From IMG/VR virus record IMGVR_UViG_3300027861_000021, positions 2,242-66,241 of that record: DNA of 64,000 nt. One strand, 5' to 3'. Both the position numbers and the translations under genes were made by a program. Below the pieces are notes generated by a model. The model had not been told where the DNA came from. It did no database searches and saw nothing but the letters and a program-made list of their open reading frames with translations. The stretch is from a virus. Taxonomy: Duplodnaviria; Caudoviricetes. Below, in pieces: positions 1 to 64,000 of this stretch (positions within the stretch are counted from its first letter, which is position 1; each line of letters starts with the position of its first letter).

Positions 1-2
1 AT

Positions 3-19
3 TGCAGAACCTGTGCCAA
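3..19 (-). promoter_or_regulatory. sigma54-type -24/-12 motif pointing out of the left edge
   Basis: Minus strand TTGGCACAGGTTCTGCA is GG-N10-GC with TGGCAC; IHF-like sites lie beside it. Confidence 0.4.
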
Positions 20-34
20 ACTAAGTACCAACAA

Positions 35-271
35 TATCAAAGGCTTATAAATAGTTGGCATGGCTAAGGATTAGACACCCCCAAAAATATAACCTACTGA
101 AATCAGGTGAAATCGGGCGAGTAACTCCATGAAATTGTTGGAGGTGTATTCAAAACGTTCAATGACCAATGCTTAGACACTCACAAGAGGCGGCAGGGTC
201 AACCTATTGATATTATTGAAGATATCGGGCGATTGAAGGCAGTAAAGGAGAGTAAGCTAGCGGAATTGTTG
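35..271. repeat. cluster of IHF-like sites within a degenerate tandem repeat
   Basis: TATCAAAGGCTTA (35-47) and TATCAATAGGTTG (200-212, minus) match WATCAAN4TTR; near matches at 90-102 and 122-134; blocks TTAGACAC, ATCGGGCGA and GAGTAA..AATTGTTG each recur. Confidence 0.5.
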
Positions 272-749
272 ATGATTGTTATGATAATCTCAGCAATCTA
301 ACAGGAGAGCCGTTTCCCCATATAAGGAAGTGATCGCTTCGATTATCAGGCTGGCAGCATTTACGTAAGCCCGTAAGCACATACGTAAGTACATAAGTAA
401 GTTAGTATCATTACCCATACTTCCACACACACATACGTACACAAATACGTATTGCCATATGTACGGCTTTAAGGGATTTGGGGAGTGGGTTTGGGAATTG
501 CAGGTGAATGAGATTAACTTCTGCACATTTTTTTGCCCCGCTAGTTTGAGAATGGGTGTGAAAGGCACGAGTGAGGACCAGCCGCTTCAAATGTACACCG
601 AACGAAGGGCTTTCACCTAGAAGAAGTAGACACTCGCCCAGTTTTTCCACTTTATTTTAGCTAACCCCAGTAATTCCAACTACTTACACGTAACTCCACT
701 TGCACAAACTCAGGTTTTTGATTTATTTGCTGTTTGGTGAAAATAAAGC

Positions 750-778
750 TTGACATTTGCTTTAAAGTGTGCTATAAT
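750..778 (+). promoter_or_regulatory. sigma70 promoter P1
   Basis: TTGACA-17 bp-TATAAT with extended -10 TG. Confidence 0.85.
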
Positions 779-837
779 AGATATAGACCTACACGTTCTT
801 GCTACAAAGCGTGTCTATAACCGCAAAAGGAGCGCAG

Positions 838-1044
838 ATGACAGTACTGAAACACTCACACAGCAAACAGCCTAAAAGCAGTATCTATATAACAGAATGG
901 GACGTAGAGCCACTAGATGATGTGCTGAGAGAGGACCAACTTCTACGTTTATCCGACAGAGATTGGGAATTGGTTTCGAGCACTCTTGAATCTCCACCTG
1001 AACCAAATGAAGCACTTAAGAATTTGCTGAAGACGACTAAATGA
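838..1044 (+). CDS. TacA/DUF1778 antitoxin-like C-terminal domain protein
   Basis: LRLSDRDWELVSSTLESPPEPNEAL resembles the DUF1778 C-terminus; AAAGGAG precedes ATG 838. Confidence 0.65.
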   Translation: MTVLKHSHSKQPKSSIYITEWDVEPLDDVLREDQLLRLSDRDWELVSSTLESPPEPNEALKNLLKTTK

Positions 1045-1283
1045 GAAGTATATGGCGAACAAGCGGAGGCAGGGTCTTAATTGAGCTACTGTACGGAACT
1101 GAGGGTATTACTCGCCAGAATTTGACGGTAACCTTCGACAGAGTGCAACTTTGCCGCAGATTAAACATTAGAAGGGCCAGATGGGATGAAACTCTCGGCT
1201 GGCTATCCGATCAAGGACTAATATATTGGGAGAGCGGGAATACTGCTATTCTTAAGGAGATTAAAAGTAATGGCAAAAAGTAA
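1041..1283 (+). CDS. possible winged-helix DNA-binding protein
   Basis: LCRRLNI..R..W..TLGWLSDQGLI pattern; ATGA overlap with the upstream gene. Confidence 0.4.
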   Translation: MRSIWRTSGGRVLIELLYGTEGITRQNLTVTFDRVQLCRRLNIRRARWDETLGWLSDQGLIYWESGNTAILKEIKSNGKK

Positions 1284-1476
1284 ACCGCTAAAAGGTAAAT
1301 ATGAGACTACAGACGGTAGTAAGAAGAAACCGGAGATGAAGGACGACTTGTTTGACGCAATGTTCGGAAACAAAGACATTGCCGACAAAAAGAAGAAAGC
1401 AGAGAAAGACATAGATAAGAAGAGAAAAAAATTAAAAGAAAAGGTAAAGAAGCCTAAGAAAAAGGAAAAGAAATAA
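1270..1476 (+). CDS. small Lys-rich protein
   Basis: AAGGAG RBS; very basic C-terminus. Confidence 0.65.
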   Translation: MAKSKPLKGKYETTDGSKKKPEMKDDLFDAMFGNKDIADKKKKAEKDIDKKRKKLKEKVKKPKKKEKK

Positions 1477-1649
1477 TGGCTTATGATAAAGACAACAAAG
1501 GTAGCTCTGATGCTGCTCGTAAGATAAGTAAGCGATTTAAGCGTAAGAAAAAAAAGGAAGATGACGAACCTAGCTGGCTTGACAACTTGAAAGAGTCAAT
1601 GAGTAAAGGTGGTGCACGAGAACGGTACAACAAGAAGAAGAAAAAGTAG
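1476..1649 (+). CDS. small Lys-rich protein (57 aa, not in the ORF track)
   Basis: TAATG coupling; MAYDKDNKGSSDAARKISKRFKRKKK... Confidence 0.6.
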   Translation: MAYDKDNKGSSDAARKISKRFKRKKKKEDDEPSWLDNLKESMSKGGARERYNKKKKK

Positions 1650-1760
1650 CCCGGTCCTCGGATCGAGCATTCCTCCGCCGACTGAGTGTGTTCGCATAAA
1701 GTCCACCCCTGAGTACGGGTGTGAAAAACTTCTCACCAAACACCTTGGAGGAGCATAAAA
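1650..1760 (+). ncRNA. candidate structured leader RNA
   Basis: GC-rich intergenic stretch; TCCTCC (1671-1676) can pair with the SD GGAGGA (1747-1752); H-type pseudoknot possible at 1704-1735. Confidence 0.35.
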
Positions 1761-2201
1761 GTGAATAGAACAGATCAAGATAATATAACAAGTCTAATGA
1801 GTCAGGTATACACGCCCAGCGTCCCTGAGAAGAAGCTGAAAGCACGTTTCTGGTCTAGCTGGACTGACGGGCCTTCTAAGGGTGATCCAACAGCAGAAGA
1901 CGCTGTACGCATCGTTGGCAAGCCAGAGAAGTTTTCAAATCCTGCATTTGTTGACTGGTTTCTGAACACCCGTGAAATGGTGGAAACCCTTCACTTTGCA
2001 CAAAGTCTAGTAATGGACATGCTTGTTGAGGGAATACAAGACCCTGAACTCCGGTTTAGTGACAAGCTAAAAGCGGCGGCAATGGTTTGGGACATGACAA
2101 AAACACATGCTCCAAAAGCAGAAGTTGTGTACGCAGATGCGGAACTCGCCCAACTTTCAGATGATGAACTAGAAAAGAAGATCAAGAAGCTGGAGAAGTA
2201 G
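1761..2201 (+). CDS. putative terminase small subunit
   Basis: Helical protein ending in LSDDELEKKI, a tail common in small terminases; upstream of the packaging genes; GGAGG RBS. Confidence 0.45.
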   Translation: MNRTDQDNITSLMSQVYTPSVPEKKLKARFWSSWTDGPSKGDPTAEDAVRIVGKPEKFSNPAFVDWFLNTREMVETLHFAQSLVMDMLVEGIQDPELRFSDKLKAAAMVWDMTKTHAPKAEVVYADAELAQLSDDELEKKIKKLEK

Positions 2202-2204
2202 GCA

Positions 2205-2522
2205 GTGGAAAAGAAACAATTTGTAACTGTAATGGGTGTGGCTTTTGAGGTCAAATTTAAAGAAAAGCTGACAGAGGATGGTGATGAATGTTACGGACTC
2301 ACAGACGGTGCTGCACGTACAATTGAAATTAGTACCGCACTAAATAAAACAGAAGATATGAAAGCCAGCACACTAGTCCACGAGTATTGCCACGCTGTAC
2401 TCTACGTAACAGGACAGAGTGAGACTCTCACAACAGAACAAGAAGAAGGACTGGTAATTGCATTTGAACATGCACTAGTCCAAAGTGGATTTGTACTTGA
2501 ACTAGAGGAGGATGAAGAATGA
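2205..2522 (+). CDS. small HExxH zinc metallopeptidase-like protein
   Basis: STLVHEYCHA with a downstream EE. Confidence 0.7.
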   Translation: MEKKQFVTVMGVAFEVKFKEKLTEDGDECYGLTDGAARTIEISTALNKTEDMKASTLVHEYCHAVLYVTGQSETLTTEQEEGLVIAFEHALVQSGFVLELEEDEE

Positions 2523-2752
2523 GCGTTAGAACAGGTGGTTCAATGTCATTTGTTGCAGGGCTAATGGCACCTCGTAAATTTGATTTAATTCTAACAGAAT
2601 ACACCACTACATTCATAACTAATTATGGGTACTTTAGTGTGGCTCCAGACGGTACAGAGGTCTTTCAGAGTAGAACAGAAATAACAAAAGACTCCTCTGG
2701 TAGAGAAATTAGAATACAACTTTTTACAACACAAGACGGGATATTTAGCTAA
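2519..2752 (+). CDS. hypothetical protein
   Basis: Translationally coupled at both ends; GGAGG RBS. Confidence 0.55.
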   Translation: MSVRTGGSMSFVAGLMAPRKFDLILTEYTTTFITNYGYFSVAPDGTEVFQSRTEITKDSSGREIRIQLFTTQDGIFS

Positions 2753-2943
2753 TGGCGTTTCAATTTAATCCATTCACATCAAACCTAGACGCAACAGGTG
2801 GCGGTTGTATAGACCCTCACACTGAGGCCCTGTTCCAAGTAACTGTGGACATAGCAAATGGGATTGACCTAGCTGCTACTTATATGGTAAATGATCTTGG
2901 AGAACTTTTAATTAACGATTCTGGACAACTCTTGGAGGAGTAG
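2752..2943 (+). CDS. small virion-associated protein
   Basis: N-terminal FNPFTSNLD motif of the kind seen in phage fibre-associated proteins. Confidence 0.5.
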   Translation: MAFQFNPFTSNLDATGGGCIDPHTEALFQVTVDIANGIDLAATYMVNDLGELLINDSGQLLEE

Positions 2944-2946
2944 AAT

Positions 2947-3822
2947 ATGGCAACGCACAAAGAACAAACAGACACAGAAGGTCTCCACAGACCAAAAGAT
3001 TTTGATGCTGCTAGTAATAATACAGCACTAATTAAAAATGGTTCTGGTACACTTGAGTACCGTGACCTCACAACCCTTGGTGCAACAGGACCTTCCGGTC
3101 CTTCAGGAACTACTCTGTTAAGCGTTTCAGTATTAGATATAGATAACCCAGACCTATCAGCGCAAGGCGGCGTGTTAGGTGATTCCATAGTTGTTTATGA
3201 AGTAGTAGCTTTAGGTGAAAATAAATCAAGGCGATATGTTTTTGATACAGAAGTTATTACTGCTGACGCTCCGAGAGTTGTCACAGGTGATTCTGGTACT
3301 TGGGTATTAGATGAGATTAGTACAGCTAGTACACTTCAATCTGCTTATGACAACAGTACCGATCCTGAAATAACTACAGATGCAACTAATGGAGCAGTGA
3401 CCTACAAACAAGGTTCAGGTGCTTCTGTTAATCTCTTAGAGTTTGAAGATAGCTCTGCTGTAGATAAGGGTCGTATTGCAACAGACGAGTGGAAGGTTAA
3501 CACACAGGCTTACTCGTCAATGAATACCCTATCTGATGCAGCTACCATTGCAACAGATTGTTCGGCTGGTAACGTGCACGAAGTCACTCTAACTGACAAC
3601 AGAGCACTAGGTGCACCTACCAACTTAAAAAATGGTGCTACATACATTTGGATAATTACCCAAGATGGAACAGGTAGCAGAACGCTGTCTTATAATGCGG
3701 TGTTTAAGTTTCAGGGTGGTACAGCTCCAGTGCTTTCAACAGCAGGCAGCTCAGTAGATATATTAACCGGAGTATCAGACGGAACTAACGTCTATTGCTC
3801 ACTAGCGGGAGACTTTCAATAA
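2947..3822 (+). CDS. fibre-like virion protein
   Basis: Short GxxGxxG run; C-terminal IITQDGTGSRTL..F.F.GGTAP.LST domain typical of phage fibres. Confidence 0.7.
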   Translation: MATHKEQTDTEGLHRPKDFDAASNNTALIKNGSGTLEYRDLTTLGATGPSGPSGTTLLSVSVLDIDNPDLSAQGGVLGDSIVVYEVVALGENKSRRYVFDTEVITADAPRVVTGDSGTWVLDEISTASTLQSAYDNSTDPEITTDATNGAVTYKQGSGASVNLLEFEDSSAVDKGRIATDEWKVNTQAYSSMNTLSDAATIATDCSAGNVHEVTLTDNRALGAPTNLKNGATYIWIITQDGTGSRTLSYNAVFKFQGGTAPVLSTAGSSVDILTGVSDGTNVYCSLAGDFQ

Positions 3823-5255
3823 TGTTTACTTTTCCTTTTACTAACTTTGCAGGAGGCTCATTATTTATTAATGAATATTCTGCTGTGTTCAATGGCGTTG
3901 ATGCGTGGATCAACTGTGGTCAGGCTGCTCCCTTTGCCCATAACGTGAGCTTTAGTTACGAGTGTTATATAAAAACAAGTAGCGCAACTAACATGGCCCT
4001 AATGGGTAAAGTCTTGGGCGGCGGTGTTCGAGGCAGCTCTATGAAGATGAGTTCGGGTAACATACACATGAAGCTAACTAACTCGCTTACTACCAGCGAT
4101 CTAGAAGTTCATACAGATGCAGTATTTGATGATGGACTATGGCATCACGTTGTTACTACCTACGATGGCACAAGCCTTGCTAGTGGTATCAATATCTATG
4201 TAGATGGATTTCTTAGATCGACTACTACAGACCTTGATACGCTTACTGGAACAATTACAAGCTCTGCTAACTTTGGCATTGGTGCAAGGAACGGATCAAA
4301 CCACTATGTTGATGGCCAGTTAGATGAGGTTGTAGTCTACGATAAAGAACTAAGCCAAGCGGAAGTTACATCTAGATTCAATCTTGGGGTATTCTCAGAC
4401 CCATTAAAAGAGTCATTTTCGGCCAATGTTAGTCACTACTGGCGATTAGGTGATGGTGATGATGATGCTACAACTACCTATGATCTAGCTAGTACCTTTG
4501 ACGGAACGCTTGCCAATATGGACGCTTCCAACTATATAACAGACGTTAGGCCAGCTCCCGGCTTCAGTGTCTTTGCTGCCTCTCTTAATGGGACAGACGA
4601 ATATATCAACATGGGCAATGCGTTTAGCTACACCGATAATCTCAGTGTGTTCTTGTGGGTTCAAACAGGCAACCTTACAAGCAATAGGACTATATTCAGC
4701 AAGCGACACACAGGCATTAACCAAAGAAGCTGGGCGCTTCGAGTGACCTCCGGTGGCAAGATTAGGGTTTATGTTAGCTCTGATGGTGGCGGTACAAATG
4801 AAAAAGACTACACTAGTACTGATGCCGGTCATATAGAGAACAACGGCTGGCACCTTGTAGGCTTTACCTTCGCATCAGGTACGCTAAAGCTCTACGTTGA
4901 CGGCTCAGAAGTAACGACCAGCAAAGGCTCAGACCCAACGGTGTCTGCCATCCATGCGGGAACCACTGATATTAATGTAGGTAGACAGAGAAGTGGTATT
5001 GAATACTTCCCCGGAGATATCGACGACACAACTATATGGACAGGGACAGTTTTATCGGATGCTAATATAGCTACCCTCTATAACTCTGGCTTACCTTCAG
5101 ACCCAACGACATTATCACTAGCTGGAACTCTTGCCCACTGGTGGCGTATGGGTGACGGCGATGACGCTACAACAGTATATGACAATGTTGGCTCTGCTGA
5201 CGGAACGCTTGCCAATATGGACGCTTCTAACTATACAACGGATGTACCGAGCTAA
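3822..5255 (+). CDS. tandem LamG/concanavalin A-like domain virion protein
   Basis: Two copies of WHH/WHL..IYVDG..G.[IL]D[ED]..[YW]WR.GDGDD; TAATG coupling at 3822. Confidence 0.85.
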   Translation: MFTFPFTNFAGGSLFINEYSAVFNGVDAWINCGQAAPFAHNVSFSYECYIKTSSATNMALMGKVLGGGVRGSSMKMSSGNIHMKLTNSLTTSDLEVHTDAVFDDGLWHHVVTTYDGTSLASGINIYVDGFLRSTTTDLDTLTGTITSSANFGIGARNGSNHYVDGQLDEVVVYDKELSQAEVTSRFNLGVFSDPLKESFSANVSHYWRLGDGDDDATTTYDLASTFDGTLANMDASNYITDVRPAPGFSVFAASLNGTDEYINMGNAFSYTDNLSVFLWVQTGNLTSNRTIFSKRHTGINQRSWALRVTSGGKIRVYVSSDGGGTNEKDYTSTDAGHIENNGWHLVGFTFASGTLKLYVDGSEVTTSKGSDPTVSAIHAGTTDINVGRQRSGIEYFPGDIDDTTIWTGTVLSDANIATLYNSGLPSDPTTLSLAGTLAHWWRMGDGDDATTVYDNVGSADGTLANMDASNYTTDVPS

Positions 5256-5479
5256 TGGAAAAAGTTTACGTAGTAATACCAACAGATGATATTGTGCAAG
5301 AGATGGTTGAAGAGTCTTGTCACACGGAGGCTACCTTCAGAAGAAGCCTTGATGGAGAGTTGTCTATATTAAAGTTCTGTACCCCTTTTCCAAACACGAT
5401 GGGTGGGAGAGAGAAGAAGAGTCACGCAGAAATTCTGGCCTACCTTGCTGCCAACGCTGCTGATTGGGAGGGCGAGTAA
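5255..5479 (+). CDS. small LamG-fibre companion protein
   Basis: RRSLDG..ILKF..SHAEIL..W; coupled to the LamG gene. Confidence 0.55.
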   Translation: MEKVYVVIPTDDIVQEMVEESCHTEATFRRSLDGELSILKFCTPFPNTMGGREKKSHAEILAYLAANAADWEGE

Positions 5480-5727
5480 TGGACACAGAACAGATGCTGT
5501 ACGAGATAATAGACAGGGTTGGCAAGACTCAGGATGATATGAGGGATATATTGGTTGCAATGCAAGCCGATCTAAAATACCATATAAAAAGAACAGACCT
5601 ACTCGAAGAACAAGTGGAGTTACTGCGTACTGAGATAAGGAAACCTTTCCCTTGGAAACCAGTTGCTGCCATAACTACAACCATTGCCGCCATTATTGGA
5701 ACAGCTCTAAAAGTATTAGGTCAATAA
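5479..5727 (+). CDS. coiled-coil protein with a C-terminal membrane helix (holin-like)
   Basis: Heptad region followed by hydrophobic VAAITTTIAAIIGTALKVL. Confidence 0.5.
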   Translation: MDTEQMLYEIIDRVGKTQDDMRDILVAMQADLKYHIKRTDLLEEQVELLRTEIRKPFPWKPVAAITTTIAAIIGTALKVLGQ

Positions 5728-5751
5728 TATTAGTGGGTTGTAAAATAGTAC

Positions 5752-5780
5752 TTGACATTTGTGTTTAGATATGCTATAAT
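5752..5780 (+). promoter_or_regulatory. sigma70 promoter P2
   Basis: TTGACA-17 bp-TATAAT, extended -10. Confidence 0.85.
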
Positions 5781-5791
5781 AAAGGAGTGAC

Positions 5792-6337
5792 ATGAAGTTC
5801 ATAACAACACACCCTAGATTCACATACCTCCTAGCAGGACTAGCTATGGGGGTAGTAATGTCGGCTTTCACGATCCATGAAACTGACAAATATACTAGTC
5901 GAATGGAGAAGACCATTGAGCGTAATATTGAGATACATCAAGAATATGTGGAACGAACTAGTAGAACCATTGAGAAATACAAGACCGAAAACAGGAAACT
6001 TAAGAAGAGTTCCAATACCTACAAGATTGTGCACCCCGATGGAACGGTTGAAACACGAACAAGCTCTAGCTCAGAGTCGGAAGAATCAATCTCAACTGAA
6101 GTAAAAGAGCGTTACGAGAAGCAGATCGAGGAACGAATGTCCAGATTTGAAAAGACCCTCTTGCGGGAAATAGCAAACATAACAAAAGAACAAAAATACC
6201 TCTCAATCGGGGTAGGATATACCACTGAATTGGAGTACTACGGAAGTTTAAACTACACCGTATTACCACCATTCACAATCAACGGCTGGGCAACACAAGG
6301 TGGCACGGTGGCAGTTGGAATCGGAGTAAGACTATGA
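5792..6337 (+). CDS. membrane-anchored coiled-coil protein with C-terminal amphipathic beta strands (spanin candidate)
   Basis: N-terminal TM helix, coiled coil, then alternating strands ending VAVGIGVRL. Confidence 0.5.
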   Translation: MKFITTHPRFTYLLAGLAMGVVMSAFTIHETDKYTSRMEKTIERNIEIHQEYVERTSRTIEKYKTENRKLKKSSNTYKIVHPDGTVETRTSSSSESEESISTEVKERYEKQIEERMSRFEKTLLREIANITKEQKYLSIGVGYTTELEYYGSLNYTVLPPFTINGWATQGGTVAVGIGVRL

Positions 6338-6546
6338 AAGACCTTATGGAGAACCTGAGTCAAGCAATGGGTTCAAACCAAGAAGAGGAAGAAGACCTCG
6401 TAAAAAAAGAAGATGCAGCCAAGGAAGTTAAATTCAATAAGAAATTTAAGCGGCTAAAAAAGAGTAAAAAAGCAAAAGCAGATGAAGCAGCTAGATCAGG
6501 TCTTAAAGGACCAACCCCAGAGAAACCACAGACAGGAGCAGTATAA
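6334..6546 (+). CDS. small charged protein
   Basis: Coupled ORF. Confidence 0.55.
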   Translation: MKDLMENLSQAMGSNQEEEEDLVKKEDAAKEVKFNKKFKRLKKSKKAKADEAARSGLKGPTPEKPQTGAV

Positions 6547-6806
6547 TGGGAACACGAAATTACGGCAGTATAACTCCTGCTAACACAGTAGATTTAGATT
6601 TAACTGAAGACGTAGTAGCACTTAGGGCAGCTTCTAATGCGGTCCTGACTGTAATAACCTATGCTGACTCGGCTCGTACCATAGCAATAACAACCGCACC
6701 AACGCCAGCAACAGTTGTTGTTGTATCTGATAGAGCACTAGGTCGTTACGTACGTATAACAAGCTCCGGTGCAACCCGTTTAGACGTAATCGTAGAAAGA
6801 ACTTAA
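6546..6806 (+). CDS. small beta-rich virion protein
   Basis: TAATG coupling at both ends; Thr/Val-rich. Confidence 0.55.
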   Translation: MGTRNYGSITPANTVDLDLTEDVVALRAASNAVLTVITYADSARTIAITTAPTPATVVVVSDRALGRYVRITSSGATRLDVIVERT

Positions 6807-8356
6807 TGTCAGATGATCGTAAATTATATCTTGCGGCACTGAAGTTAAAACGAATAAGAGAAAAGAACATCTGTTATGACCCACTTAAACTGGGAAGTAG
6901 ACCAACAGAGAAGCAAGACGAGATACTGAAGGACCAACTACATCGTATTCTGTACGTGGTTGCAGGTAACCAGAGTGGAAAGAGTACCCTTGGTGGTAGA
7001 CTTACTGCGTGGTTTTTCAATGAAACACATCCGTACTGGGAGAGACCAAACTCAAAACATTGCCACCACTGTAAATCAGAGAACTTTGAGCCAATTGAAA
7101 ATAGTGGCGGTGAAGAAGAAGAATTTAGGTGTCTTGATTGTAAGAAAGTTTGGTGTAACTGGGGTGATGAACCTCTAACACTTCTAGTTTCAGGTAAAGT
7201 ATCTAAGATGGTAACTGAACTTTGGGAAAAGAAGATCAAAGGTTTCTTAGAACCCGGAACTTACAGACTAGCAAAAGACGGTAACGCCCTATCCAGTGTA
7301 ACTCATCTAAAGAATGGTAACAAGATTATCTTTCTGAGTCACGAAAAGGCAATAAAAAGTAAAGATAAAATCCAGAGTTACGTAGCACACTTTGTATGGA
7401 TCGACGAAATGCCGGATCATTACATGTACCTTGAAGAAGCAATACAGCGTATCACTTCAAAAAAAGGTAAAATGGTAGTTACAATGACTCCAAAGACTTC
7501 TAATCCAGAAGTTAGAGATATGATTGATGGTGTTGATTCTCGTGTTGGACGTAAGTATCAGTTCGGTAAGCTAGATAACCCAATCTTTCAAAGTCCAGAA
7601 GCAGTTGAAACTGTAATGGCCGAAGTAGCAGGTCTTCCTGAATCAGCTAGAAATGCTGTACTGTACGGAGACTGGATGGATGCAGATGATTCTGTGTTTC
7701 ATTTTGATCGTAGCAAACATATACACTCTCTTCCAGAGGGATACAGTACTAGCCAAGAACACGTAATGGCTTACGACCCTGCTGCATCTGGTAAAGGTGG
7801 GCTGGTAATGGCTGTTAGAACAGATTCTGGTTGGCATGTAAACAAGGCTAGTTACACAAATGGCGGCAAGGCGTATTCTGATTTAGTTGTGGACATTGAT
7901 CGACAGATTGCACCATACACAATTAGTCGTAAAGTATATGATGTACATGAGACTAACTTTATACTTGAGTTCAACAAGCTAAAGAAAGTTCCGGGAGCGT
8001 TGCAGAATAATGATCCTTGGCTTGCAGTTAAAAAACATAGTAGAAAATTAGAGCTGATTACAAACTTACAACAAGCAATGCTGGATGGGTGGCTTACATT
8101 TAGTCCAGAATTACACGAGTTGTTTAATGAATTTACAGGTGCTCAATGGAATGCAGCACAGGACGGAATACAGGGAAGTCAACATTTCCACCTGTTAGAC
8201 GCACTTCAATACCTTATTGATCTATTGCCAAACAAGAAGCTGTTTAAGCCTAAGATGACAAGAGATCAACAGATAATGCAAAAGATGCAACTACAAGCAT
8301 TTGCGCCAAAGAAGAAGAAGTCTAAGATGATGGTTAAACGAAGAGGACGTAGATGA
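6806..8356 (+). CDS. terL: terminase large subunit
   Basis: Walker A AGNQSGKST, Walker B VWIDE, coupling motif TMTP, nuclease YDPA and HLLDALQY. Confidence 0.93.
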   Translation: MSDDRKLYLAALKLKRIREKNICYDPLKLGSRPTEKQDEILKDQLHRILYVVAGNQSGKSTLGGRLTAWFFNETHPYWERPNSKHCHHCKSENFEPIENSGGEEEEFRCLDCKKVWCNWGDEPLTLLVSGKVSKMVTELWEKKIKGFLEPGTYRLAKDGNALSSVTHLKNGNKIIFLSHEKAIKSKDKIQSYVAHFVWIDEMPDHYMYLEEAIQRITSKKGKMVVTMTPKTSNPEVRDMIDGVDSRVGRKYQFGKLDNPIFQSPEAVETVMAEVAGLPESARNAVLYGDWMDADDSVFHFDRSKHIHSLPEGYSTSQEHVMAYDPAASGKGGLVMAVRTDSGWHVNKASYTNGGKAYSDLVVDIDRQIAPYTISRKVYDVHETNFILEFNKLKKVPGALQNNDPWLAVKKHSRKLELITNLQQAMLDGWLTFSPELHELFNEFTGAQWNAAQDGIQGSQHFHLLDALQYLIDLLPNKKLFKPKMTRDQQIMQKMQLQAFAPKKKKSKMMVKRRGRR

Positions 8357-8496
8357 TAGTCAATGTACTTACTGTGTTGTTTTGTACCTACATACTACTT
8401 AGAGCAAAACAAAAGCACGAAGAAGATGTCAGAACCCTGAAGATTGTTAGAGAAGAACGAAGATTACGTAAACCTTGGAGGCACCGTAAACTATGA
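8353..8496 (+). CDS. small membrane protein (47 aa, not in the ORF track)
   Basis: ATGA overlaps at both ends; hydrophobic N-terminus and basic tail. Confidence 0.5.
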   Translation: MIVNVLTVLFCTYILLRAKQKHEEDVRTLKIVREERRLRKPWRHRKL

Positions 8497-8720
8497 AATT
8501 AAACTTGAAAATAACGATGCCTGATAGAGCACCCAAAGAAGAAGAAGAATGTGAGCATTGTAACCAAGTTCACGATCACTACGCAAGATGTGAAGGATTT
8601 GGTTTCGACCATTACCAAGAACCAGCCTATGAAACACCACAAGTTGAAGACTCTAGTTACTTGAAAAAAGCACTAGCTCAATTTAAGAAGAAGAGGGCTA
8701 AGAAGAATGCTAAAAATTAA
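8493..8720 (+). CDS. hypothetical protein
   Basis: GGAGG RBS; lies between terL and the portal gene. Confidence 0.55.
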   Translation: MKLNLKITMPDRAPKEEEECEHCNQVHDHYARCEGFGFDHYQEPAYETPQVEDSSYLKKALAQFKKKRAKKNAKN

Positions 8721-10752
8721 ACAATGGTCACAGGCCGAAGCATCGAAGAATCTAAAGGTTCGTTTTAATGATGCAAAACAAATGAGAATACAACAAGAGC
8801 ATCAGTGGCGTTACAATGAAGTACTGTTGTACAACGCTCTTTCTGAAGAAACGTCTGATTACAAAGGACCAGTTACGGCTGACATCCTTCAAAGGGTCTT
8901 TACTCCAGAAAATGAAAATGAAACAGGTGTTAATTACTTGTTCAAACATCACCGTTTTTTAAATGCACAAATGAGTGCTAACCCGCCAAGTGTGCAAGCT
9001 CGTCCAACCAGTAGTGATCCTGCTGACAAGAGAAGGGCAGACACGGCAGATCGTCTTTGTAGACACGGTATCAGAGCATACCAAATGCAAGAGAAGATTG
9101 ACCTAAACAACGGACAAACTCTACTGTACGGAACAGGCTTTATTAAAACTAGCTTTGATCCTAACGCTGGTGAGATTGTAAGTTTCGATCCTGCTGCTGG
9201 AATGCTAGAGATGTCTGGTGATTTTACAATGAAGCCTCTCACAATATGGGACATCTGGCTTGATCCACATGCTAGAAACTGGGCTGATGTTGAGTACGTA
9301 TTTGAACGTGTGTGGTATTCGCTAGATGAAGCTACTATGAAATGGCCTGACAAAGAAGAATTATTTAAGAAAGCACAAAAAGACTTACAAGACGATACAT
9401 ACAAGCAAGAGCAATACGGAATTGTGCAGTTACAAGAAGTACGTATTCCCATTTTTCACTACTACGAAAAAGGTCTTCCAATCAATGGAATGCAGGGTAG
9501 GTATACATGTATGCTTGAAGATGCAACACTTCTTCAACCATGTGACACCAGCCCTCACCGTTTTTATGAGCCAAGTAATGACCCTGCTGAAATTAGAGAA
9601 CAAGTAGACGCAGAGGCAATGGGATTTGAAGTTGACCGTGGACCAGAAGTTGCAATGCTTCCATACCATATTCTTACTGACATAGATGTAACTGATTCTG
9701 TGTACGGAAAGAGTTTTATTGAGTACGGTGCTCCGGGTCAAGAAACGATTAACAGACTAGACTCTCTTACAATGGAGAACATTGCAGCACATGGTTACTG
9801 TAGAATGGTAATTGATGAAGGTGCTGATGTCTCAGAAGACTCTATTACAGATACTCCTTGGGAAATCGTTAAAGTTACTGGACAAGCTCCACACTTTATC
9901 GAGACACCAAAGTTAATGCCAGAAGTTGCTACAATGCGTGACCGTCATGCTGGTGGTGTTGATGACATGGCTGGAATCAATGATTCAATGTATGGTAAAC
10001 AAGAACGAGAGCAATCTGGATTTAGTATGCAGTATGCAACTAATCAAGGTAATATGATACGCAGACGTATATTTAACAAATATGTATTACTTGTTGAAGG
10101 TATATACCGTAGTTACCTAGCACTAATACAAAGACACTGGAAAGATGACCGTACAATCAAAGTACTTGGTAAAGAAAAAAGCTACCAACTATATGATGTA
10201 AAAGGCTCAGACATAATGGGTGGATTTGATTTAGTTGTTGAGTACGGTAGTAGTCTTAGTTTAGACCCTACCTCCAGACGAGAAGAGATTATGGCCCTGA
10301 TGCCGCTCTTTGAAAAAGCTGGTGTAGAAAACAGACAATTAATGTCAATGCTTAAGCTGAATGAACTAGAAGGACAACACGACCTATTAGGACTAGCAGC
10401 AAGTAGACAACAAGAGATATTTGAAAGAATCATTTCAACAGAAGCATATGTTAAGCCTAGAGAAATGGCAGATCATAAAAACATGCTTATTCACTGTAAC
10501 GAGTTTGTAATGACAGCAGAGTTTAGAGACCTTGATGCCAAAATTCAGATTCTAATTGAAAAGCATATTGAAGATCGTGTGAGTCTTAGCCAAGGTAAAT
10601 CACCTGACGCAGCTCCACAGGCAGCAGAACCACAACCAGCAGGTGCTCCAACGGAAATGCCAGCAGGACAGGGTGGATTAGAAACACCGGGAATGGGGGG
10701 AGGTGCTCCACTTCCAAGTAGTCCTACCCCAACACCACTACCAGAACAGTAA
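8707..10752 (+). CDS. portal protein
   Basis: Size and position after terL; LLYGTGFIK, DIWLDP, LPY and YGKS motifs of podovirus portals; Pro/Gly-rich tail. Confidence 0.88.
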   Translation: MLKIKQWSQAEASKNLKVRFNDAKQMRIQQEHQWRYNEVLLYNALSEETSDYKGPVTADILQRVFTPENENETGVNYLFKHHRFLNAQMSANPPSVQARPTSSDPADKRRADTADRLCRHGIRAYQMQEKIDLNNGQTLLYGTGFIKTSFDPNAGEIVSFDPAAGMLEMSGDFTMKPLTIWDIWLDPHARNWADVEYVFERVWYSLDEATMKWPDKEELFKKAQKDLQDDTYKQEQYGIVQLQEVRIPIFHYYEKGLPINGMQGRYTCMLEDATLLQPCDTSPHRFYEPSNDPAEIREQVDAEAMGFEVDRGPEVAMLPYHILTDIDVTDSVYGKSFIEYGAPGQETINRLDSLTMENIAAHGYCRMVIDEGADVSEDSITDTPWEIVKVTGQAPHFIETPKLMPEVATMRDRHAGGVDDMAGINDSMYGKQEREQSGFSMQYATNQGNMIRRRIFNKYVLLVEGIYRSYLALIQRHWKDDRTIKVLGKEKSYQLYDVKGSDIMGGFDLVVEYGSSLSLDPTSRREEIMALMPLFEKAGVENRQLMSMLKLNELEGQHDLLGLAASRQQEIFERIISTEAYVKPREMADHKNMLIHCNEFVMTAEFRDLDAKIQILIEKHIEDRVSLSQGKSPDAAPQAAEPQPAGAPTEMPAGQGGLETPGMGGGAPLPSSPTPTPLPEQ

Positions 10753-10825
10753 CCCCAATACAGGGGTTTACCAGCTACCTTTCGAGGCGTTGGAATTAAG
10801 TAGTAGCCATCCGAAAGGACGTTAC
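10751..10825 (+). promoter_or_regulatory. three-hairpin scaffold leader
   Basis: AACCCC/GGGGTT hairpin, then two hairpins of the same shape with UUCG and GAAA loops directly before the SD. Confidence 0.65.
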
Positions 10826-10838
10826 AAAGGAGTAAAGA

Positions 10839-11870
10839 ATGGCAGACGAAAAAGCTCAAGCAGAAACAGCATCAGTACTAGATGGGGCATATGCCGCTTT
10901 TGGAGGAGATGTTGAAGACTCAGCAGAATCATTTGAAGATTCAGAAGAAATTGAAGACTTAGATGAGGTGAGCACAGAGGACGAAGACGAGGAATCTGAA
11001 GAGAGCGTAGACTTTTCAGAGGATGAAGAAGATGATGAAGATGACCTTGAAGAAGAGTCAGACGAGCTACCTTCAGTAATCACAGTCAAGGCCGATGGAA
11101 AAAACGTGAAGATCGACTTTAATAATCGAGATCACATAACACGAGTGTACCAGAAATACGTGGCACAAGCTCGTTACCAAAAAGAAAGAGATGACTACAA
11201 ATCTCAACTTGATGGAATAAAGGCATCCGACTCAGCAGAATCAAAAGCAGTCGAAATGGTTGCCCTTCTAAATGAGAACATTGAAAATCCTAAAGAGCTA
11301 CTTAGGTTATTCACAGGCGGCACAGAAGCTGCTGAAAAAGTTCTTACAGATTGGCAGAAGGATAACGACAGCTTTGCGCTACTTTCAGAGCCAGAACAAA
11401 AGGCTTACCTCAACGCTAAGAAGCAAGAGGCAAAACAAAAGGATTTGGATAAGAGAGAAGCAGCACTCAACCGTCAGGTAGAGGATTCAGAGAGTAAGAA
11501 GTCTAACGCAGAATTAGCAGAACAACAGTCACTTGTAACTAGTGCATTTGAACAGCACAGGTTTAATCAAGAGTCTGACCCAGATGAAGCCCTTAAACTA
11601 GACAAAAGATTATGGAATGATGTTATATCTAGATTAGGTGAATACGAAAGTGTCAACAAAGAAATCATCAACAAGGAAATGAAGGATGCTGCTGACGAAT
11701 TACGTAGTCTACTTGGAAGATCAGCTAGGGTAGCCGCTAAGAAAACAAAAACAAAAAGCAAAAAACAAGCAAAGAAAGCTGTAGCAAAAGCTGTTGCAGT
11801 GGAAAAAGAAGACAAACCAACTGGTGACTTCATGGCCGATCTAATGTCCGCTATGAACCCAATGAACTAA
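10839..11870 (+). CDS. capsid scaffolding protein
   Basis: Acidic N-terminus, ITVKADGK motif, coiled coil; between portal and capsid genes. Confidence 0.82.
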   Translation: MADEKAQAETASVLDGAYAAFGGDVEDSAESFEDSEEIEDLDEVSTEDEDEESEESVDFSEDEEDDEDDLEEESDELPSVITVKADGKNVKIDFNNRDHITRVYQKYVAQARYQKERDDYKSQLDGIKASDSAESKAVEMVALLNENIENPKELLRLFTGGTEAAEKVLTDWQKDNDSFALLSEPEQKAYLNAKKQEAKQKDLDKREAALNRQVEDSESKKSNAELAEQQSLVTSAFEQHRFNQESDPDEALKLDKRLWNDVISRLGEYESVNKEIINKEMKDAADELRSLLGRSARVAAKKTKTKSKKQAKKAVAKAVAVEKEDKPTGDFMADLMSAMNPMN

Positions 11871-11888
11871 TTTTAAGGAAAACAAATT

Positions 11889-13211
11889 ATGGCAACAACA
11901 CAAATTGATGCGTCAGCAGCCCTCGGTAAATTTTTACAGAAGGTATACTCTGATGGTATTACAAATCAAATCTCTGAAGACTTCCGTGACTGGGAAATGG
12001 TAAACAAGCTAAAGGTTTCTGACCAAGCAGCCCGTTCTGTCGATTTCTTAATCAACAAGACTTATGGTGCTCCTGCTGTCGAGTGGAAGACCTCGGGTTC
12101 TGTCGCTCTTCCAAGTGGCTCTCAGTCTAGTACTGAAGAAGGTTCTGCTGGATTCAACCAACTTTACTCTACAGTTGAATTAGAGTATGATCTTTGGGAA
12201 CGTGCAAAGTCTGGCGCTAAGAAGTATCTCGAGCCTCTTGCTCACGAAATCCAAAACAAAGGTATCGTTCAAAAGCGTATCCTTTCTGCTAACTTCCACC
12301 TTGATGGAACTGGAATCATGGGAGAAGTTGTTTCTTCCGTAGCTTCCGGTACTAGTCGTGTACTTACTCTTGCAAGTACTGACACAAGCCGTGGTGGAGA
12401 GCGTTACATCGAGTTCGGTGACGAGCTAAAGGTATATACAGCAAACGCTGGTGTAGGTACAACTACTTTAACACTAGTTGTAGATGATAAAGATCGTGAT
12501 GCAAATACCATCACTGTTTCTGATAAATTGGGTGCCTCTCTTGCTCTTGTAGCGATTACAAGTACAGACATTCTTTACCGTAAGTCTGCTACTCCTTGGG
12601 ACCAAGGTTCTTACACTAACGGTACTGATGAGTACAACTCTATTTCAGAAGCAATGCCGGGATTAGAAACTCTTACTGCGGTTGATGGTCGTAAGATTCA
12701 CAACTTAACACTTGACGGTGTTTACAAAGGTGAGCACTATAACGCTGGCGCAGCTCCAGTAGATATCTCTCACATCCAGAAGTCTATGGATCGAATTAAG
12801 ACTCGTAACGGTTCTTCTTTTAAGTACCAACAAGTTCTTTGTGCTCCTGAAACTCTTAGTGCTTTCATTGAAAGTAACGAAGCTGATCGTAGATTAGTTG
12901 CTAACACTGACAAGGAACGTGGATTCAAAGGATTCTGCTTTGTTCATGGTAGCGATCAACTTGAGCTTGCGAGTTCTGAATTTGCTGGTGATAAGCGTAT
13001 GTGGGTTATCCCTAACGGTGCTGCTGGTCAAGACTGTCTTGAACTTCACGGTAAAGACTTCAAAGAAATCAATGTCGGTGGCAGTGAGTTTTTAAAGCAG
13101 AACGGTAGTGGAAGCTATGAGTCAACTGTTCAGAAATTTATGATGGGTTACATGACAATGATCTGTAAACGTCCGGGCGCAATCTTGAAGATTCATAACT
13201 TCGAGAACTAG
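11889..13211 (+). CDS. major capsid protein
   Basis: 440 aa after the scaffold; DGTG motif; strongly biased codon usage. Confidence 0.88.
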   Translation: MATTQIDASAALGKFLQKVYSDGITNQISEDFRDWEMVNKLKVSDQAARSVDFLINKTYGAPAVEWKTSGSVALPSGSQSSTEEGSAGFNQLYSTVELEYDLWERAKSGAKKYLEPLAHEIQNKGIVQKRILSANFHLDGTGIMGEVVSSVASGTSRVLTLASTDTSRGGERYIEFGDELKVYTANAGVGTTTLTLVVDDKDRDANTITVSDKLGASLALVAITSTDILYRKSATPWDQGSYTNGTDEYNSISEAMPGLETLTAVDGRKIHNLTLDGVYKGEHYNAGAAPVDISHIQKSMDRIKTRNGSSFKYQQVLCAPETLSAFIESNEADRRLVANTDKERGFKGFCFVHGSDQLELASSEFAGDKRMWVIPNGAAGQDCLELHGKDFKEINVGGSEFLKQNGSGSYESTVQKFMMGYMTMICKRPGAILKIHNFEN

Positions 13212-13221
13212 AATACAAATT

Positions 13222-13272
13222 AGGGGAATGGGGTACTGGGAATAATTTCAGTATATCCCTCCTCTTTCTCTT
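13222..13272 (+). terminator. hairpin after the capsid gene
   Basis: Imperfect stem around TACTGGGA/TTTCAGTA followed by a pyrimidine run. Confidence 0.4.
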
Positions 13273-13288
13273 GAAAGGAGAACACAAC

Positions 13289-13684
13289 ATGGCAACACGT
13301 ATAGCAAGACCACCTTTTAGAAGGAAAACTGGTTTACGCATAAGTAAAGGCGAAGCAGCCTTAGAACACGCATTTAAAGAAAGAGACATAGAAGACGTTG
13401 GTGATGTCGCCACTCTAGAATTAAGTAGAGTTCCTGATATTATCGTTGTTCCTACTCTATCTCAACCTGTTGTTATTGATATCGTCGTACCTGCTGGTGA
13501 TCCAATCGCAACAGATCGAGTTGTTATGGTATCCAATACTTCGGCTAGTACTGTACAAATCAAAGTAAAGGGAGGTATGGGTGCAACTGCTTTAGCGGCA
13601 GGATTAACTGGTCAATACCTTATACGAGATTCTAGTGCAACCACTGTTCCAACGAAGTTATTCGTAGAAGAAACAGAAGCCTAA
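13289..13684 (+). CDS. probable head decoration/minor capsid protein
   Basis: Follows the capsid gene; AAAGGAG RBS; beta-rich. Confidence 0.55.
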   Translation: MATRIARPPFRRKTGLRISKGEAALEHAFKERDIEDVGDVATLELSRVPDIIVVPTLSQPVVIDIVVPAGDPIATDRVVMVSNTSASTVQIKVKGGMGATALAAGLTGQYLIRDSSATTVPTKLFVEETEA

Positions 13685-13691
13685 TACGCAG

Positions 13692-13709
13692 GGGGGTCTT
13701 CGGACCCCC
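13692..13709 (+). terminator. CUUCGG hairpin (terminator or transcript-stabilising)
   Basis: GGGGGTC-TTCG-GACCCCC; no clear U tract. Confidence 0.55.
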
Positions 13710-13746
13710 ACCTCACTTAAAAACAATATTCTAAGGAATTAAATAT

Positions 13747-15750
13747 ATGAAAGTACTCGGCAAAATATCAGAAACGGTAAGGGTAATCTTTAGAGGACTT
13801 ACTCGGATTGTTACAATTGATCCAGATGTCACCTATACTCCTTCTGGTAATGTGACCGTTGCTGCCAGTACTGCTGTAGCTGGTGATGGTTCTACACTCT
13901 TTGACACTGAACTGGCCTCCGGTCAATCAATAACAATAGGAGGTGAAACAAGAGTCATAGACGTAATTACCGACCTAGATACAATGACTGTGACTGTTGC
14001 ATTTACTGTTTCTACTGGACCAGTCTCCTTCACAGCAACACCTCACACAGACAAAGTTTTAACAGTTAAAAGTAATGGTAACGCAACAGACGAAATTACA
14101 ACAAACACAGAAACACAAACCCTAACAAATAAAACAATTAACTCTCCCCGAATAAATGAAGCTGTAGACCTACTATCAACCAGTACAGAACTAAACCAAC
14201 TTGATGGAATCATTGTTGGAGGTACTGGTGCGACAGATATTGTTACTCTCTCTTCTGGACAGATTCTTACAAATAAAACTCTAGGTGACACAAACACAAT
14301 TAATGCTCAGGATGATGCGTTTACAATTGATGATGCAGCAGACCCAACACTTCAAATTGACTTTGATGCTGCTGGTACTACTGGTACAAAGACAACAATT
14401 ACAAGTTCTCAAACAACAAACAAAACGGTGACTCTTCCAGATGCAACCGACACTCTTGTTGGTAAAGCAACACTCGACGAACTCTCAAACAAAACACTAG
14501 TTTCTCCAAAAATATCAGATGCAGGTACTTATGATCTTGTAGTAACTAGCTCAGATGGTGCTCTTAACACAGCAGACCGTACTCTTAGCCTCGACGTAAA
14601 TGATGCAAACAGAACAATTAACCTAGCACAAGACCTTATACTACAGGGTGGGGTAGCTGTTGATATTAATCTGGTTAGTCCTGAAGAGGGAGATGCCCTC
14701 CTTTATGATTCAGCTTCTGGCGAGTTTCAGAACAAACCAAGTGGTGACGTTTCGTTTCAAATTCAGTCAATGCAGACAGACGGTTCTTGTCTCATCAAAG
14801 GTGGTACAATCCTTGTTGATTCAGGAATGGAGATTGTTACTTATGATGGTGCAGGTGCACTTAGTACAGACATTGAAGTTGATATTACAATTGATCTAGA
14901 TACAGTCGGCGGATTCGGAGATTCTGATACACCTTCAGGTACAGCAATTTCGTACATATATATTGATATGGATTCTCTTGGACTTGATCTACTTATTACA
15001 GACAATGGAAGAACGGTTCGTACAGTAACTGAGTCAAACTTTGTGGTTAAAACCTCACAACCGAGTAACATAGACTTTAACAGATTTATTCCTGTTGGGT
15101 ATGCACAGTATGACACATCTCAGTGGGCAGTTGGTCTTACTGATTTTGGTACAACTGGTCGAAGAAGACACGATACAACAAATGTAGTTACAGCAGCTAG
15201 TTCATATCAAGTAAGCGATACTGCAACAAACATTGATGCCGCTGCTCCTTTTGCACACGGTATAGATGGTGTTCCAACTAATGCAATACTTCTAGTTGAA
15301 GATACTGGCGAGTGGGAAATTCATGATGTTGGCGCATATTTCAATGTAACTAGTACACAAGTAATATCTACAGGTACAACACTTGCAAGTATTATTGGTG
15401 GAAGTACAAATGTAAAATTAGCCTTTGCAAATGGAGGCGTGGCAGCAGGTGCTCAGAGTTACGTAACTGTTGAAGGTGCTTCATATCCTTATACTGCTGG
15501 TGCTCAAGAAGAAGTAATGGTAGATTCTAGTGCAGGTGCATACACGGTAACACTTCCTGCAAACCCTCTCCCCTCTCAAAGAGTGCGGGTGGTGGATGTA
15601 GGTGACAACGCTGCTGTTAATAACATTACAGTAGGTAGAAACGCAAACCCTATTGAAGCAGTTGCCGCAGATTTTACAATTGACATATCAGGAGTACACG
15701 CAACTTTCGTGTATTCAGATGTAACAAATGGCTGGGAGGTCTTAATATAA
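13747..15750 (+). CDS. tail fibre protein
   Basis: Repeated TLTNKT motifs; GDALLYDS..F.N motif; C-terminal VDSSAG..TVTLP..GW domain. Confidence 0.8.
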   Translation: MKVLGKISETVRVIFRGLTRIVTIDPDVTYTPSGNVTVAASTAVAGDGSTLFDTELASGQSITIGGETRVIDVITDLDTMTVTVAFTVSTGPVSFTATPHTDKVLTVKSNGNATDEITTNTETQTLTNKTINSPRINEAVDLLSTSTELNQLDGIIVGGTGATDIVTLSSGQILTNKTLGDTNTINAQDDAFTIDDAADPTLQIDFDAAGTTGTKTTITSSQTTNKTVTLPDATDTLVGKATLDELSNKTLVSPKISDAGTYDLVVTSSDGALNTADRTLSLDVNDANRTINLAQDLILQGGVAVDINLVSPEEGDALLYDSASGEFQNKPSGDVSFQIQSMQTDGSCLIKGGTILVDSGMEIVTYDGAGALSTDIEVDITIDLDTVGGFGDSDTPSGTAISYIYIDMDSLGLDLLITDNGRTVRTVTESNFVVKTSQPSNIDFNRFIPVGYAQYDTSQWAVGLTDFGTTGRRRHDTTNVVTAASSYQVSDTATNIDAAAPFAHGIDGVPTNAILLVEDTGEWEIHDVGAYFNVTSTQVISTGTTLASIIGGSTNVKLAFANGGVAAGAQSYVTVEGASYPYTAGAQEEVMVDSSAGAYTVTLPANPLPSQRVRVVDVGDNAAVNNITVGRNANPIEAVAADFTIDISGVHATFVYSDVTNGWEVLI

Positions 15751-17657
15751 TGGCTAATTATTCAGATAAAGCAAATGCAATTGCACTACAACTGTCTGGT
15801 GGTGGAAGTGGAAGTGGCGAAACTAATTACGTAACAAACGGTAGTGGTGCTGTTGCACTGGACAGAACAGGAACAAACGACGAGGGTGACTGGATTGACA
15901 GTAACGCATCTAACTTCACAGCTTCTGTTACTACAACTAGTGCCGAACTTCCACGGGAGTTTCTAACTACAACAGCAATTAAATTTAAACCAGTTACAAC
16001 TACTGCTGCTGATTACGTGCGGTACAGATTTCAAATTGGTGAAGCAGATAAAAACCGTAAACTTAAGATTCAGTGGGCACAACTGGTTGGAAGTACTGTT
16101 GTAAACGACGAGTTTAAAGTAGAACTCTGGTCAGGTACAGATGCAACTTATGCGACAACTACTGAGGTTCCTCTGAGTGGGGATGATACTTCGGGCGATT
16201 CTTTCATTAAAGCAACTAACGGTGGATATATTAATACGTTCAGTGCTGGGAGCGACGACTACTACGAACTTAGGATTGTAAAGGTAGGAGTACTGGGTGT
16301 TGTAAGTACTGACTGGATTAGTCTTAACGATGTTGTGATTGGACCGGGAAGCATTACAGCTAACCTTGATCCAAGGTGGCCAAGGTATACCGATGCCGAC
16401 TTCTCAATAACAAGCAACGCCACTAGCTTTAGTATTCACCACGCAGAGGCGATGCCATACCAGCTCACAGACGGCTCTTGGCGCATGACCTTCAACTTTG
16501 CAACAACAAACGACAGTACCGCCGACCAGAGTATTACGTGGACAGGCGTTACTTTTGAAGCAACAACTAACTTCATCCAATCGCTTTCAATGCTTGCTGG
16601 CGGCGCAGCTCAAAACACTAAGGCGTTTGCAAATCCCAACACCTCCACTATTACAACCGACACAGACACAGCCAACACAGCAATCCGAGTGTCGGGCGAT
16701 GTAGCCCTAGAATCCAAACCCACATGGGCAACCAAATCCGCACCTGATACTTATTTAGGCAAGGTGCCTAGTGTTGTTACTGGTTGGACCAGTTCTACCG
16801 ACTTCACAGCGTCTACAGGATATGGTGCTAGTGCCGAAGAGTATTACTACAAACGCTCAGGCGACGAGATGCACGTAAAGTGCCGAATAACAGTAGGAAC
16901 CACCACAACAGAGAAAGCTTATGTCACCCTGCCAACCGGGTACACTCTCGACTTCACAAAGCTATCGGCAGGACTTCAATCAACCCACGTAGGAGAATGG
17001 ACGAGCCTATCTACTGGGGCAAGTGTAGAGCCATATCCTTCGGGCACTAGGGCTGGGCGAGCCTTTGTTGATGACGCTGCCCCTAGTCGCATTTATCTGG
17101 CGAGATATGTGGACCAAAACAGGTTCGAGACTGGTGCTGTAAGTTCTATTTTTGGACCCGCTTCGGGCAGCATACTTGTGCTAAACTTCTCGGTTCCAAT
17201 AGCTGAATGGGCTGGCGGCTCACAAGACACCGCAACGGTCGGCTTCGGAGAAGCTACTGAGGATCAACTAGGACTTAATAAGAAAAATAAGTGGGCGAAA
17301 AATGATTGGTCTACGTCTGCTTCAGACCTTAATTTTAACAACCTTACTATCGGAAAAACCTATAGAGCAACGGTTTACGCTATCCTACAACTCTCAGCAG
17401 ATAGTACAGCGGAGTATGCACAAATAAAAATGAATCACGATAGTTCCGAGATAACTAAAATTCAGCTTCAGCTCGATCAAGTGAATAGCTCTAATGATAG
17501 CAAGAACATAACGGCGCAAGCCGATGTGATTTTTGAGGCTTCAGCAACAACTGTAACGTTTGTTAGTGGTACTGGAGGCAGTGGCGGTATTTCTGGAGCT
17601 TACTCTATGATTGAGGAACTTAACAACTATGAGTCAGAAACAACAGACTTTACTTAG
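15750..17657 (+). CDS. tail fibre/receptor-binding protein
   Basis: GGGSGSG linker, carbohydrate-binding-like beta domain, YYYKRSGD..VTLP.G fibre domain. Confidence 0.72.
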   Translation: MANYSDKANAIALQLSGGGSGSGETNYVTNGSGAVALDRTGTNDEGDWIDSNASNFTASVTTTSAELPREFLTTTAIKFKPVTTTAADYVRYRFQIGEADKNRKLKIQWAQLVGSTVVNDEFKVELWSGTDATYATTTEVPLSGDDTSGDSFIKATNGGYINTFSAGSDDYYELRIVKVGVLGVVSTDWISLNDVVIGPGSITANLDPRWPRYTDADFSITSNATSFSIHHAEAMPYQLTDGSWRMTFNFATTNDSTADQSITWTGVTFEATTNFIQSLSMLAGGAAQNTKAFANPNTSTITTDTDTANTAIRVSGDVALESKPTWATKSAPDTYLGKVPSVVTGWTSSTDFTASTGYGASAEEYYYKRSGDEMHVKCRITVGTTTTEKAYVTLPTGYTLDFTKLSAGLQSTHVGEWTSLSTGASVEPYPSGTRAGRAFVDDAAPSRIYLARYVDQNRFETGAVSSIFGPASGSILVLNFSVPIAEWAGGSQDTATVGFGEATEDQLGLNKKNKWAKNDWSTSASDLNFNNLTIGKTYRATVYAILQLSADSTAEYAQIKMNHDSSEITKIQLQLDQVNSSNDSKNITAQADVIFEASATTVTFVSGTGGSGGISGAYSMIEELNNYESETTDFT

Positions 17658-17665
17658 GAGCACCC

Positions 17666-18310
17666 TTGAAAATACACAAAGGTGATTACCTAACATTCGC
17701 AAGCATCGGAAACGTAGCTGGCTGGAAATCCTGTGAACTCAGGCCCGGAATATACCGGAGACATCCTGACTTGGACCCTTCAGAATCTAGGAGTGACATC
17801 TCACGGGATGGTTACTTAGGTGTACTTTGGAGGTCACTGGTAGATGGAGACACTGCCCGAATTGACCGGATTCTAGGAGCAATCTTCAAAACTGGAGGTA
17901 CGGTTGGTGAGAGAGGTAACTTTGACTACATTAACATTTTACCCTTGCTACCATTGTTTTTAGCAGCAAGATTTAAACTAATGCCCTTTCTCCCTCTAGT
18001 GATTCCTGAGCAATTTACAACAGGATTTAGAGCCCACCTAGTTGCTCTCACAATTATGATTGAGCTAGAAGCTGGTTGCAGCGGGTGGACTAGCCGGAGA
18101 GCAATTCGCAAACTTGTGTCGGCAAACCCAGAGAACCCTCTGTTTTTGAGCATCCTCTGTAGAATGCTGGGAACGTCACAAACTACTACACTAGATTTAC
18201 TCGCCCAGACACCACCAGAAACCAGTCCTCACGGATGGGGAAGTTGTCCGTTTGAGATATTTAAAACACTTACGCAACACAATATAGGAAATACAAACCA
18301 TGGCAGATAA
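17666..18310 (+). CDS. hypothetical protein in the fibre cluster
   Basis: AGGAG RBS with TTG start; RHP and ISRDG motifs; helical and hydrophobic. Confidence 0.6.
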   Translation: MKIHKGDYLTFASIGNVAGWKSCELRPGIYRRHPDLDPSESRSDISRDGYLGVLWRSLVDGDTARIDRILGAIFKTGGTVGERGNFDYINILPLLPLFLAARFKLMPFLPLVIPEQFTTGFRAHLVALTIMIELEAGCSGWTSRRAIRKLVSANPENPLFLSILCRMLGTSQTTTLDLLAQTPPETSPHGWGSCPFEIFKTLTQHNIGNTNHGR

Positions 18311-18968
18311 ACTAATTAGGGCAAACGGAAACATTGTAATTAATGATGACAGAAGCTCCAGTACAAGTAATGATCGCTGGGACATTGGTGATGTTCGTGC
18401 ATCCTTACTTACCCGCACTCAATTCCAAGCACGCAACGGAACTGATTGGGAACTGCTGGACGGAACAGACGTTTCTGGGAGTGCTCTTGATACCTTGGTT
18501 ACTCTGGGTTCGGGTTCGGGACTACTTCCAAACGCAACAGGTAAATTCATGCGTATGGATGATGGTGGACAGGATGCTCAGACACTTTCTGCCACTCTTT
18601 CTGGATCAACTCAGGGTGATGCGATGTTCTCACACACTCACTCAGGCCCAAGCCACACTCACTCAGGTCCAAGCCACAGTCACAGTGGTACTAGTTTATA
18701 TGCTAAAATAAATGTCGTGGACGGAAAGATTTATCAAGACACTAACGGCACCAACTTTACTGCTGATAAGCGTAGTGCTGACACAGGCTCAAACGCCACC
18801 GGCTCTTTTAACATGACAGATTCCACAAATATTGGTGGAAATACTGGTTCTGGTGGTACGGGTAGCACAGGATCAGGCGGTACAGGTAGCACAGGCGCAA
18901 CTTCTACAGGTTCGGGAGAAACAAGACCTGTAAACATTACAGTGAATTACTTCGTAAAGATTAACTAA
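18300..18968 (+). CDS. tail collar/short fibre protein
   Basis: IGDV..W.LLDG..LPN..G.F.R collar domain, HxH repeats, C-terminal ETRP.N.TVNYFVKIN. Confidence 0.85.
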   Translation: MADKLIRANGNIVINDDRSSSTSNDRWDIGDVRASLLTRTQFQARNGTDWELLDGTDVSGSALDTLVTLGSGSGLLPNATGKFMRMDDGGQDAQTLSATLSGSTQGDAMFSHTHSGPSHTHSGPSHSHSGTSLYAKINVVDGKIYQDTNGTNFTADKRSADTGSNATGSFNMTDSTNIGGNTGSGGTGSTGSGGTGSTGATSTGSGETRPVNITVNYFVKIN

Positions 18969-19001
18969 CAGACCGTTATTACTAGGTATTTGAGAAAGTA
19001 C

Positions 19002-19030
19002 TTGACAAATGACGTAGAACATGCTATAAT
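19002..19030 (+). promoter_or_regulatory. sigma70 promoter P3
   Basis: TTGACA-17 bp-TATAAT, extended -10. Confidence 0.85.
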
Positions 19031-19067
19031 ATAACTAACCCCTCATTCCGAGGGTAAGGAGAACAAA

Positions 19068-19319
19068 ATGGGACCAGATTTAAAAGGTATGGAAATGCCA
19101 CCAGCACCAGCAGGAGCTGAAGGAGCAGAAGAGGAATTTGATTTCGGTGAAGAGTTTGAATCCGAAGGTGAAGAAGAAATGGGCGAGAGTCCAGACTTAG
19201 CAGAAGTTTCAGATGAAGACCTCATCAAAGAAATGGAAGCACGTGGATTTCTCGTAGAGGATGAGGTTGAGGAGACGGGTGAAGTCGTCGATGAAGAGGC
19301 TGAAGAACCAATTCTGTAA
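19068..19319 (+). CDS. very acidic small protein
   Basis: AAGGGAG RBS; Glu-rich with an SDEDLIKEMEARG helix. Confidence 0.7.
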   Translation: MGPDLKGMEMPPAPAGAEGAEEEFDFGEEFESEGEEEMGESPDLAEVSDEDLIKEMEARGFLVEDEVEETGEVVDEEAEEPIL

Positions 19320-19327
19320 AGGTTACT

Positions 19328-19864
19328 ATGTATTATATCTACGCACATTACACAGAAGATACTAATGAGCTGTTCTATATAGGAGTAGGTCAAGGTGGTC
19401 GTGCAAATACTATCTCAGGAAGAAATGAGTACTGGAGTCGTATTTATAAAAAACACGGCAGAACAGTAAGTATATTTCCTCATAGATATAATAGTAGAGA
19501 GATAGCGGTTCAAAGAGAAGTCACACTACAAGTCTTACTTCGGCCTAGAGCCTGTCTTATCTATGGTGAATACGGTAACTCGTCACATACAGAAGAATCA
19601 AAGAAGAAGATGAGGAAGCCTAAGAGTAAGGTTCATTATGGAAGACCTTGTTCGGATCACACCAAGAAACGAACAAGTGAAGAGAACTCAAAACCTGTGA
19701 TAAACTGTCGTGGCATTATATTCGACTCAGCTAAATTGGCAGCAGATTCTATAGGACAAGAGAAGTCTTCAGTGGCGAGGGCTGCTAGAGGCTTAGTGAA
19801 AACATCAGGAACCTATTCAGACGGTACTAGAATCCGCTGGAATTATATACAGAAAGAGAGGTAA
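19328..19864 (+). CDS. GIY-YIG-like homing endonuclease
   Basis: YIYAH..FYIG.G..RA; NUMOD-like HTEESKKKM and F.SA..AA repeats. Confidence 0.8.
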   Translation: MYYIYAHYTEDTNELFYIGVGQGGRANTISGRNEYWSRIYKKHGRTVSIFPHRYNSREIAVQREVTLQVLLRPRACLIYGEYGNSSHTEESKKKMRKPKSKVHYGRPCSDHTKKRTSEENSKPVINCRGIIFDSAKLAADSIGQEKSSVARAARGLVKTSGTYSDGTRIRWNYIQKER

Positions 19865-19867
19865 GTC

Positions 19868-20812
19868 ATCTACACCGTTTCAGATATGATTAGAACGATC
19901 AGGAATAAAATAGCAGAACAAAACACAACAAAGGTATCAGATGAGAATATCTTAGATTACCTCAACCAAGGACAGGATTTTGTTTTTGATTTGATTGCAA
20001 GACGTTATCCTGACATCTTAGGCAGTATTGCAACAGCAACTATCAATAGTGATGGAATTACATTTGACATGCCTGAAAATGCTTTTGAACAAAGACTAAC
20101 AAGGGTCTACAAAAAAGATAACAACTACACCGTTCCACTTGAGCGTGTTGGATATCGTGAAATCTCAGATTTTGACGGTAGACAAGGTTATCCCACAAAC
20201 TATGCAATCTTAAAAGATAAGGTATATTTACTACCTTCTTCTGATATAAGTTCGTATACGTGGAAGTATGCGTTTGTAGAAGACATTGAATCCTTTGTGA
20301 AACCACAAGGAAGAATCAAATCTGTTGTTATTGGTGACGGTTCTGTGGTGAATGCTAGTATTGTTGTTGATGCAATTGGTAGTGATCTTAGTATTCTTGA
20401 TTCAAGTTACAACAGATACGCAAACATTGTTGATAACAAAACAGGTACAGTAAAGTGTACTCTGGAAATTAAAGCACTAGACACGGTTAATAACCGTATT
20501 ACATTTAAACTTGCTCCTACTGCACTTGTTGATAACAAGACACTAGTGAACGTAATTCCTGCAACTGTAGGTGTTGACGATCATATCTGTGTTAGTTCTG
20601 GCTCCTGTATTCCTTACTTTCAAAAACCTGCATACAACTACATCATCCAATGGGCCGCTACCGAACTGAAGCGAAGTCTTGGTATGGACGCTCAAATGGA
20701 AGAAAACGCCCTCAAGAAATACGAAGAACAAATAGAAAAACTAAATAGTAAACGAGAAGGTTCAGCAAGAGTCTATCGTAGAAGAAATCCTAGAAGCGAC
20801 AGAAGGTGGTAA
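19868..20812 (+). CDS. tail adaptor/head-tail connector (start ATC 19868 or ATG 19886)
   Basis: I.DYLNQG, G.P..Y and LLP motifs of podovirus adaptors; precedes the nozzle gene. Confidence 0.75.
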   Translation: MYTVSDMIRTIRNKIAEQNTTKVSDENILDYLNQGQDFVFDLIARRYPDILGSIATATINSDGITFDMPENAFEQRLTRVYKKDNNYTVPLERVGYREISDFDGRQGYPTNYAILKDKVYLLPSSDISSYTWKYAFVEDIESFVKPQGRIKSVVIGDGSVVNASIVVDAIGSDLSILDSSYNRYANIVDNKTGTVKCTLEIKALDTVNNRITFKLAPTALVDNKTLVNVIPATVGVDDHICVSSGSCIPYFQKPAYNYIIQWAATELKRSLGMDAQMEENALKKYEEQIEKLNSKREGSARVYRRRNPRSDRRW

Positions 20813-20815
20813 ACC

Positions 20816-23800
20816 GTGGTTAAGTTTCAAACAATACCTCACCCTAATATTGCACGAGGAATGGACACCCGTTCCGCAATCAAAAACATTCAAGAAGGTT
20901 TTGCAGAGGAAATCCGTAATATGGATACTAACTCTGCTGGCTTTGTTGAAAAACGTAAAGGCTACGAGTCCTATGTAGGTACTATTCCTCTCCGTGCAAC
21001 AAGCATATCTGAAGATGCTGTTGGTGGATTTGATATTGAATTTGATGCTTCCATGTCTTTTTCTAACGTAACCTCTGATCCTGTACTGGGCAAAGGTAAA
21101 CTATGGTGGGACAAGGATTCTGCTGGTACAGTGAGAACTCTTGATAGGGCTGCTGGTGTTATTACCTCAGACAACTCAGAGACCTTTGTGGTAGGACAAG
21201 CAATAAAGATTAAGGTTCCTGCACTGACTGGTACTTGGGGTGATTACACATTCACTACCACTACAGACGTTACTCCTGCTCTTGCTAACGCCAACAATTA
21301 CGAATATGCACTTCTAGAAGATAAAGAAATCTACTGGGATGACTTCACAAACAATATATATAAATCAATGGTTAGTGGTACTGAAAAAGAATTTACAAAG
21401 ACTGATCCTGCACTAGACATTCTGGTGGGTGTAGCAGTTAACAATGGCACAAATTATGAGCTAATCGAAACTGATCTTACCACTGTTGATGCTGATTCTG
21501 TAAACCACACAGTTACTACACCTACAGGAAGTGTACAGATTGCTAATTACCTTGTTGATCCTGACGCTACATTTAACTCTTACACAAGCATTGACAACAC
21601 ACTAGCTTCTGGGATTAAAACAATTCCAATTGCTCAGACCACTCACAACCTACCAAATAAAAACATTGTGTACCAAATATGGGAACAAGACACTGCTCCA
21701 AGTGCAACCCTCGGTACTCTAGTTACACCTGAATCTTTTGTAATTGATCCTAGTGGTGACATTACAATTACGATTGACTCAATTGCAGGTGGTGATTATA
21801 CAGTTGTGTTATATGACGTTCCTGTAAGTAACACAGAAGTTACTGGTCTATCAGGAGCTGAAGAAGCCTTTGAACTTACTATTCCTGTGACCTCAGAGTT
21901 TGTCTTTGTACAGGCTTACTTACTAGGGGCAGTGCAAGAAGAAGTAAAACTAGATGCTGTAACAGTAGCTGGAGGTACGGTTACTTTTACTGTTAACCCA
22001 CCTACTGCTGATTTTGACCTAAAGATTGTATATCTTGAAGGTAAAACTGGGTCCCCTAGTATCACAGTTGGTAGTGGTGGTGTACCCGATAGTACTCCTG
22101 AGTTCTGTATATACGGAATTAACCCTGATGACATCGTGTTTGAGGATAAAGCAGGACACATCAATGCACTGGACGAATACTCGGCACTTGCTCAAAGTGA
22201 CCTTGTTGTTGGTATGGGAGGTAATCTATTTGTAGAAAGTACTGATTTTATCTTACCTTCCACCAGAGTAGATATCAGAGGAACTAGTGACTTTACTGTT
22301 TCATCAGAACCACAAACAGTTGTACCTGTGTTTGCTAATGTTGCAATTACAAGTATATCAAATACTGGGAGTACTGCTACATTTACGCTTGCCAGTGATC
22401 CCGGTCTATCTGCTATTGACAGTGAATATGTGACGGTCGCAGGTGCTAGTAATGCGGAATATAATGGTACGTTTAAAGTAGATTCACATACTGCTGCCTT
22501 TGAAGATTATACAATCACAGTCTCTGGTACATTTATTGCAGGAACTGAAACAGATACACCAGCCTTGATTTCTCAAGACTCTTTTCTCCTTCTTATGGAA
22601 GACACTGCCGGAGGACTTCAGGACCACAGCTTTGAGGTTGGCGATCTTATTACAAGCAATCAATTTACTTACACCCCAATTGTGCGTGAACTACCCTCTA
22701 ACACATCAATTCGTATTGGTGGGATCACAGGGTCACAGGATGTGTACGCTGGTGTAACTCTCACAGGGACAAGAACTAGTAATGTAATTAAAACTCCTTA
22801 CACGGTCTCTACATTTGTTAAGGGTGATGTACTCACGCTAGGTGGATTCTCTCGTAAATTTAGAGTGCTCGATATAGATGTAACAGATCAGGTCCATGCT
22901 GTAATGACACTCGACGAATCTATTACAGTTTCAGACTCTACTCTTGGAGCAAGTGTAACAGGTGTTAGTCTTGCTTCTAGGTGGCTTTGTGTTGAATTAC
23001 CTGACTTAAATGATAGAACAGGTAAACACTTCATTGCTGCCTACAGTGCTCAAGAAAGACTTCAAACAGCAAAGATCAATGACTCCGTGTTTTATACAGA
23101 TTACACAGGTGCTGTTATGAAATATGATGGTGCAAACCTGTACCGATCAGGTCTAATTGCTTGGCAACCACAAACACACTCATACGTTGACATTTCTACC
23201 GCACAAGAAAAGGTTGTTGTTGATAACTATCTTGTAACAGGTGCCTCAGACGAAGGTGACTTAACAGTTGATATCAAATTTGATAAGAACACAATGCCAC
23301 CACTTCCTGCCAACAACCAGATATTCATTCACGGTGGAGACCAACTACAGGATTACAAACCAACCGAAGTACTAGATTATAATGAGACTGACTTTACTAT
23401 TTCTGTAAGTTCTTCAGATATGGGAACTTCAACAAAGGCTAGTGCTACTTCTGCTGCACCGGCTGAGGCTTACGTTTTTACAGCGGATAAGTTTGGTAGT
23501 AGAGGTAATAGAATCCAATTAGTAGTCGCTGCTGGTGATACACTTGAAGATATAATAGGTAATTGGAATCTGGCTAATCCTACTAATACTGTGAGTCACG
23601 ACCAGACTGATGACACACAGACTATTGCCGTTGCTGAGATAATTAACTTGTCAGGTGCGACAGGACCAAACCTACAGGCTAGTGTAGTTTATGAAGATAT
23701 TATCTTCTACGCAGTTAATGCAGGAACCTTGGGAAATGATATAGACCTTGTTATAGATGGTACTGATGATACCGCAGAAAAAGTGAAAACAGCGCACAAT

Positions 23801-26137
23801 CTAGCTAATCCTACTAATACTATTGATTACGTTGGTGATGGGGATGCGGGACCACTTACTCCCATTAACCCACTTGAACTTACTGGTGGTACGGTTGAGA
23901 CTAATGTGACCATTCCTCAAAGTGCTGGTTACTATTTTAAACTACAAGCATATGACCGTAACAATAACATTGTAGCAAGTGCTGTTACAGACCACAGAGA
24001 TTGCTACCTTACAATGCTTAAGACAGGCCGTGTGTATCACCGTCTAAATAGATTCCCTAAGTTTGATGCCTACCACTACGACCGTGTTGACCTTGAAGTA
24101 TATCGGCAGAAATGGGCAGAGGTTCCTATTGCTGAGTTCTTTAAGATACGTACAATACCATTTGATTACTCTGAGTATCAAGCAACAACAGATTTATTGA
24201 TATCTGATTCGCTAGGTAATACTACATTTAACAATCCAGACGATCTTGTGTCTAATGCTATTTCTCTTCAGACCACAGGGAATGCTCTTGAGCGTCCTCT
24301 CAGTTACGAAGAACCTCAAAAGAGTAAATATATTACTAGTATTGCAAACAGGATGGTACAGGGTAACATCAAGGGATATGATAAAATAGACGTTAGATTA
24401 GATTCTGATGCAACTACCTCTTTAGATGGAGTAACGGTTCTCGTTGGTGATGGTACAGTTAACACTGTATTTGAATTTCAGGAGTCTGCTGAGAGTTCTG
24501 CTCAAGTAATAGCTACCGTTGCAGATGATGCGGCAGGGTCTCTTACGTTTGCTGTGTCTGATGCCTCTGTTTATTCAATAGGTGATTGGGTACAGGTTTC
24601 TGCTACAGGTACAAACAACACAGCAGAGAAGATATCAGGTTTCGCATTAGGTTGGTGGAAAGTAACTGGGAAGGTTACAGGTAGTGGTACAGAAGAAGTC
24701 AATGTTGCGGGTTTCACAAGCAATACCGCTGTTTATTCTGCTACTGCTCCTAATTACCTAAACGAATTAAAATTATATAGAGCGGCAACCTCTGGTAATG
24801 TACCTGTGGTTAGTTTCACTGCCAGCGAGTTTAGACCGTTTCAAGGCACAAACGTACTGGATGTATCGCCTCCAAATGTTTCTGGTGTCCTAGACCTAAC
24901 TCGTGCAATCAATACAGTACAAGCCCATTTAGAGACTCCTACGGTGTATGCTCGTAGTGGAGCTACTTTTGGCAGTGGTGTGTTTAATCTAACAAGTGCA
25001 GACACGGCTGGTTCAGTTAACTGTGTTGTCACTGCAAACGGGTATGACATGTCTGTGTATGGTAATAATATACTAGCACCAGATGGCAGTACAATGACCA
25101 GCACCGGACTAGTGTTTCCTAGTAGACTCCTGATCTCCCCAGAGAAGTTCCCAGAAACCTTTGACAATCCTCTTGCTGACTCCGCAATTTACTCCAATTC
25201 AATTGTAGATGTAAACGCAGATGATGGTGAAGAGATAACAGGGTTCGCAAGTTTCCTAGCGATTTCATCTAGTTCAGACTCACAGGTACAGAGTACTCTT
25301 ATTGTATGTAAAAGCAGTAGTGTATATGCAATTGATGTTGTATCTAAGAGTCAAACAAAACTAGAGAGTTACGGTCAAGGTTGTACAATTCCTAATTCTA
25401 TTTCAGCAACCGCTGATGGTATTATGTTTGCAAACAAATCTGGTGTATATGTTGTAACTAGTTCACTTGACATAGAATATGTAGGTAAACTTATGGAAGG
25501 TTACTGGAATGAGACAGTAAACACAGATCAAGTTGAAACAGAGGCTTACGGCTTTACTGATTCAAAGGATCGTAAATATAAACTAAGTCTTCCAGTAGGT
25601 AGTGGCACAACTAATTCTGAAACTATGGTATATGACTATATTACAGAACAGGGTGAATCAGGTAGTTGGTTCTTGTATGACTCGATACCAGCCTCAAACT
25701 GGGAGCAGACAAGCACAGATGTATTCTTTGGAGGGTATGGTGCCAGAGTATTCAAAGGACGCAACACGGGCGATTCTACGGATCACAGGGATGATGCCAG
25801 TGCTATTACTTCAGTGTTTGAATATAGTCCAAGAAGTTTTGGAGATTCAGGTGAAGAAGTATTAATGAGTGGTGTAATAACACATGTTGAAGAAGGAAGT
25901 GGAATCACGGTTGAAGAGGCTTCAGACATGAACAAGACCTATACTACATTAGACAGTATTACCAATGACGGTACACTTAAGAGTAAAGCTGTGAACAATA
26001 CACCTAGTACACATAGTAGCTTATTTTACCAGATCAAGTATACACACGCCGTAAAGGATCAAGGTATGAAAATAGCTGGCATCGACTTTAGGGTTGCACC
26101 AACTAATGCTAAGAAGGTCACTGATGCTGGAGAATAA
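20816..26137 (+). CDS. large tail nozzle/stabilisation protein with inserted domains
   Basis: N-terminal GMD..N.D..G..KRKG and C-terminal beta-propeller motifs (GCT..SI..GIMF..GVY). Confidence 0.75.
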   Translation: MVKFQTIPHPNIARGMDTRSAIKNIQEGFAEEIRNMDTNSAGFVEKRKGYESYVGTIPLRATSISEDAVGGFDIEFDASMSFSNVTSDPVLGKGKLWWDKDSAGTVRTLDRAAGVITSDNSETFVVGQAIKIKVPALTGTWGDYTFTTTTDVTPALANANNYEYALLEDKEIYWDDFTNNIYKSMVSGTEKEFTKTDPALDILVGVAVNNGTNYELIETDLTTVDADSVNHTVTTPTGSVQIANYLVDPDATFNSYTSIDNTLASGIKTIPIAQTTHNLPNKNIVYQIWEQDTAPSATLGTLVTPESFVIDPSGDITITIDSIAGGDYTVVLYDVPVSNTEVTGLSGAEEAFELTIPVTSEFVFVQAYLLGAVQEEVKLDAVTVAGGTVTFTVNPPTADFDLKIVYLEGKTGSPSITVGSGGVPDSTPEFCIYGINPDDIVFEDKAGHINALDEYSALAQSDLVVGMGGNLFVESTDFILPSTRVDIRGTSDFTVSSEPQTVVPVFANVAITSISNTGSTATFTLASDPGLSAIDSEYVTVAGASNAEYNGTFKVDSHTAAFEDYTITVSGTFIAGTETDTPALISQDSFLLLMEDTAGGLQDHSFEVGDLITSNQFTYTPIVRELPSNTSIRIGGITGSQDVYAGVTLTGTRTSNVIKTPYTVSTFVKGDVLTLGGFSRKFRVLDIDVTDQVHAVMTLDESITVSDSTLGASVTGVSLASRWLCVELPDLNDRTGKHFIAAYSAQERLQTAKINDSVFYTDYTGAVMKYDGANLYRSGLIAWQPQTHSYVDISTAQEKVVVDNYLVTGASDEGDLTVDIKFDKNTMPPLPANNQIFIHGGDQLQDYKPTEVLDYNETDFTISVSSSDMGTSTKASATSAAPAEAYVFTADKFGSRGNRIQLVVAAGDTLEDIIGNWNLANPTNTVSHDQTDDTQTIAVAEIINLSGATGPNLQASVVYEDIIFYAVNAGTLGNDIDLVIDGTDDTAEKVKTAHNLANPTNTIDYVGDGDAGPLTPINPLELTGGTVETNVTIPQSAGYYFKLQAYDRNNNIVASAVTDHRDCYLTMLKTGRVYHRLNRFPKFDAYHYDRVDLEVYRQKWAEVPIAEFFKIRTIPFDYSEYQATTDLLISDSLGNTTFNNPDDLVSNAISLQTTGNALERPLSYEEPQKSKYITSIANRMVQGNIKGYDKIDVRLDSDATTSLDGVTVLVGDGTVNTVFEFQESAESSAQVIATVADDAAGSLTFAVSDASVYSIGDWVQVSATGTNNTAEKISGFALGWWKVTGKVTGSGTEEVNVAGFTSNTAVYSATAPNYLNELKLYRAATSGNVPVVSFTASEFRPFQGTNVLDVSPPNVSGVLDLTRAINTVQAHLETPTVYARSGATFGSGVFNLTSADTAGSVNCVVTANGYDMSVYGNNILAPDGSTMTSTGLVFPSRLLISPEKFPETFDNPLADSAIYSNSIVDVNADDGEEITGFASFLAISSSSDSQVQSTLIVCKSSSVYAIDVVSKSQTKLESYGQGCTIPNSISATADGIMFANKSGVYVVTSSLDIEYVGKLMEGYWNETVNTDQVETEAYGFTDSKDRKYKLSLPVGSGTTNSETMVYDYITEQGESGSWFLYDSIPASNWEQTSTDVFFGGYGARVFKGRNTGDSTDHRDDASAITSVFEYSPRSFGDSGEEVLMSGVITHVEEGSGITVEEASDMNKTYTTLDSITNDGTLKSKAVNNTPSTHSSLFYQIKYTHAVKDQGMKIAGIDFRVAPTNAKKVTDAGE

Positions 26138-26170
26138 CACCAGTGACTCCACTGGGTTATAAATTAGTGC

Positions 26171-26199
26171 TTGACAAATGTAAAGAAGTATGCTATAAT
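26171..26199 (+). promoter_or_regulatory. sigma70 promoter P4
   Basis: TTGACA-17 bp-TATAAT, extended -10. Confidence 0.85.
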
Positions 26200-26233
26200 A
26201 TAGTAAAGAAACAAACGTAAGGGAGTAAGGGTT

Positions 26234-28873
26234 ATGACAATTAAACCAGCGTCTACAGGCGGGTCATTAAATGATAATATGGCGAATGCCGCTTTTGAAG
26301 AAGCTAAGGAGGCACGTGCTGCGGCTGGTGGTGGTCGTGCTCAGAGTCCTGCTGATGCTGCTGGTATGGGTGCAAGCCCGGATCAAGCTAAGATGGCTGG
26401 TGTCAATAAGCCTACTGCTCTTAATCAAGCAATGACTCAAGCTAAGGCTGAGAAAGACCTGAAGCAAGAAGAACTGTATGATGCAATCGAACGTGAACGT
26501 AACATTGAAGATGAACAACTTACACCAGAACAAAAAGAAGCACAGAAACTAGCTGAGAGTTTGGAGGGACTGGGTTCCTTAGACAATCTAGTACAGAAAG
26601 CAACTGAAGAAGCCTTTGCCGATGTTACATACACAGCAGATTTACAGCTTGTAGAAGAACAAATGGAGAGTCTACTCCCTGAAGGTGCTCCTCCCGAAGC
26701 AGCAGAAGAAATCAAAGGCGCATTTAATACATATAACGAGATGTTACAAGACCCAGAACAAGGGATTGCTGCTGCAAATGCCTACCTTGTATCGCTTCAA
26801 GAAGGTGAGAATCCTCTAATTAACCCTGAAGTCAAAACAGAAACAATCCTAATGAGCATCGTAAACAGTGTTGACACTGACCCAAAGACAGCAGCAGCCC
26901 TCACAGCCTCTGCTATTGCTGAAGGTGTTGTGGACGTTGACGGGCTAACTATGGACTTCCTAGAGGAGCAAGGGTTAATCAACTTCCCTGAGAGTGATGA
27001 CGATGAGATTCCTGAATTTGGTATGTCTAAAAATCAAATGATGGGAATACTTGGTGATAGTATGGGTGAGCTTACTGTTGAAGAGATTGGGAATATTATA
27101 GAAAACAAAGTACTGAGTGACATACACCAGACAGAGAACCTACAAAAGACCATTAGTGATCCTAACGTAAGTCCTGTTCTACGTGAAGCCCTACAAGGAC
27201 AACTGGCTCAAATAGAAGCCTCCGGTATGGCAGCAATCGAACAAGATGCAGACGATGCAGCAGCTCAAGTAATGGCAGCAGGGTCTGTGTTGTTTGGTGG
27301 AGAAGTGCGGGAACTTAACGATCTACTATCTGATGATGGTATTGTGTCTATGGTTGATGATTTCCTAATGTTAGATGAAGAAGACAGAGCTAACTCCGAT
27401 ATGTTCAAGGATAACCCAGCATTTGCAAACACCATGACTACAGTATTCCAGAATGCTCTTGATGCAGGACAGGATTTTGAAGAGGCAGTTGGTGAACTTA
27501 AAGCTATTAACGACGAGAATGACGCAAACACGAAGAAAGAAAAAGAGAACATGCCTGTGAACCCGATTAATGGGGAGATACTGAAGTTGTTTGGGAAAGA
27601 CGGTAAAGGACTTGTTGCAGAAATACCCGAAGCAAATGCTTTTTGGGACGAGGCACAGAACAGTAACGCAATCATGCAATCCATGAATCAGTGGCCCTCA
27701 GAGACAATTGCAGAGTTTGGTACTTGGATGGAGGCAAATGCTGGAGTTGATGGTGCATATGATGAGATGCTAGAAATATTAAAAGACCCGGAATCCTCTA
27801 AAGCCTTTATGGATGTTGCTAATATAGACGAGACACTCAAGGGTATTCACAAAGATGATCCAAATGCAAATCAACTACTAATGAATACTTTGTTTGGGTT
27901 TGCCGATGGTGGAGTAATTGGAGCAGGGTTTGGTGAAAATCAATTTACTTCCATTCCTACCCCTCCGGGAGCTGCTGGCTATCTAGACAAACTAAAGTTT
28001 GACGCAATGGGCGGTGGTAGAGAACAGCGAGAATCTTACGAGAAATTTAAAGATGTACTAGATGCCAACGGCGATGGAGTCCAAGACTCTCCAGAACAAC
28101 TTAAAAAGAATATTGCGAAGTTTATGAAGGGCGGCGGCATGGAGGACATGATGGCCTCTGCTACATCTCTATCATCAGCTCGTGACTCTGCACAAAAAGA
28201 AGTTAACTCTACCAGTGATGCACCATTTCCGGGAGGCGAGAGTTCCATCTCCGTTCGTAATGATCTATTGTCGAATGGACTTATGAAGGGTGGGAAGCTA
28301 GATGTTGATGCGCTCATCAAGTGGGCATCGGGACAAAATAAAAATTCAAAATACCTAGAGTCTGTTATTGCAGCTATTCCGGGCGGTATTCCGGGTGGAA
28401 GTAAAAACTTAAGTAGTACATTAGGAAAAGAAATAGACCGATTAGCCACAGAAGAGTTTGAAGGTACTCAAGGTGATCCATTTGAAGACATGGAAAAATA
28501 TATGTCTGATCCAAAGAGAAGTTCAAAAGGAAAAGAAGTTAGAGCTAACTACAGAAAAAATAAGAAGCGTGTTAAGATTGCAGAGAAAGCACTTGCTGAC
28601 TATATAGCCGCAGCAAAAAGAGATGGTCGGACTATGGATGGAAATCAATATGCGGCCCTCCAGCGTAATGTAACACAATACAAAAAAGACCGTGATGGTT
28701 GGAGTGGTAAAAAAGCTTTGGATAAATATAACTCAGAGAACGCTGACCAGATTACAAGCGGGATGGAGAGCACACTAAAGACCCTAACTGATTGGGAAGC
28801 TAATGGTTCTCCTGCTCAGAAGCGTAAAGCAAAGGCAATGAAGAAAGAATATAAAAGAAGAGGATGGATGTAA
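26234..28873 (+). CDS. putative internal virion/ejection protein
   Basis: Helical, acidic with a basic tail; EF-hand-like DANGDG loop; follows the nozzle gene. Confidence 0.6.
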   Translation: MTIKPASTGGSLNDNMANAAFEEAKEARAAAGGGRAQSPADAAGMGASPDQAKMAGVNKPTALNQAMTQAKAEKDLKQEELYDAIERERNIEDEQLTPEQKEAQKLAESLEGLGSLDNLVQKATEEAFADVTYTADLQLVEEQMESLLPEGAPPEAAEEIKGAFNTYNEMLQDPEQGIAAANAYLVSLQEGENPLINPEVKTETILMSIVNSVDTDPKTAAALTASAIAEGVVDVDGLTMDFLEEQGLINFPESDDDEIPEFGMSKNQMMGILGDSMGELTVEEIGNIIENKVLSDIHQTENLQKTISDPNVSPVLREALQGQLAQIEASGMAAIEQDADDAAAQVMAAGSVLFGGEVRELNDLLSDDGIVSMVDDFLMLDEEDRANSDMFKDNPAFANTMTTVFQNALDAGQDFEEAVGELKAINDENDANTKKEKENMPVNPINGEILKLFGKDGKGLVAEIPEANAFWDEAQNSNAIMQSMNQWPSETIAEFGTWMEANAGVDGAYDEMLEILKDPESSKAFMDVANIDETLKGIHKDDPNANQLLMNTLFGFADGGVIGAGFGENQFTSIPTPPGAAGYLDKLKFDAMGGGREQRESYEKFKDVLDANGDGVQDSPEQLKKNIAKFMKGGGMEDMMASATSLSSARDSAQKEVNSTSDAPFPGGESSISVRNDLLSNGLMKGGKLDVDALIKWASGQNKNSKYLESVIAAIPGGIPGGSKNLSSTLGKEIDRLATEEFEGTQGDPFEDMEKYMSDPKRSSKGKEVRANYRKNKKRVKIAEKALADYIAAAKRDGRTMDGNQYAALQRNVTQYKKDRDGWSGKKALDKYNSENADQITSGMESTLKTLTDWEANGSPAQKRKAKAMKKEYKRRGWM

Positions 28874-29838
28874 TGGGTAGTTTAGCAGAGAACGTACGCA
28901 AAGCGGCACTCGATAAGAACAACGCCAATCAACCAACTGGCACCAACACAGCAGACCTACAAACTCAGGCGGCAACAGGTGCTACTGGTAAGGGTCAAGC
29001 TGCTGGTCAGAATCTAAAGCAGTCTAACATTGCCGAACAAATCGGAATGGTTGAAGCTCGTGGTGCTCAACAAGACGTTGCAGTTGCAGGACTTGATAAG
29101 GCTTCTGCTGTTGCTGCAAAAGAAGCAGAGCAAGAAGTTGCACAGAAAGAGGTACAAGCCTCCAACCGTGTAAAAGAAATGCAGATGGAAGCAGAACAAG
29201 CCGATGAGATGGATTCTATTATTAGTGGTATGAAGTATGCAGATGCAGAACTTGAAGATAGAGAAGACGCATTACAACTAGAACAACTAGGTCAATCACT
29301 CCGGTTGTCAGATGAAAAATACAGACACGATGTAGAACAGATAGGCACAAGAAATAGGTTAGATAGATCAGAAGAGATAGCTCACGAAGCAGCACGAATT
29401 GAGATAGGTGAAAACACCAAAAGACTCTACGACCAAATAGAACACAGCAATAAGATTAAGGCAGAGGATAGAGCAGAACGTGAAGAGACCCTTATGATGG
29501 GACTAGAAGACGCATATAAGATTGCGGAAGCTAAAATCCAAGATGAAGTAAGTGCAGCTAAGATCAGCTTTGTTAAAGACGCAGCAGTTACAGGTGTGAG
29601 TGCGTACGCAGCTAGTGGTCCTTCACAGAATCCAGATGCTCCAGAAGCCGGTCCAATACAACAAGGTCCAGCAGGAGGCCCAACAGCAGCTAACGCAGGT
29701 AATGATTGGGATAGTACAGGCGGCTGGCAACCCGACCAAAATGCCAGTAACGATAACTATTATGGGACAACCTCAACTTCTGGCGGTGGTGCCTCAGACG
29801 ATATCTCAGTATTTAATTCAGGGTCAGGAGATAAATAA
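28873..29838 (+). CDS. putative ejection protein
   Basis: Ala/Gln-rich coiled coil; TAATG coupling. Confidence 0.6.
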   Translation: MGSLAENVRKAALDKNNANQPTGTNTADLQTQAATGATGKGQAAGQNLKQSNIAEQIGMVEARGAQQDVAVAGLDKASAVAAKEAEQEVAQKEVQASNRVKEMQMEAEQADEMDSIISGMKYADAELEDREDALQLEQLGQSLRLSDEKYRHDVEQIGTRNRLDRSEEIAHEAARIEIGENTKRLYDQIEHSNKIKAEDRAEREETLMMGLEDAYKIAEAKIQDEVSAAKISFVKDAAVTGVSAYAASGPSQNPDAPEAGPIQQGPAGGPTAANAGNDWDSTGGWQPDQNASNDNYYGTTSTSGGGASDDISVFNSGSGDK

Positions 29839-30698
29839 TGGCTAATCAAACAGGTGGCACACAGATGCCAATTGCAAATCAAGCAGCAGCAGACAGAGCC
29901 AGTACCACCAGCCGTGCTAGGATGCAAGCAAACGCATCAGCTCCAAGTGCAGGAGCAGCAATGATGGCAGGACCGGCACAGGCTCAAAAGGCGGCAGGTA
30001 TTCAAGCAACAGAGCAAGGTCAGATTGCAGCAGAGGCTCAGACAGCAGTTGTCCAGAAGAGTGTAGGGCAAGCACAACAAGAGCTACATGCAACAGACCT
30101 TAGACAAAAAGAACAACAAACCATACACGCTGAATCAATGGAAAAGAGACACACAGCAATGAAGAGTAAAGTAGCAGCACTAGGTCGTGATGTTAAACAA
30201 AAGTTACTAGATGACCAGCTAGAATTTGATGAGACAGAGCGTGAAGCTAGGTTTAAATCACAAAGACAGTTACAAGACTTTCTGACAATCAAAGCTGTAG
30301 ATCAACAAGCAATGAAAAACTATGAACAGTCCGTACAGGCAGCAATACAGAAGGACGTTATGATGATGGAGTCAGCATATAAGTCACTTGTCCAAGCAGA
30401 GAATCAACACTTTGAGGATAAGAATAGAAGACTAGATAAAGAGTCTAATGAGAGGATCAAGAAAGCAAAAGAGGTAATAGAGGCGAACCTCAAGAAATCC
30501 AGACGTAGAGGAGCTTATGTGAAACAAGGACTAGGTGTTCTTAAAGTAGCAGCAGGTGCAACAGCAATGTATTACACTGGTGGTACTGTTGGAGGTACAC
30601 TGGCAGTTCAAGGAGCAACAGAGATGGGCGAGGCTGAAGGTCAGAAAAATAAAGAGTATGTATATAATGAAAATACAGGACAGTACCAACAACAATAA
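29838..30698 (+). CDS. putative ejection protein
   Basis: Ala/Gln-rich coiled coil with a C-terminal Gly-rich hydrophobic hairpin. Confidence 0.6.
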   Translation: MANQTGGTQMPIANQAAADRASTTSRARMQANASAPSAGAAMMAGPAQAQKAAGIQATEQGQIAAEAQTAVVQKSVGQAQQELHATDLRQKEQQTIHAESMEKRHTAMKSKVAALGRDVKQKLLDDQLEFDETEREARFKSQRQLQDFLTIKAVDQQAMKNYEQSVQAAIQKDVMMMESAYKSLVQAENQHFEDKNRRLDKESNERIKKAKEVIEANLKKSRRRGAYVKQGLGVLKVAAGATAMYYTGGTVGGTLAVQGATEMGEAEGQKNKEYVYNENTGQYQQQ

Positions 30699-30709
30699 GG
30701 AGAAAAATA

Positions 30710-30997
30710 ATGACAAGTAGTATATTTGATATGGCTAAGAGTGCAGCAAAGACTGAAGAAGAGATTCAGAAAGAAGCAGATGATAAGCGTCTAGCAGATG
30801 AAGCAAAGGCCGCAAAAGAAATACTTGAGGCTAAGATTAAGAAATCTAAACGTAGAGGAGCTTATGTGAAACAAGGACTAGGTGTAGCTAAGATGGCAGT
30901 AGGTGCAACAGCAATGTATTACACTGGTGGTACTGTTGGCGGTAGTTTAGTGGTATCAGGTGGCTCAGAAGCAGTTGCCGCAGAACAGGAGAAATAA
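30710..30997 (+). CDS. short paralogue of the upstream gene's C-terminus
   Basis: RRGAYVKQGLGV..GATAMYYTGGTVGG is shared; AAGGAG RBS. Confidence 0.7.
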   Translation: MTSSIFDMAKSAAKTEEEIQKEADDKRLADEAKAAKEILEAKIKKSKRRGAYVKQGLGVAKMAVGATAMYYTGGTVGGSLVVSGGSEAVAAEQEK

Positions 30998-32325
30998 TGG
31001 GAAAAAGATACGATCCAACAATAGATGAAGAGACAGAACTAGAAAAACAGATAAGGCTTTCACAAGAAGAGTCAGAAATCTCTGCACCTAAAGATGAAAC
31101 AGACATGGAGTACCAAGCAGATGAACCCAAACGAACCAGAAAACAAAAAGTAGTTGACTGGTGGGATTCTCTTGACCTTAACCCCCTTGATGATGAAGGT
31201 ACTATTGGTAAGCCACTTAAGTCGGTTACAGATTACACAGACAAGTTTCCTAAAGTAAGGGACGGTAAGTTATACTCCGATCAAAAAGAGGTTGACAAGG
31301 CTTTTAGTGCTCCAGAAGCTCCTTCGGTAGCAGCCAATGTAACAAAAGCAAAGACAGAAACAGACCAAGCTCCCGCCCCTGCTAACAACCCACCACCAGA
31401 AAAAGAAGAAGACGATCTAGGTGATGGTGCTCCTAAAACTGCTGATAGAGATACACTGGATGGTCTAATCAAACACGCCCAAAGTAGTAAAGACCTTGTT
31501 CCTGATCTGGTTAAATATGAAAAAGAGATGAGAGCCTTTGATAAGGAACTCGCAGACAAAGAAGCGGGACTTGCAAAAGGATTCAAAGATAAGGTAGCAG
31601 ATGAGAGACTTAGTTCATATATGATAAAAGGTATTGAACTGGCTGCTCAAATGTTTGCTGCTCACAGAGGAGTCAAGTCTAAACTTTCTGCGCCTTTAGA
31701 CACAGGTGATAAGGAGAGGATGGAACGCCTTGAGAGAGAGCTGGTTTCAAATCAACGTATTCTTCGTTCTAGAATATCACAAAGTAAATCACTTCTTGGT
31801 GATATATATTCTAAGAAAGAGCGTAAAGCAAACAGGGTTGAGAGAGCTGAAGATAAAGCAGCTAACCTTGAAGCACGTAAAAAAGCTAGAGACATTGAGA
31901 TAATGCGAGTAAGACAGAATCAAGGCACAGCTTATGATGATGCTGTTAGAGCAAAGGCACAAAGACTACAGTTTCAATTTGGTCGGCTAAAAGAATCTAA
32001 GAGATTAGAGTTTCTCACTACACTAGGAATGACAGAAACTGCTGGTAAAAAACTACTAGGTGAAAGAGACTGGTGGCTTGATGATGACCCTGACCTAGCT
32101 GGTATAAGAGACTATCTCGAAACCACAGCAATAGCTTCAGTTACACGGCCAGAACCTAGAAAGACTAGTGCCGAACTTGAAGCAGAAGCAAAGGGAGAAA
32201 TGGTTGTTACTCCAACAGCACCTAAAACAGAGACAGGAAGAAGATATAACAAGCAAGGCAACTATACAGAAGTTACATATAGTGATGGGTCTACAAGTAA
32301 ATTTGATGGAAGGGTTCTTAAGTAA
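30997..32325 (+). CDS. putative internal virion protein
   Basis: Charged coiled coil; coupled at both ends. Confidence 0.6.
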   Translation: MGKRYDPTIDEETELEKQIRLSQEESEISAPKDETDMEYQADEPKRTRKQKVVDWWDSLDLNPLDDEGTIGKPLKSVTDYTDKFPKVRDGKLYSDQKEVDKAFSAPEAPSVAANVTKAKTETDQAPAPANNPPPEKEEDDLGDGAPKTADRDTLDGLIKHAQSSKDLVPDLVKYEKEMRAFDKELADKEAGLAKGFKDKVADERLSSYMIKGIELAAQMFAAHRGVKSKLSAPLDTGDKERMERLERELVSNQRILRSRISQSKSLLGDIYSKKERKANRVERAEDKAANLEARKKARDIEIMRVRQNQGTAYDDAVRAKAQRLQFQFGRLKESKRLEFLTTLGMTETAGKKLLGERDWWLDDDPDLAGIRDYLETTAIASVTRPEPRKTSAELEAEAKGEMVVTPTAPKTETGRRYNKQGNYTEVTYSDGSTSKFDGRVLK

Positions 32326-35300
32326 TGGCAGAAGAATTACAAACATATACAGTTGTTGCACACGACAACCCTTCTAAAATAGCTAGAAAATTTGGTATCA
32401 GTCCTGAGCTTCTTCAGAGTCATAATGGTATTGATGATCCCACAAAGATGCAACTTGGGCAAGTACTGACAATTCCACCAAAGCTACCAGAGCCGCCAGA
32501 ACCTCAGTGGCATACTGAAGGAGGTGACTTTGAACGCTATGCTTCTATTGTCGGTTCTAGAGAGTCCCGTGACAACACTAAAGAGACTTATAAAAAGTAC
32601 GGATTTGCGCCTTTAGATAAAGACCAAGTAAACTCTTTGGGGTATACTGGTCAGTATCAGATGGGCGGGTCTGCTTTAAGTGCAGGAAATTATCTCACAA
32701 AAGCTGCAATAAAAAAGATGGTGGCTTGGGGGGAGAGTAACAAAGACAAACAAAACGCCTACATACTCAAGCCCGAAGCATGGCGTGGCACAAATGGCAT
32801 TAACAATATAGAGGACTTTAAAGATAGCTTCGCCGCACAGACTGATGCGTTCAAGCAATTTACGAAATCGAACGAAAAATATCTCCGTAAGTGGGGTATT
32901 ATTACTGATGAGACAGACCCTAAAGTAGCCTTCTCTCACATGATGGGTGCTCATATTGCGGGTGGTCCGGGGTATCGTAAAAACCCTGCTGCATCAGACT
33001 CTATGGGAACGACTGGAACAGAATACCAACAACATATAATCAATAACTGGGACGCTTGGGAAGCTAAAGAAGAATGGGAAGCAATGCAATCAGGAGAAGG
33101 TTACACTCCTGAAGTACTGGCTGCTGCACAGAAACTCCATAATGCACGAAAAAAAACATACAATGATGTTGAGTCTCATACAATTGTGGCTGGTGATGAA
33201 CTAGGTAAACTTTCCAAAAAATATCTAGGTAACACAAAAAGATGGAAAGAGATACAAGCCTTAAATGAGATGGAAGGTACAGGTTTAGAAATAGGCCAGA
33301 TAATAAAACTACCTGTAGAAGAAGCACCAGCTCCTGATGAGATTCCTTATGGAAGTTCTAAATACAAGGGGATAGTGATTGGAGGAGAACGTGGCACTCC
33401 AATGCCTCCACCTGCGGGAGAAGAAATTCAATATGATTCTTTAGAAGACCCTGAAGGGAATATTACCCAAGTCCCTCACCAAGAGACTGTCACGTTCGAG
33501 GACTATGACTCTCCCGACGAGGCTCCGGAAGAAAAAACAGAAAGACTTCACGATGAATCTATACTAAATGATCTTATGGGAGAAGTCCCAATAGAAGAAG
33601 TCACAGAAGTACCTCGTGACCCTAATATGATGTCACTGGATCAAGAAGGTGTAGAAGGTTTAACTGTTCCAGAAGAGGGCGGTTTTGCACCACCAACTGT
33701 AATAGAAGAACCGTATACACCAAGAGAAGACGTACCTCTATCTGAAGGTACTCTGTATGAAGCCTCAACCGGAGTAGGAGATGATACCGTATCTAATCTC
33801 GTGTCTGACTTACATAGACCAGCAATGGCAGCAGGGGATCACTTTGATGATAAGGTTCCACAAGAAGACCCTACCCAAAATCAAACTGTAGCTGACGTAC
33901 AAGAAAGTGAATGGGAAGACCTGAGTACTGCTGAGTCGGACGAGTGGGAAGATTTGTCTGTAGATAGTGAGTGGGAAGACCTAAGTACCGCATCAGAACC
34001 TACAGTTAGTAATACCCCAGACTATAGTATAGCAGAAACAGTAGCATTACACTCTGCTCAGGGTACTACATTCGGCACCAGTGAAACGATTACTGGCGGT
34101 GCTTATGCAATTGAACAAATGATGACAGGAGAGAATGCTCACCGCAGTTTTGGAGAAGCATTTGAAGTAGGTAGAGAAGCGGCCAAAGAGATGAATCGTG
34201 AGAGTGCAAAACAAAACCCTGTGACTGCGACTACAACAGACATAGGATCAGGCATTGCCACATCTATTCTACTTCCGGGATCAGGACTACTCAAAGCAAA
34301 AGGTGCTGTTGCAACTGCTAAGGCTGTTGGAGCTGGTGCTGCTGAAGGTGCTGTGGCTGGACTAGGTTATTCACAAGATGGTGAAGAACTGTTTGGTGCA
34401 GGACTAGGTGGTGCATTTGGAGCTGGAGGTACGCTTGTTATGAAGGGTGCTGGTAAAGGTTGGAGATGGTATAAGGGTGAAGAACTCACCAAGGAACTAG
34501 CTGAACAAGCCTATGAAACTGGCAGTGCTCAACTAGCTAAAAGAGTAGATGAAAAGATGTATGGTAGTAACAGTACTGATACTATACATTACGGTGCGTT
34601 AGGTGAAGATATGGACATTGAATCCCTACTACTCACAGATAACCCTCGTGTGTTTAGAGCAGAACTAGAGAAAATTAAAGTACCTGATGTCGATAGTTCT
34701 TATGATTTACTATCACGTAATGTGAAGTATGACTCTAAGAAATACGGATTAGATTATAATAAACAACTAAAAGAAATGCAACAAGTAGCAGATGATAAAG
34801 CCTATCAAGACTTAGGAGAAACTGGTGTTGGTGATGCTGTGGACCTTTCGGGTGCTGAACCTCATATTGTATATACACCACAAGACATAACGGCAATTAA
34901 TACTATGGCTGTGTTCCGTGCTGAATCAGTATCCTTTATGAGATATGTTACAAATGCTGATGCTAGGGCTTCCGCAAAGAACTTTGTAGGAAAAGGATAT
35001 GTACCACCTACCTCATCTTCAGCAGATCAAATAGGAGAATTAGTAGGAGAATTTAGGAAAGCACAGAAAGCAGGACTAGCTGACGAGTCTGCCTACCGAG
35101 CATTTAGATTACATAAGTATACACTAGAGTCTGCAAGAGATATCAAGTCAGAGTGGATTAGTAAGAAGTCTAGAGAGTTGATGGAGTCTGATGGATACCG
35201 TAGAGAAGATGCAATACAATCAGCTAGGATGGAATTTAAAGAAACATTAGGTAAAGACATTAGTGAGAGAGAGCGTAAGTTCCTTGAGAATAACTTCATG

Positions 35301-37322
35301 TTCAGGGAGATTGACCGGACTACCAAAGGTATGGACACTGAGATGCTTCAGAACCAAGCATACAGACATGGGTTAATGAAAGACTTCTTTGAAACTAAGG
35401 TACTTGTTGAAGTAAGAAAAGCAACTAAAGCTATCCGAAAGAGTAAATACTCGGAATCAGATATACATCTTATGATGACTAGAGCAGAACTCGGTGAACT
35501 TAAAATTCCCAATGATGCACAGCATGTAGTAGCAGCCGTAACTAAAGCCACTAAATTTGTAAGAGAAGCTAGTGAAAGTCTAGGACTAAAGATTGGAGAT
35601 AAGGGTGACTTCTATGTAACTAAGAGAAGACTTCAAGGTGCTGAGTATGTACACGCATTAACTGAGTTTTATAACAGTAAGGTACAAGGAGCTAAAGGTA
35701 CTCTAGGAGACCTTATTAGAAGTACGGTTGATAAGACAGATCAAGAAGTAGAACAAATGATTAAACTTGTTTCAAGAGATAAAGCTGAGATGATTGGTTT
35801 TGTACAGGAAATGAGGAGAGTGGTTGATGGAGATTTGAATGTTGCTTCTATTGATTCTATCTTTAGAAGTGGTTCTTTACAGAGTGGTACTCTTAAGAAA
35901 GTAGTAAAAGAATTAGATGCCAACGCATTACACACAAGAAATGATATACTTCCAGAGTTTATAATTGATAGGAATTTAGGTAGGAGTTTATTGAAGAACG
36001 TAACTGAGGCAGGTGACTTGATCTTTATGGAACCAGTCGGGCGATTGCTTGATGGTAGAGCACAGATATTAAGAGGACTAGGTAAAGACAATGCTTCCGA
36101 AGCCGTTATGAATTTCAGAAGAGACATTACAGGTCAAGCACGCAAGAGTAAACTGTCTTCTACATACGACTGGGTTGATAAGATGAAGATGAAGTACGGC
36201 AGTAAACCTGTTAGTGCAGCTCTTGATTTCTATGAGATGTCGGTGAGTGCCATTTACCCAAACCTTGTCGGAGGTAATCCAGCAAGTGTTGTACGTAACT
36301 TAACACAGGTTATAACTAAGACCATTCCTGAGATGGGTATGTGGAGTCCTAGGAAGATCGCTAGTGCATACGGATCAGCTCTTGACCAGCTAAGGACTAC
36401 TGAAGGTAGAGAGGCTCTCAGAAGGGCAGGTATCATTAGTTCTGATAGGTCTGGTTTGATTTCTGAGATAGGGTCAACTAGTGTACTAACTGATTCAGCT
36501 CTTGCTAACTTTCAACGTAGCTGGAACAACTTCTCTATGATGGCATTTAATGCTAGTGACGATTTAAACCGTGTAGTAACAGCAGAGCTTGCACTAGATA
36601 TTAGTACAGCGATTGTAAAGAAAGACCCTAAAGCCCTTAAGTATATTGATAAGCTACCACCAGCAATTAAGTCTAAAGCTCTAAGGATATTTAGATCAGA
36701 TGGGTATGAGATTATAGATAAACGTGGATTTGAGATTGCCGTTAGGGATCACTTTGAAGTTCAAACACAGATTGCTTATGGTAAGATTGGTAACTCAGAG
36801 TTCGTTAGAGACAACGGTAGATTATTTTCAATGATGACTAAGTGGCCTATTCAAGTAGGTTCTGATATATACTCTATGACTAAACAACGTAAGTTTATTA
36901 GTAGGTTTACTCAGAAGTATTTCGGTCCACTTGTACTAGCTAATATGGCAGCACATCAAGTTAAGGATGCTGTAGGTGATGATGAAGAATTAGATGCAAA
37001 GACTAAGTTCTTTCTAGGTAATCAATACGGTGGTAACTTTACTGGACTAAGTGCCTTGTCTGGACCTAGCGCATTGAGTCCTGCTCTTACTGGTATGTTT
37101 GCCGGTGTACAGGGTGGTGGTGATATGATTGAGGGATTGTTATATGATGATGAGAGAGCTATGAGGAAGGGTGTTAAGGGAGTTACCGGTGGTATAATGC
37201 AATACGTACCTGTTGTTGGTGGAGGCTTTAAGATGTACGATAGAGTGCAGAGAGGGTTCTACGGAGACAGTCCAAGGCTGGACAATCTGTTACTATCTGA
37301 TGAATATGATTATGATTATTAA
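32325..37322 (+). CDS. large internal virion protein with LysM and lysozyme-like domains
   Basis: LysM at the N-terminus and near aa 285-330; RES..G.YQM..H.AG lysozyme-like motifs; Gly/Ala-rich segment. Confidence 0.8.
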   Translation: MAEELQTYTVVAHDNPSKIARKFGISPELLQSHNGIDDPTKMQLGQVLTIPPKLPEPPEPQWHTEGGDFERYASIVGSRESRDNTKETYKKYGFAPLDKDQVNSLGYTGQYQMGGSALSAGNYLTKAAIKKMVAWGESNKDKQNAYILKPEAWRGTNGINNIEDFKDSFAAQTDAFKQFTKSNEKYLRKWGIITDETDPKVAFSHMMGAHIAGGPGYRKNPAASDSMGTTGTEYQQHIINNWDAWEAKEEWEAMQSGEGYTPEVLAAAQKLHNARKKTYNDVESHTIVAGDELGKLSKKYLGNTKRWKEIQALNEMEGTGLEIGQIIKLPVEEAPAPDEIPYGSSKYKGIVIGGERGTPMPPPAGEEIQYDSLEDPEGNITQVPHQETVTFEDYDSPDEAPEEKTERLHDESILNDLMGEVPIEEVTEVPRDPNMMSLDQEGVEGLTVPEEGGFAPPTVIEEPYTPREDVPLSEGTLYEASTGVGDDTVSNLVSDLHRPAMAAGDHFDDKVPQEDPTQNQTVADVQESEWEDLSTAESDEWEDLSVDSEWEDLSTASEPTVSNTPDYSIAETVALHSAQGTTFGTSETITGGAYAIEQMMTGENAHRSFGEAFEVGREAAKEMNRESAKQNPVTATTTDIGSGIATSILLPGSGLLKAKGAVATAKAVGAGAAEGAVAGLGYSQDGEELFGAGLGGAFGAGGTLVMKGAGKGWRWYKGEELTKELAEQAYETGSAQLAKRVDEKMYGSNSTDTIHYGALGEDMDIESLLLTDNPRVFRAELEKIKVPDVDSSYDLLSRNVKYDSKKYGLDYNKQLKEMQQVADDKAYQDLGETGVGDAVDLSGAEPHIVYTPQDITAINTMAVFRAESVSFMRYVTNADARASAKNFVGKGYVPPTSSSADQIGELVGEFRKAQKAGLADESAYRAFRLHKYTLESARDIKSEWISKKSRELMESDGYRREDAIQSARMEFKETLGKDISERERKFLENNFMFREIDRTTKGMDTEMLQNQAYRHGLMKDFFETKVLVEVRKATKAIRKSKYSESDIHLMMTRAELGELKIPNDAQHVVAAVTKATKFVREASESLGLKIGDKGDFYVTKRRLQGAEYVHALTEFYNSKVQGAKGTLGDLIRSTVDKTDQEVEQMIKLVSRDKAEMIGFVQEMRRVVDGDLNVASIDSIFRSGSLQSGTLKKVVKELDANALHTRNDILPEFIIDRNLGRSLLKNVTEAGDLIFMEPVGRLLDGRAQILRGLGKDNASEAVMNFRRDITGQARKSKLSSTYDWVDKMKMKYGSKPVSAALDFYEMSVSAIYPNLVGGNPASVVRNLTQVITKTIPEMGMWSPRKIASAYGSALDQLRTTEGREALRRAGIISSDRSGLISEIGSTSVLTDSALANFQRSWNNFSMMAFNASDDLNRVVTAELALDISTAIVKKDPKALKYIDKLPPAIKSKALRIFRSDGYEIIDKRGFEIAVRDHFEVQTQIAYGKIGNSEFVRDNGRLFSMMTKWPIQVGSDIYSMTKQRKFISRFTQKYFGPLVLANMAAHQVKDAVGDDEELDAKTKFFLGNQYGGNFTGLSALSGPSALSPALTGMFAGVQGGGDMIEGLLYDDERAMRKGVKGVTGGIMQYVPVVGGGFKMYDRVQRGFYGDSPRLDNLLLSDEYDYDY

Positions 37323-37428
37323 GATGTTCTAGAAAATAGAATGATATTCTTAATTATAGAATGAAGGGGTTGGACTGTGTTGTAGCTGTGTGGAGGCAGT
37401 TACTTCACAATCTTATTCCCCTTCTTTA

Positions 37429-37578
37429 TTACTGCTTGCTCCAGAGTATTACCAAAGGACCAATGCCTAGCTTAGTGAAGTCACAAGGTAGTCCTCGTTC
37501 AAAAGTAAACTCAAACCTCCAGTCTAAAAAGACACAGATAAATGTCTGGTTCTTAGTTGTTCTCCAATACTGGATCAT
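37429..37578 (-). CDS. small hypothetical protein (49 aa, not in the ORF track)
   Basis: TAATG coupling to groES; GAGGAG RBS. Confidence 0.45.
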   Translation of the reverse strand: MIQYWRTTKNQTFICVFLDWRFEFTFERGLPCDFTKLGIGPLVILWSKQ

Positions 37579-37889
37579 TACTTCTCCTCTGGTGTAAAGG
37601 AAGCGAATGCCTCCGACTCTGGCATGATACCAAATGTCTCACCGCCTACCTTTACTTCAATAACCATTGGTTGCTTAGAGGTAATCACCATATCTCCAAC
37701 TGTTAGCTCTGACCTTTCAGAAGTACCTACAATCAAATGTTCTAAGTGAGTTACTTCTTCATCCTCCATATGGGCGGCAAGTGCTCCTGTAATTACGATA
37801 CCAGAATCTAGTGTCTGGTGTGCTCCTTTGTCTATTTCTTTTAAATCAAACTTGATTACTACAAATCCGGGTTGGGCTTTAATGTTCAT
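37578..37889 (-). CDS. groES: GroES-like co-chaperonin
   Basis: IKAQPGFVVI, TLDSGIVI, VGD.V and I..ESE motifs. Confidence 0.75.
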   Translation of the reverse strand: MNIKAQPGFVVIKFDLKEIDKGAHQTLDSGIVITGALAAHMEDEEVTHLEHLIVGTSERSELTVGDMVITSKQPMVIEVKVGGETFGIMPESEAFASFTPEEK

Positions 37890-37890
37890 G

Positions 37891-38205
37891 TTATTCTCCT
37901 AGTCTAATATTCATTGATGTCTCAAAACAGTCAGTACCTTTACCGATAAGGGCATCTATTGACGATGCTCTCTTGTCAGTACAGGCTTCGTGTAGTTCTA
38001 GTTTAAGCTGCTTATCGAATACAAGGGTTTCTATATGACCTGTGTACCCTGCGTCCCAGAGAGCTTGTTGCGTACTTCTGTAACCTCTCATTATAATGTC
38101 TATAGCTCCATTAGGGTTTGTGGGTGCTGCTCCAACACCAGATGCAAGTACAACCGTACCTCCAACTGCTACCATACCGGACTTAAATAATTTACGTCTA
38201 TCCAT
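37891..38205 (-). CDS. protein with a twin-arginine signal peptide
   Basis: MDRRKLFK, hydrophobic core, then VGA-A cleavage-like site. Confidence 0.6.
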   Translation of the reverse strand: MDRRKLFKSGMVAVGGTVVLASGVGAAPTNPNGAIDIIMRGYRSTQQALWDAGYTGHIETLVFDKQLKLELHEACTDKRASSIDALIGKGTDCFETSMNIRLGE

Positions 38206-38429
38206 CAATCCTTCTCCTTCATTAATTCTGCCAAGTCATTCTCGGCAGCTTCTAGTTTAAATTCTAATACCTTTTGATTATATGCTAATGCTATATTGGT
38301 ATCAGCTAGATGGTCTATTATACCTATTAGTTGATACACTATCATAGTATCAGCAGTACTACCATTTAACTGATCCCTTAGCTTCTTAAACCTTTCAAGA
38401 TCAATCGGTTCTAATTCTGTCATTCTCAT
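38205..38429 (-). CDS. hypothetical protein
   Basis: Overlapping operon gene. Confidence 0.55.
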   Translation of the reverse strand: MRMTELEPIDLERFKKLRDQLNGSTADTMIVYQLIGIIDHLADTNIALAYNQKVLEFKLEAAENDLAELMKEKD

Positions 38430-38616
38430 ACTCCTCCATGATACAGTATACCTTTATCATTGTATCAGCCGTACCTCCAATTGTCTCTGGGACTACAACG
38501 AATCCTTCAGCAGAAAAGAAATCTGCCATAGACTTATTCTCTGTGTGAAAGTGACCAGTATCGCATATTGTGTTTATAGCTTCTACTACTTTAGCTAAGG
38601 TTGTTTCCAATTTCAT
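38401..38616 (-). CDS. hypothetical protein
   Basis: Overlapping operon gene. Confidence 0.5.
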   Translation of the reverse strand: MKLETTLAKVVEAINTICDTGHFHTENKSMADFFSAEGFVVVPETIGGTADTMIKVYCIMEEYENDRIRTD

Positions 38617-39142
38617 ATCTGTTACCTTTCTTCATATTCTCTTCTGCGGTTAATATCTGCAAGTTACTTGGTACATGTAGCCCACTAACTAATTCACCAT
38701 GTAGAGGTATGATATGATCTACATGGTATTTGATTCCATGTAACTTCTCCAACCTAGCAGACTGTTTATATATCCAATCCATCCACTTGAAATCATCTTC
38801 AGTCATCCATATGGGGGTCTGGTTAGTTCTCCTGTACATGTACTGTGCTTTAACAGATCGGCCATTGTCTGTCTCTCTGTACTTCTTAGCCCTTGCTAAA
38901 CCTTTCTTAGATGTATTACTTTTGTGAGAGGTAGCCTTACCTTTGTCGGACTGTTTATAAGCCCTCTGAGATTCCTTAAAGGAGTCACGGGTTCTGTATT
39001 CCCTACCATATGCTGCTAAACACTTCCTGCACTTTGATTGTTTGCCGTGCTTACCTAGCTTGGCATTCTGATAATCACTTAAAGGTTTATCTATATTACA
39101 AGTCGTACATTGTTTCTTTATTGGTGTTCTTTCCAAGCACAT
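38591..39142 (-). CDS. HNH endonuclease
   Basis: CxxC..CxxC; YHVDHIIPL..GLHV..NLQILTAEEN. Confidence 0.88.
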   Translation of the reverse strand: MCLERTPIKKQCTTCNIDKPLSDYQNAKLGKHGKQSKCRKCLAAYGREYRTRDSFKESQRAYKQSDKGKATSHKSNTSKKGLARAKKYRETDNGRSVKAQYMYRRTNQTPIWMTEDDFKWMDWIYKQSARLEKLHGIKYHVDHIIPLHGELVSGLHVPSNLQILTAEENMKKGNRYEIGNNLS

Positions 39143-39374
39143 CCTTTAGTTCCTTCCTCTCTTTCTTGAGTTGTTTAATATCATCTCGTAAGTCATCCAA
39201 CCTCTTCTGATCCCAGAGGGCTGCCTCCATCCTATTTACCATTGTCTGTGTCTCCTCAATAAGAGACTTAAGATGTCGGTAGGTGGAGAAGGTGGGGGCA
39301 TCAGGGTTAAGGTGATCCCATACCTTGATTGCATCTCTCATTTCTTCCAGTGCACTACATACTAATCTACTCAT
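39096..39374 (-). CDS. hypothetical coiled-coil protein
   Basis: Lies between two HNH genes and is coupled to them. Confidence 0.55.
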   Translation of the reverse strand: MSRLVCSALEEMRDAIKVWDHLNPDAPTFSTYRHLKSLIEETQTMVNRMEAALWDQKRLDDLRDDIKQLKKERKELKDVLGKNTNKETMYDL

Positions 39375-39787
39375 CCTTGTCCACCTTTTGATAAGTTCTC
39401 TTCTGCTGAGAGAATCTGTAAGTTATTAAATTCATGTAAGCCTCCCTTACTCAAGGGCTTGATATGATCTATATGAAATCTTTCACCACAACTGGTACTC
39501 AGTACATCACTTATCCAGTACATTGCTCGGATAGCCGACACTTCCATATCACACATATCAGGAGTCTGGTCCTTCTTCTGTGCTCTATACCTAGCTGCGA
39601 TAGCATTAGACCTGCCTCGATCAACCTCTCTCCACCGCTTACCTCTAAGATAATTAGCCTCTTTAGTTGAGTCTCTGTAGGTCTTCAAACAGAGCTTACA
39701 AGAACCTTTGACCCCCCACTTACCCATTGCTTGTTTATTAAAATCACCAAGAGGTTTATCTGTTTTACATGTATTACATTGCTTCAT
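39371..39787 (-). CDS. HNH endonuclease
   Basis: CxxC..CxxC; HIDHIKPL..GGLHE..NLQILSAEEN. Confidence 0.88.
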   Translation of the reverse strand: MKQCNTCKTDKPLGDFNKQAMGKWGVKGSCKLCLKTYRDSTKEANYLRGKRWREVDRGRSNAIAARYRAQKKDQTPDMCDMEVSAIRAMYWISDVLSTSCGERFHIDHIKPLSKGGLHEFNNLQILSAEENLSKGGQG

Positions 39788-40125
39788 TATCCTTGCCCGT
39801 CTTTATTAGTTTCTATAAATCCTTTACGTTTACCTTCAGCTTCTTTAACTGCCTTAGATATCTCAGTACGTTTCTTTGAGTTAGTACCAGCTTCTATTAC
39901 TTTAAGACTTGCTATTTCTTTTTCTAACATAATAGCTTGTCTTCTGGAGTTAGGTGCTTTACCATCTAAGAAGGTAGCAGACTTAACTGTATTAATAGTA
40001 GTACATACATTAAGAGCTGGAGTTAGGTGTGGATTGTCTTGGTTGTACTGCTCAACTTTATTAGGATCAAGCAGTACCTCCAATTCCTTACCTTCTTCAT
40101 CTGTATATATGAAGTACTTAAGCAT
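39787..40125 (-). CDS. hypothetical protein
   Basis: GAGG RBS; coupled. Confidence 0.6.
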   Translation of the reverse strand: MLKYFIYTDEEGKELEVLLDPNKVEQYNQDNPHLTPALNVCTTINTVKSATFLDGKAPNSRRQAIMLEKEIASLKVIEAGTNSKKRTEISKAVKEAEGKRKGFIETNKDGQG

Positions 40126-40269
40126 CTATTCTACCTCTACCTTCTTAGCAGCCTGTGCTGCCTGTATAAGCTGCGATACTTCTTGGAAGGGCTTAGTAAC
40201 CAAATACTGTAGTAAGGCATTCAGCGTTGATTCTGGTAGGGTGTATAGGTCTTCTTGTTGTTCAGTCAT
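40126..40269 (-). CDS. small hypothetical protein (47 aa, not in the ORF track)
   Basis: LLQYLVTKPFQEV.QLI motif; fills the operon gap exactly. Confidence 0.55.
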   Translation of the reverse strand: MTEQQEDLYTLPESTLNALLQYLVTKPFQEVSQLIQAAQAAKKVEVE

Positions 40270-40522
40270 CTTCTTCAATCTCCACATTGACAGGCTGTAT
40301 TGCCTGACCTGATCTTATGTTTGGTTTGGCGTGTGCCTTTACGTTTGCTTCTATCTCTGCTCGTAACTCTCTTATCTCTTCTCGTACAGCCTCTGTTACT
40401 AGCTTACCACGTTTATATAATGTCCAGCAAGGTTCACAGTAATAACGGTGTGGATTAATACCACAGCCTACTTCTGATTCAGCACCACAACCACAGCAAG
40501 GGTCTTCTATTTCATTACTCAT
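40262..40522 (-). CDS. small Cys-rich protein
   Basis: CCGC..YCEPC; first gene after promoter P5. Confidence 0.6.
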   Translation of the reverse strand: MSNEIEDPCCGCGAESEVGCGINPHRYYCEPCWTLYKRGKLVTEAVREEIRELRAEIEANVKAHAKPNIRSGQAIQPVNVEIEEDD

Positions 40523-40571
40523 AACTTATTCCTTTAGTTGGAGATATGGGTCTAGTTAGTAGTATAAGTAT

Positions 40572-40600
40572 ATTATAGCATATCTAACCTAAATTGTCAA
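40572..40600 (-). promoter_or_regulatory. sigma70 promoter P5
   Basis: TTGACA-17 bp-TATAAT on the minus strand, extended -10. Confidence 0.85.
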
Positions 40601-40810
40601 GTACTATTTTATAACTAACTGTAATCATCCTAGTCTTTTTTATTATATATACTAACAACCATAACTCCAATTAGTTTTAATAGTTTCATACTTCCTCTTC
40701 TTCTAAGTCAAATGGTATAAATGTAGTAACACCATTAACACATATCTCATAACCATCTTTATATACCTGTACTATTTCTGCTTCTATTTCTACTGTGCTG
40801 TATAACTTCT

Positions 40811-41032
40811 TCATTTCTTCTCTCCTTTGAAGCAGCTTAGTCCTGCACTAGCACTGTTACCACTCCTAGTCGTATAGCTCCAACACACAGCACCATCAGG
40901 CATCTCACATCTGGACCACTTCCATCCATGATCTACACAGAAGATTTTAGAGTCCTCGGTTTCAGGAGCATTAACAGTTTTATTGTGGGTATCACATCCT
41001 GCAATCAATAATATCAATAGTAGTACTCTCAT
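40811..41032 (-). CDS. small lipoprotein
   Basis: MRVLLLILLIAG-C lipobox; four further Cys. Confidence 0.7.
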   Translation of the reverse strand: MRVLLLILLIAGCDTHNKTVNAPETEDSKIFCVDHGWKWSRCEMPDGAVCWSYTTRSGNSASAGLSCFKGEKK

Positions 41033-42459
41033 TACTTCTCCTTTGGGTTAAACCAGTCAGGAATCTGACCGTACTTCTCTGCTCTCTCTATCCACAGGTC
41101 ATAGTCTGAGTCTAGAATATGCGTTTCACCATAGTCATCAGGCGTTCTACAAATCCTACCTGATGCTTGGAGGAGGTCTTTGGAGGTGAGCCAGATGTAG
41201 TCTCTGGGTTTATTGGCAGCCAAGAATCTATAACTTGGGGAGACAAGAGACTTGAAGGGGATTTTAGTGATGATCTGGAAATGTCCCGCATCATATTTAA
41301 GGTCGATTCCCTCTGCCATGCCGCTTCCAACGAATACCGCACCAGTGCTTGCTGGCAATGAGAGAAAGTACTCGAATCGCTCACGCTTGTTGGTGTTGTT
41401 ATGGAATATGAATCGGTCGGACGGTAACTCATCTCGTAACATTCTTGCCAGTTCATAGGTGGCGTGGATAAATCCTTTACGTCCTTCGTTTTTACTGACA
41501 ATTCCTTCGATTTCTTTAACGAGTAGTGGCATTGTTCCATGTTTATTCCTCATGCTCATTGAGCCAACAGGGTTGTAGATAATTGGTCTGCGTTTCTCTG
41601 CAATCTCTGAATCAGCCTTGATATAAAGTACTCTACGGTCACTAAGACCCATGTTTTCTACATCTGACTCACCAATTGTAGCACTCATTAGTACCATCTT
41701 CTTGGTTTTCTTAGGCCAGAAGATAGGTGCCTCTGCACTTACATCCATAGGTAGCAGCTTGATACACTCACGTTCCTCACCTCTGTACCAGTCAGTTGTA
41801 AACTCAATAGTGGTGGCGGGGGTTAGGGATTTAATCTCTTGCTTCAGTTTCAACAAGGCACCATTCACCTCACCCAAACCCTCCAGCCAAAGCAGTATAT
41901 CATTGACAGATTTGACGTTACTTGGGTACTTGTGGATATGTTTCCATATCTTTGTAGCATGGATACCCTGTAGTACAGGTAACATCTGATGTGCTTCATC
42001 AATAATCATCACATTTCTGAACAGTTTTTGGGCCTGATAACCCATAAAGTTAGCAATAATAGGAGTGCCTACTCTTTTACATATCTTACGGTCTTCATTG
42101 TATTTACATCCTCTGGGACCAAACTTAATCCTATGCTTCACCATGAACTGTTTGACAGTCATATTATAACGAGGAAGAAAATATTCGTCTTGCTTCTTAA
42201 TGGTTCTTAGCCAGTCGAACTCGTCCAAATACTGTTGTCTCAATAAGTTATTCGGTACAGTGATGGCGGTACTGGCTTTGTTTGCCAAGCACCAGTTCTG
42301 TATGGTAATAGCTATCGCACTCTTACCTCCTGCAACGGGTATCTGCAAAACAAAAGTGTCGAACCTATTCCAATTCTTCTCTACACTCTTAAGAACCTCT
42401 ACTTGGCTGGGTCTTGGTTCGTCGTAGGGAAAGTATGAGAGTATATCCGTCTTATCCAT
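41032..42459 (-). CDS. DinG/Rad3-like SF2 helicase
   Basis: Q motif PRPSQ, PVAGGKS, DEAH, MSAT, QASGR..R..DYG. Confidence 0.9.
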   Translation of the reverse strand: MDKTDILSYFPYDEPRPSQVEVLKSVEKNWNRFDTFVLQIPVAGGKSAIAITIQNWCLANKASTAITVPNNLLRQQYLDEFDWLRTIKKQDEYFLPRYNMTVKQFMVKHRIKFGPRGCKYNEDRKICKRVGTPIIANFMGYQAQKLFRNVMIIDEAHQMLPVLQGIHATKIWKHIHKYPSNVKSVNDILLWLEGLGEVNGALLKLKQEIKSLTPATTIEFTTDWYRGEERECIKLLPMDVSAEAPIFWPKKTKKMVLMSATIGESDVENMGLSDRRVLYIKADSEIAEKRRPIIYNPVGSMSMRNKHGTMPLLVKEIEGIVSKNEGRKGFIHATYELARMLRDELPSDRFIFHNNTNKRERFEYFLSLPASTGAVFVGSGMAEGIDLKYDAGHFQIITKIPFKSLVSPSYRFLAANKPRDYIWLTSKDLLQASGRICRTPDDYGETHILDSDYDLWIERAEKYGQIPDWFNPKEK

Positions 42460-42543
42460 ATTTTAAATTCCTCCATAGTATTGAGAGTGTTACATAAATC
42501 TTCCTTACGTTTTCTTTTCTTATGTCCCATCTGTATCTCCTAG

Positions 42544-42735
42544 CTAGTCGTTTTGATTCTCTGTATTCTTCCGCTGTATTAGGCATATAATTTCCTCGTA
42601 GTGTGGGATGAATGGGTCTTGGTTACCAATTATATCTTTAAGTATCTCTTTCATACGTGTGTTCTCTTCAGTCAGTCTCTTCAACTCACTCACTGCCAGC
42701 TTTTGTACTGACTCTTCATTGTGTTCCACGTACAA
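42544..42735 (-). CDS. hypothetical protein
   Basis: Operon gene with AAGGAG upstream. Confidence 0.45.
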   Translation of the reverse strand: MYVEHNEESVQKLAVSELKRLTEENTRMKEILKDIIGNQDPFIPHYEEIICLIQRKNTENQND

Positions 42736-43246
42736 TCTCCTTTGCTCGTTCGATTAACTCTTCTTTCTTTGTATCACTAAGGCCGGACTTCCAACCCAGT
42801 GCAATAGCAACAGTCGCTTTACCCATATAGATTGCGTCCTGTTCATCACTCTTTACATAACCACCCCACCATTTAGCAATTGACTTCCATGTACTTACGT
42901 TAAGTTGGAAGAACTCGGAGGAATCAATACCTACAATGTATACACCACAAGCCTGAATCAGACTAGCCTGTGCTTTGTAGCCTTTGATTTCCTCAAGTAC
43001 CAATAGATCGTAGTGGTCGTGTATGTGCTTTAACTCTGCGGCTACATTACGTAACCTTTCAAATACAATCTTCTCTTCTGGAAATTCGATAGTGCCTGAA
43101 TCTACTAGAGCACCACCTTGAAAGACAGCATAGCCAGCTACTGACTTGTTACCTTTCTTATCGGTGGCACCACTAGTAGGATCAATAACGATCATAGAAC
43201 CAGAGAGAGCGGCTTTCCTTGAAGCAGCATTCTGTAGTAGAATCAT
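42716..43246 (-). CDS. RuvC-like Holliday junction resolvase
   Basis: IDP..GYAVF..LEE..WK..DEQDA. Confidence 0.75.
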   Translation of the reverse strand: MILLQNAASRKAALSGSMIVIDPTSGATDKKGNKSVAGYAVFQGGALVDSGTIEFPEEKIVFERLRNVAAELKHIHDHYDLLVLEEIKGYKAQASLIQACGVYIVGIDSSEFFQLNVSTWKSIAKWWGGYVKSDEQDAIYMGKATVAIALGWKSGLSDTKKEELIERAKEIVRGTQ

Positions 43247-44019
43247 CTAAAACCACCAATCTTTTTCATCATCATCTGTTCACTGTGTGGTTCATCTTGT
43301 GCTGCGTTCCATTCAAGTATTGCAGACTCAATGACATCCTCACTAAGCCCTGCCTCCTTGCCACTCTGCCAGAGGATATAGATATGCAGGTGCCTACCAC
43401 CCACACCTCTCCTCTGTAGTAAATTCATGTGGAAGTTCCTTACGTCACCTGTCACATCAATCGACATTGGGTTCACAGTTTTTTTCGGGGTTGCCTTAAT
43501 ATCAAGCTCCAGTAGTTCACCATCAAACTCGTTGGTCATTACTTTAGTTTTACCTGTCTTCTGATGTGTTGCAGATTCCATTCTAAACTGACCACCCTCA
43601 CGGTATACTGAGCTGTCTATAAACTCCCAAAGACCAACATCTTTAAGCCAAGCCGTTACTGTGTATAATGTATCAGTACCAGTAATGCGGCTACTGAGAG
43701 GGATATGGAAATGACAACCTCGATTACCAGTTTTGTACTCCTCGAAAGCAATACCCTGTCCAAGCAATACGTCACGAGACTCATCAACAAATTCAGGCTC
43801 ATCCACATCAATATATATTGTAGTACAAGATAGGGATAGTCCACTAAGGCCTGCGGTATTCCCATTAGCACGTATCCTATCAGCAACTGTTTCAGGATAG
43901 TCAAAGGTACTCCTAAAATTATAAATCGAGGGAGGAATAACTTCCCCTACCTCTACGATTATTGGGGGTCCGACACGGACAACTTCTTTCCTTACCTCAT
44001 GGTAAAAAAGCTCACTCAT
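43243..44019 (-). CDS. AEP-family primase-polymerase
   Basis: YIDVD, TGNRGCHFH, D.SVY..FR..H.KTG; PriCT-like tail with GGRH..WN. Confidence 0.82.
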   Translation of the reverse strand: MSELFYHEVRKEVVRVGPPIIVEVGEVIPPSIYNFRSTFDYPETVADRIRANGNTAGLSGLSLSCTTIYIDVDEPEFVDESRDVLLGQGIAFEEYKTGNRGCHFHIPLSSRITGTDTLYTVTAWLKDVGLWEFIDSSVYREGGQFRMESATHQKTGKTKVMTNEFDGELLELDIKATPKKTVNPMSIDVTGDVRNFHMNLLQRRGVGGRHLHIYILWQSGKEAGLSEDVIESAILEWNAAQDEPHSEQMMMKKIGGFR

Positions 44020-44158
44020 ATTTAGCTCCTTTTCGTCTGTTCTCTTCCGCTGTTAATATCTGCAAATTCAACAACTCATGATTACCTCCTTTATTCTTAG
44101 AAGATTTGTGGAATTGTTGTAATTCTTTGCTGACCTTACAGGTGCTACACTGTCTCAT
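44012..44158 (-). pseudogene. internally deleted HNH endonuclease (48 aa)
   Basis: MRQCSTCK..KGG joined in frame to NHELLNLQILTAEENRRKG; the DH catalytic segment is missing. Confidence 0.8.
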
Positions 44159-44298
44159 TTGCCACCTCTCTTTGTGTGATCTATAAGTTTTATAATCTCT
44201 ACTAAATGAGACCTTAATCCGTCAAGGTCTTTTAGTGGGTTGGCTGCTACAGTGTTCAGGAAATCAAAAAGTTCTTCTAGTCTTTCCTTAGTCATCGT

Positions 44299-45078
44299 CT
44301 ACTCCAGTGTGTTAATTAGTTTAATCTCAGTTGCTGACATAGAATTGAAAGGCTTAAACTCGCCAGATACAATATCAATTGGGTAACTGATAAGAGGACA
44401 TCCACTGAATACAAGTTTCACACTACCAAACAATGTCTTACGTTCTAGCTCGGTGGTTGATTCTCGTAACTCAGGAGTACAGCTTACAGTTTCAACTGCA
44501 TCAGCAGCACCATCTACTACAGCATCCATACCATATATCCAATAGTCATCTCTAACTCGTGCCTTAAAAGCAGGTAGTGGCATGTTCATTCTAAGTGCTT
44601 GTCGTACTGTTAGCTCAGATACCTGTCTTTCAATCAATGTAATCAAGGTTCTTTGTTGTGGAACAGGTGCTGCGGGAAGACTGTAACTAGCCTCGTGCTG
44701 CATGATGATCGAGTGACTCATAACAATACGTCTTGGACATTCCTGTAGGATAGCGAAAGCCATACTAGCAGCAAACTCTGCAATGCACACTATCTTTTTT
44801 TCAGTGGCTCGGAAATACGATATCAGTGCTGCTCCTGCTTGTACACTGCCTCCCGGACTACTAATGAAAAGGTACACGGTTTCGTCAGCCGTATCCTCAA
44901 TGTCATTAATAAGTTTGGAGATTGATTTGTCTCTAACAGCATCACTAAAAACCACCGTGTTGGTAGTCTTAAGTGTGATATCTGCTACAGTACTGTCTTG
45001 TTCGGCGACTGCCTCCCTAGCAAGTGGAACTGTGACTACTAGTGCTGCTACTACTGCTGCTTTAATAAGTGTATTCAT
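44299..45078 (-). CDS. ClpP-like protease with a signal peptide
   Basis: ISSPGGSV, AASMA, MQH, RDDYW; hydrophobic N-terminus ending AVA. Confidence 0.85.
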   Translation of the reverse strand: MNTLIKAAVVAALVVTVPLAREAVAEQDSTVADITLKTTNTVVFSDAVRDKSISKLINDIEDTADETVYLFISSPGGSVQAGAALISYFRATEKKIVCIAEFAASMAFAILQECPRRIVMSHSIIMQHEASYSLPAAPVPQQRTLITLIERQVSELTVRQALRMNMPLPAFKARVRDDYWIYGMDAVVDGAADAVETVSCTPELRESTTELERKTLFGSVKLVFSGCPLISYPIDIVSGEFKPFNSMSATEIKLINTLE

Positions 45079-45308
45079 CCTTGGTACTCCTTTGGACCGC
45101 ATGTAATACGGTACTTTAATGGTTTAACTATATGGAACACCGCTACACAGGGGTTACGTGGTCCATAATCTTCTTTGCATGTTCTTTGTGCGTTGGTTAG
45201 TGTCCATTCATCTACCCAAGTAATCTCGTGTGCTACAGGTGCCTTGAGTTCAAAGAGAGGACAGACCAGATAGGCTGCGAGCAGTAGATTAGTCACGACT
45301 CCTCCCAT
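45075..45308 (-). CDS. small Cys-rich, probably exported protein
   Basis: Hydrophobic N-terminus and four Cys; coupled to the ClpP-like gene. Confidence 0.5.
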   Translation of the reverse strand: MGGVVTNLLLAAYLVCPLFELKAPVAHEITWVDEWTLTNAQRTCKEDYGPRNPCVAVFHIVKPLKYRITCGPKEYQG

Positions 45309-45520
45309 TCCTCAAGCTGTAATACTGCTAAGTCTAAAACTCCAATAGCCGCTGGTAGTTCTACAACGTCGGCAACAACTACACTTCTTGCAGCCTTGGC
45401 CACCTTACGGAGCAAGTGGATTTCTTTGATAAGCATAGGTACTTTACTTGCTAGATAGCTAGAACCTACATTGCTTGTCATTTCACGCTGTAAATCGTCT
45501 AATTGTTTCTCACTAAGCAT
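45293..45520 (-). CDS. hypothetical protein
   Basis: VP.LIKEI..LR motif; operon gene. Confidence 0.55.
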   Translation of the reverse strand: MLSEKQLDDLQREMTSNVGSSYLASKVPMLIKEIHLLRKVAKAARSVVVADVVELPAAIGVLDLAVLQLEEWEES

Positions 45521-45668
45521 TACTTGTCCCTTCTGGCTCAGTTAGCCAGTGTTAATTTAAAAAGCCGCCTATCGCAATAAGTGCGAGGAATATTATCATT
45601 ACTAGCAATATGTTATCAATCAAGCTCATTACTTGTTCCTTTCACGCTTATAGCTGATTTAATCATAG

Positions 45669-45827
45669 TTATTTGAACGGCTCATAATCGTCACAAACCG
45701 AATCCGCTAATTTATACCCTTCGTGTTTTTTGCATTGCATGGTTCGCTTGCCATCAATAAAAACAACTTTCTTACAATTTGAACACGTATTAGCCTGTCG
45801 AAAATTCGGATCTTTTTTCTTACTCAT
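45669..45827 (-). CDS. small Cys-rich protein
   Basis: CSNC..C.KH..VCD. Confidence 0.55.
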   Translation of the reverse strand: MSKKKDPNFRQANTCSNCKKVVFIDGKRTMQCKKHEGYKLADSVCDDYEPFK

Positions 45828-46161
45828 TACTTGTTCCCTCCACGCCACGGGCTTCACGGTCCTTGGTTCTGTTTTTCAATTCGTCAACAGCATGTGTCAG
45901 ATATGCACAGGCCCTAGCGTTCTCACGGCACGGATATTTAGCGTTCAACTTGCCTATAATCTGCAAGGCAGCATGTATCAGCGTATCAACTTGACAACCG
46001 TTCACACCGTTTTCTTTGATCGGGCCGTTTTGGATTTTGAATAAGATACTATTAGTCACATGATTAACTTCAATGTAACTAGGACTAGGGTGCTTCCAGT
46101 TTGTTTCAATAACCTTAAAGCCACCGATCTCTGTTACGCCTTTTAATGTTTCTAGTGCCAT
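45820..46161 (-). CDS. tad1: Tad1-family immune-signal sponge
   Basis: Q.GPIKENGVNG, CREN.RA and RT.DREARGVEGT match Tad1 hallmark motifs. Confidence 0.85.
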   Translation of the reverse strand: MALETLKGVTEIGGFKVIETNWKHPSPSYIEVNHVTNSILFKIQNGPIKENGVNGCQVDTLIHAALQIIGKLNAKYPCRENARACAYLTHAVDELKNRTKDREARGVEGTSNE

Positions 46162-46349
46162 TAGTATCCATCCCGAAACCATCCGGTTCCTTCTAAGTTA
46201 AAGCTCGTACCTGAGCTGATTTGTTTCTCCAATCCTTCAGTATTCTCACAGTGTTCACACTTTTCTGGTGGAACTTTGTAGTCTTTCATACTTCTGGATA
46301 CCACTGTAATTTGTTCACACTCTTTACAAAGCCAATCGTATTTAGGCAT
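46161..46349 (-). CDS. FmdB-family zinc-ribbon protein
   Basis: MP.Y.W.C..C..C..C..IS..F.L.G.GWF..GY. Confidence 0.85.
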   Translation of the reverse strand: MPKYDWLCKECEQITVVSRSMKDYKVPPEKCEHCENTEGLEKQISSGTSFNLEGTGWFRDGY

Positions 46350-46350
46350 C

Positions 46351-47079
46351 CTAAAATACCTCACCAATCCAGCGTCCACTCTTATCAAGTATCATAGGTA
46401 TCAACATTGGTACACCATATAGGATAACAGTACAACCAAGTAAAGGTCTATTAAGGTTCAGCTTATTATAGGCAAACGCTCGGCTCTTCTTATCAATTAA
46501 ACAACCAGACATTACCGCCCAAATTAATGAGTTAGGATTACCTGCATATTTAATACTGAAGTCTTCATGGAAGTGACCACAGATGAATCGTTGACCTCTC
46601 TGTTGTGCAACTTGTAGTGCATTCTTACGAATACCATGAGCTACATAAAGATCAGGCAGGTGTATTGATCCTGTTTCGATTGTTAAGTCATCAACAAATT
46701 TCCACTTTTCTCCGACCTCATAGATATCATTGTAGCTTTTGATTAAGTCCTTTGGAATACCATTTGCAAGGAACTTACGTAGTGGTAAATCACCGTGGTT
46801 ACTACCAACAATGTACTGCTCAGGGATAACCTTCTCCCACTCAGCGATCTTCTTTACTGACAGCTCTAGTTCATCACCAGCACTAAGTAAATCTGGATCA
46901 TTGTCATGGAAACTAATTGCATGGAAGTCCAGCATGTCACCCAGATTAATTACTAAATCCGGCGTATAACTTTTTTTCACTGCTTTGATAAATTCAAGTG
47001 CGTCTGGATGCTCATACGGAATGTGCAAGTCAGGCACCATCAGTATCACATCTTCTCTGTAATCTCGTTTAATTCTCAT
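46351..47079 (-). CDS. calcineurin-like metallophosphoesterase
   Basis: DLH, GD.LD, SNH, AHG, GHFH. Confidence 0.9.
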   Translation of the reverse strand: MRIKRDYREDVILMVPDLHIPYEHPDALEFIKAVKKSYTPDLVINLGDMLDFHAISFHDNDPDLLSAGDELELSVKKIAEWEKVIPEQYIVGSNHGDLPLRKFLANGIPKDLIKSYNDIYEVGEKWKFVDDLTIETGSIHLPDLYVAHGIRKNALQVAQQRGQRFICGHFHEDFSIKYAGNPNSLIWAVMSGCLIDKKSRAFAYNKLNLNRPLLGCTVILYGVPMLIPMILDKSGRWIGEVF

Positions 47080-47320
47080 TTGTTCTCCTCCATTTTACTA
47101 CCACAACTGGCAGTAATAATATTACATTTGCTGCGTAATTAAATATCAATGCTATATCCTTTAAGGACACTGCATACACGGCCATAAGAGCCTCTCCCGT
47201 AAACCATAAGATCAGGAACGGTGTTTGTACATCTGCTTTATTGTGTTTAATGGCTTCCCAACTGAGAGGCACAGCACATACAGCCAGAAGTACGGCACCT
47301 GCCCAACTAATCAGTTCCAT
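47069..47320 (-). CDS. PQ-loop/SemiSWEET-like three-helix membrane protein
   Basis: W.G..LLA.CAVP, F..LW..GE, NY..N; PL in place of PQ. Confidence 0.75.
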   Translation of the reverse strand: MELISWAGAVLLAVCAVPLSWEAIKHNKADVQTPFLILWFTGEALMAVYAVSLKDIALIFNYAANVILLLPVVVVKWRRTNEN

Positions 47321-47846
47321 CAGTGTCCTCCACTAGTGTTAGTCCAGTCTTCTTCTTCTCTAGTTTAGGAAGTCCTAACTTCTTTGTTAGGAACTCCTCT
47401 CTTACATCCTCGTCATCAGAATCGGGGCGCTTAAACAGTTCCTCTTCAATAGACATCCGTGCCGCCAATGCTTTCTTAGAGAATCCTTCTTCAAATGCTC
47501 TATCAAAGTTTGTTACTGTAGTCTCGGCCAGTGCAGCAAGTTGCATACCTGCTATGGTTATACGGTCTTCAAGCTGTGCCCAATCAACTGTTACATCATT
47601 GTGTAAATACAACAAACAGTTTACCATATCACCAAAGAACATTGCGTGACCTGTCTCATAGTTTTTCATGTGTAGTCCGGCACCAAGTCCTTCCAATTGT
47701 GAGTCCTCTGTAAATGAGAGTACCCATTCTTGTGGTTCTTGTAGAGCTGGTTTGATGTCAAAAGGTATGTGTATTGGGTATCTAGGATTGTTAGCTAACA
47801 TCACTGCCGCCAACTTGACTCCTATTGTTGCTATTAATTCTACCAT
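47307..47846 (-). CDS. hypothetical protein
   Basis: AAGGAG RBS; operon gene. Confidence 0.6.
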   Translation of the reverse strand: MVELIATIGVKLAAVMLANNPRYPIHIPFDIKPALQEPQEWVLSFTEDSQLEGLGAGLHMKNYETGHAMFFGDMVNCLLYLHNDVTVDWAQLEDRITIAGMQLAALAETTVTNFDRAFEEGFSKKALAARMSIEEELFKRPDSDDEDVREEFLTKKLGLPKLEKKKTGLTLVEDTDGTD

Positions 47847-47847
47847 C

Positions 47848-48030
47848 TTAAATCTTCTCCTTACAGTCAGGGCAAATGTAATACATTGTCATGTCTCTTT
47901 CTCGTGAATATATTCCTATCTCTCTGCGAAAATGTGTTGCTCCTCCATAGTATTTCTCTCGATACTCTTCTGGGATGGGTTCATCAATAAGTGTGGCCTT
48001 ACAATGAGGGCAGTTATCTAATTCGACCAT
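47848..48030 (-). CDS. zinc-ribbon protein
   Basis: CPHC..CPDC. Confidence 0.65.
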   Translation of the reverse strand: MVELDNCPHCKATLIDEPIPEEYREKYYGGATHFRREIGIYSRERDMTMYYICPDCKEKI

Positions 48031-48272
48031 TTCTTATCACTCCTTACGTTCTTTGGGTCAGCGACCACTGTGAATGTGTTGATACACTCGTCACATGTAC
48101 AAGTGATCTGGGATTCATCTACTAGTTCATCAAGATCATTGTCTTCAATCAGTTTACTAATGTGCCACTTAAGCATCTCAACAGCTAGTTGATTTTGCTC
48201 CAGTTCGTATTCAAGTAGTTCATAATCTGTCTGTGAGATACTTACAATCCCATCTTCCTCCAAGCCTATCAT
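48018..48272 (-). CDS. hypothetical protein
   Basis: GGAGG RBS; CTCDEC. Confidence 0.55.
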   Translation of the reverse strand: MIGLEEDGIVSISQTDYELLEYELEQNQLAVEMLKWHISKLIEDNDLDELVDESQITCTCDECINTFTVVADPKNVRSDKKWSN

Positions 48273-48727
48273 AGAATACCTCCTGCGTTACGCCACGCTT
48301 GATGAGCTTCCTCTGCCGTATCAAATGTGCCTAAGTAAATTTGTTTTCCGTTCACACCAACTCTAGCATTCCACTTACCATTAGGTGTTTGGTGTGTCCC
48401 CGGTAGATGTCCTTCTCTGTGTTCAACTCTATTGAGATTATTTACACTACGGGTAACGGTTCTCAGATTTGAGAGTCTATTGTCTGACCTGTCTCCATTA
48501 ATATGATCTATCTCTTTCCCTGTTCCTACAGGAACACAGGCTAGGTATAATGCCAGTCGGTGTGCTTGGTATTGTTTACCTTTAATCATAATCTTACGAT
48601 ATCCGTCAGGGCATAAACAACCTGCTTCGTCCCCAATATTGACTGGAGATTTCTTACTGGTCTTATACTTCCATTTAAGTATCCCTGTCTGCGGGTTGTA
48701 ACTTATATATCTTTCAGTTCCTATCAT
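48269..48727 (-). CDS. HNH homing endonuclease with an AP2-like domain
   Basis: AHRL..IDHINGDRSDNR..NLR; W.A.V..YLG.F.TAEEA. Confidence 0.9.
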   Translation of the reverse strand: MIGTERYISYNPQTGILKWKYKTSKKSPVNIGDEAGCLCPDGYRKIMIKGKQYQAHRLALYLACVPVGTGKEIDHINGDRSDNRLSNLRTVTRSVNNLNRVEHREGHLPGTHQTPNGKWNARVGVNGKQIYLGTFDTAEEAHQAWRNAGGIL

Positions 48728-50901
48728 GCTTTAAAACTCCAAAAATGTGGGTGAAATTCAGGTGTACCTGTCAGTGGAATGATACCACCTAGCTCGTTAT
48801 TAGTTAAGACCCATGCCTCATCGAATAAATCCTTGGCTTGCTCCTTCCATTCTAAAGGAACTTGCCAAACAGTCTCATCATGAAAGTCTGGTAGTACGGG
48901 TTTTATATGATACATCTTGTTCTCCTGTACTAACTGATTCAGATGGTACAAGTACTTGACTAGGATGAAGTGTCCTGTCCTCTGAATTAGTCTGTTGAGG
49001 ATGTCTTTTTCAAAGTCTTTTGTGACTGTGACTGGGGTTCCGAGTCCGTCAACGAAGAAGCCTTTGTTTGCTTTCCACTCTGCAACAAGTCTTTTTCTGT
49101 ACGTTGTAACTCCTTCAAATGTTTTCCAATATCCTTCCCATATTGTTGTAACTTCTGCAAGGCTAATTTGTATTCCTGACTCGATGAGGGTTTCGTGTAT
49201 CGTGTCCGGCCAAGCACCGTATTGTGAAGAGAGGTGTATGACTTTACAGATTGTTCTAATTCGTTTAGCGACTTTTTTAGCTCTCTTAATTCCGCTGCTC
49301 GTTGGATTTGTATTTGAGTATCCTGCATCTTCAATCTCCTGTTTAAACATTTCAATCTGTGAACCAATGAATAAATATACATCATTGGGTGGCCGGTTTG
49401 GTCCATATAAATTCATGTAACTGGGACAAGCACTTAACTCGGCCAGTACTACTGCTTCTAATGCGTCTATATCCATCTGCAAGAAAACGAAGCCTTTCTT
49501 CGGTATCAAGCAACTGAGATATCCTTCTGATTTAGGTAGCTGCTGTATGTTAACACCACCAGTACCACTACATCTATCTGTCTTGGTCCCACTCACCCTA
49601 AGTTGGCTATAATGAACTCCAGTTTCAGATCGGTCCAACATCTTAGATACATAGCCTAACTCTTTGTTGAGTGTGTTATACTCGGCCAGTAACTCACCAG
49701 CTCTACCAAGTTTAGGTAATACTGTCTTGTCTACCTTCCTGTTAGGCACCTCTAAAGATGTCTCTTGAAACTCCCAGCGTATTGTCGGACCTCCTGAGAC
49801 TATTATTTGGTTCTGCACTATTCGTCGTCCTGCCTTATTCCTTACAGGGAAGCCTGAATAACCTACCTTGAATTTATAGGTGTGCTCTGTCTCATATAGG
49901 CAGTCATAAAATAACCAAGCTAGTTGCTTCTTGCTGTTGGCATTGAAGTGTTGTGTATCCTTGACGGTCACTAGTTTTTCAGACCACTTGGAGTAACGGC
50001 TGCTAGGTTTACCCGTCTTCGTTTGCTTAGGAGGCATCCTATCATAGTGTTCTCTTACTGCCTGTGCATTGTACTCTTGTATGTGTACTGAGGCTGGGCT
50101 GTCTTCATAAAACTCAGTCATTAACTCAGCCATCCGGTCAGTTAATTTCTTAGAATGGGCTTCCAGTTTTTTTCTGTCAATCGTAATTCCCTCCCGCCTT
50201 GCCTCATCTATTAGGCGAATTAGGTTCTGAAAGTCACGAGTATGGTATACGTCCAACTCTGGGAATCTAGAGAGTATTGGGCTGAAGATATTTTGGTACA
50301 AGTCCCAAGTTGCTTGAGCATCCATGTTACAGTACTTTCCGAGCACTGAGTCAGGAGCATTGTGCATTTCTCCTTTGAGGACTTTACCTCTGTTATTAAC
50401 ATACCCGTTAAGGGTGAGCCACTCATCCAATTCGACATCACCTTTGTCCTCCCATCCTAGTAAATCTACCTGTAAATTCTTAAGTCCTTTGTTACCGGGT
50501 ACACCTGCGTAATCACCTTCGATCGAATTGAGTAGGCACATTGTATCGTATTGAATATTTGCGTACCTACCTAAAGCACTGTAGGTCATCCACTGTTCAT
50601 ATTGAGCACCGTGAGCTATTGTTGGTCTCATTGCCACCCTTCTTAGTATGATTTTCTTTACTCCGTCAGTTTTGTCATCCAAGTTTTTGAAGCTGAAGTA
50701 TACTCCTGCGGGGTATTCATCGTCAACAACACTTACACCAACAATTTTGTCCTCTAGTTCTAGGCCAGTAGCTTCATAATCAAAGGCTGCCAGTTTATTA
50801 GAGCTTGCCATCGGTAAATATTTGTTAACATCCTCTGTGGTAGGGTTCTCTAGTATAATGCCCTGTCTAGGGGCTGTCTTTACTGATTTCAATAATATCA
50901 T
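48724..50901 (-). CDS. polA: family A DNA polymerase
   Basis: Exonuclease DYE and YC..D; T.R.S..N.QQ.P; motif A D...LE, motif B K...L...YG, motif C HDE. Confidence 0.92.
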   Translation of the reverse strand: MILLKSVKTAPRQGIILENPTTEDVNKYLPMASSNKLAAFDYEATGLELEDKIVGVSVVDDEYPAGVYFSFKNLDDKTDGVKKIILRRVAMRPTIAHGAQYEQWMTYSALGRYANIQYDTMCLLNSIEGDYAGVPGNKGLKNLQVDLLGWEDKGDVELDEWLTLNGYVNNRGKVLKGEMHNAPDSVLGKYCNMDAQATWDLYQNIFSPILSRFPELDVYHTRDFQNLIRLIDEARREGITIDRKKLEAHSKKLTDRMAELMTEFYEDSPASVHIQEYNAQAVREHYDRMPPKQTKTGKPSSRYSKWSEKLVTVKDTQHFNANSKKQLAWLFYDCLYETEHTYKFKVGYSGFPVRNKAGRRIVQNQIIVSGGPTIRWEFQETSLEVPNRKVDKTVLPKLGRAGELLAEYNTLNKELGYVSKMLDRSETGVHYSQLRVSGTKTDRCSGTGGVNIQQLPKSEGYLSCLIPKKGFVFLQMDIDALEAVVLAELSACPSYMNLYGPNRPPNDVYLFIGSQIEMFKQEIEDAGYSNTNPTSSGIKRAKKVAKRIRTICKVIHLSSQYGAWPDTIHETLIESGIQISLAEVTTIWEGYWKTFEGVTTYRKRLVAEWKANKGFFVDGLGTPVTVTKDFEKDILNRLIQRTGHFILVKYLYHLNQLVQENKMYHIKPVLPDFHDETVWQVPLEWKEQAKDLFDEAWVLTNNELGGIIPLTGTPEFHPHFWSFKA

Positions 50902-51505
50902 ATCTAGCTCCCTTACTTATATTATCAAATGCGGTTAGGTATTGTAAATTTGTGTAATGATTCAACTCATACACCTCTGATTCTGTTTTTGCAGAGCTAA
51001 TAGGTATTATGTGATCTATGTGTAGGGCTAGATCAGGAGCAAGTAACTCTTTCATCTCCCAACTAACATCATAATTACGACTAAATGAATCTTTCAGATG
51101 TTGTTGCACTGTCTCGTAATCTGTTCCTAGTATGTCAGAAGTCTTACTTCCTTTCTTATATCCCTTAGTCTTAAAGCATTGCCATAATAGTGTGCGTAAG
51201 CCACACCTCAATTTGAATAAGGGGTCGGAGGCTTTTCTATTCCTACTGTACTCCCTGTTGTAGTGCCTTTTCTGTTCTTCCTTACCTTTTCTATATTCTT
51301 TAGCATAACTCCTTTCATGGTCTTTGTTCTCTATACGCCATTTATCTCTGTATATCTTTCTCTCCTCTTTGTGGGAAGAGTTATATATAGCCCTAGCTAC
51401 CTTATCACACTCTTTACATTGCGGCCTCAATCCATCTACGCTTGCAGACTTTTTACTGAAAAGTTCTATTCCTTTATTCTCTTTGCATTTGGTACAAGTC
51501 TTCAT
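50867..51505 (-). CDS. HNH endonuclease
   Basis: CxxC..CxxC; HIDHIIP..NHYTNLQ.L...N..KG. Confidence 0.85.
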   Translation of the reverse strand: MKTCTKCKENKGIELFSKKSASVDGLRPQCKECDKVARAIYNSSHKEERKIYRDKWRIENKDHERSYAKEYRKGKEEQKRHYNREYSRNRKASDPLFKLRCGLRTLLWQCFKTKGYKKGSKTSDILGTDYETVQQHLKDSFSRNYDVSWEMKELLAPDLALHIDHIIPISSAKTESEVYELNHYTNLQYLTAFDNISKGARYDIIEISKDSP

Positions 51506-52071
51506 TAAAATTGTAGCTCCTTTGGTAATTGCCTACGTCTTGGTTTGGGTTCTTCTACAGGTGTCTCTGGTTTATCTTCGTTGTCATTGCTGTATACCCC
51601 TTGTATCTCTGTACGGTACATCTTAATTTGGTCCTGTGCTAGAGCCTGTCTTAGTTCTGTAAGAGTCTCAGCAGTGTATCTACCTGCCTTGAAACCCTCT
51701 GGTACTCTAGTGAACTTCTGTCCACCATTATTACCAATATCTAATCTTACTTTTGAGCCAACTAAGATGGAGATACGGGTTGGGTCATCTTGTATTGCCC
51801 AAAGTCCAGAAGCATCCTCAACACCTGATGCCACTAGTTGCTTAAACAAGTAGCTCATATCTGTCTTGTTGAAATTGGCGAAAAAGAATCTCTGGCGAAT
51901 AGTTTCCCCAAAGTTGTTTTTAAATTCAATGTCTGCACTGTCATCATTTATTATTACTGTGTCTACTTCTACTGTGTGTGTTCCTTCTTTCATGTCACCT
52001 CCAAAGAATGTTGTGCTGAGGTCTCGTTCAAGAGACTCTGTTGGTTTACCTGATATGCTTTTGTATGCCAT
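51505..52071 (-). CDS. putative ssDNA-binding protein
   Basis: EG.H.V.V beta pattern; charged tail ending in F; next to the polymerase. Confidence 0.45.
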   Translation of the reverse strand: MAYKSISGKPTESLERDLSTTFFGGDMKEGTHTVEVDTVIINDDSADIEFKNNFGETIRQRFFFANFNKTDMSYLFKQLVASGVEDASGLWAIQDDPTRISILVGSKVRLDIGNNGGQKFTRVPEGFKAGRYTAETLTELRQALAQDQIKMYRTEIQGVYSNDNEDKPETPVEEPKPRRRQLPKELQF

Positions 52072-52228
52072 CACCGTACCTCCCATAGCGATCATTCATT
52101 TCTTCACCCCATATTAGTACTTCTTGTGTGTGATTAAGGAAGTAATACATAAAAGAATAGTGATATCCATCACCAAACATGATGTCCATAGTCTGTTCCC
52201 ATGCTTCCGATACGTCTTCTTTATTCAT
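52046..52228 (-). CDS. hypothetical protein
   Basis: GGAGG RBS. Confidence 0.45.
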   Translation of the reverse strand: MNKEDVSEAWEQTMDIMFGDGYHYSFMYYFLNHTQEVLIWGEEMNDRYGRYGDGIQKHIR

Positions 52229-52389
52229 TACTTCCTCCTGTTGTGTGTAGTTGTGGCTGAAGGGACTCTACTCCTTCATTTAATCCATTCGTGTGAACCA
52301 CAATTGATACGGGTCGGACCTTCCCCGACGACCTCTACGGCGATTTCTCTGGTAGTGCTCTAATATATCTGAGCTACCGTATCAATTCA

Positions 52390-52779
52390 TTACCCTATTA
52401 CTAGGTTGTGCGTTGGGTTGTTGCACGGCTCACCATCGTAACCAATAACAGCTTCACCTGCCTTGTTACGAAGTTCTGTAGTACCATCTTCATTGAAGTA
52501 GAACTTGTTGTTGCCCAAAAGCATACCGTCTGCTACATAAAAGATTGACTCTACTCCATCCTTCTCGGATGTACGTTGGTCCAGTGACCCAGCATCCTGA
52601 AAAGGAGACTCGTTATCACCAATTTTAGTTGTACGAACATTACGTACCCCTGCTTTCTTGTTGTCCTTAAATACCCAGTACTTAAGTCCAGATTCCTTGT
52701 CCTTACCTGCTAAGTAGGTGTTACCTGCTTTGCTTACGGTTGGCCAAAGTCCAATGTGTTTCTTCTTACCTTCGCTCAT
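52390..52779 (-). CDS. putative ssDNA-binding protein (DUF736-like)
   Basis: IGLW..SKAG.TYL.G motif; GGAGG RBS; follows the annealing protein gene. Confidence 0.5.
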   Translation of the reverse strand: MSEGKKKHIGLWPTVSKAGNTYLAGKDKESGLKYWVFKDNKKAGVRNVRTTKIGDNESPFQDAGSLDQRTSEKDGVESIFYVADGMLLGNNKFYFNEDGTTELRNKAGEAVIGYDGEPCNNPTHNLVIG

Positions 52780-52826
52780 ATTGTTTCCTCCAATGAGAGA
52801 TTCACCCACAGTATTGTGGGTTATTG

Positions 52827-53297
52827 TTAAAATGGTATTTCTTGTGTTTTAGTTGCTACCTTCTTACGAACCCGAGCCTTACTCTTACCTAGACCATTAC
52901 CTAAGTCTAAAGGCGTTCCCTGTCCATCTATGTAGACCTGAATGCCTAGTCCGTGCATTGCAAGACCTTTAACTAAGCAGCGTTTGGTTGCTGAGTTGAT
53001 GTCAAACACGCCCAACTTTTCGCCTCGTATTGCGTTGTTATAGTTATCCAGTACGGGTAGGACTTCAATCAGTGAGTTACCTTTGATGGTTACCTCAACC
53101 TGAACCATTGCACCAGCCTCAGTGAATGAGAATGGATTACCCTGTGGGTCATTAATTACCCTATAGCTCGCTTCTGGGTCATAGTTCTTAGCTAATGCCC
53201 AAGCTGCTGACCACTTTAGGTATGAAAGGTTCTGCTTCTGCTCCAAGTGCATTGATACATCAATCTTGCTTAAGTCTGCGAATGTTGTGTTAGTCAT
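52827..53297 (-). CDS. Sak/Rad52-like ssDNA annealing protein (DUF1071-like)
   Basis: LSYL.W..AW, V.VTI.G, LPVLD..N, RCLVK..AMHGLG..Y. Confidence 0.88.
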   Translation of the reverse strand: MTNTTFADLSKIDVSMHLEQKQNLSYLKWSAAWALAKNYDPEASYRVINDPQGNPFSFTEAGAMVQVEVTIKGNSLIEVLPVLDNYNNAIRGEKLGVFDINSATKRCLVKGLAMHGLGIQVYIDGQGTPLDLGNGLGKSKARVRKKVATKTQEIPF

Positions 53298-53802
53298 ATT
53301 TTGCCCCTTTGGCTAAGTTGTCCTCAGGAGTGAGGATTTGTAGGTTAGTGTAGTAGCAGAGTGCCACCACCTCCTCTTCAGTTGTTGCTGTTGCAATAGG
53401 TTTGATATGGTCAATGTGATGGCCACCCAGTTCTTCAATGCTACATCCATAGTTTGCTTGACAAGTTGCTTCTAAGTGGGCTTGTGCTGTCTCAAATGAG
53501 CATCCTATTATCTCAATGGTTTTGTTAGGTTTGTTCCAGTTTTTACGCTTAAAAGAATGAAGTACGGCTAGTCTTAGGTCATGTTTGAATTTGAAGAATG
53601 GGTCTGTCTTTAGTCGTTTCCTCATTGACTTACGTACTTGTACTCCCCTACATACTTTACAAGCATTATCATATCCATATTGACCACCTGTGTCTTTATT
53701 GAATCCACCAACACCTCGGATACCACCACAATAATTACACTGTAACAATTCCATATCATTCCATAAGGCATCTCTGTCTTTAGGTTTCATTCTTATTCCC
53801 AC
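53290..53802 (-). CDS. HNH endonuclease
   Basis: CxxC..CxxC; HIDHIKP..YTNLQIL...N..KG. Confidence 0.85.
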   Translation of the reverse strand: MGIRMKPKDRDALWNDMELLQCNYCGGIRGVGGFNKDTGGQYGYDNACKVCRGVQVRKSMRKRLKTDPFFKFKHDLRLAVLHSFKRKNWNKPNKTIEIIGCSFETAQAHLEATCQANYGCSIEELGGHHIDHIKPIATATTEEEVVALCYYTNLQILTPEDNLAKGAKYD

Positions 53803-53847
53803 GAACTTTATCTCCTTAATGAGTTACGGTTATTTGTTTATGTTTAT

Positions 53848-53876
53848 ATTATAGCATACCTTTATCAATTTGTCAA
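53848..53876 (-). promoter_or_regulatory. sigma70 promoter P6
   Basis: TTGACA-17 bp-TATAAT on the minus strand, extended -10. Confidence 0.85.
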
Positions 53877-53911
53877 CCCTTAATTTATAAAGGTCTAATT
53901 TAACAGAACAC

Positions 53912-54430
53912 TTATTTCCAAACACCACTTGAATCCATAAGTTCTTCCTTGTCACAATTATTACACCACCGTTTACGGCCACCACCATCTATCATAACAT
54001 GACCTGTAAGTATACAAGGTGGGGTCAGGGTCTTTAGTTTAGTTTTGTAGCCCTGTTTAGCATCCCACCATTCTTGGTAGGTTCCTTTGTGTGTAATTCC
54101 TCTATCATAGGATTCTGATACCATCCTTTGAAACTCTTCAATACTCTCAGAATCATTGTCTCGTTCGTTCGACATCTCTGCCACACCTCTGCTACCGTAC
54201 TGGTCTTGAAAGTGTTGTGCCTCAGTCTTCCATCCTCTAGTGTATAGCCAACCCTTAACGTCACTTACTGCATAGTCAAGTCCGTACATACGAGACTCTG
54301 ATAACGCATCCTTTTGATAGATAGCAGGGTCTGCACCACGCTCATCCATTCTCCACACATACCCACCAAAGGTGAAGTCATTCTCTGGATGCTTATCAAA
54401 CTCTTCTGCTGCTAATTCATCAGACATCAT
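53912..54430 (-). CDS. hypothetical protein with a C-terminal Cys/His knuckle
   Basis: C...GH..C..C; coupled. Confidence 0.55.
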   Translation of the reverse strand: MMSDELAAEEFDKHPENDFTFGGYVWRMDERGADPAIYQKDALSESRMYGLDYAVSDVKGWLYTRGWKTEAQHFQDQYGSRGVAEMSNERDNDSESIEEFQRMVSESYDRGITHKGTYQEWWDAKQGYKTKLKTLTPPCILTGHVMIDGGGRKRWCNNCDKEELMDSSGVWK

Positions 54431-54615
54431 AATAGTGTGACCCCCGCTTCCTCTTGTCCTTTGGTGTACCCAAATACATTAGAATCGAACTCCAACCATG
54501 GAGATTCATAATGTGGCGGCTCTCCATACTCACCATCACGAAGTACGTATACATTATAGTCTCCGTGGGCATTTATATACTCATTTAACTTTTCTATTAG
54601 TTCACTTGCTTTCAT
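54427..54615 (-). CDS. hypothetical protein
   Basis: MK.SELIE.L..HGD motif common in small phage proteins. Confidence 0.65.
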   Translation of the reverse strand: MKASELIEKLNEYINAHGDYNVYVLRDGEYGEPPHYESPWLEFDSNVFGYTKGQEEAGVTLL

Positions 54616-54626
54616 TACATTGCCTC

Positions 54627-54908
54627 CTAAAATGTGGTGGGGACTCTTATCTTGTCTTTTCTGGCTACTAATTCCCTGTTTACTTCTAGCAACCTAGCAT
54701 ATGATTTTTTGTGTTCCTCCTGTTGCTTGGCGGCAGCACGTAATTTAATACCATTACCCCAGTTAACAAAATTCATACATATCGAAGAGGCATCTATACC
54801 AGCAGCGGGAACTCTCTCACAGGTCCATGTGATGTCTCCATCGTCTATGTCATAGTTACCGAAGAAGCAGGTCTCACAACTTGGTCTTTCAAATATAATA
54901 TCACTCAT
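54627..54908 (-). CDS. Cys-rich hypothetical protein
   Basis: CETC..C..C; TAATG coupling. Confidence 0.55.
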   Translation of the reverse strand: MSDIIFERPSCETCFFGNYDIDDGDITWTCERVPAAGIDASSICMNFVNWGNGIKLRAAAKQQEEHKKSYARLLEVNRELVARKDKIRVPTTF

Positions 54909-55876
54909 TACAGTGCCTCCGCTATTGCCATACAACTAGCCACCCAAGCATCAAAGCCATTTCGTGTGTCAGCGTCCTTAAATGGATCGTAGAGCAATGT
55001 TTTGTTCTTTTTGTTAGTCTTACCCCAATGATCCACGTTACCGCTTCTAATTTGTGGTATCTCTTTGTTTCTTATGCAGTCAGAACAGTACTCATAGAAT
55101 GCCGTGATGCCACTTGCTGTGATATTGGTTACCTCACCATCTAGTAGTAAGTTATCACCTTCGTAAGTAACATCATAGAAACTCTGGAAGGGTTTAATCA
55201 TAAAGGGTTTACCTGTCTTCTCATCCCTCATCACTGCTCTGTGTTCAGGGTTAATCATGTGTTTCTCTTCGTCCTTGATTGCGTAAAATGGGAAGAAGTA
55301 ATTAACACGACTTGTGTATGCTAAGACCCACGGAATCTTAAAGAAGCTGGCGTAATGTGCTGCTTGTATTAGATGTTTTGAATCCACGTTACCTTTAAAC
55401 CAACTTGCTTTATCATGTGCTGAGTAAGGACTACAGATTAATTTTAGTTCTACTCCGAGGGTTGGAGTGAACTCAGTACTTAAGTAACCGTCCTCTCCTA
55501 TCTTATCGTAATTACCTAGTACAATATCAGGTCTTCCGGTAACAAGCTCGCCGTTAGGCAAGTTATACTTCATTGGAATCTCTTCTTCGCATTTGTACTC
55601 AGTACCGTTAAGGTCCAGTAACTGACTGAAACTGTCCTCATTGGTCAGACCTGCATCAAACATTAACTGTGTATCGTAACTGACAGGTGTCTGAACCCCT
55701 AGATACCTAAGTACTACTTGGCGAGGGTCGGCTCCAACAATAGAACCAGAAGCAGTAATACAACCACTACTACCACCACGCCATGTCCCCACTTTTGTTT
55801 TCTCTTTGGCAACTGCTGCCTCCTGCATGTTTGCAAACCCGTTTGTGAGTTTGTCATAAAATGTAAACTTATCCAT
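54908..55876 (-). CDS. PD-(D/E)XK exonuclease (Cas4/RecB-like)
   Basis: TGRPD, VELK, Q...Y. Confidence 0.72.
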   Translation of the reverse strand: MDKFTFYDKLTNGFANMQEAAVAKEKTKVGTWRGGSSGCITASGSIVGADPRQVVLRYLGVQTPVSYDTQLMFDAGLTNEDSFSQLLDLNGTEYKCEEEIPMKYNLPNGELVTGRPDIVLGNYDKIGEDGYLSTEFTPTLGVELKLICSPYSAHDKASWFKGNVDSKHLIQAAHYASFFKIPWVLAYTSRVNYFFPFYAIKDEEKHMINPEHRAVMRDEKTGKPFMIKPFQSFYDVTYEGDNLLLDGEVTNITASGITAFYEYCSDCIRNKEIPQIRSGNVDHWGKTNKKNKTLLYDPFKDADTRNGFDAWVASCMAIAEAL

Positions 55877-56225
55877 TATTATTCTCCAGTTCTTTTATAT
55901 GTATCTTGTATTCTTCTTGAATTGCTGTGTGTCTATCATCCTTACCTAAACCACGTTTCTCGTGTTCAATAAGAAACATCAGACAACATCCTGCATGTGC
56001 TAGGTGACTTAGCTTGGTCTCAGGGTCTTTGTCTTCTCCGTTCATGTGAGCCGAAAGGTGCCTCATTGCCGCACCATATAACCTACTCCAATCAAACCCT
56101 TTTCGCCAATTATGGTCTTCATATTTCTTTGCTCCAAATGTAAGAACTTCCGCTATTGCATTCAATGCATCTACACTTAGTAATTCCATTCGCACCTTAT
56201 CTGTATCATGTTTAGTTGCTGTCAT
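55869..56225 (-). CDS. dATP/dGTP diphosphohydrolase-domain protein (DUF5664-like)
   Basis: K.D..K.R..L, V..FGAKKY..NW.KG, RH, D.E..HLAHA. Confidence 0.88.
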   Translation of the reverse strand: MTATKHDTDKVRMELLSVDALNAIAEVLTFGAKKYEDHNWRKGFDWSRLYGAAMRHLSAHMNGEDKDPETKLSHLAHAGCCLMFLIEHEKRGLGKDDRHTAIQEEYKIHIKELENNNG

Positions 56226-56532
56226 CTGGTAGTACCTCTAAGTTATAAGTGGAGTTAAGTGTGTTAAACCTAATTGATTGATTACCTTCACAGTCACTGT
56301 AGTAACTAGCTGATGTTACTGTTGATGTTCTAATAGCGTTTGAAGTAAGGTGATAATCACGGTCTTCTTCTAAGGCAATATAGAGACACTGACCGACTAC
56401 TGGCAACCGTGCCACCATACCGACAATTCTAGGTTCGATGTAATTGTGTGTAGAACTAATCTTAGTCATTATTATTTTCTTCATTGTTATCATCTGTAAA
56501 CTCCCACGCTGGAAATAGTTTAGCAAACACAT
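56212..56532 (-). CDS. hypothetical protein (true start probably further downstream)
   Basis: IRTS.V..F.TLNSTY motif of small phage proteins. Confidence 0.55.
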   Translation of the reverse strand: MCLLNYFQRGSLQMITMKKIIMTKISSTHNYIEPRIVGMVARLPVVGQCLYIALEEDRDYHLTSNAIRTSTVTSASYYSDCEGNQSIRFNTLNSTYNLEVLPDDSN

Positions 56533-56671
56533 AAGCTGCTACAATTATTAGCATCAGCCCTTGATTGTTATTGATTGCTCCTGCTTTGTCTAGTAGATAC
56601 ATACCACTAGAGAATATCCACAGGCCACCAAGACCTGCGAATAGATTACCCTTATCTAATTTAGCTTTCAT
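56462..56671 (-). CDS. two-helix membrane protein
   Basis: Two hydrophobic segments. Confidence 0.55.
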   Translation of the reverse strand: MKAKLDKGNLFAGLGGLWIFSSGMYLLDKAGAINNNQGLMLIIVAAYVFAKLFPAWEFTDDNNEENNND

Positions 56672-56888
56672 CCTTACTCATCTCCTTTAACTCGGCCATT
56701 AACTTATTGATTTTAGCTAGACTGGTTCTAACCCTAGAAAGACGATCACCAAAGTCATTTGATTCTGGTAACTTAAACTGTGGACTACCTGATACTTTAC
56801 CAGTTACCCTTGATACAGTTAAAGATGGGTTAATGTCTGGTACTAACTTTCTCTTACCAAATATATAGGTTACTTTATCATCACTCAT
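56661..56888 (-). CDS. hypothetical protein
   Basis: Coupled; amphipathic C-terminal helix. Confidence 0.55.
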   Translation of the reverse strand: MSDDKVTYIFGKRKLVPDINPSLTVSRVTGKVSGSPQFKLPESNDFGDRLSRVRTSLAKINKLMAELKEMSKDES

Positions 56889-57280
56889 TCACATGTCCCC
56901 TTTATCTTGAATATTGATGTTGAATTTGGGCAAGCAATAGTAATAACTATCTTACCTCTATCGGATGACAAACACGTTGTTGTGCAATCCTCGCCATCCT
57001 GTCCCATCTCTCCTTTAGGGCCAGTGGCTCCCTTACCGCCAGTACTACCAGCAGGACCACTAGGGCCAACCATACCATCCTCTCCATCATTACCGTCTAC
57101 TCCCCTAGTACCGTCAGCACCGCTATTACCATCAATTCCATCCTTTCCTTTAGTTCCATTAGAGCCGCTGATTACTGTAGGAGTATCTTGTACCCCTAAG
57201 TCTGTGCCTCCTTGTGGTGTCTCTTCTTCACTGCCGCAGCTACTCAGCAATAGGCTCGTCAGTAGTATTACCAGCTTCAT
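56885..57280 (-). CDS. lipoprotein with collagen-like repeats
   Basis: LLLSS-C lipobox; run of G-x-y triplets; four Cys in the C-terminus. Confidence 0.82.
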   Translation of the reverse strand: MKLVILLTSLLLSSCGSEEETPQGGTDLGVQDTPTVISGSNGTKGKDGIDGNSGADGTRGVDGNDGEDGMVGPSGPAGSTGGKGATGPKGEMGQDGEDCTTTCLSSDRGKIVITIACPNSTSIFKIKGTCE

Positions 57281-57484
57281 CTAACTTCTCCTTTAGTACT
57301 TCATCTACATCAGTTCCAGCCCTTGCCGCCTCTTCGATTCTAAGACAGAACTCTACTGCCATGAATCTAACGAAGTTTGAAAAGCTCATGTCTAATCCAC
57401 TGTTTGAGTGTGCAATCTTCAGCATGTTAAGCTGTGGTGCATCACCCTTTTAAAATTAATCATAACTCTAGTGCTCTTACTCAT
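57240..57484 (-). pseudogene. frameshifted ribbon-helix-helix-like regulator
   Basis: GGAGG-ATG at 57484 gives MSKSTRVMINFK; the rest of the protein continues in the -1 frame after TTTTAAAAGGG. Confidence 0.55.
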
Positions 57485-57486
57485 TT

Positions 57487-57684
57487 CTAATCCTCCCAGC
57501 TTTGTGTTTCTTTGTCTATTCCTACCATATCACAGAACTCATCATAAGTGTACTTACCATCCAGTACTTCATTAATCACAGCTAACTGCCGCCTAACAGA
57601 GCGACCATCTATATCACTCCAATCACCCCGAATGGCTGACCCAAAAGCATCTAAACATTTCTTCGCCTCTTCTACATTACTCAT
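57487..57684 (-). CDS. hypothetical protein
   Basis: Early-region ORF. Confidence 0.55.
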   Translation of the reverse strand: MSNVEEAKKCLDAFGSAIRGDWSDIDGRSVRRQLAVINEVLDGKYTYDEFCDMVGIDKETQSWED

Positions 57685-57833
57685 AGTACCACCCTAATTC
57701 CTTGTTTCCACATTAATTCTGCAATCTTGATTTCTCTACGCCAGCTCTTAATTGCTGCTAGATAGTCACCTGTTGTTTTAAAGTCACCCCAATGATAAGG
57801 GTGGGCATACGGTTTGATCTTGTATAGATTCAT

Positions 57834-58187
57834 TTAAAAGTCCTCCATTAATTCATCTAGTGGGCGATACTCTTCGTCTGTGTCTTCTCTGTACTCTTCC
57901 AGTGCGGTCTCTGCATTCTCAGCAGCAGTGTCTAGAAAGTCATCGTCTTCTAAGAAAAGTGCATCAGTCTCAGACGGTGCCTCCGCTTCCTGTAGTTTAA
58001 GGTCGTGTTCCTTTTGAAGCTGTTTGATTGCTTCAAGTTGTTCAGGAGTAGCACTCCCAAGTTGGTCCATTAATTTACCCACTGGAAATACTGGGTCTGG
58101 GTCCACCTCCTTGTATACTGATACTTCTACTAGTTGTCCGTGTATTTCTTTCATCTCTGTTCCTATAAATAGTGGTTTACGTTTCAT
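57834..58187 (-). CDS. acidic hypothetical protein
   Basis: AGGAG RBS; Asp/Glu-rich C-terminus. Confidence 0.6.
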   Translation of the reverse strand: MKRKPLFIGTEMKEIHGQLVEVSVYKEVDPDPVFPVGKLMDQLGSATPEQLEAIKQLQKEHDLKLQEAEAPSETDALFLEDDDFLDTAAENAETALEEYREDTDEEYRPLDELMEDF

Positions 58188-58630
58188 CTTTTGGCTCCTA
58201 AATATGTTACTAAGTCTCTATGTGAGAAGCCAGCTACGCCATGATAGTAGTAAGCATTAACTATGAGGTCTCTCGCATAGAATGACCACTTGTTCCCAGC
58301 AGCATCCTCTACAAGAAACCCGCTCTTACCCACACCTACTACAACCGCTCTACCTCCGTCCCTCATTAAAAACGTATCACCTTCCTGCACCTCACTAAAA
58401 GGCGGCATTGATAGTTCCTCCGATTTCAACGGAACCTCTTGACGGTCTGGATCATAAAAGTCTAGTATTGCATAAGCTAACTTCACTGCCTCATCTGGTG
58501 TGTAGTCTGTATCTGAGAACTCCAAACCTCCATCATGGTGATTGATACCGACATCTTGGAACCCAATGAACTTGGGCAGCATGGCTTCTACCTCCTGTTT
58601 GGCCTTTAAGTATTCTCTGTATGTTTTCAT
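58184..58630 (-). CDS. hypothetical protein
   Basis: RDG..A.V..G..DLV module. Confidence 0.6.
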   Translation of the reverse strand: MKTYREYLKAKQEVEAMLPKFIGFQDVGINHHDGGLEFSDTDYTPDEAVKLAYAILDFYDPDRQEVPLKSEELSMPPFSEVQEGDTFLMRDGGRAVVVGVGKSGFLVEDAAGNKWSFYARDLIVNAYYYHGVAGFSHRDLVTYLGAKR

Positions 58631-58884
58631 TTCTTAAGTCCTTTCGTTATCTTCTTGTTGGCTGCATCTCTCATTTCAGCCAGTTTTCTCTTTGCTTCCT
58701 TACTAGCTGCTGTGGTATGGTCTGGACCCTCCCCACTAGCTACTACTGCTGTTGCTGCAACCTTACGTGCTGCCTCTGCGTCTTCAGGGTTATCATATCC
58801 ACAGTAAGAGAGTTGCCATTTAATGTCATACTCACCAGAACTGTCTTTAACTACTACCCACATTGCTTTTAATACGTCACCCAT
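58627..58884 (-). CDS. hypothetical protein
   Basis: Coupled ORF. Confidence 0.55.
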   Translation of the reverse strand: MGDVLKAMWVVVKDSSGEYDIKWQLSYCGYDNPEDAEAARKVAATAVVASGEGPDHTTAASKEAKRKLAEMRDAANKKITKGLKK

Positions 58885-59578
58885 TAGTCATTCTCCTTTT
58901 AACTATATTAATCCAAGCACCATAATCCTTAATTTCATCGGGACTGTAGTTATTCTTCTTACCAATCTCCTTGTAGTTTTCTACCCAATGGTTAATACTG
59001 TGGTGTTCACAACCAAGTTGGATACCTGCACTGGTTGCATACCCAATGTGTCTCCCTGCACTGAATGAAAGTATTCCAGAAGCACTGTATAAGTCAGCCT
59101 TTCTCAAGTTAGCACCACTCAAGTCAACACCACTCAAGTCAACACCATTCAAGTTAGCATCTCTTAAGTAAGCACTGTGTAAGTTAGCACCCTCCAAGTT
59201 AGCACCACTCAAGTCAGCACCTCTCAAGTCAACATCTCTCAAGTTAGCATCTCCCAAGTTAGCACCACTCAAGTCAGCATCTCTTAAGTTAGCATCTCTC
59301 AAGTTAGCATCCTCCAAGTTAGCACCACTCAAGTTAGCACCTCTCAAGTCAACATCTCTCAAGTTAGCATCCTCCAAGTTAGCACCACTCAAGTCAGCAC
59401 CTCTCAAGTAAGCATCTCTTAAGTTAGCATCTCCCAAGTCAACACCACTCAAGTCAACACCATTCAAGTTAGCACCTCTCAAGTCAACATCTCTCAAGTC
59501 AACACCTCTCAAGTAAGCACCTTCCAAGGTATCAATCTCAAGAAGTACCTCACCTGTAATCTTGTGTAGTATCTTCAT
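58877..59578 (-). CDS. pentapeptide-repeat protein, long copy
   Basis: Tandem (A/V)(N/D/Y)Lxx repeats encoded by a 15-bp array; C-terminal QLGC..W domain. Confidence 0.92.
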   Translation of the reverse strand: MKILHKITGEVLLEIDTLEGAYLRGVDLRDVDLRGANLNGVDLSGVDLGDANLRDAYLRGADLSGANLEDANLRDVDLRGANLSGANLEDANLRDANLRDADLSGANLGDANLRDVDLRGADLSGANLEGANLHSAYLRDANLNGVDLSGVDLSGANLRKADLYSASGILSFSAGRHIGYATSAGIQLGCEHHSINHWVENYKEIGKKNNYSPDEIKDYGAWINIVKRRMTNG

Positions 59579-59754
59579 TTAAGCAGTCTCCTATAAAGTT
59601 CTTCTGCAATTAATTTCTCGTCTTCAGTGTTAAGTGAAGCATTTACGGCTGCTGCTCTAAGAGCAAACATTACTTCCTTTTTATGGAAGGTCTCTTCTCT
59701 TAGCAGTACTACCGTATCCTCTACTCTCTTCTTTAATCCTTTACTTAGTGACAT
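59575..59754 (-). CDS. small hypothetical protein (59 aa, not in the ORF track)
   Basis: AAGGAGG RBS; ATGA overlap with the pentapeptide gene. Confidence 0.55.
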   Translation of the reverse strand: MSLSKGLKKRVEDTVVLLREETFHKKEVMFALRAAAVNASLNTEDEKLIAEELYRRLLK

Positions 59755-60024
59755 AACACCTCCTTGTTCCTATTTAGGCTCCTATTACCTGCTGTGGAGT
59801 ACATACCCCAACCAACGGGGATATGTATCTTGGTTAGTCCTATGTATTCTGGCATGTTAGCTCCTATGGTGTGTTGTTGAATTTTGCGGTTCTTTCAAAC
59901 TCTGCTATTGTGACAAGGAGACCCTGAGCCATTTCTATTGGGCAATATTGGTAAGTATCATCGAATGGGTCATACTCTTCAATTACTTTATTAAGTTCGG
60001 TCTTTAGGGTCTCTATCAAGGTCA

Positions 60025-60705
60025 TTACGCTACCACCTTCGATGCTGCCACAATGTCAGCCATCAAAGTCTTTTCAACTCTCTCTTGTGAGGCTAGTGTA
60101 CTCTTTGGAGCGGTTCTAGTGAACTCGTTTACAAAGTTGTAGAGTGAAAACAAGTTGTTATCTTGGTCATACGTTGGTCTAACTCGGTTATCCAGTACGG
60201 CTTGTAGAGATTTCTCTTTAACTGTCTTAGGAATCTTTAGTGAGTCAACAATTTGTAGCATCTGACTTCTAGTGACAGGTGTGTTCTGTAGGCTCTCAAG
60301 TAAAGGCATTAGCTCATCTTGTATGTACTCTAAGGTTGCCGCTACATAGTGTGGAATGTTGCGGATTGCTTCCTCGGTAGCGTTACCCTTAATATGGGTA
60401 ATAGCTTGTGAGAATAGGTCTGTGCCAACCGTACAACCATTTGAACAAATTAGTCGGCTAAATCCTACTTGGAATCGGGCCTTACTTTGTCCGTCATGTG
60501 AGTTGAAGAACTTGATATTCGGAATAATACCACCGAAGCCACTGTTTTGGTAGTCAAGCAGGTCAAATTGTACTAGTTCCTTGCCGTGGGTTAGTGGTTG
60601 CTTAGTGGTCCGAGCATCAATGCCTCGTGATCTAAGGTGGTCATTAATCTTACCTGTTAGCTCTGCTGTGTCAATTGCTCTGTACTTGTTTGATAAATTT
60701 CTCAT
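60025..60705 (-). CDS. DUF932/DUF945-like protein
   Basis: NSHDG..G..R.ICSNG..H; L..LYN..NE. Confidence 0.82.
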   Translation of the reverse strand: MRNLSNKYRAIDTAELTGKINDHLRSRGIDARTTKQPLTHGKELVQFDLLDYQNSGFGGIIPNIKFFNSHDGQSKARFQVGFSRLICSNGCTVGTDLFSQAITHIKGNATEEAIRNIPHYVAATLEYIQDELMPLLESLQNTPVTRSQMLQIVDSLKIPKTVKEKSLQAVLDNRVRPTYDQDNNLFSLYNFVNEFTRTAPKSTLASQERVEKTLMADIVAASKVVA

Positions 60706-60706
60706 G

Positions 60707-61072
60707 TTACTTTACCCCTTCAAGGTGTTTGGTTAGTACTTCGATTAATTTGCGTTGATGTCTTGGTTCTAGTGTTTGACAACCAACTATTACGTTGACT
60801 CTCCGTAGTAATACTTCGTAGTCAGGTACGGCTTCCCCTTTTTTGGCTAGTACTCTGGTTGGCACCCTTCCCTCATGTATGTCGTCCCAATAACTGTGGC
60901 CTTGTGACGTGCCACCCCAAGCCATTGTCAGATTAATTATGACTCCAAACTCCCGCTCACGGGCAATTACTTCAAATGGGTCGGACCGAGACGACTTCTT
61001 TTGTTCTGTGAGGTACTCTTCAAAGCTACTGCCCAACTCTTCTAGTTTGGCTGCAAATTCAGATACTTTCAT
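60707..61072 (-). CDS. hypothetical protein
   Basis: W..T.QGH.YW and VGCQ motifs. Confidence 0.6.
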   Translation of the reverse strand: MKVSEFAAKLEELGSSFEEYLTEQKKSSRSDPFEVIAREREFGVIINLTMAWGGTSQGHSYWDDIHEGRVPTRVLAKKGEAVPDYEVLLRRVNVIVGCQTLEPRHQRKLIEVLTKHLEGVK

Positions 61073-61647
61073 GCTGTTTCTCCTTTCAAGAGAGGGCGGG
61101 ACTTAATTTCTTCCCAGATTATTGCTTGGAACTCATGCGGTCTCATGTTTACTAACTTAGCTGCGGTCTGATATGCTTCTAGTAATTCTGCTCGTTCTAG
61201 TTTACGTAAGGACTTATCAGAGTCAAACCCTGCCGCCCTTATTCCCCACCTATCAAGTGTAACTGTACCAGCAGTGTAACAGTGGTAGATGTTGTTAAAG
61301 AATGCCTTTGTCTTTACTCCGTTTAACTCGGCCAGTACTTCCTTCTCTGTATTCCATTTGTGTAGTATTCGCCAAGCCTTTGCTTTCTGTGCTCCGTATG
61401 TACTTACTCGGCAAGAGCCACCTGTTGCTATAAAGTTATGAAGGTCAATACAATTACGTTCCCATTTATTACTAGGAGATAAGGCACTTAGTATTCCTAC
61501 TACCTTTACTAGTGGTAAACCTGTATTATTACTTATTTCTTTACACATCTTTCTAGCTTTCCGATACCAGAACTTACCTTCCTTTCTTCTGGCTGTTGGT
61601 ACATCACCGTATAACCCTAGTAGTCTACTTATTAGGTAATTTCTCAT
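61069..61647 (-). CDS. DUF7178-like protein
   Basis: WY..A, SALSP..W..N, G.KT..F..NI, VT.D.W, P..QA..W. Confidence 0.7.
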   Translation of the reverse strand: MRNYLISRLLGLYGDVPTARRKEGKFWYRKARKMCKEISNNTGLPLVKVVGILSALSPSNKWERNCIDLHNFIATGGSCRVSTYGAQKAKAWRILHKWNTEKEVLAELNGVKTKAFFNNIYHCYTAGTVTLDRWGIRAAGFDSDKSLRKLERAELLEAYQTAAKLVNMRPHEFQAIIWEEIKSRPLLKGETA

Positions 61648-61832
61648 ACTAATTTCTCCAGTGTGTCAATGAATCGTTGGATGTAGTCGTAGTTTGTGTT
61701 GTAATCTTCCTCATCTTGGTCATCTCTGTGCCTATTCTTGTACTGTAATTTGTGTAGTGTCTTTAGTTGAATGTCATTCGGTAATTGTGCAATTCCTTCA
61801 ATCATCTCTGTTGTGTAACTGTCTGCTTTCAT
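61644..61832 (-). CDS. hypothetical protein
   Basis: Coupled ORF. Confidence 0.5.
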   Translation of the reverse strand: MKADSYTTEMIEGIAQLPNDIQLKTLHKLQYKNRHRDDQDEEDYNTNYDYIQRFIDTLEKLV

Positions 61833-62074
61833 ACTACCGCCTTTCCTGACTTGTATTGGTTCATTGTTTTATCTGATTCCGGCCAATTACCTTGTAACTG
61901 TCCACAATGTCTACATGCTATGAATGATACGTAGTCATCACTCCCGCCTATCCACTCTTTTACGTATCCTACGTATTCCTTACCTGAGTTAAGGTTAAAT
62001 TGTATGAACCGATCACTACACTTGGCAGTGACTTTCACCATCTTTACCTTACCGTTGCATCTTTGACAATTCAT
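61829..62074 (-). CDS. zinc-binding hypothetical protein
   Basis: CQRC..KCSD..CRHCGQ.QG.WP. Confidence 0.65.
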   Translation of the reverse strand: MNCQRCNGKVKMVKVTAKCSDRFIQFNLNSGKEYVGYVKEWIGGSDDYVSFIACRHCGQLQGNWPESDKTMNQYKSGKAVV

Positions 62075-62364
62075 GCTTGTCTCCCTTCGAGAAGTTCTCT
62101 AAATGATTCGGTTAATGCGTCTTCACATGCTGTTATAAACTTTGGGTGTGCTAGGTCTGTAACTGGCTGTGATACTAATTTAAGAATATGTAAGTCAACC
62201 TCCATACCACATTCAAGGTCGCAGTAGCCACGTTTCTCGCCTCTGTTACCATCAGCGTCCTCTCCATAGTTCTCAATTCCGTAACTAAACTCTCCATTTA
62301 TAGTTACATCCCAATCAATGTCAGCAAATGAAATTGTTGTATCTAGTGTGTGTTGTTCGGTCAT
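62071..62364 (-). CDS. acidic hypothetical protein
   Basis: YG.DADGNRG motif; AGGAG RBS. Confidence 0.65.
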   Translation of the reverse strand: MTEQHTLDTTISFADIDWDVTINGEFSYGIENYGEDADGNRGEKRGYCDLECGMEVDLHILKLVSQPVTDLAHPKFITACEDALTESFRELLEGRQA

Positions 62365-62580
62365 TATTTTCTCCTATCCAGTATTATCTCGATTAGTATT
62401 AGTCCTACCAGTGTAGTAATTACAAAGTAGAACAATGTATATACAACACTCATCCTTCATGCTCCTTCTTTATTGTGATTGAAGACCTGTGAAAATTACT
62501 TCCGATTACCACTGACATAAAATACATTAGCCAAGAGAACTCCCAAAAGCTGAGAGTCTTCATCCATTCATACCATTCTG

Positions 62581-62898
62581 TCATACCAGTTCACCTACTC
62601 CCTTAGATGTTATAAATACTGCCTCTTGATCTAGTTCTCGCTTGATAAAGTCGGCTAGTACCAATAGTTTAACTCTCATTGTTGCTGTTTTAGCGTATAC
62701 TTCTACCACCGTTACAGGCTCGGTTGCCACGGTCCCTGTTGCCATCTCGTATGTTCCTGTTGCAGTGTACATTGTAGTACCTCCAGCTTCCTTTGTGAGT
62801 GCTTCAACTACATGGTTTAGGACCTGTGCTCGTAGTTCTTTAAATATCGGTGTACCGTTGCGTTTAAGGCTCGGTACGGTTATTGTGTATCGTTTCAA
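62581..62898 (-). CDS. DUF3574/PII-like fold small protein
   Basis: GG.T..A.G.Y..E..K..L.QEAV. Confidence 0.6.
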   Translation of the reverse strand: MKRYTITVPSLKRNGTPIFKELRAQVLNHVVEALTKEAGGTTMYTATGTYEMATGTVATEPVTVVEVYAKTATMRVKLLVLADFIKRELDQEAVFITSKGVGELV

Positions 62899-63023
62899 AG
62901 TTTACTCCAGTACGAGTATCCCCAAGGGTATTCGTGGAAATGTCTAGTTATTGTAACTGTATATCCAGTAACCGTTTTTACTACGGACCCTGCTTTTAAT
63001 CTAGTCTTACTAGTTACCCACAT

Positions 63024-63224
63024 TCAAAACACCTTTCCGTTAATTTCCATAAACTCGGCGAGTACCTCTGTATCAGAAGCATCCCACCCAAGAGAGGCTG
63101 CTTCACTAGCTACCTGCTCGGATGTCATGTCCTCTAATTGGATTTCAGCGTGATACAAAGCCGCAGGACTCGCTCCCATTGCTTTGTATTGCGCTAGTAT
63201 GTATTTAATTTGTAAGCCTCTCAT
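63024..63224 (-). CDS. hypothetical protein
   Basis: ATGA coupling. Confidence 0.5.
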   Translation of the reverse strand: MRGLQIKYILAQYKAMGASPAALYHAEIQLEDMTSEQVASEAASLGWDASDTEVLAEFMEINGKVF

Positions 63225-63310
63225 ATCTCACCTACCTTCTTTGTTGTGTAGTAGTTGTATTTCTTCATATACTTTAGTAACTTCTTTTCTGACATCATAC
63301 CGTCACCCAT
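63221..63310 (-). CDS. 29-aa mini-ORF duplicating the C-terminus of 63761..63988
   Basis: [29 protein letters not shown]; coupled at both ends. Confidence 0.5.
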
Positions 63311-63847
63311 TAGTCATTCTCCTTTTAACTATATTAATCCAAGCACCATAATCCTTAATTTCATCGGGACTGTATCTATTCTTCTTACCAATCTCCTTGT
63401 AGTTTTCTACCCAATGGTTAATACTGTGCCATTCACAACCAAGTTGGATACCTGCACTGGTTGCATACCCAGTGTGTCTCCCTGCACTGAATGAAAGTAT
63501 TCCAGAAGCACCACTCAAGTCAACACCACTCAAGTCAGCACCTCTCAAGTAAGCATCTCTTAAGTTAGCACCGTGTAAGTTAGCACCACTCAAGTCAGCA
63601 CCACTCAAATCAACATCTCTCAAGTTAACATCTCCCAAGTTAACACCACTCAAATCAACATCTCCCAAATTAGCACCTCTCAAGTAAACACCCCCCAAGT
63701 AAGCACCTCTCAAGATATCAATCTCAAGAAGTACCTCACCTGTAATCTTATGTAATATCTTCATACTTCACCTACCTTCTTTGTTATGTAATAGTTATAT
63801 TTCTTCATATACTTTAATAACTTCTTTTCTGACATCATACCATCACC
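63228..63847. repeat. 80-bp direct repeats (63228-63307 and 63768-63847) flanking the short pentapeptide gene
   Basis: 540-bp offset; 5 mismatches, all G versus A. Confidence 0.95.
63303..63764 (-). CDS. pentapeptide-repeat protein, short copy
   Basis: Near-identical N- and C-termini to 58877..59578; 16 fewer repeats. Confidence 0.92.
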
Positions 63848-63988
63848 AACTATCATGTAACTGGTAGTATTCATAAGACCATAATAACAATCCCAAGAAA
63901 CCACCGTTAGGCTATAGGTGAAGCCATAGAACTTGTTCTCCCTAAACACCTCCTGTCCGTGTGTTACCTTAGTTGTTAATGTTGCCAT
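63761..63988 (-). CDS. hypothetical protein
   Basis: GAGG RBS; ATGA overlap. Confidence 0.55.
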
Positions 63989-64000
63989 TGTCTAAACCTC

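Follow-up and report, generated by a model that had tools for sequence, protein, structure and literature searches.

A one-strand C-to-T tract at a polymorphic early-gene locus of an uncultivated marine podophage suggests cytosine deamination of single-stranded DNA

Introduction

What kind of process can give a phage locus two alleles that differ at many neighbouring sites, all by one type of transition and all on one strand? Dense C>T clusters that are coordinated on one strand are an accepted footprint of single-stranded DNA (ssDNA) deaminases in eukaryotic viruses and in cancer genomes. In the literature searched, which was available in part, we found no description of a cluster of this kind from a natural phage population. 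The question is raised by a 64,000-nucleotide stretch of phage DNA (hereafter the window), in which a sequence-only reading had noticed that bases close to the right end differ from their paralogous copies almost only as G-to-A on the plus strand. That reading proposed a single clustered event of cytosine deamination on exposed ssDNA, left either by a host deaminase or by a diversifying process. Here we describe the two versions of this locus, their polarity and occurrence in natural populations, and the explanations that may account for the difference between them.

Results

The phage and its record

The window forms the end (positions 2242-66241) of virus record IMGVR_UViG_3300027861_000021, which has 66,241 bases, is classed as linear and has an estimated completeness of 100%. 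Its source is an uncultivated marine podophage with about 96 called ORFs. Annotations for structure and packaging include a T4-type large terminase, a P22/SU10-like portal and an SU10-like adaptor, those for replication a family A DNA polymerase and a helicase, and those for recombination a Sak single-strand annealing protein (SSAP) and a Holliday junction resolvase. The phage also encodes five homing-type nucleases (four endonuclease VII-like proteins and one HNH) and a MazZ-like dATP/dGTP diphosphohydrolase domain (PF18909, E 2e-35, window 55872-56225). It has no close isolate: the best match of the portal is 24% identical and belongs to an uncultured record, and a search of its DNA against known phages gave no match. 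The hits of the pentapeptide protein are repeat-driven and uninformative on the host. Neither a deaminase nor a reverse transcriptase was found among 101 phage ORFs compared with Pfam or 61 compared with PHROGs, in agreement with the sequence-only reading, which had seen neither in the window; many of the ORFs are without a family.

Two versions of one locus

Bases 1-417 of the record, which span part of the pentapeptide-repeat gene PRP-2, its start and the entire ORF75, align without gaps to window positions 63584-64000 and are identical to them at 400 of 417 positions (Table 1). Since both ends of the record represent one locus, the genome map is circular or terminally redundant, with a length of about 65,824 bases. 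That one contig holds both alleles is an assembly effect, in which the assembler went once round the genome and then finished on the other branch of a bubble. Each of the 17 differences is a G at the record start and an A in the window on the plus strand, that is, C>T on the coding (minus) strand, so that the near-exclusive G-to-A change claimed from the paralogous copies holds at 17 of 17 sites between the two alleles. We refer to these alleles as the G version (record start) and the A version (window). The variable sites are 63609, 63628, 63643, 63654, 63658, 63669, 63688, 63715, 63750, 63755, 63786, 63791, 63797, 63817, 63881, 63889 and 63890. All 17 thus fall within 282 bases (63609-63890), and the other 135 overlapping bases, comprising the flanks 63584-63608 (25 bases) and 63891-64000 (110 bases), are identical between the copies.

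Table 1. Features of the locus, its paralogous copies and the protein forms of ORF75 (positions are those of the window)
Feature	Positions	Strand	Description
PRP-1	58877..59578	-	233-aa paralogue of PRP-2; outgroup for 3 N-terminal sites
66-aa ORF	63024..63224	as gene block (-)	
Repeat copy A	63221..63312	.	92-base direct repeat, duplicates the ORF75 3' end; outgroup for 4 sites
PRP-2	63303..63764	-	153-aa pentapeptide-repeat protein; PF00805, E 2e-23
Re-represented locus	63584..64000	.	overlap of the assembled ends (genome circular or terminally redundant), alternative allele
Patch 1	63609..63817	-	14 C>T; 14/28 minus-strand cytosines changed
ORF75	63761..63988	-	75 aa, no known family
Gap	63818..63880	-	0/6 minus-strand cytosines changed
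Patch 2	63881..63890	-	3/3 cytosines changed: TAC>TAT, CGT>TGT (R34C), GAC>GAT in ORF75
ORF75 form C34/I68			5 contigs (exact-protein look-up)
ORF75 form R34/T68			5 contigs (exact-protein look-up)
ORF75 form R34/I68			4 contigs (exact-protein look-up)
ORF75 form C34/T68			1 contig (exact-protein look-up)
ORF75 form R34/T68 with V75I			1 contig (exact-protein look-up)

Spectrum and composition

Within 63609-63890 the difference affects 17 of 37 G and none of the 76 C, 80 A or 89 T. Expressed as cytosines, 17 of 37 are changed on the minus strand versus none of 76 on the plus strand (Fisher p=2.5e-10), and the probability that all 17 transitions are of a single type by chance is at most 2e-10. 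Control repeat pairs elsewhere in the window show mixed spectra, in which G>A accounts for 3/17, 4/18, 0/4 and 2/14 of the differences. The changes are also clustered far above the local background: 61000-63257 has no difference from the contigs of two metagenome runs, X1 and X3 (see below), and the population is near-invariant there. The A-version tract has a G fraction of 0.071 versus 0.174 +/- 0.029 and is the lowest 282-base window of the minus-strand gene block, which confirms that the plus strand is G-poor through the tract; in the G version the same stretch has a G fraction of 0.131, which is unremarkable. The GC skew profile merely tracks the coding strand.

Genes affected

In PRP-2 the A version carries T17I, A26V, A36V, A41V and A46V together with five synonymous changes, and in ORF75 it carries T68I and R34C together with another five synonymous changes. 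Seven of the 17 changes are therefore non-synonymous (four A>V and one T>I in PRP-2, two in ORF75) and ten are synonymous, which argues that the pattern was produced by mutation and not by selection. Residues 47-153 of PRP-2 are identical in the A-form and the G-form; the left border of the tract is real at the protein level, and so is the earlier observation that the 3' half of this gene shows no such changes. The protein variants of nine neighbouring early genes (16 variant forms, non-synonymous changes only; a tenth gene queried was absent from the collection) reveal no second C>T tract. Variants of these genes carry mixed substitutions, none of them amounts to a multi-site allele of the A>V/T>I/R>C type, and one dominant form is present on 12-25 contigs versus 1-3. 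A promoter scan upstream of ORF75 gave 3 sites versus 3.7 expected and is therefore unusable for an argument on transcription starts.

Polarity

Seven of the variable sites can be polarised by paralogous copies, and the copies carry G at all seven, so that A is the derived state there. Three of them lie in the unique N-terminus of the PRP genes, where the G version equals PRP-1 at every variable site and the codon changes reported before, CTA>TTA (63755), CAC>CAT (63750) and ACC>ATC (63715), are all present. The other four lie in a 92-base direct repeat (63221-63312 and 63761-63852), by which the last 92 bases of ORF75 are repeated downstream of PRP-2, and the G version equals repeat copy A at all four. 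In full, the two repeat copies have nine mismatches, five of which are G>A and four of which lie at the repeat edges. The sequence-only reading had assigned all five G>A mismatches of an 80-bp repeat to the tract; four are indeed allele-specific, and the fifth, at 63842, has A in both versions and thus lies outside the allelic tract. Had T been ancestral in outgroups with a mixed spectrum, the proposal of deamination would have lost its footing, but the paralogues show C as ancestral at 7/7 testable sites. Changes within the repeat units of PRP-2 are present as well, numbering seven rather than the "about 6" first counted. These seven are putatively derived, as judged by the codons that they create (GAT, GTT and AAT at those unit positions), which PRP-1 does not use. 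The polarity call does not extend to the three sites of patch 2, because ORF75 has no homologue beyond its own 90% cluster among 5.8 billion proteins. Relatives that could serve as outgroups were also sought by phage DNA search, which gave distant pentapeptide hits or nothing, and in viral contigs by a pattern scan and an ORF75 protein scan, which gave no match. Pattern scans of metagenome contigs gave no match either, a result without bearing on occurrence since that collection may hide records close to the window.

Two patches and their sequence context

The changed sites form two patches. Patch 1 begins within the pentapeptide repeats of PRP-2, takes in the N-terminus and the start codon of this gene and reaches the 3' end of ORF75, and it is separated from patch 2 by a gap that, at the rate of the patches, would be empty with a probability of 0.008-0.016. 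Patches 1 and 2 are found in all four combinations in public assemblies and metagenome runs. Because the two patches segregate independently, an origin of the whole tract in the single clustered event that had been proposed is doubtful. They may stem either from two events of the same polarity or from a single event, the patches then having been parted by recombination inside a stretch of about 64 bases.

No sequence-context preference was detected among the changed cytosines (17 changed, 20 unchanged). By the base at position -1, 12/25 cytosines after A, 4/6 after G, 1/3 after C and 0/3 after T are changed. The claim that all changed cytosines follow a purine is accurate for 16 of the 17; however, this is a base-rate effect, since 15 of the 20 unchanged cytosines do likewise (p=0.19). 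The WRC context is equally uninformative (changed 11/17 versus unchanged 15/20, p=0.72), as are dipyrimidines (13/17 versus 15/20, p=1, hand count). Nor are the two groups told apart by the folding predicted for a single-stranded minus strand, the unpaired probability being 0.26 for changed and 0.29 for unchanged cytosines (p=0.59). UV was considered as an agent and is ruled out, with 4/17 changed sites outside dipyrimidines, no enrichment and 0/76 plus-strand cytosines changed.

Both alleles occur in natural populations

The last 10 kb of the window are contained in 20 seawater or marine metagenome runs (2016-2020), and 13 of these runs contain half or more of the words sampled. For four runs, which come from different studies and perhaps from one sampling campaign, k-mer contigs were aligned to 61000-64000. 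The A version is present at 63579-63745 as an exact 167-base contig (depth 13.1 in X1 and 22.2 in X2) and at 63720-63847 as an exact 128-base contig (depth 12.6 in X1). The first holds the eight sites of 63609-63715 and the second the six sites of 63750-63817, with the limit that k-mer contigs phase only sites less than 31 bases apart. The borders of these contigs lie exactly 30 bases beyond the outermost variable sites of each chain, as a branch of a bubble should show at k=31. Contigs of the G version were recovered with five differences in X2 (depth 15.2) and with six in X3 (depth 10.1), and at 63669 X3 has G alone among the contigs listed. The contigs listed for X1 include no G alternative at 63609-63658, which carries no weight as evidence. 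Patch 2 lies on a main contig of 13 kb that starts at about 63818, and at 63881, 63889 and 63890 this contig carries G throughout in X1 and X5, whereas in X2 (depth 34) and X3 (depth 19) it carries A throughout.

Public protein collections give the same picture. Both states of each of the two ORF75 residues are found in four combinations (Table 1). PRP-2 has its all-derived form (I17, V26, V36, V41, V46) on 11+1 contigs and its all-ancestral form on 2+1, with no intermediate at these five sites among the 15 public contigs, so that the change in this protein is all-or-none. The contigs that carry A-form proteins come from sources that include JGI/IMG, ENA and MetaClust. These occurrences in runs and public contigs show that the tract is a heritable allele in wild populations and not a damaged read. 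The concern that it might rest on one or two such reads is answered by exact A-version contigs at depth 13-22 across studies and by A-form proteins on 5 (ORF75) and 12 (PRP-2) contigs; support is spread over runs of different studies at depth 13-34 and is confined neither to one library nor to very low depth.

The same contigs reveal further variation nearby. Six PRP-1-like letters occur at 63375-63472 in the X1-X3 contigs, and a public PRP-2 form, P0007, likewise shows PRP-1-like conversion; gene conversion between PRP-1 and PRP-2 is ongoing in the population at the PRP-2 C-terminus. Contig stretches at 63511-63600 with eight differences and two gaps are probably paralogous or represent another repeat arrangement.

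Discussion

The change of about half of the cytosines of one strand to T alone over 200-300 bases, with the other strand spared, is the established signature of ssDNA cytosine deamination. Agents that act on double-stranded DNA (dsDNA), such as UV or DddA-like enzymes, would strike both strands, while polymerase errors and base analogues yield transitions of more than one type. At its spontaneous rate deamination would be much too slow to give a tract of this density, so that an enzyme or a strong chemical is required. The spectrum of the tract (17/17 C>T on one strand), its strand restriction and its clustering are as expected from cytosine deamination on one exposed strand and support it; this much of the earlier proposal stands, its single event being the doubtful part. 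Our best reading of the derived allele, to which we give a little over an even chance, is context-independent deamination of minus-strand cytosines while this strand was single-stranded, probably by an enzyme. From the pattern we infer an enzyme as the agent, deamination as the chemistry and the cause of the strand exposure.

By this reading, the derived allele (63609-63890) at the naturally polymorphic early-gene locus of ORF75 and PRP-2 would have arisen when about half of the minus-strand cytosines, and none of the plus-strand ones, were turned into uracil (read as T) in two neighbouring patches. Replication would have fixed the changes, and the allele would have spread and persisted alongside the unedited one. 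Uracil in ssDNA is normally excised, and a pure C>T outcome needs either direct copying or an absent or inhibited uracil glycosylase. The agent would be a cytosine deaminase of the context-independent ssDNA kind, as suggested by the density of the changes (14/28 and 3/3) and the lack of a context preference, and its source would be either the host or some competing bacterium, as no such enzyme was detected in the phage itself. The strand exposed would be the non-template strand of ORF75 and PRP-2; if the PRP-2 repeat array suffered a break, 5'-3' resection on the right-hand side would leave this same strand. A recombination intermediate of this kind is plausible because the phage has an annealing protein and nucleases and because the PRP-2 C-terminus undergoes PRP-1-like conversion. 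Several points speak against the deaminase reading: uracil would normally be removed, no deaminase was identified among the phage ORFs compared, the tract is one locus in one phage with no comparable allele in the nine neighbouring genes, no motif ties it to a known enzyme, and the predicted ssDNA folding fails to separate changed from unchanged cytosines. The reading is further limited by patch 2, which lacks an outgroup, by the short range over which k-mer contigs phase sites, and by the possibly single campaign behind the runs.

The tract is similar to APOBEC3/AID hypermutation and kataegis in that it consists of dense, strand-coordinated C>T changes over a few hundred bases, and the clusters in those systems have been attributed to transient ssDNA from resection, R-loops or replication. 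TC, CC or WRC contexts are preferred by the enzymes of this family. The tract differs in showing no preference for TC (0/3 changed), CC (1/3) or WRC, and it thus lacks the signature of the family. APOBEC-family enzymes are not known in marine bacterial hosts. Moreover, the product here is not a dead genome but a viable and common edited allele. For APOBEC enzymes a preference for TCA/TCT is reported (PMC10715669).

Bacterial deaminase toxins offer a closer likeness. SsdA (BaDTF2, acting on ssDNA) and DddA (BaDTF1, acting on dsDNA) are bacterial enzymes that deaminate cytosines in DNA and are reported to leave C>T mutations in survivors (PMC7901873), and the action of SsdA on ssDNA is described as not depending strongly on sequence context (PMC12494967). 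The context-free one-strand C>T of the tract matches SsdA, a likeness that concerns the outcome alone. We consider a DddA-like enzyme an improbable agent, because it prefers 5'-TC (0/3 changed) and its action on dsDNA should affect both strands (plus strand 0/76). We found no report of a natural action of deaminase toxins on phage DNA in the literature searched, for which partial texts were available. We put forward, as a tentative and rather unlikely extension of the deaminase reading, that the tract may be a survivor's scar, in which marine bacteria, or toxins injected by their competitors, edit replicating phage DNA with a context-independent ssDNA cytosine deaminase.

Among the alternatives, an imbalance of the nucleotide pool during a short patch of DNA synthesis fares best, and we still regard it as improbable. 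It might take two forms: depletion of dCTP, for example by a host dCTP-deaminase defence, would place T opposite G during minus-strand synthesis, and depletion of dGTP, for example by the MazZ-like diphosphohydrolase of the phage, would place A opposite C during plus-strand synthesis. Imbalance of dCTP gives G>A hypermutation in retroviruses, and dCTP-deaminase defences exist. By sequence alone the resulting one-strand signature is indistinguishable from that of deamination, misincorporation fits the lack of a context preference, and the phage does encode a dATP/dGTP diphosphohydrolase domain (PF18909). However, a pool imbalance should act genome-wide, and 61000-63257 is invariant in X1 and X3 while the nine neighbouring genes have no such alleles. 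Change at 14 of 28 sites within 209 bases would further need repeated mismatch extension by a family A polymerase, and the sharp edges of the patches and the empty gap between them are hard to account for in this way.

Non-enzymatic deamination of a single-stranded stretch by an environmental chemical such as sulfite or nitrite, or by long exposure, followed by replication, is less probable still. It would leave the same context-free one-strand C>T signature, and sulfite damage to ssDNA is described as giving strand-coordinated clusters in yeast (PMC3521656). To deaminate half of the cytosines in a patch, however, the exposure would have to be severe or extremely prolonged, and the molecule would have to stay infectious through it, and the phage genome is double-stranded in the virion.

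The diversifying process that had been offered as an alternative origin would be a programmed system of the phage, directed at this locus, that edits PRP-2 in its N-terminal half; it would be comparable to diversity-generating retroelements (DGRs) but based on a deaminase. The tract has several traits that such a programme might produce: it lies over the N-terminal repeats of PRP-2, a repeat protein, of which it alters five residues, its two patches share one strand polarity, and both alleles occur at appreciable frequency, unlike the nine neighbouring genes with their single dominant forms. With DGRs it shares a localised hypermutation of a phage gene and the presence of a mutated copy next to a related one that is free of the mutations. 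DGRs depend on a reverse transcriptase together with a template repeat, and they randomise adenine positions. In contrast, neither of these components nor a deaminase was found in the phage, and the differences in the tract are C->T only, which is not randomising, and spill over into the neighbouring gene, which takes seven of the 17. With ten synonymous changes of 17, only two PRP-2 forms and no intermediates on 15 contigs, and nine neighbours free of such alleles, we consider programmed diversification very improbable. Repeat-induced point mutation (RIP) of fungi provides another likeness, namely C>T tracts, often of one strand polarity, in duplicated DNA, which here accounts for part of the tract (the PRP N-terminus and the 92-base repeat). 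In RIP the mutations strike both copies and do not leave the duplication. The tract is not RIP-like in this respect: PRP-1 and repeat copy A have escaped change, the near-identical duplication of the PRP C-terminus is spared, and patch 2 sits in unique sequence.

Damaged templates, a sequencing error mode or a chimeric assembly could come to mind because contig termini, at one of which the tract is found, often have little support, and because the duplication of the locus is itself an assembly effect. An artefact can hardly explain exact A-version contigs at depth 13-22 in X1 and X2, two runs of different studies, nor patch 2 with A, among the contigs listed, as the sole form in X2 and X3 (depth 34 and 19) and missing in X1 and X5, nor A-form proteins on 5 and 12 contigs in JGI/IMG, ENA and MetaClust assemblies. 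We give a negligible chance to divergence of the ordinary kind and to recombination in which a diverged relative or paralogue was the donor, for although PRP genes recombine in this population, the control paralogue pairs have mixed spectra and a 17/17 single-type spectrum has a probability of at most 2e-10, the A-type codons (GAT and GTT in these units) are absent from PRP-1, and no relative was found in any collection searched.

The footprint described here is robust, at one locus in one phage. It provides a search image for metagenome mining, namely alleles that differ by one transition type on one strand, and it also carries a warning that imperfect end overlaps of "linear" viral contigs can conceal such alleles. 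The tract altered seven residues in two early proteins, and the edited form of PRP-2 is the commoner one in public assemblies. If it was made by an enzyme, DNA editing would be part of the conflict between phages and bacteria in the sea and would be a source of sudden multi-site alleles in phage genes. If, furthermore, the tract is a survivor's scar, the editing behind it would represent a prokaryotic counterpart of APOBEC restriction and the tract its first natural example in a phage population, in which the attack would have given a pentapeptide-repeat early gene a new and successful allele.

Apparent duplication or insertion, and gene conversion, of the pentapeptide-repeat gene

The pentapeptide-repeat gene PRP-2 is flanked by a 92-base direct repeat, which is the 3' end sequence of the neighboring ORF75, and the downstream copy beyond PRP-2 is an out-of-frame remnant. 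Homology between PRP-2 and its longer paralogue PRP-1 stops precisely at a common GGTGAY (ATGGGTGAC), at the repeat junction. The gene thus looks like a cassette that was duplicated or inserted via short-homology recombination. In the seawater metagenome runs X1-X3, the sole contig covering the C-terminal domain of PRP-2, with a depth of about twice that of the phage, has PRP-1-like letters at six positions within window 63375-63472. One protein form in the public collections, P0007, has the derived N-terminus and resembles PRP-1 at its C-terminus. PRP-1/PRP-2 gene conversion is polymorphic within the population.

Possible early-region variants and genome ends

Two junctions, one joining 61829 to 62071 and leaving out an 81-aa ORF (window 61829-62074; run X5, contigs of depth 7) and the other joining 61067 to 62070 (window 61067-62070; run X2, a contig of depth 8.4 with a short side of 22), may reflect differences in gene content within the early region; the evidence is weak because the contig sides at the junctions are short. 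Alignment of the two ends of the record shows that window 63584-64000 overlaps the first 417 bases of the same contig at 95.9% identity, giving a closed genome map of about 65,824 bases. The record is nevertheless listed as a linear one; the overlap was probably overlooked as a result of the differing alleles at the two ends.

Other features of the genome

The promoter-like repeats form one family with conserved flanks and lie on the same strand as the genes downstream, and the TacA-like antitoxin-domain ORF is close to the divergence point of two gene blocks. The nuclease genes are dispersed across the replication module, and a conserved 53-base repeat (at 38613, 44016 and 50898) lies at or close to some of them, which suggests mobile, homing-type nuclease genes. 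No PurZ-like adenylosuccinate synthetase was detected in the genome beside the MazZ-like domain, and the protein carrying this domain could shift purine nucleotide pools.

Features of the window and their coordinates
Feature	Position	Strand	Remark
TacA-like antitoxin-domain small ORF	799-1041	+	PF08681, E 4e-7
Promoter-like repeats	732-782, 5734-5784, 18984-19034, 26153-26203	+	near-consensus TTGACA-N17-TATAAT
Promoter-like repeats	40569-40614, 53845-53890	-	near-consensus TTGACA-N17-TATAAT
Endonuclease VII-like paralogues (four)	38594-39142, 39374-39787, 50870-51505, 53293-53802	-	
HNH endonuclease (one)	48272-48727	-	
MazZ-like dATP/dGTP diphosphohydrolase N-terminal domain	55872-56225	-	PF18909, E 2e-35
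92-base direct repeat	63221-63312, 63761-63852		PRP-2 between copies
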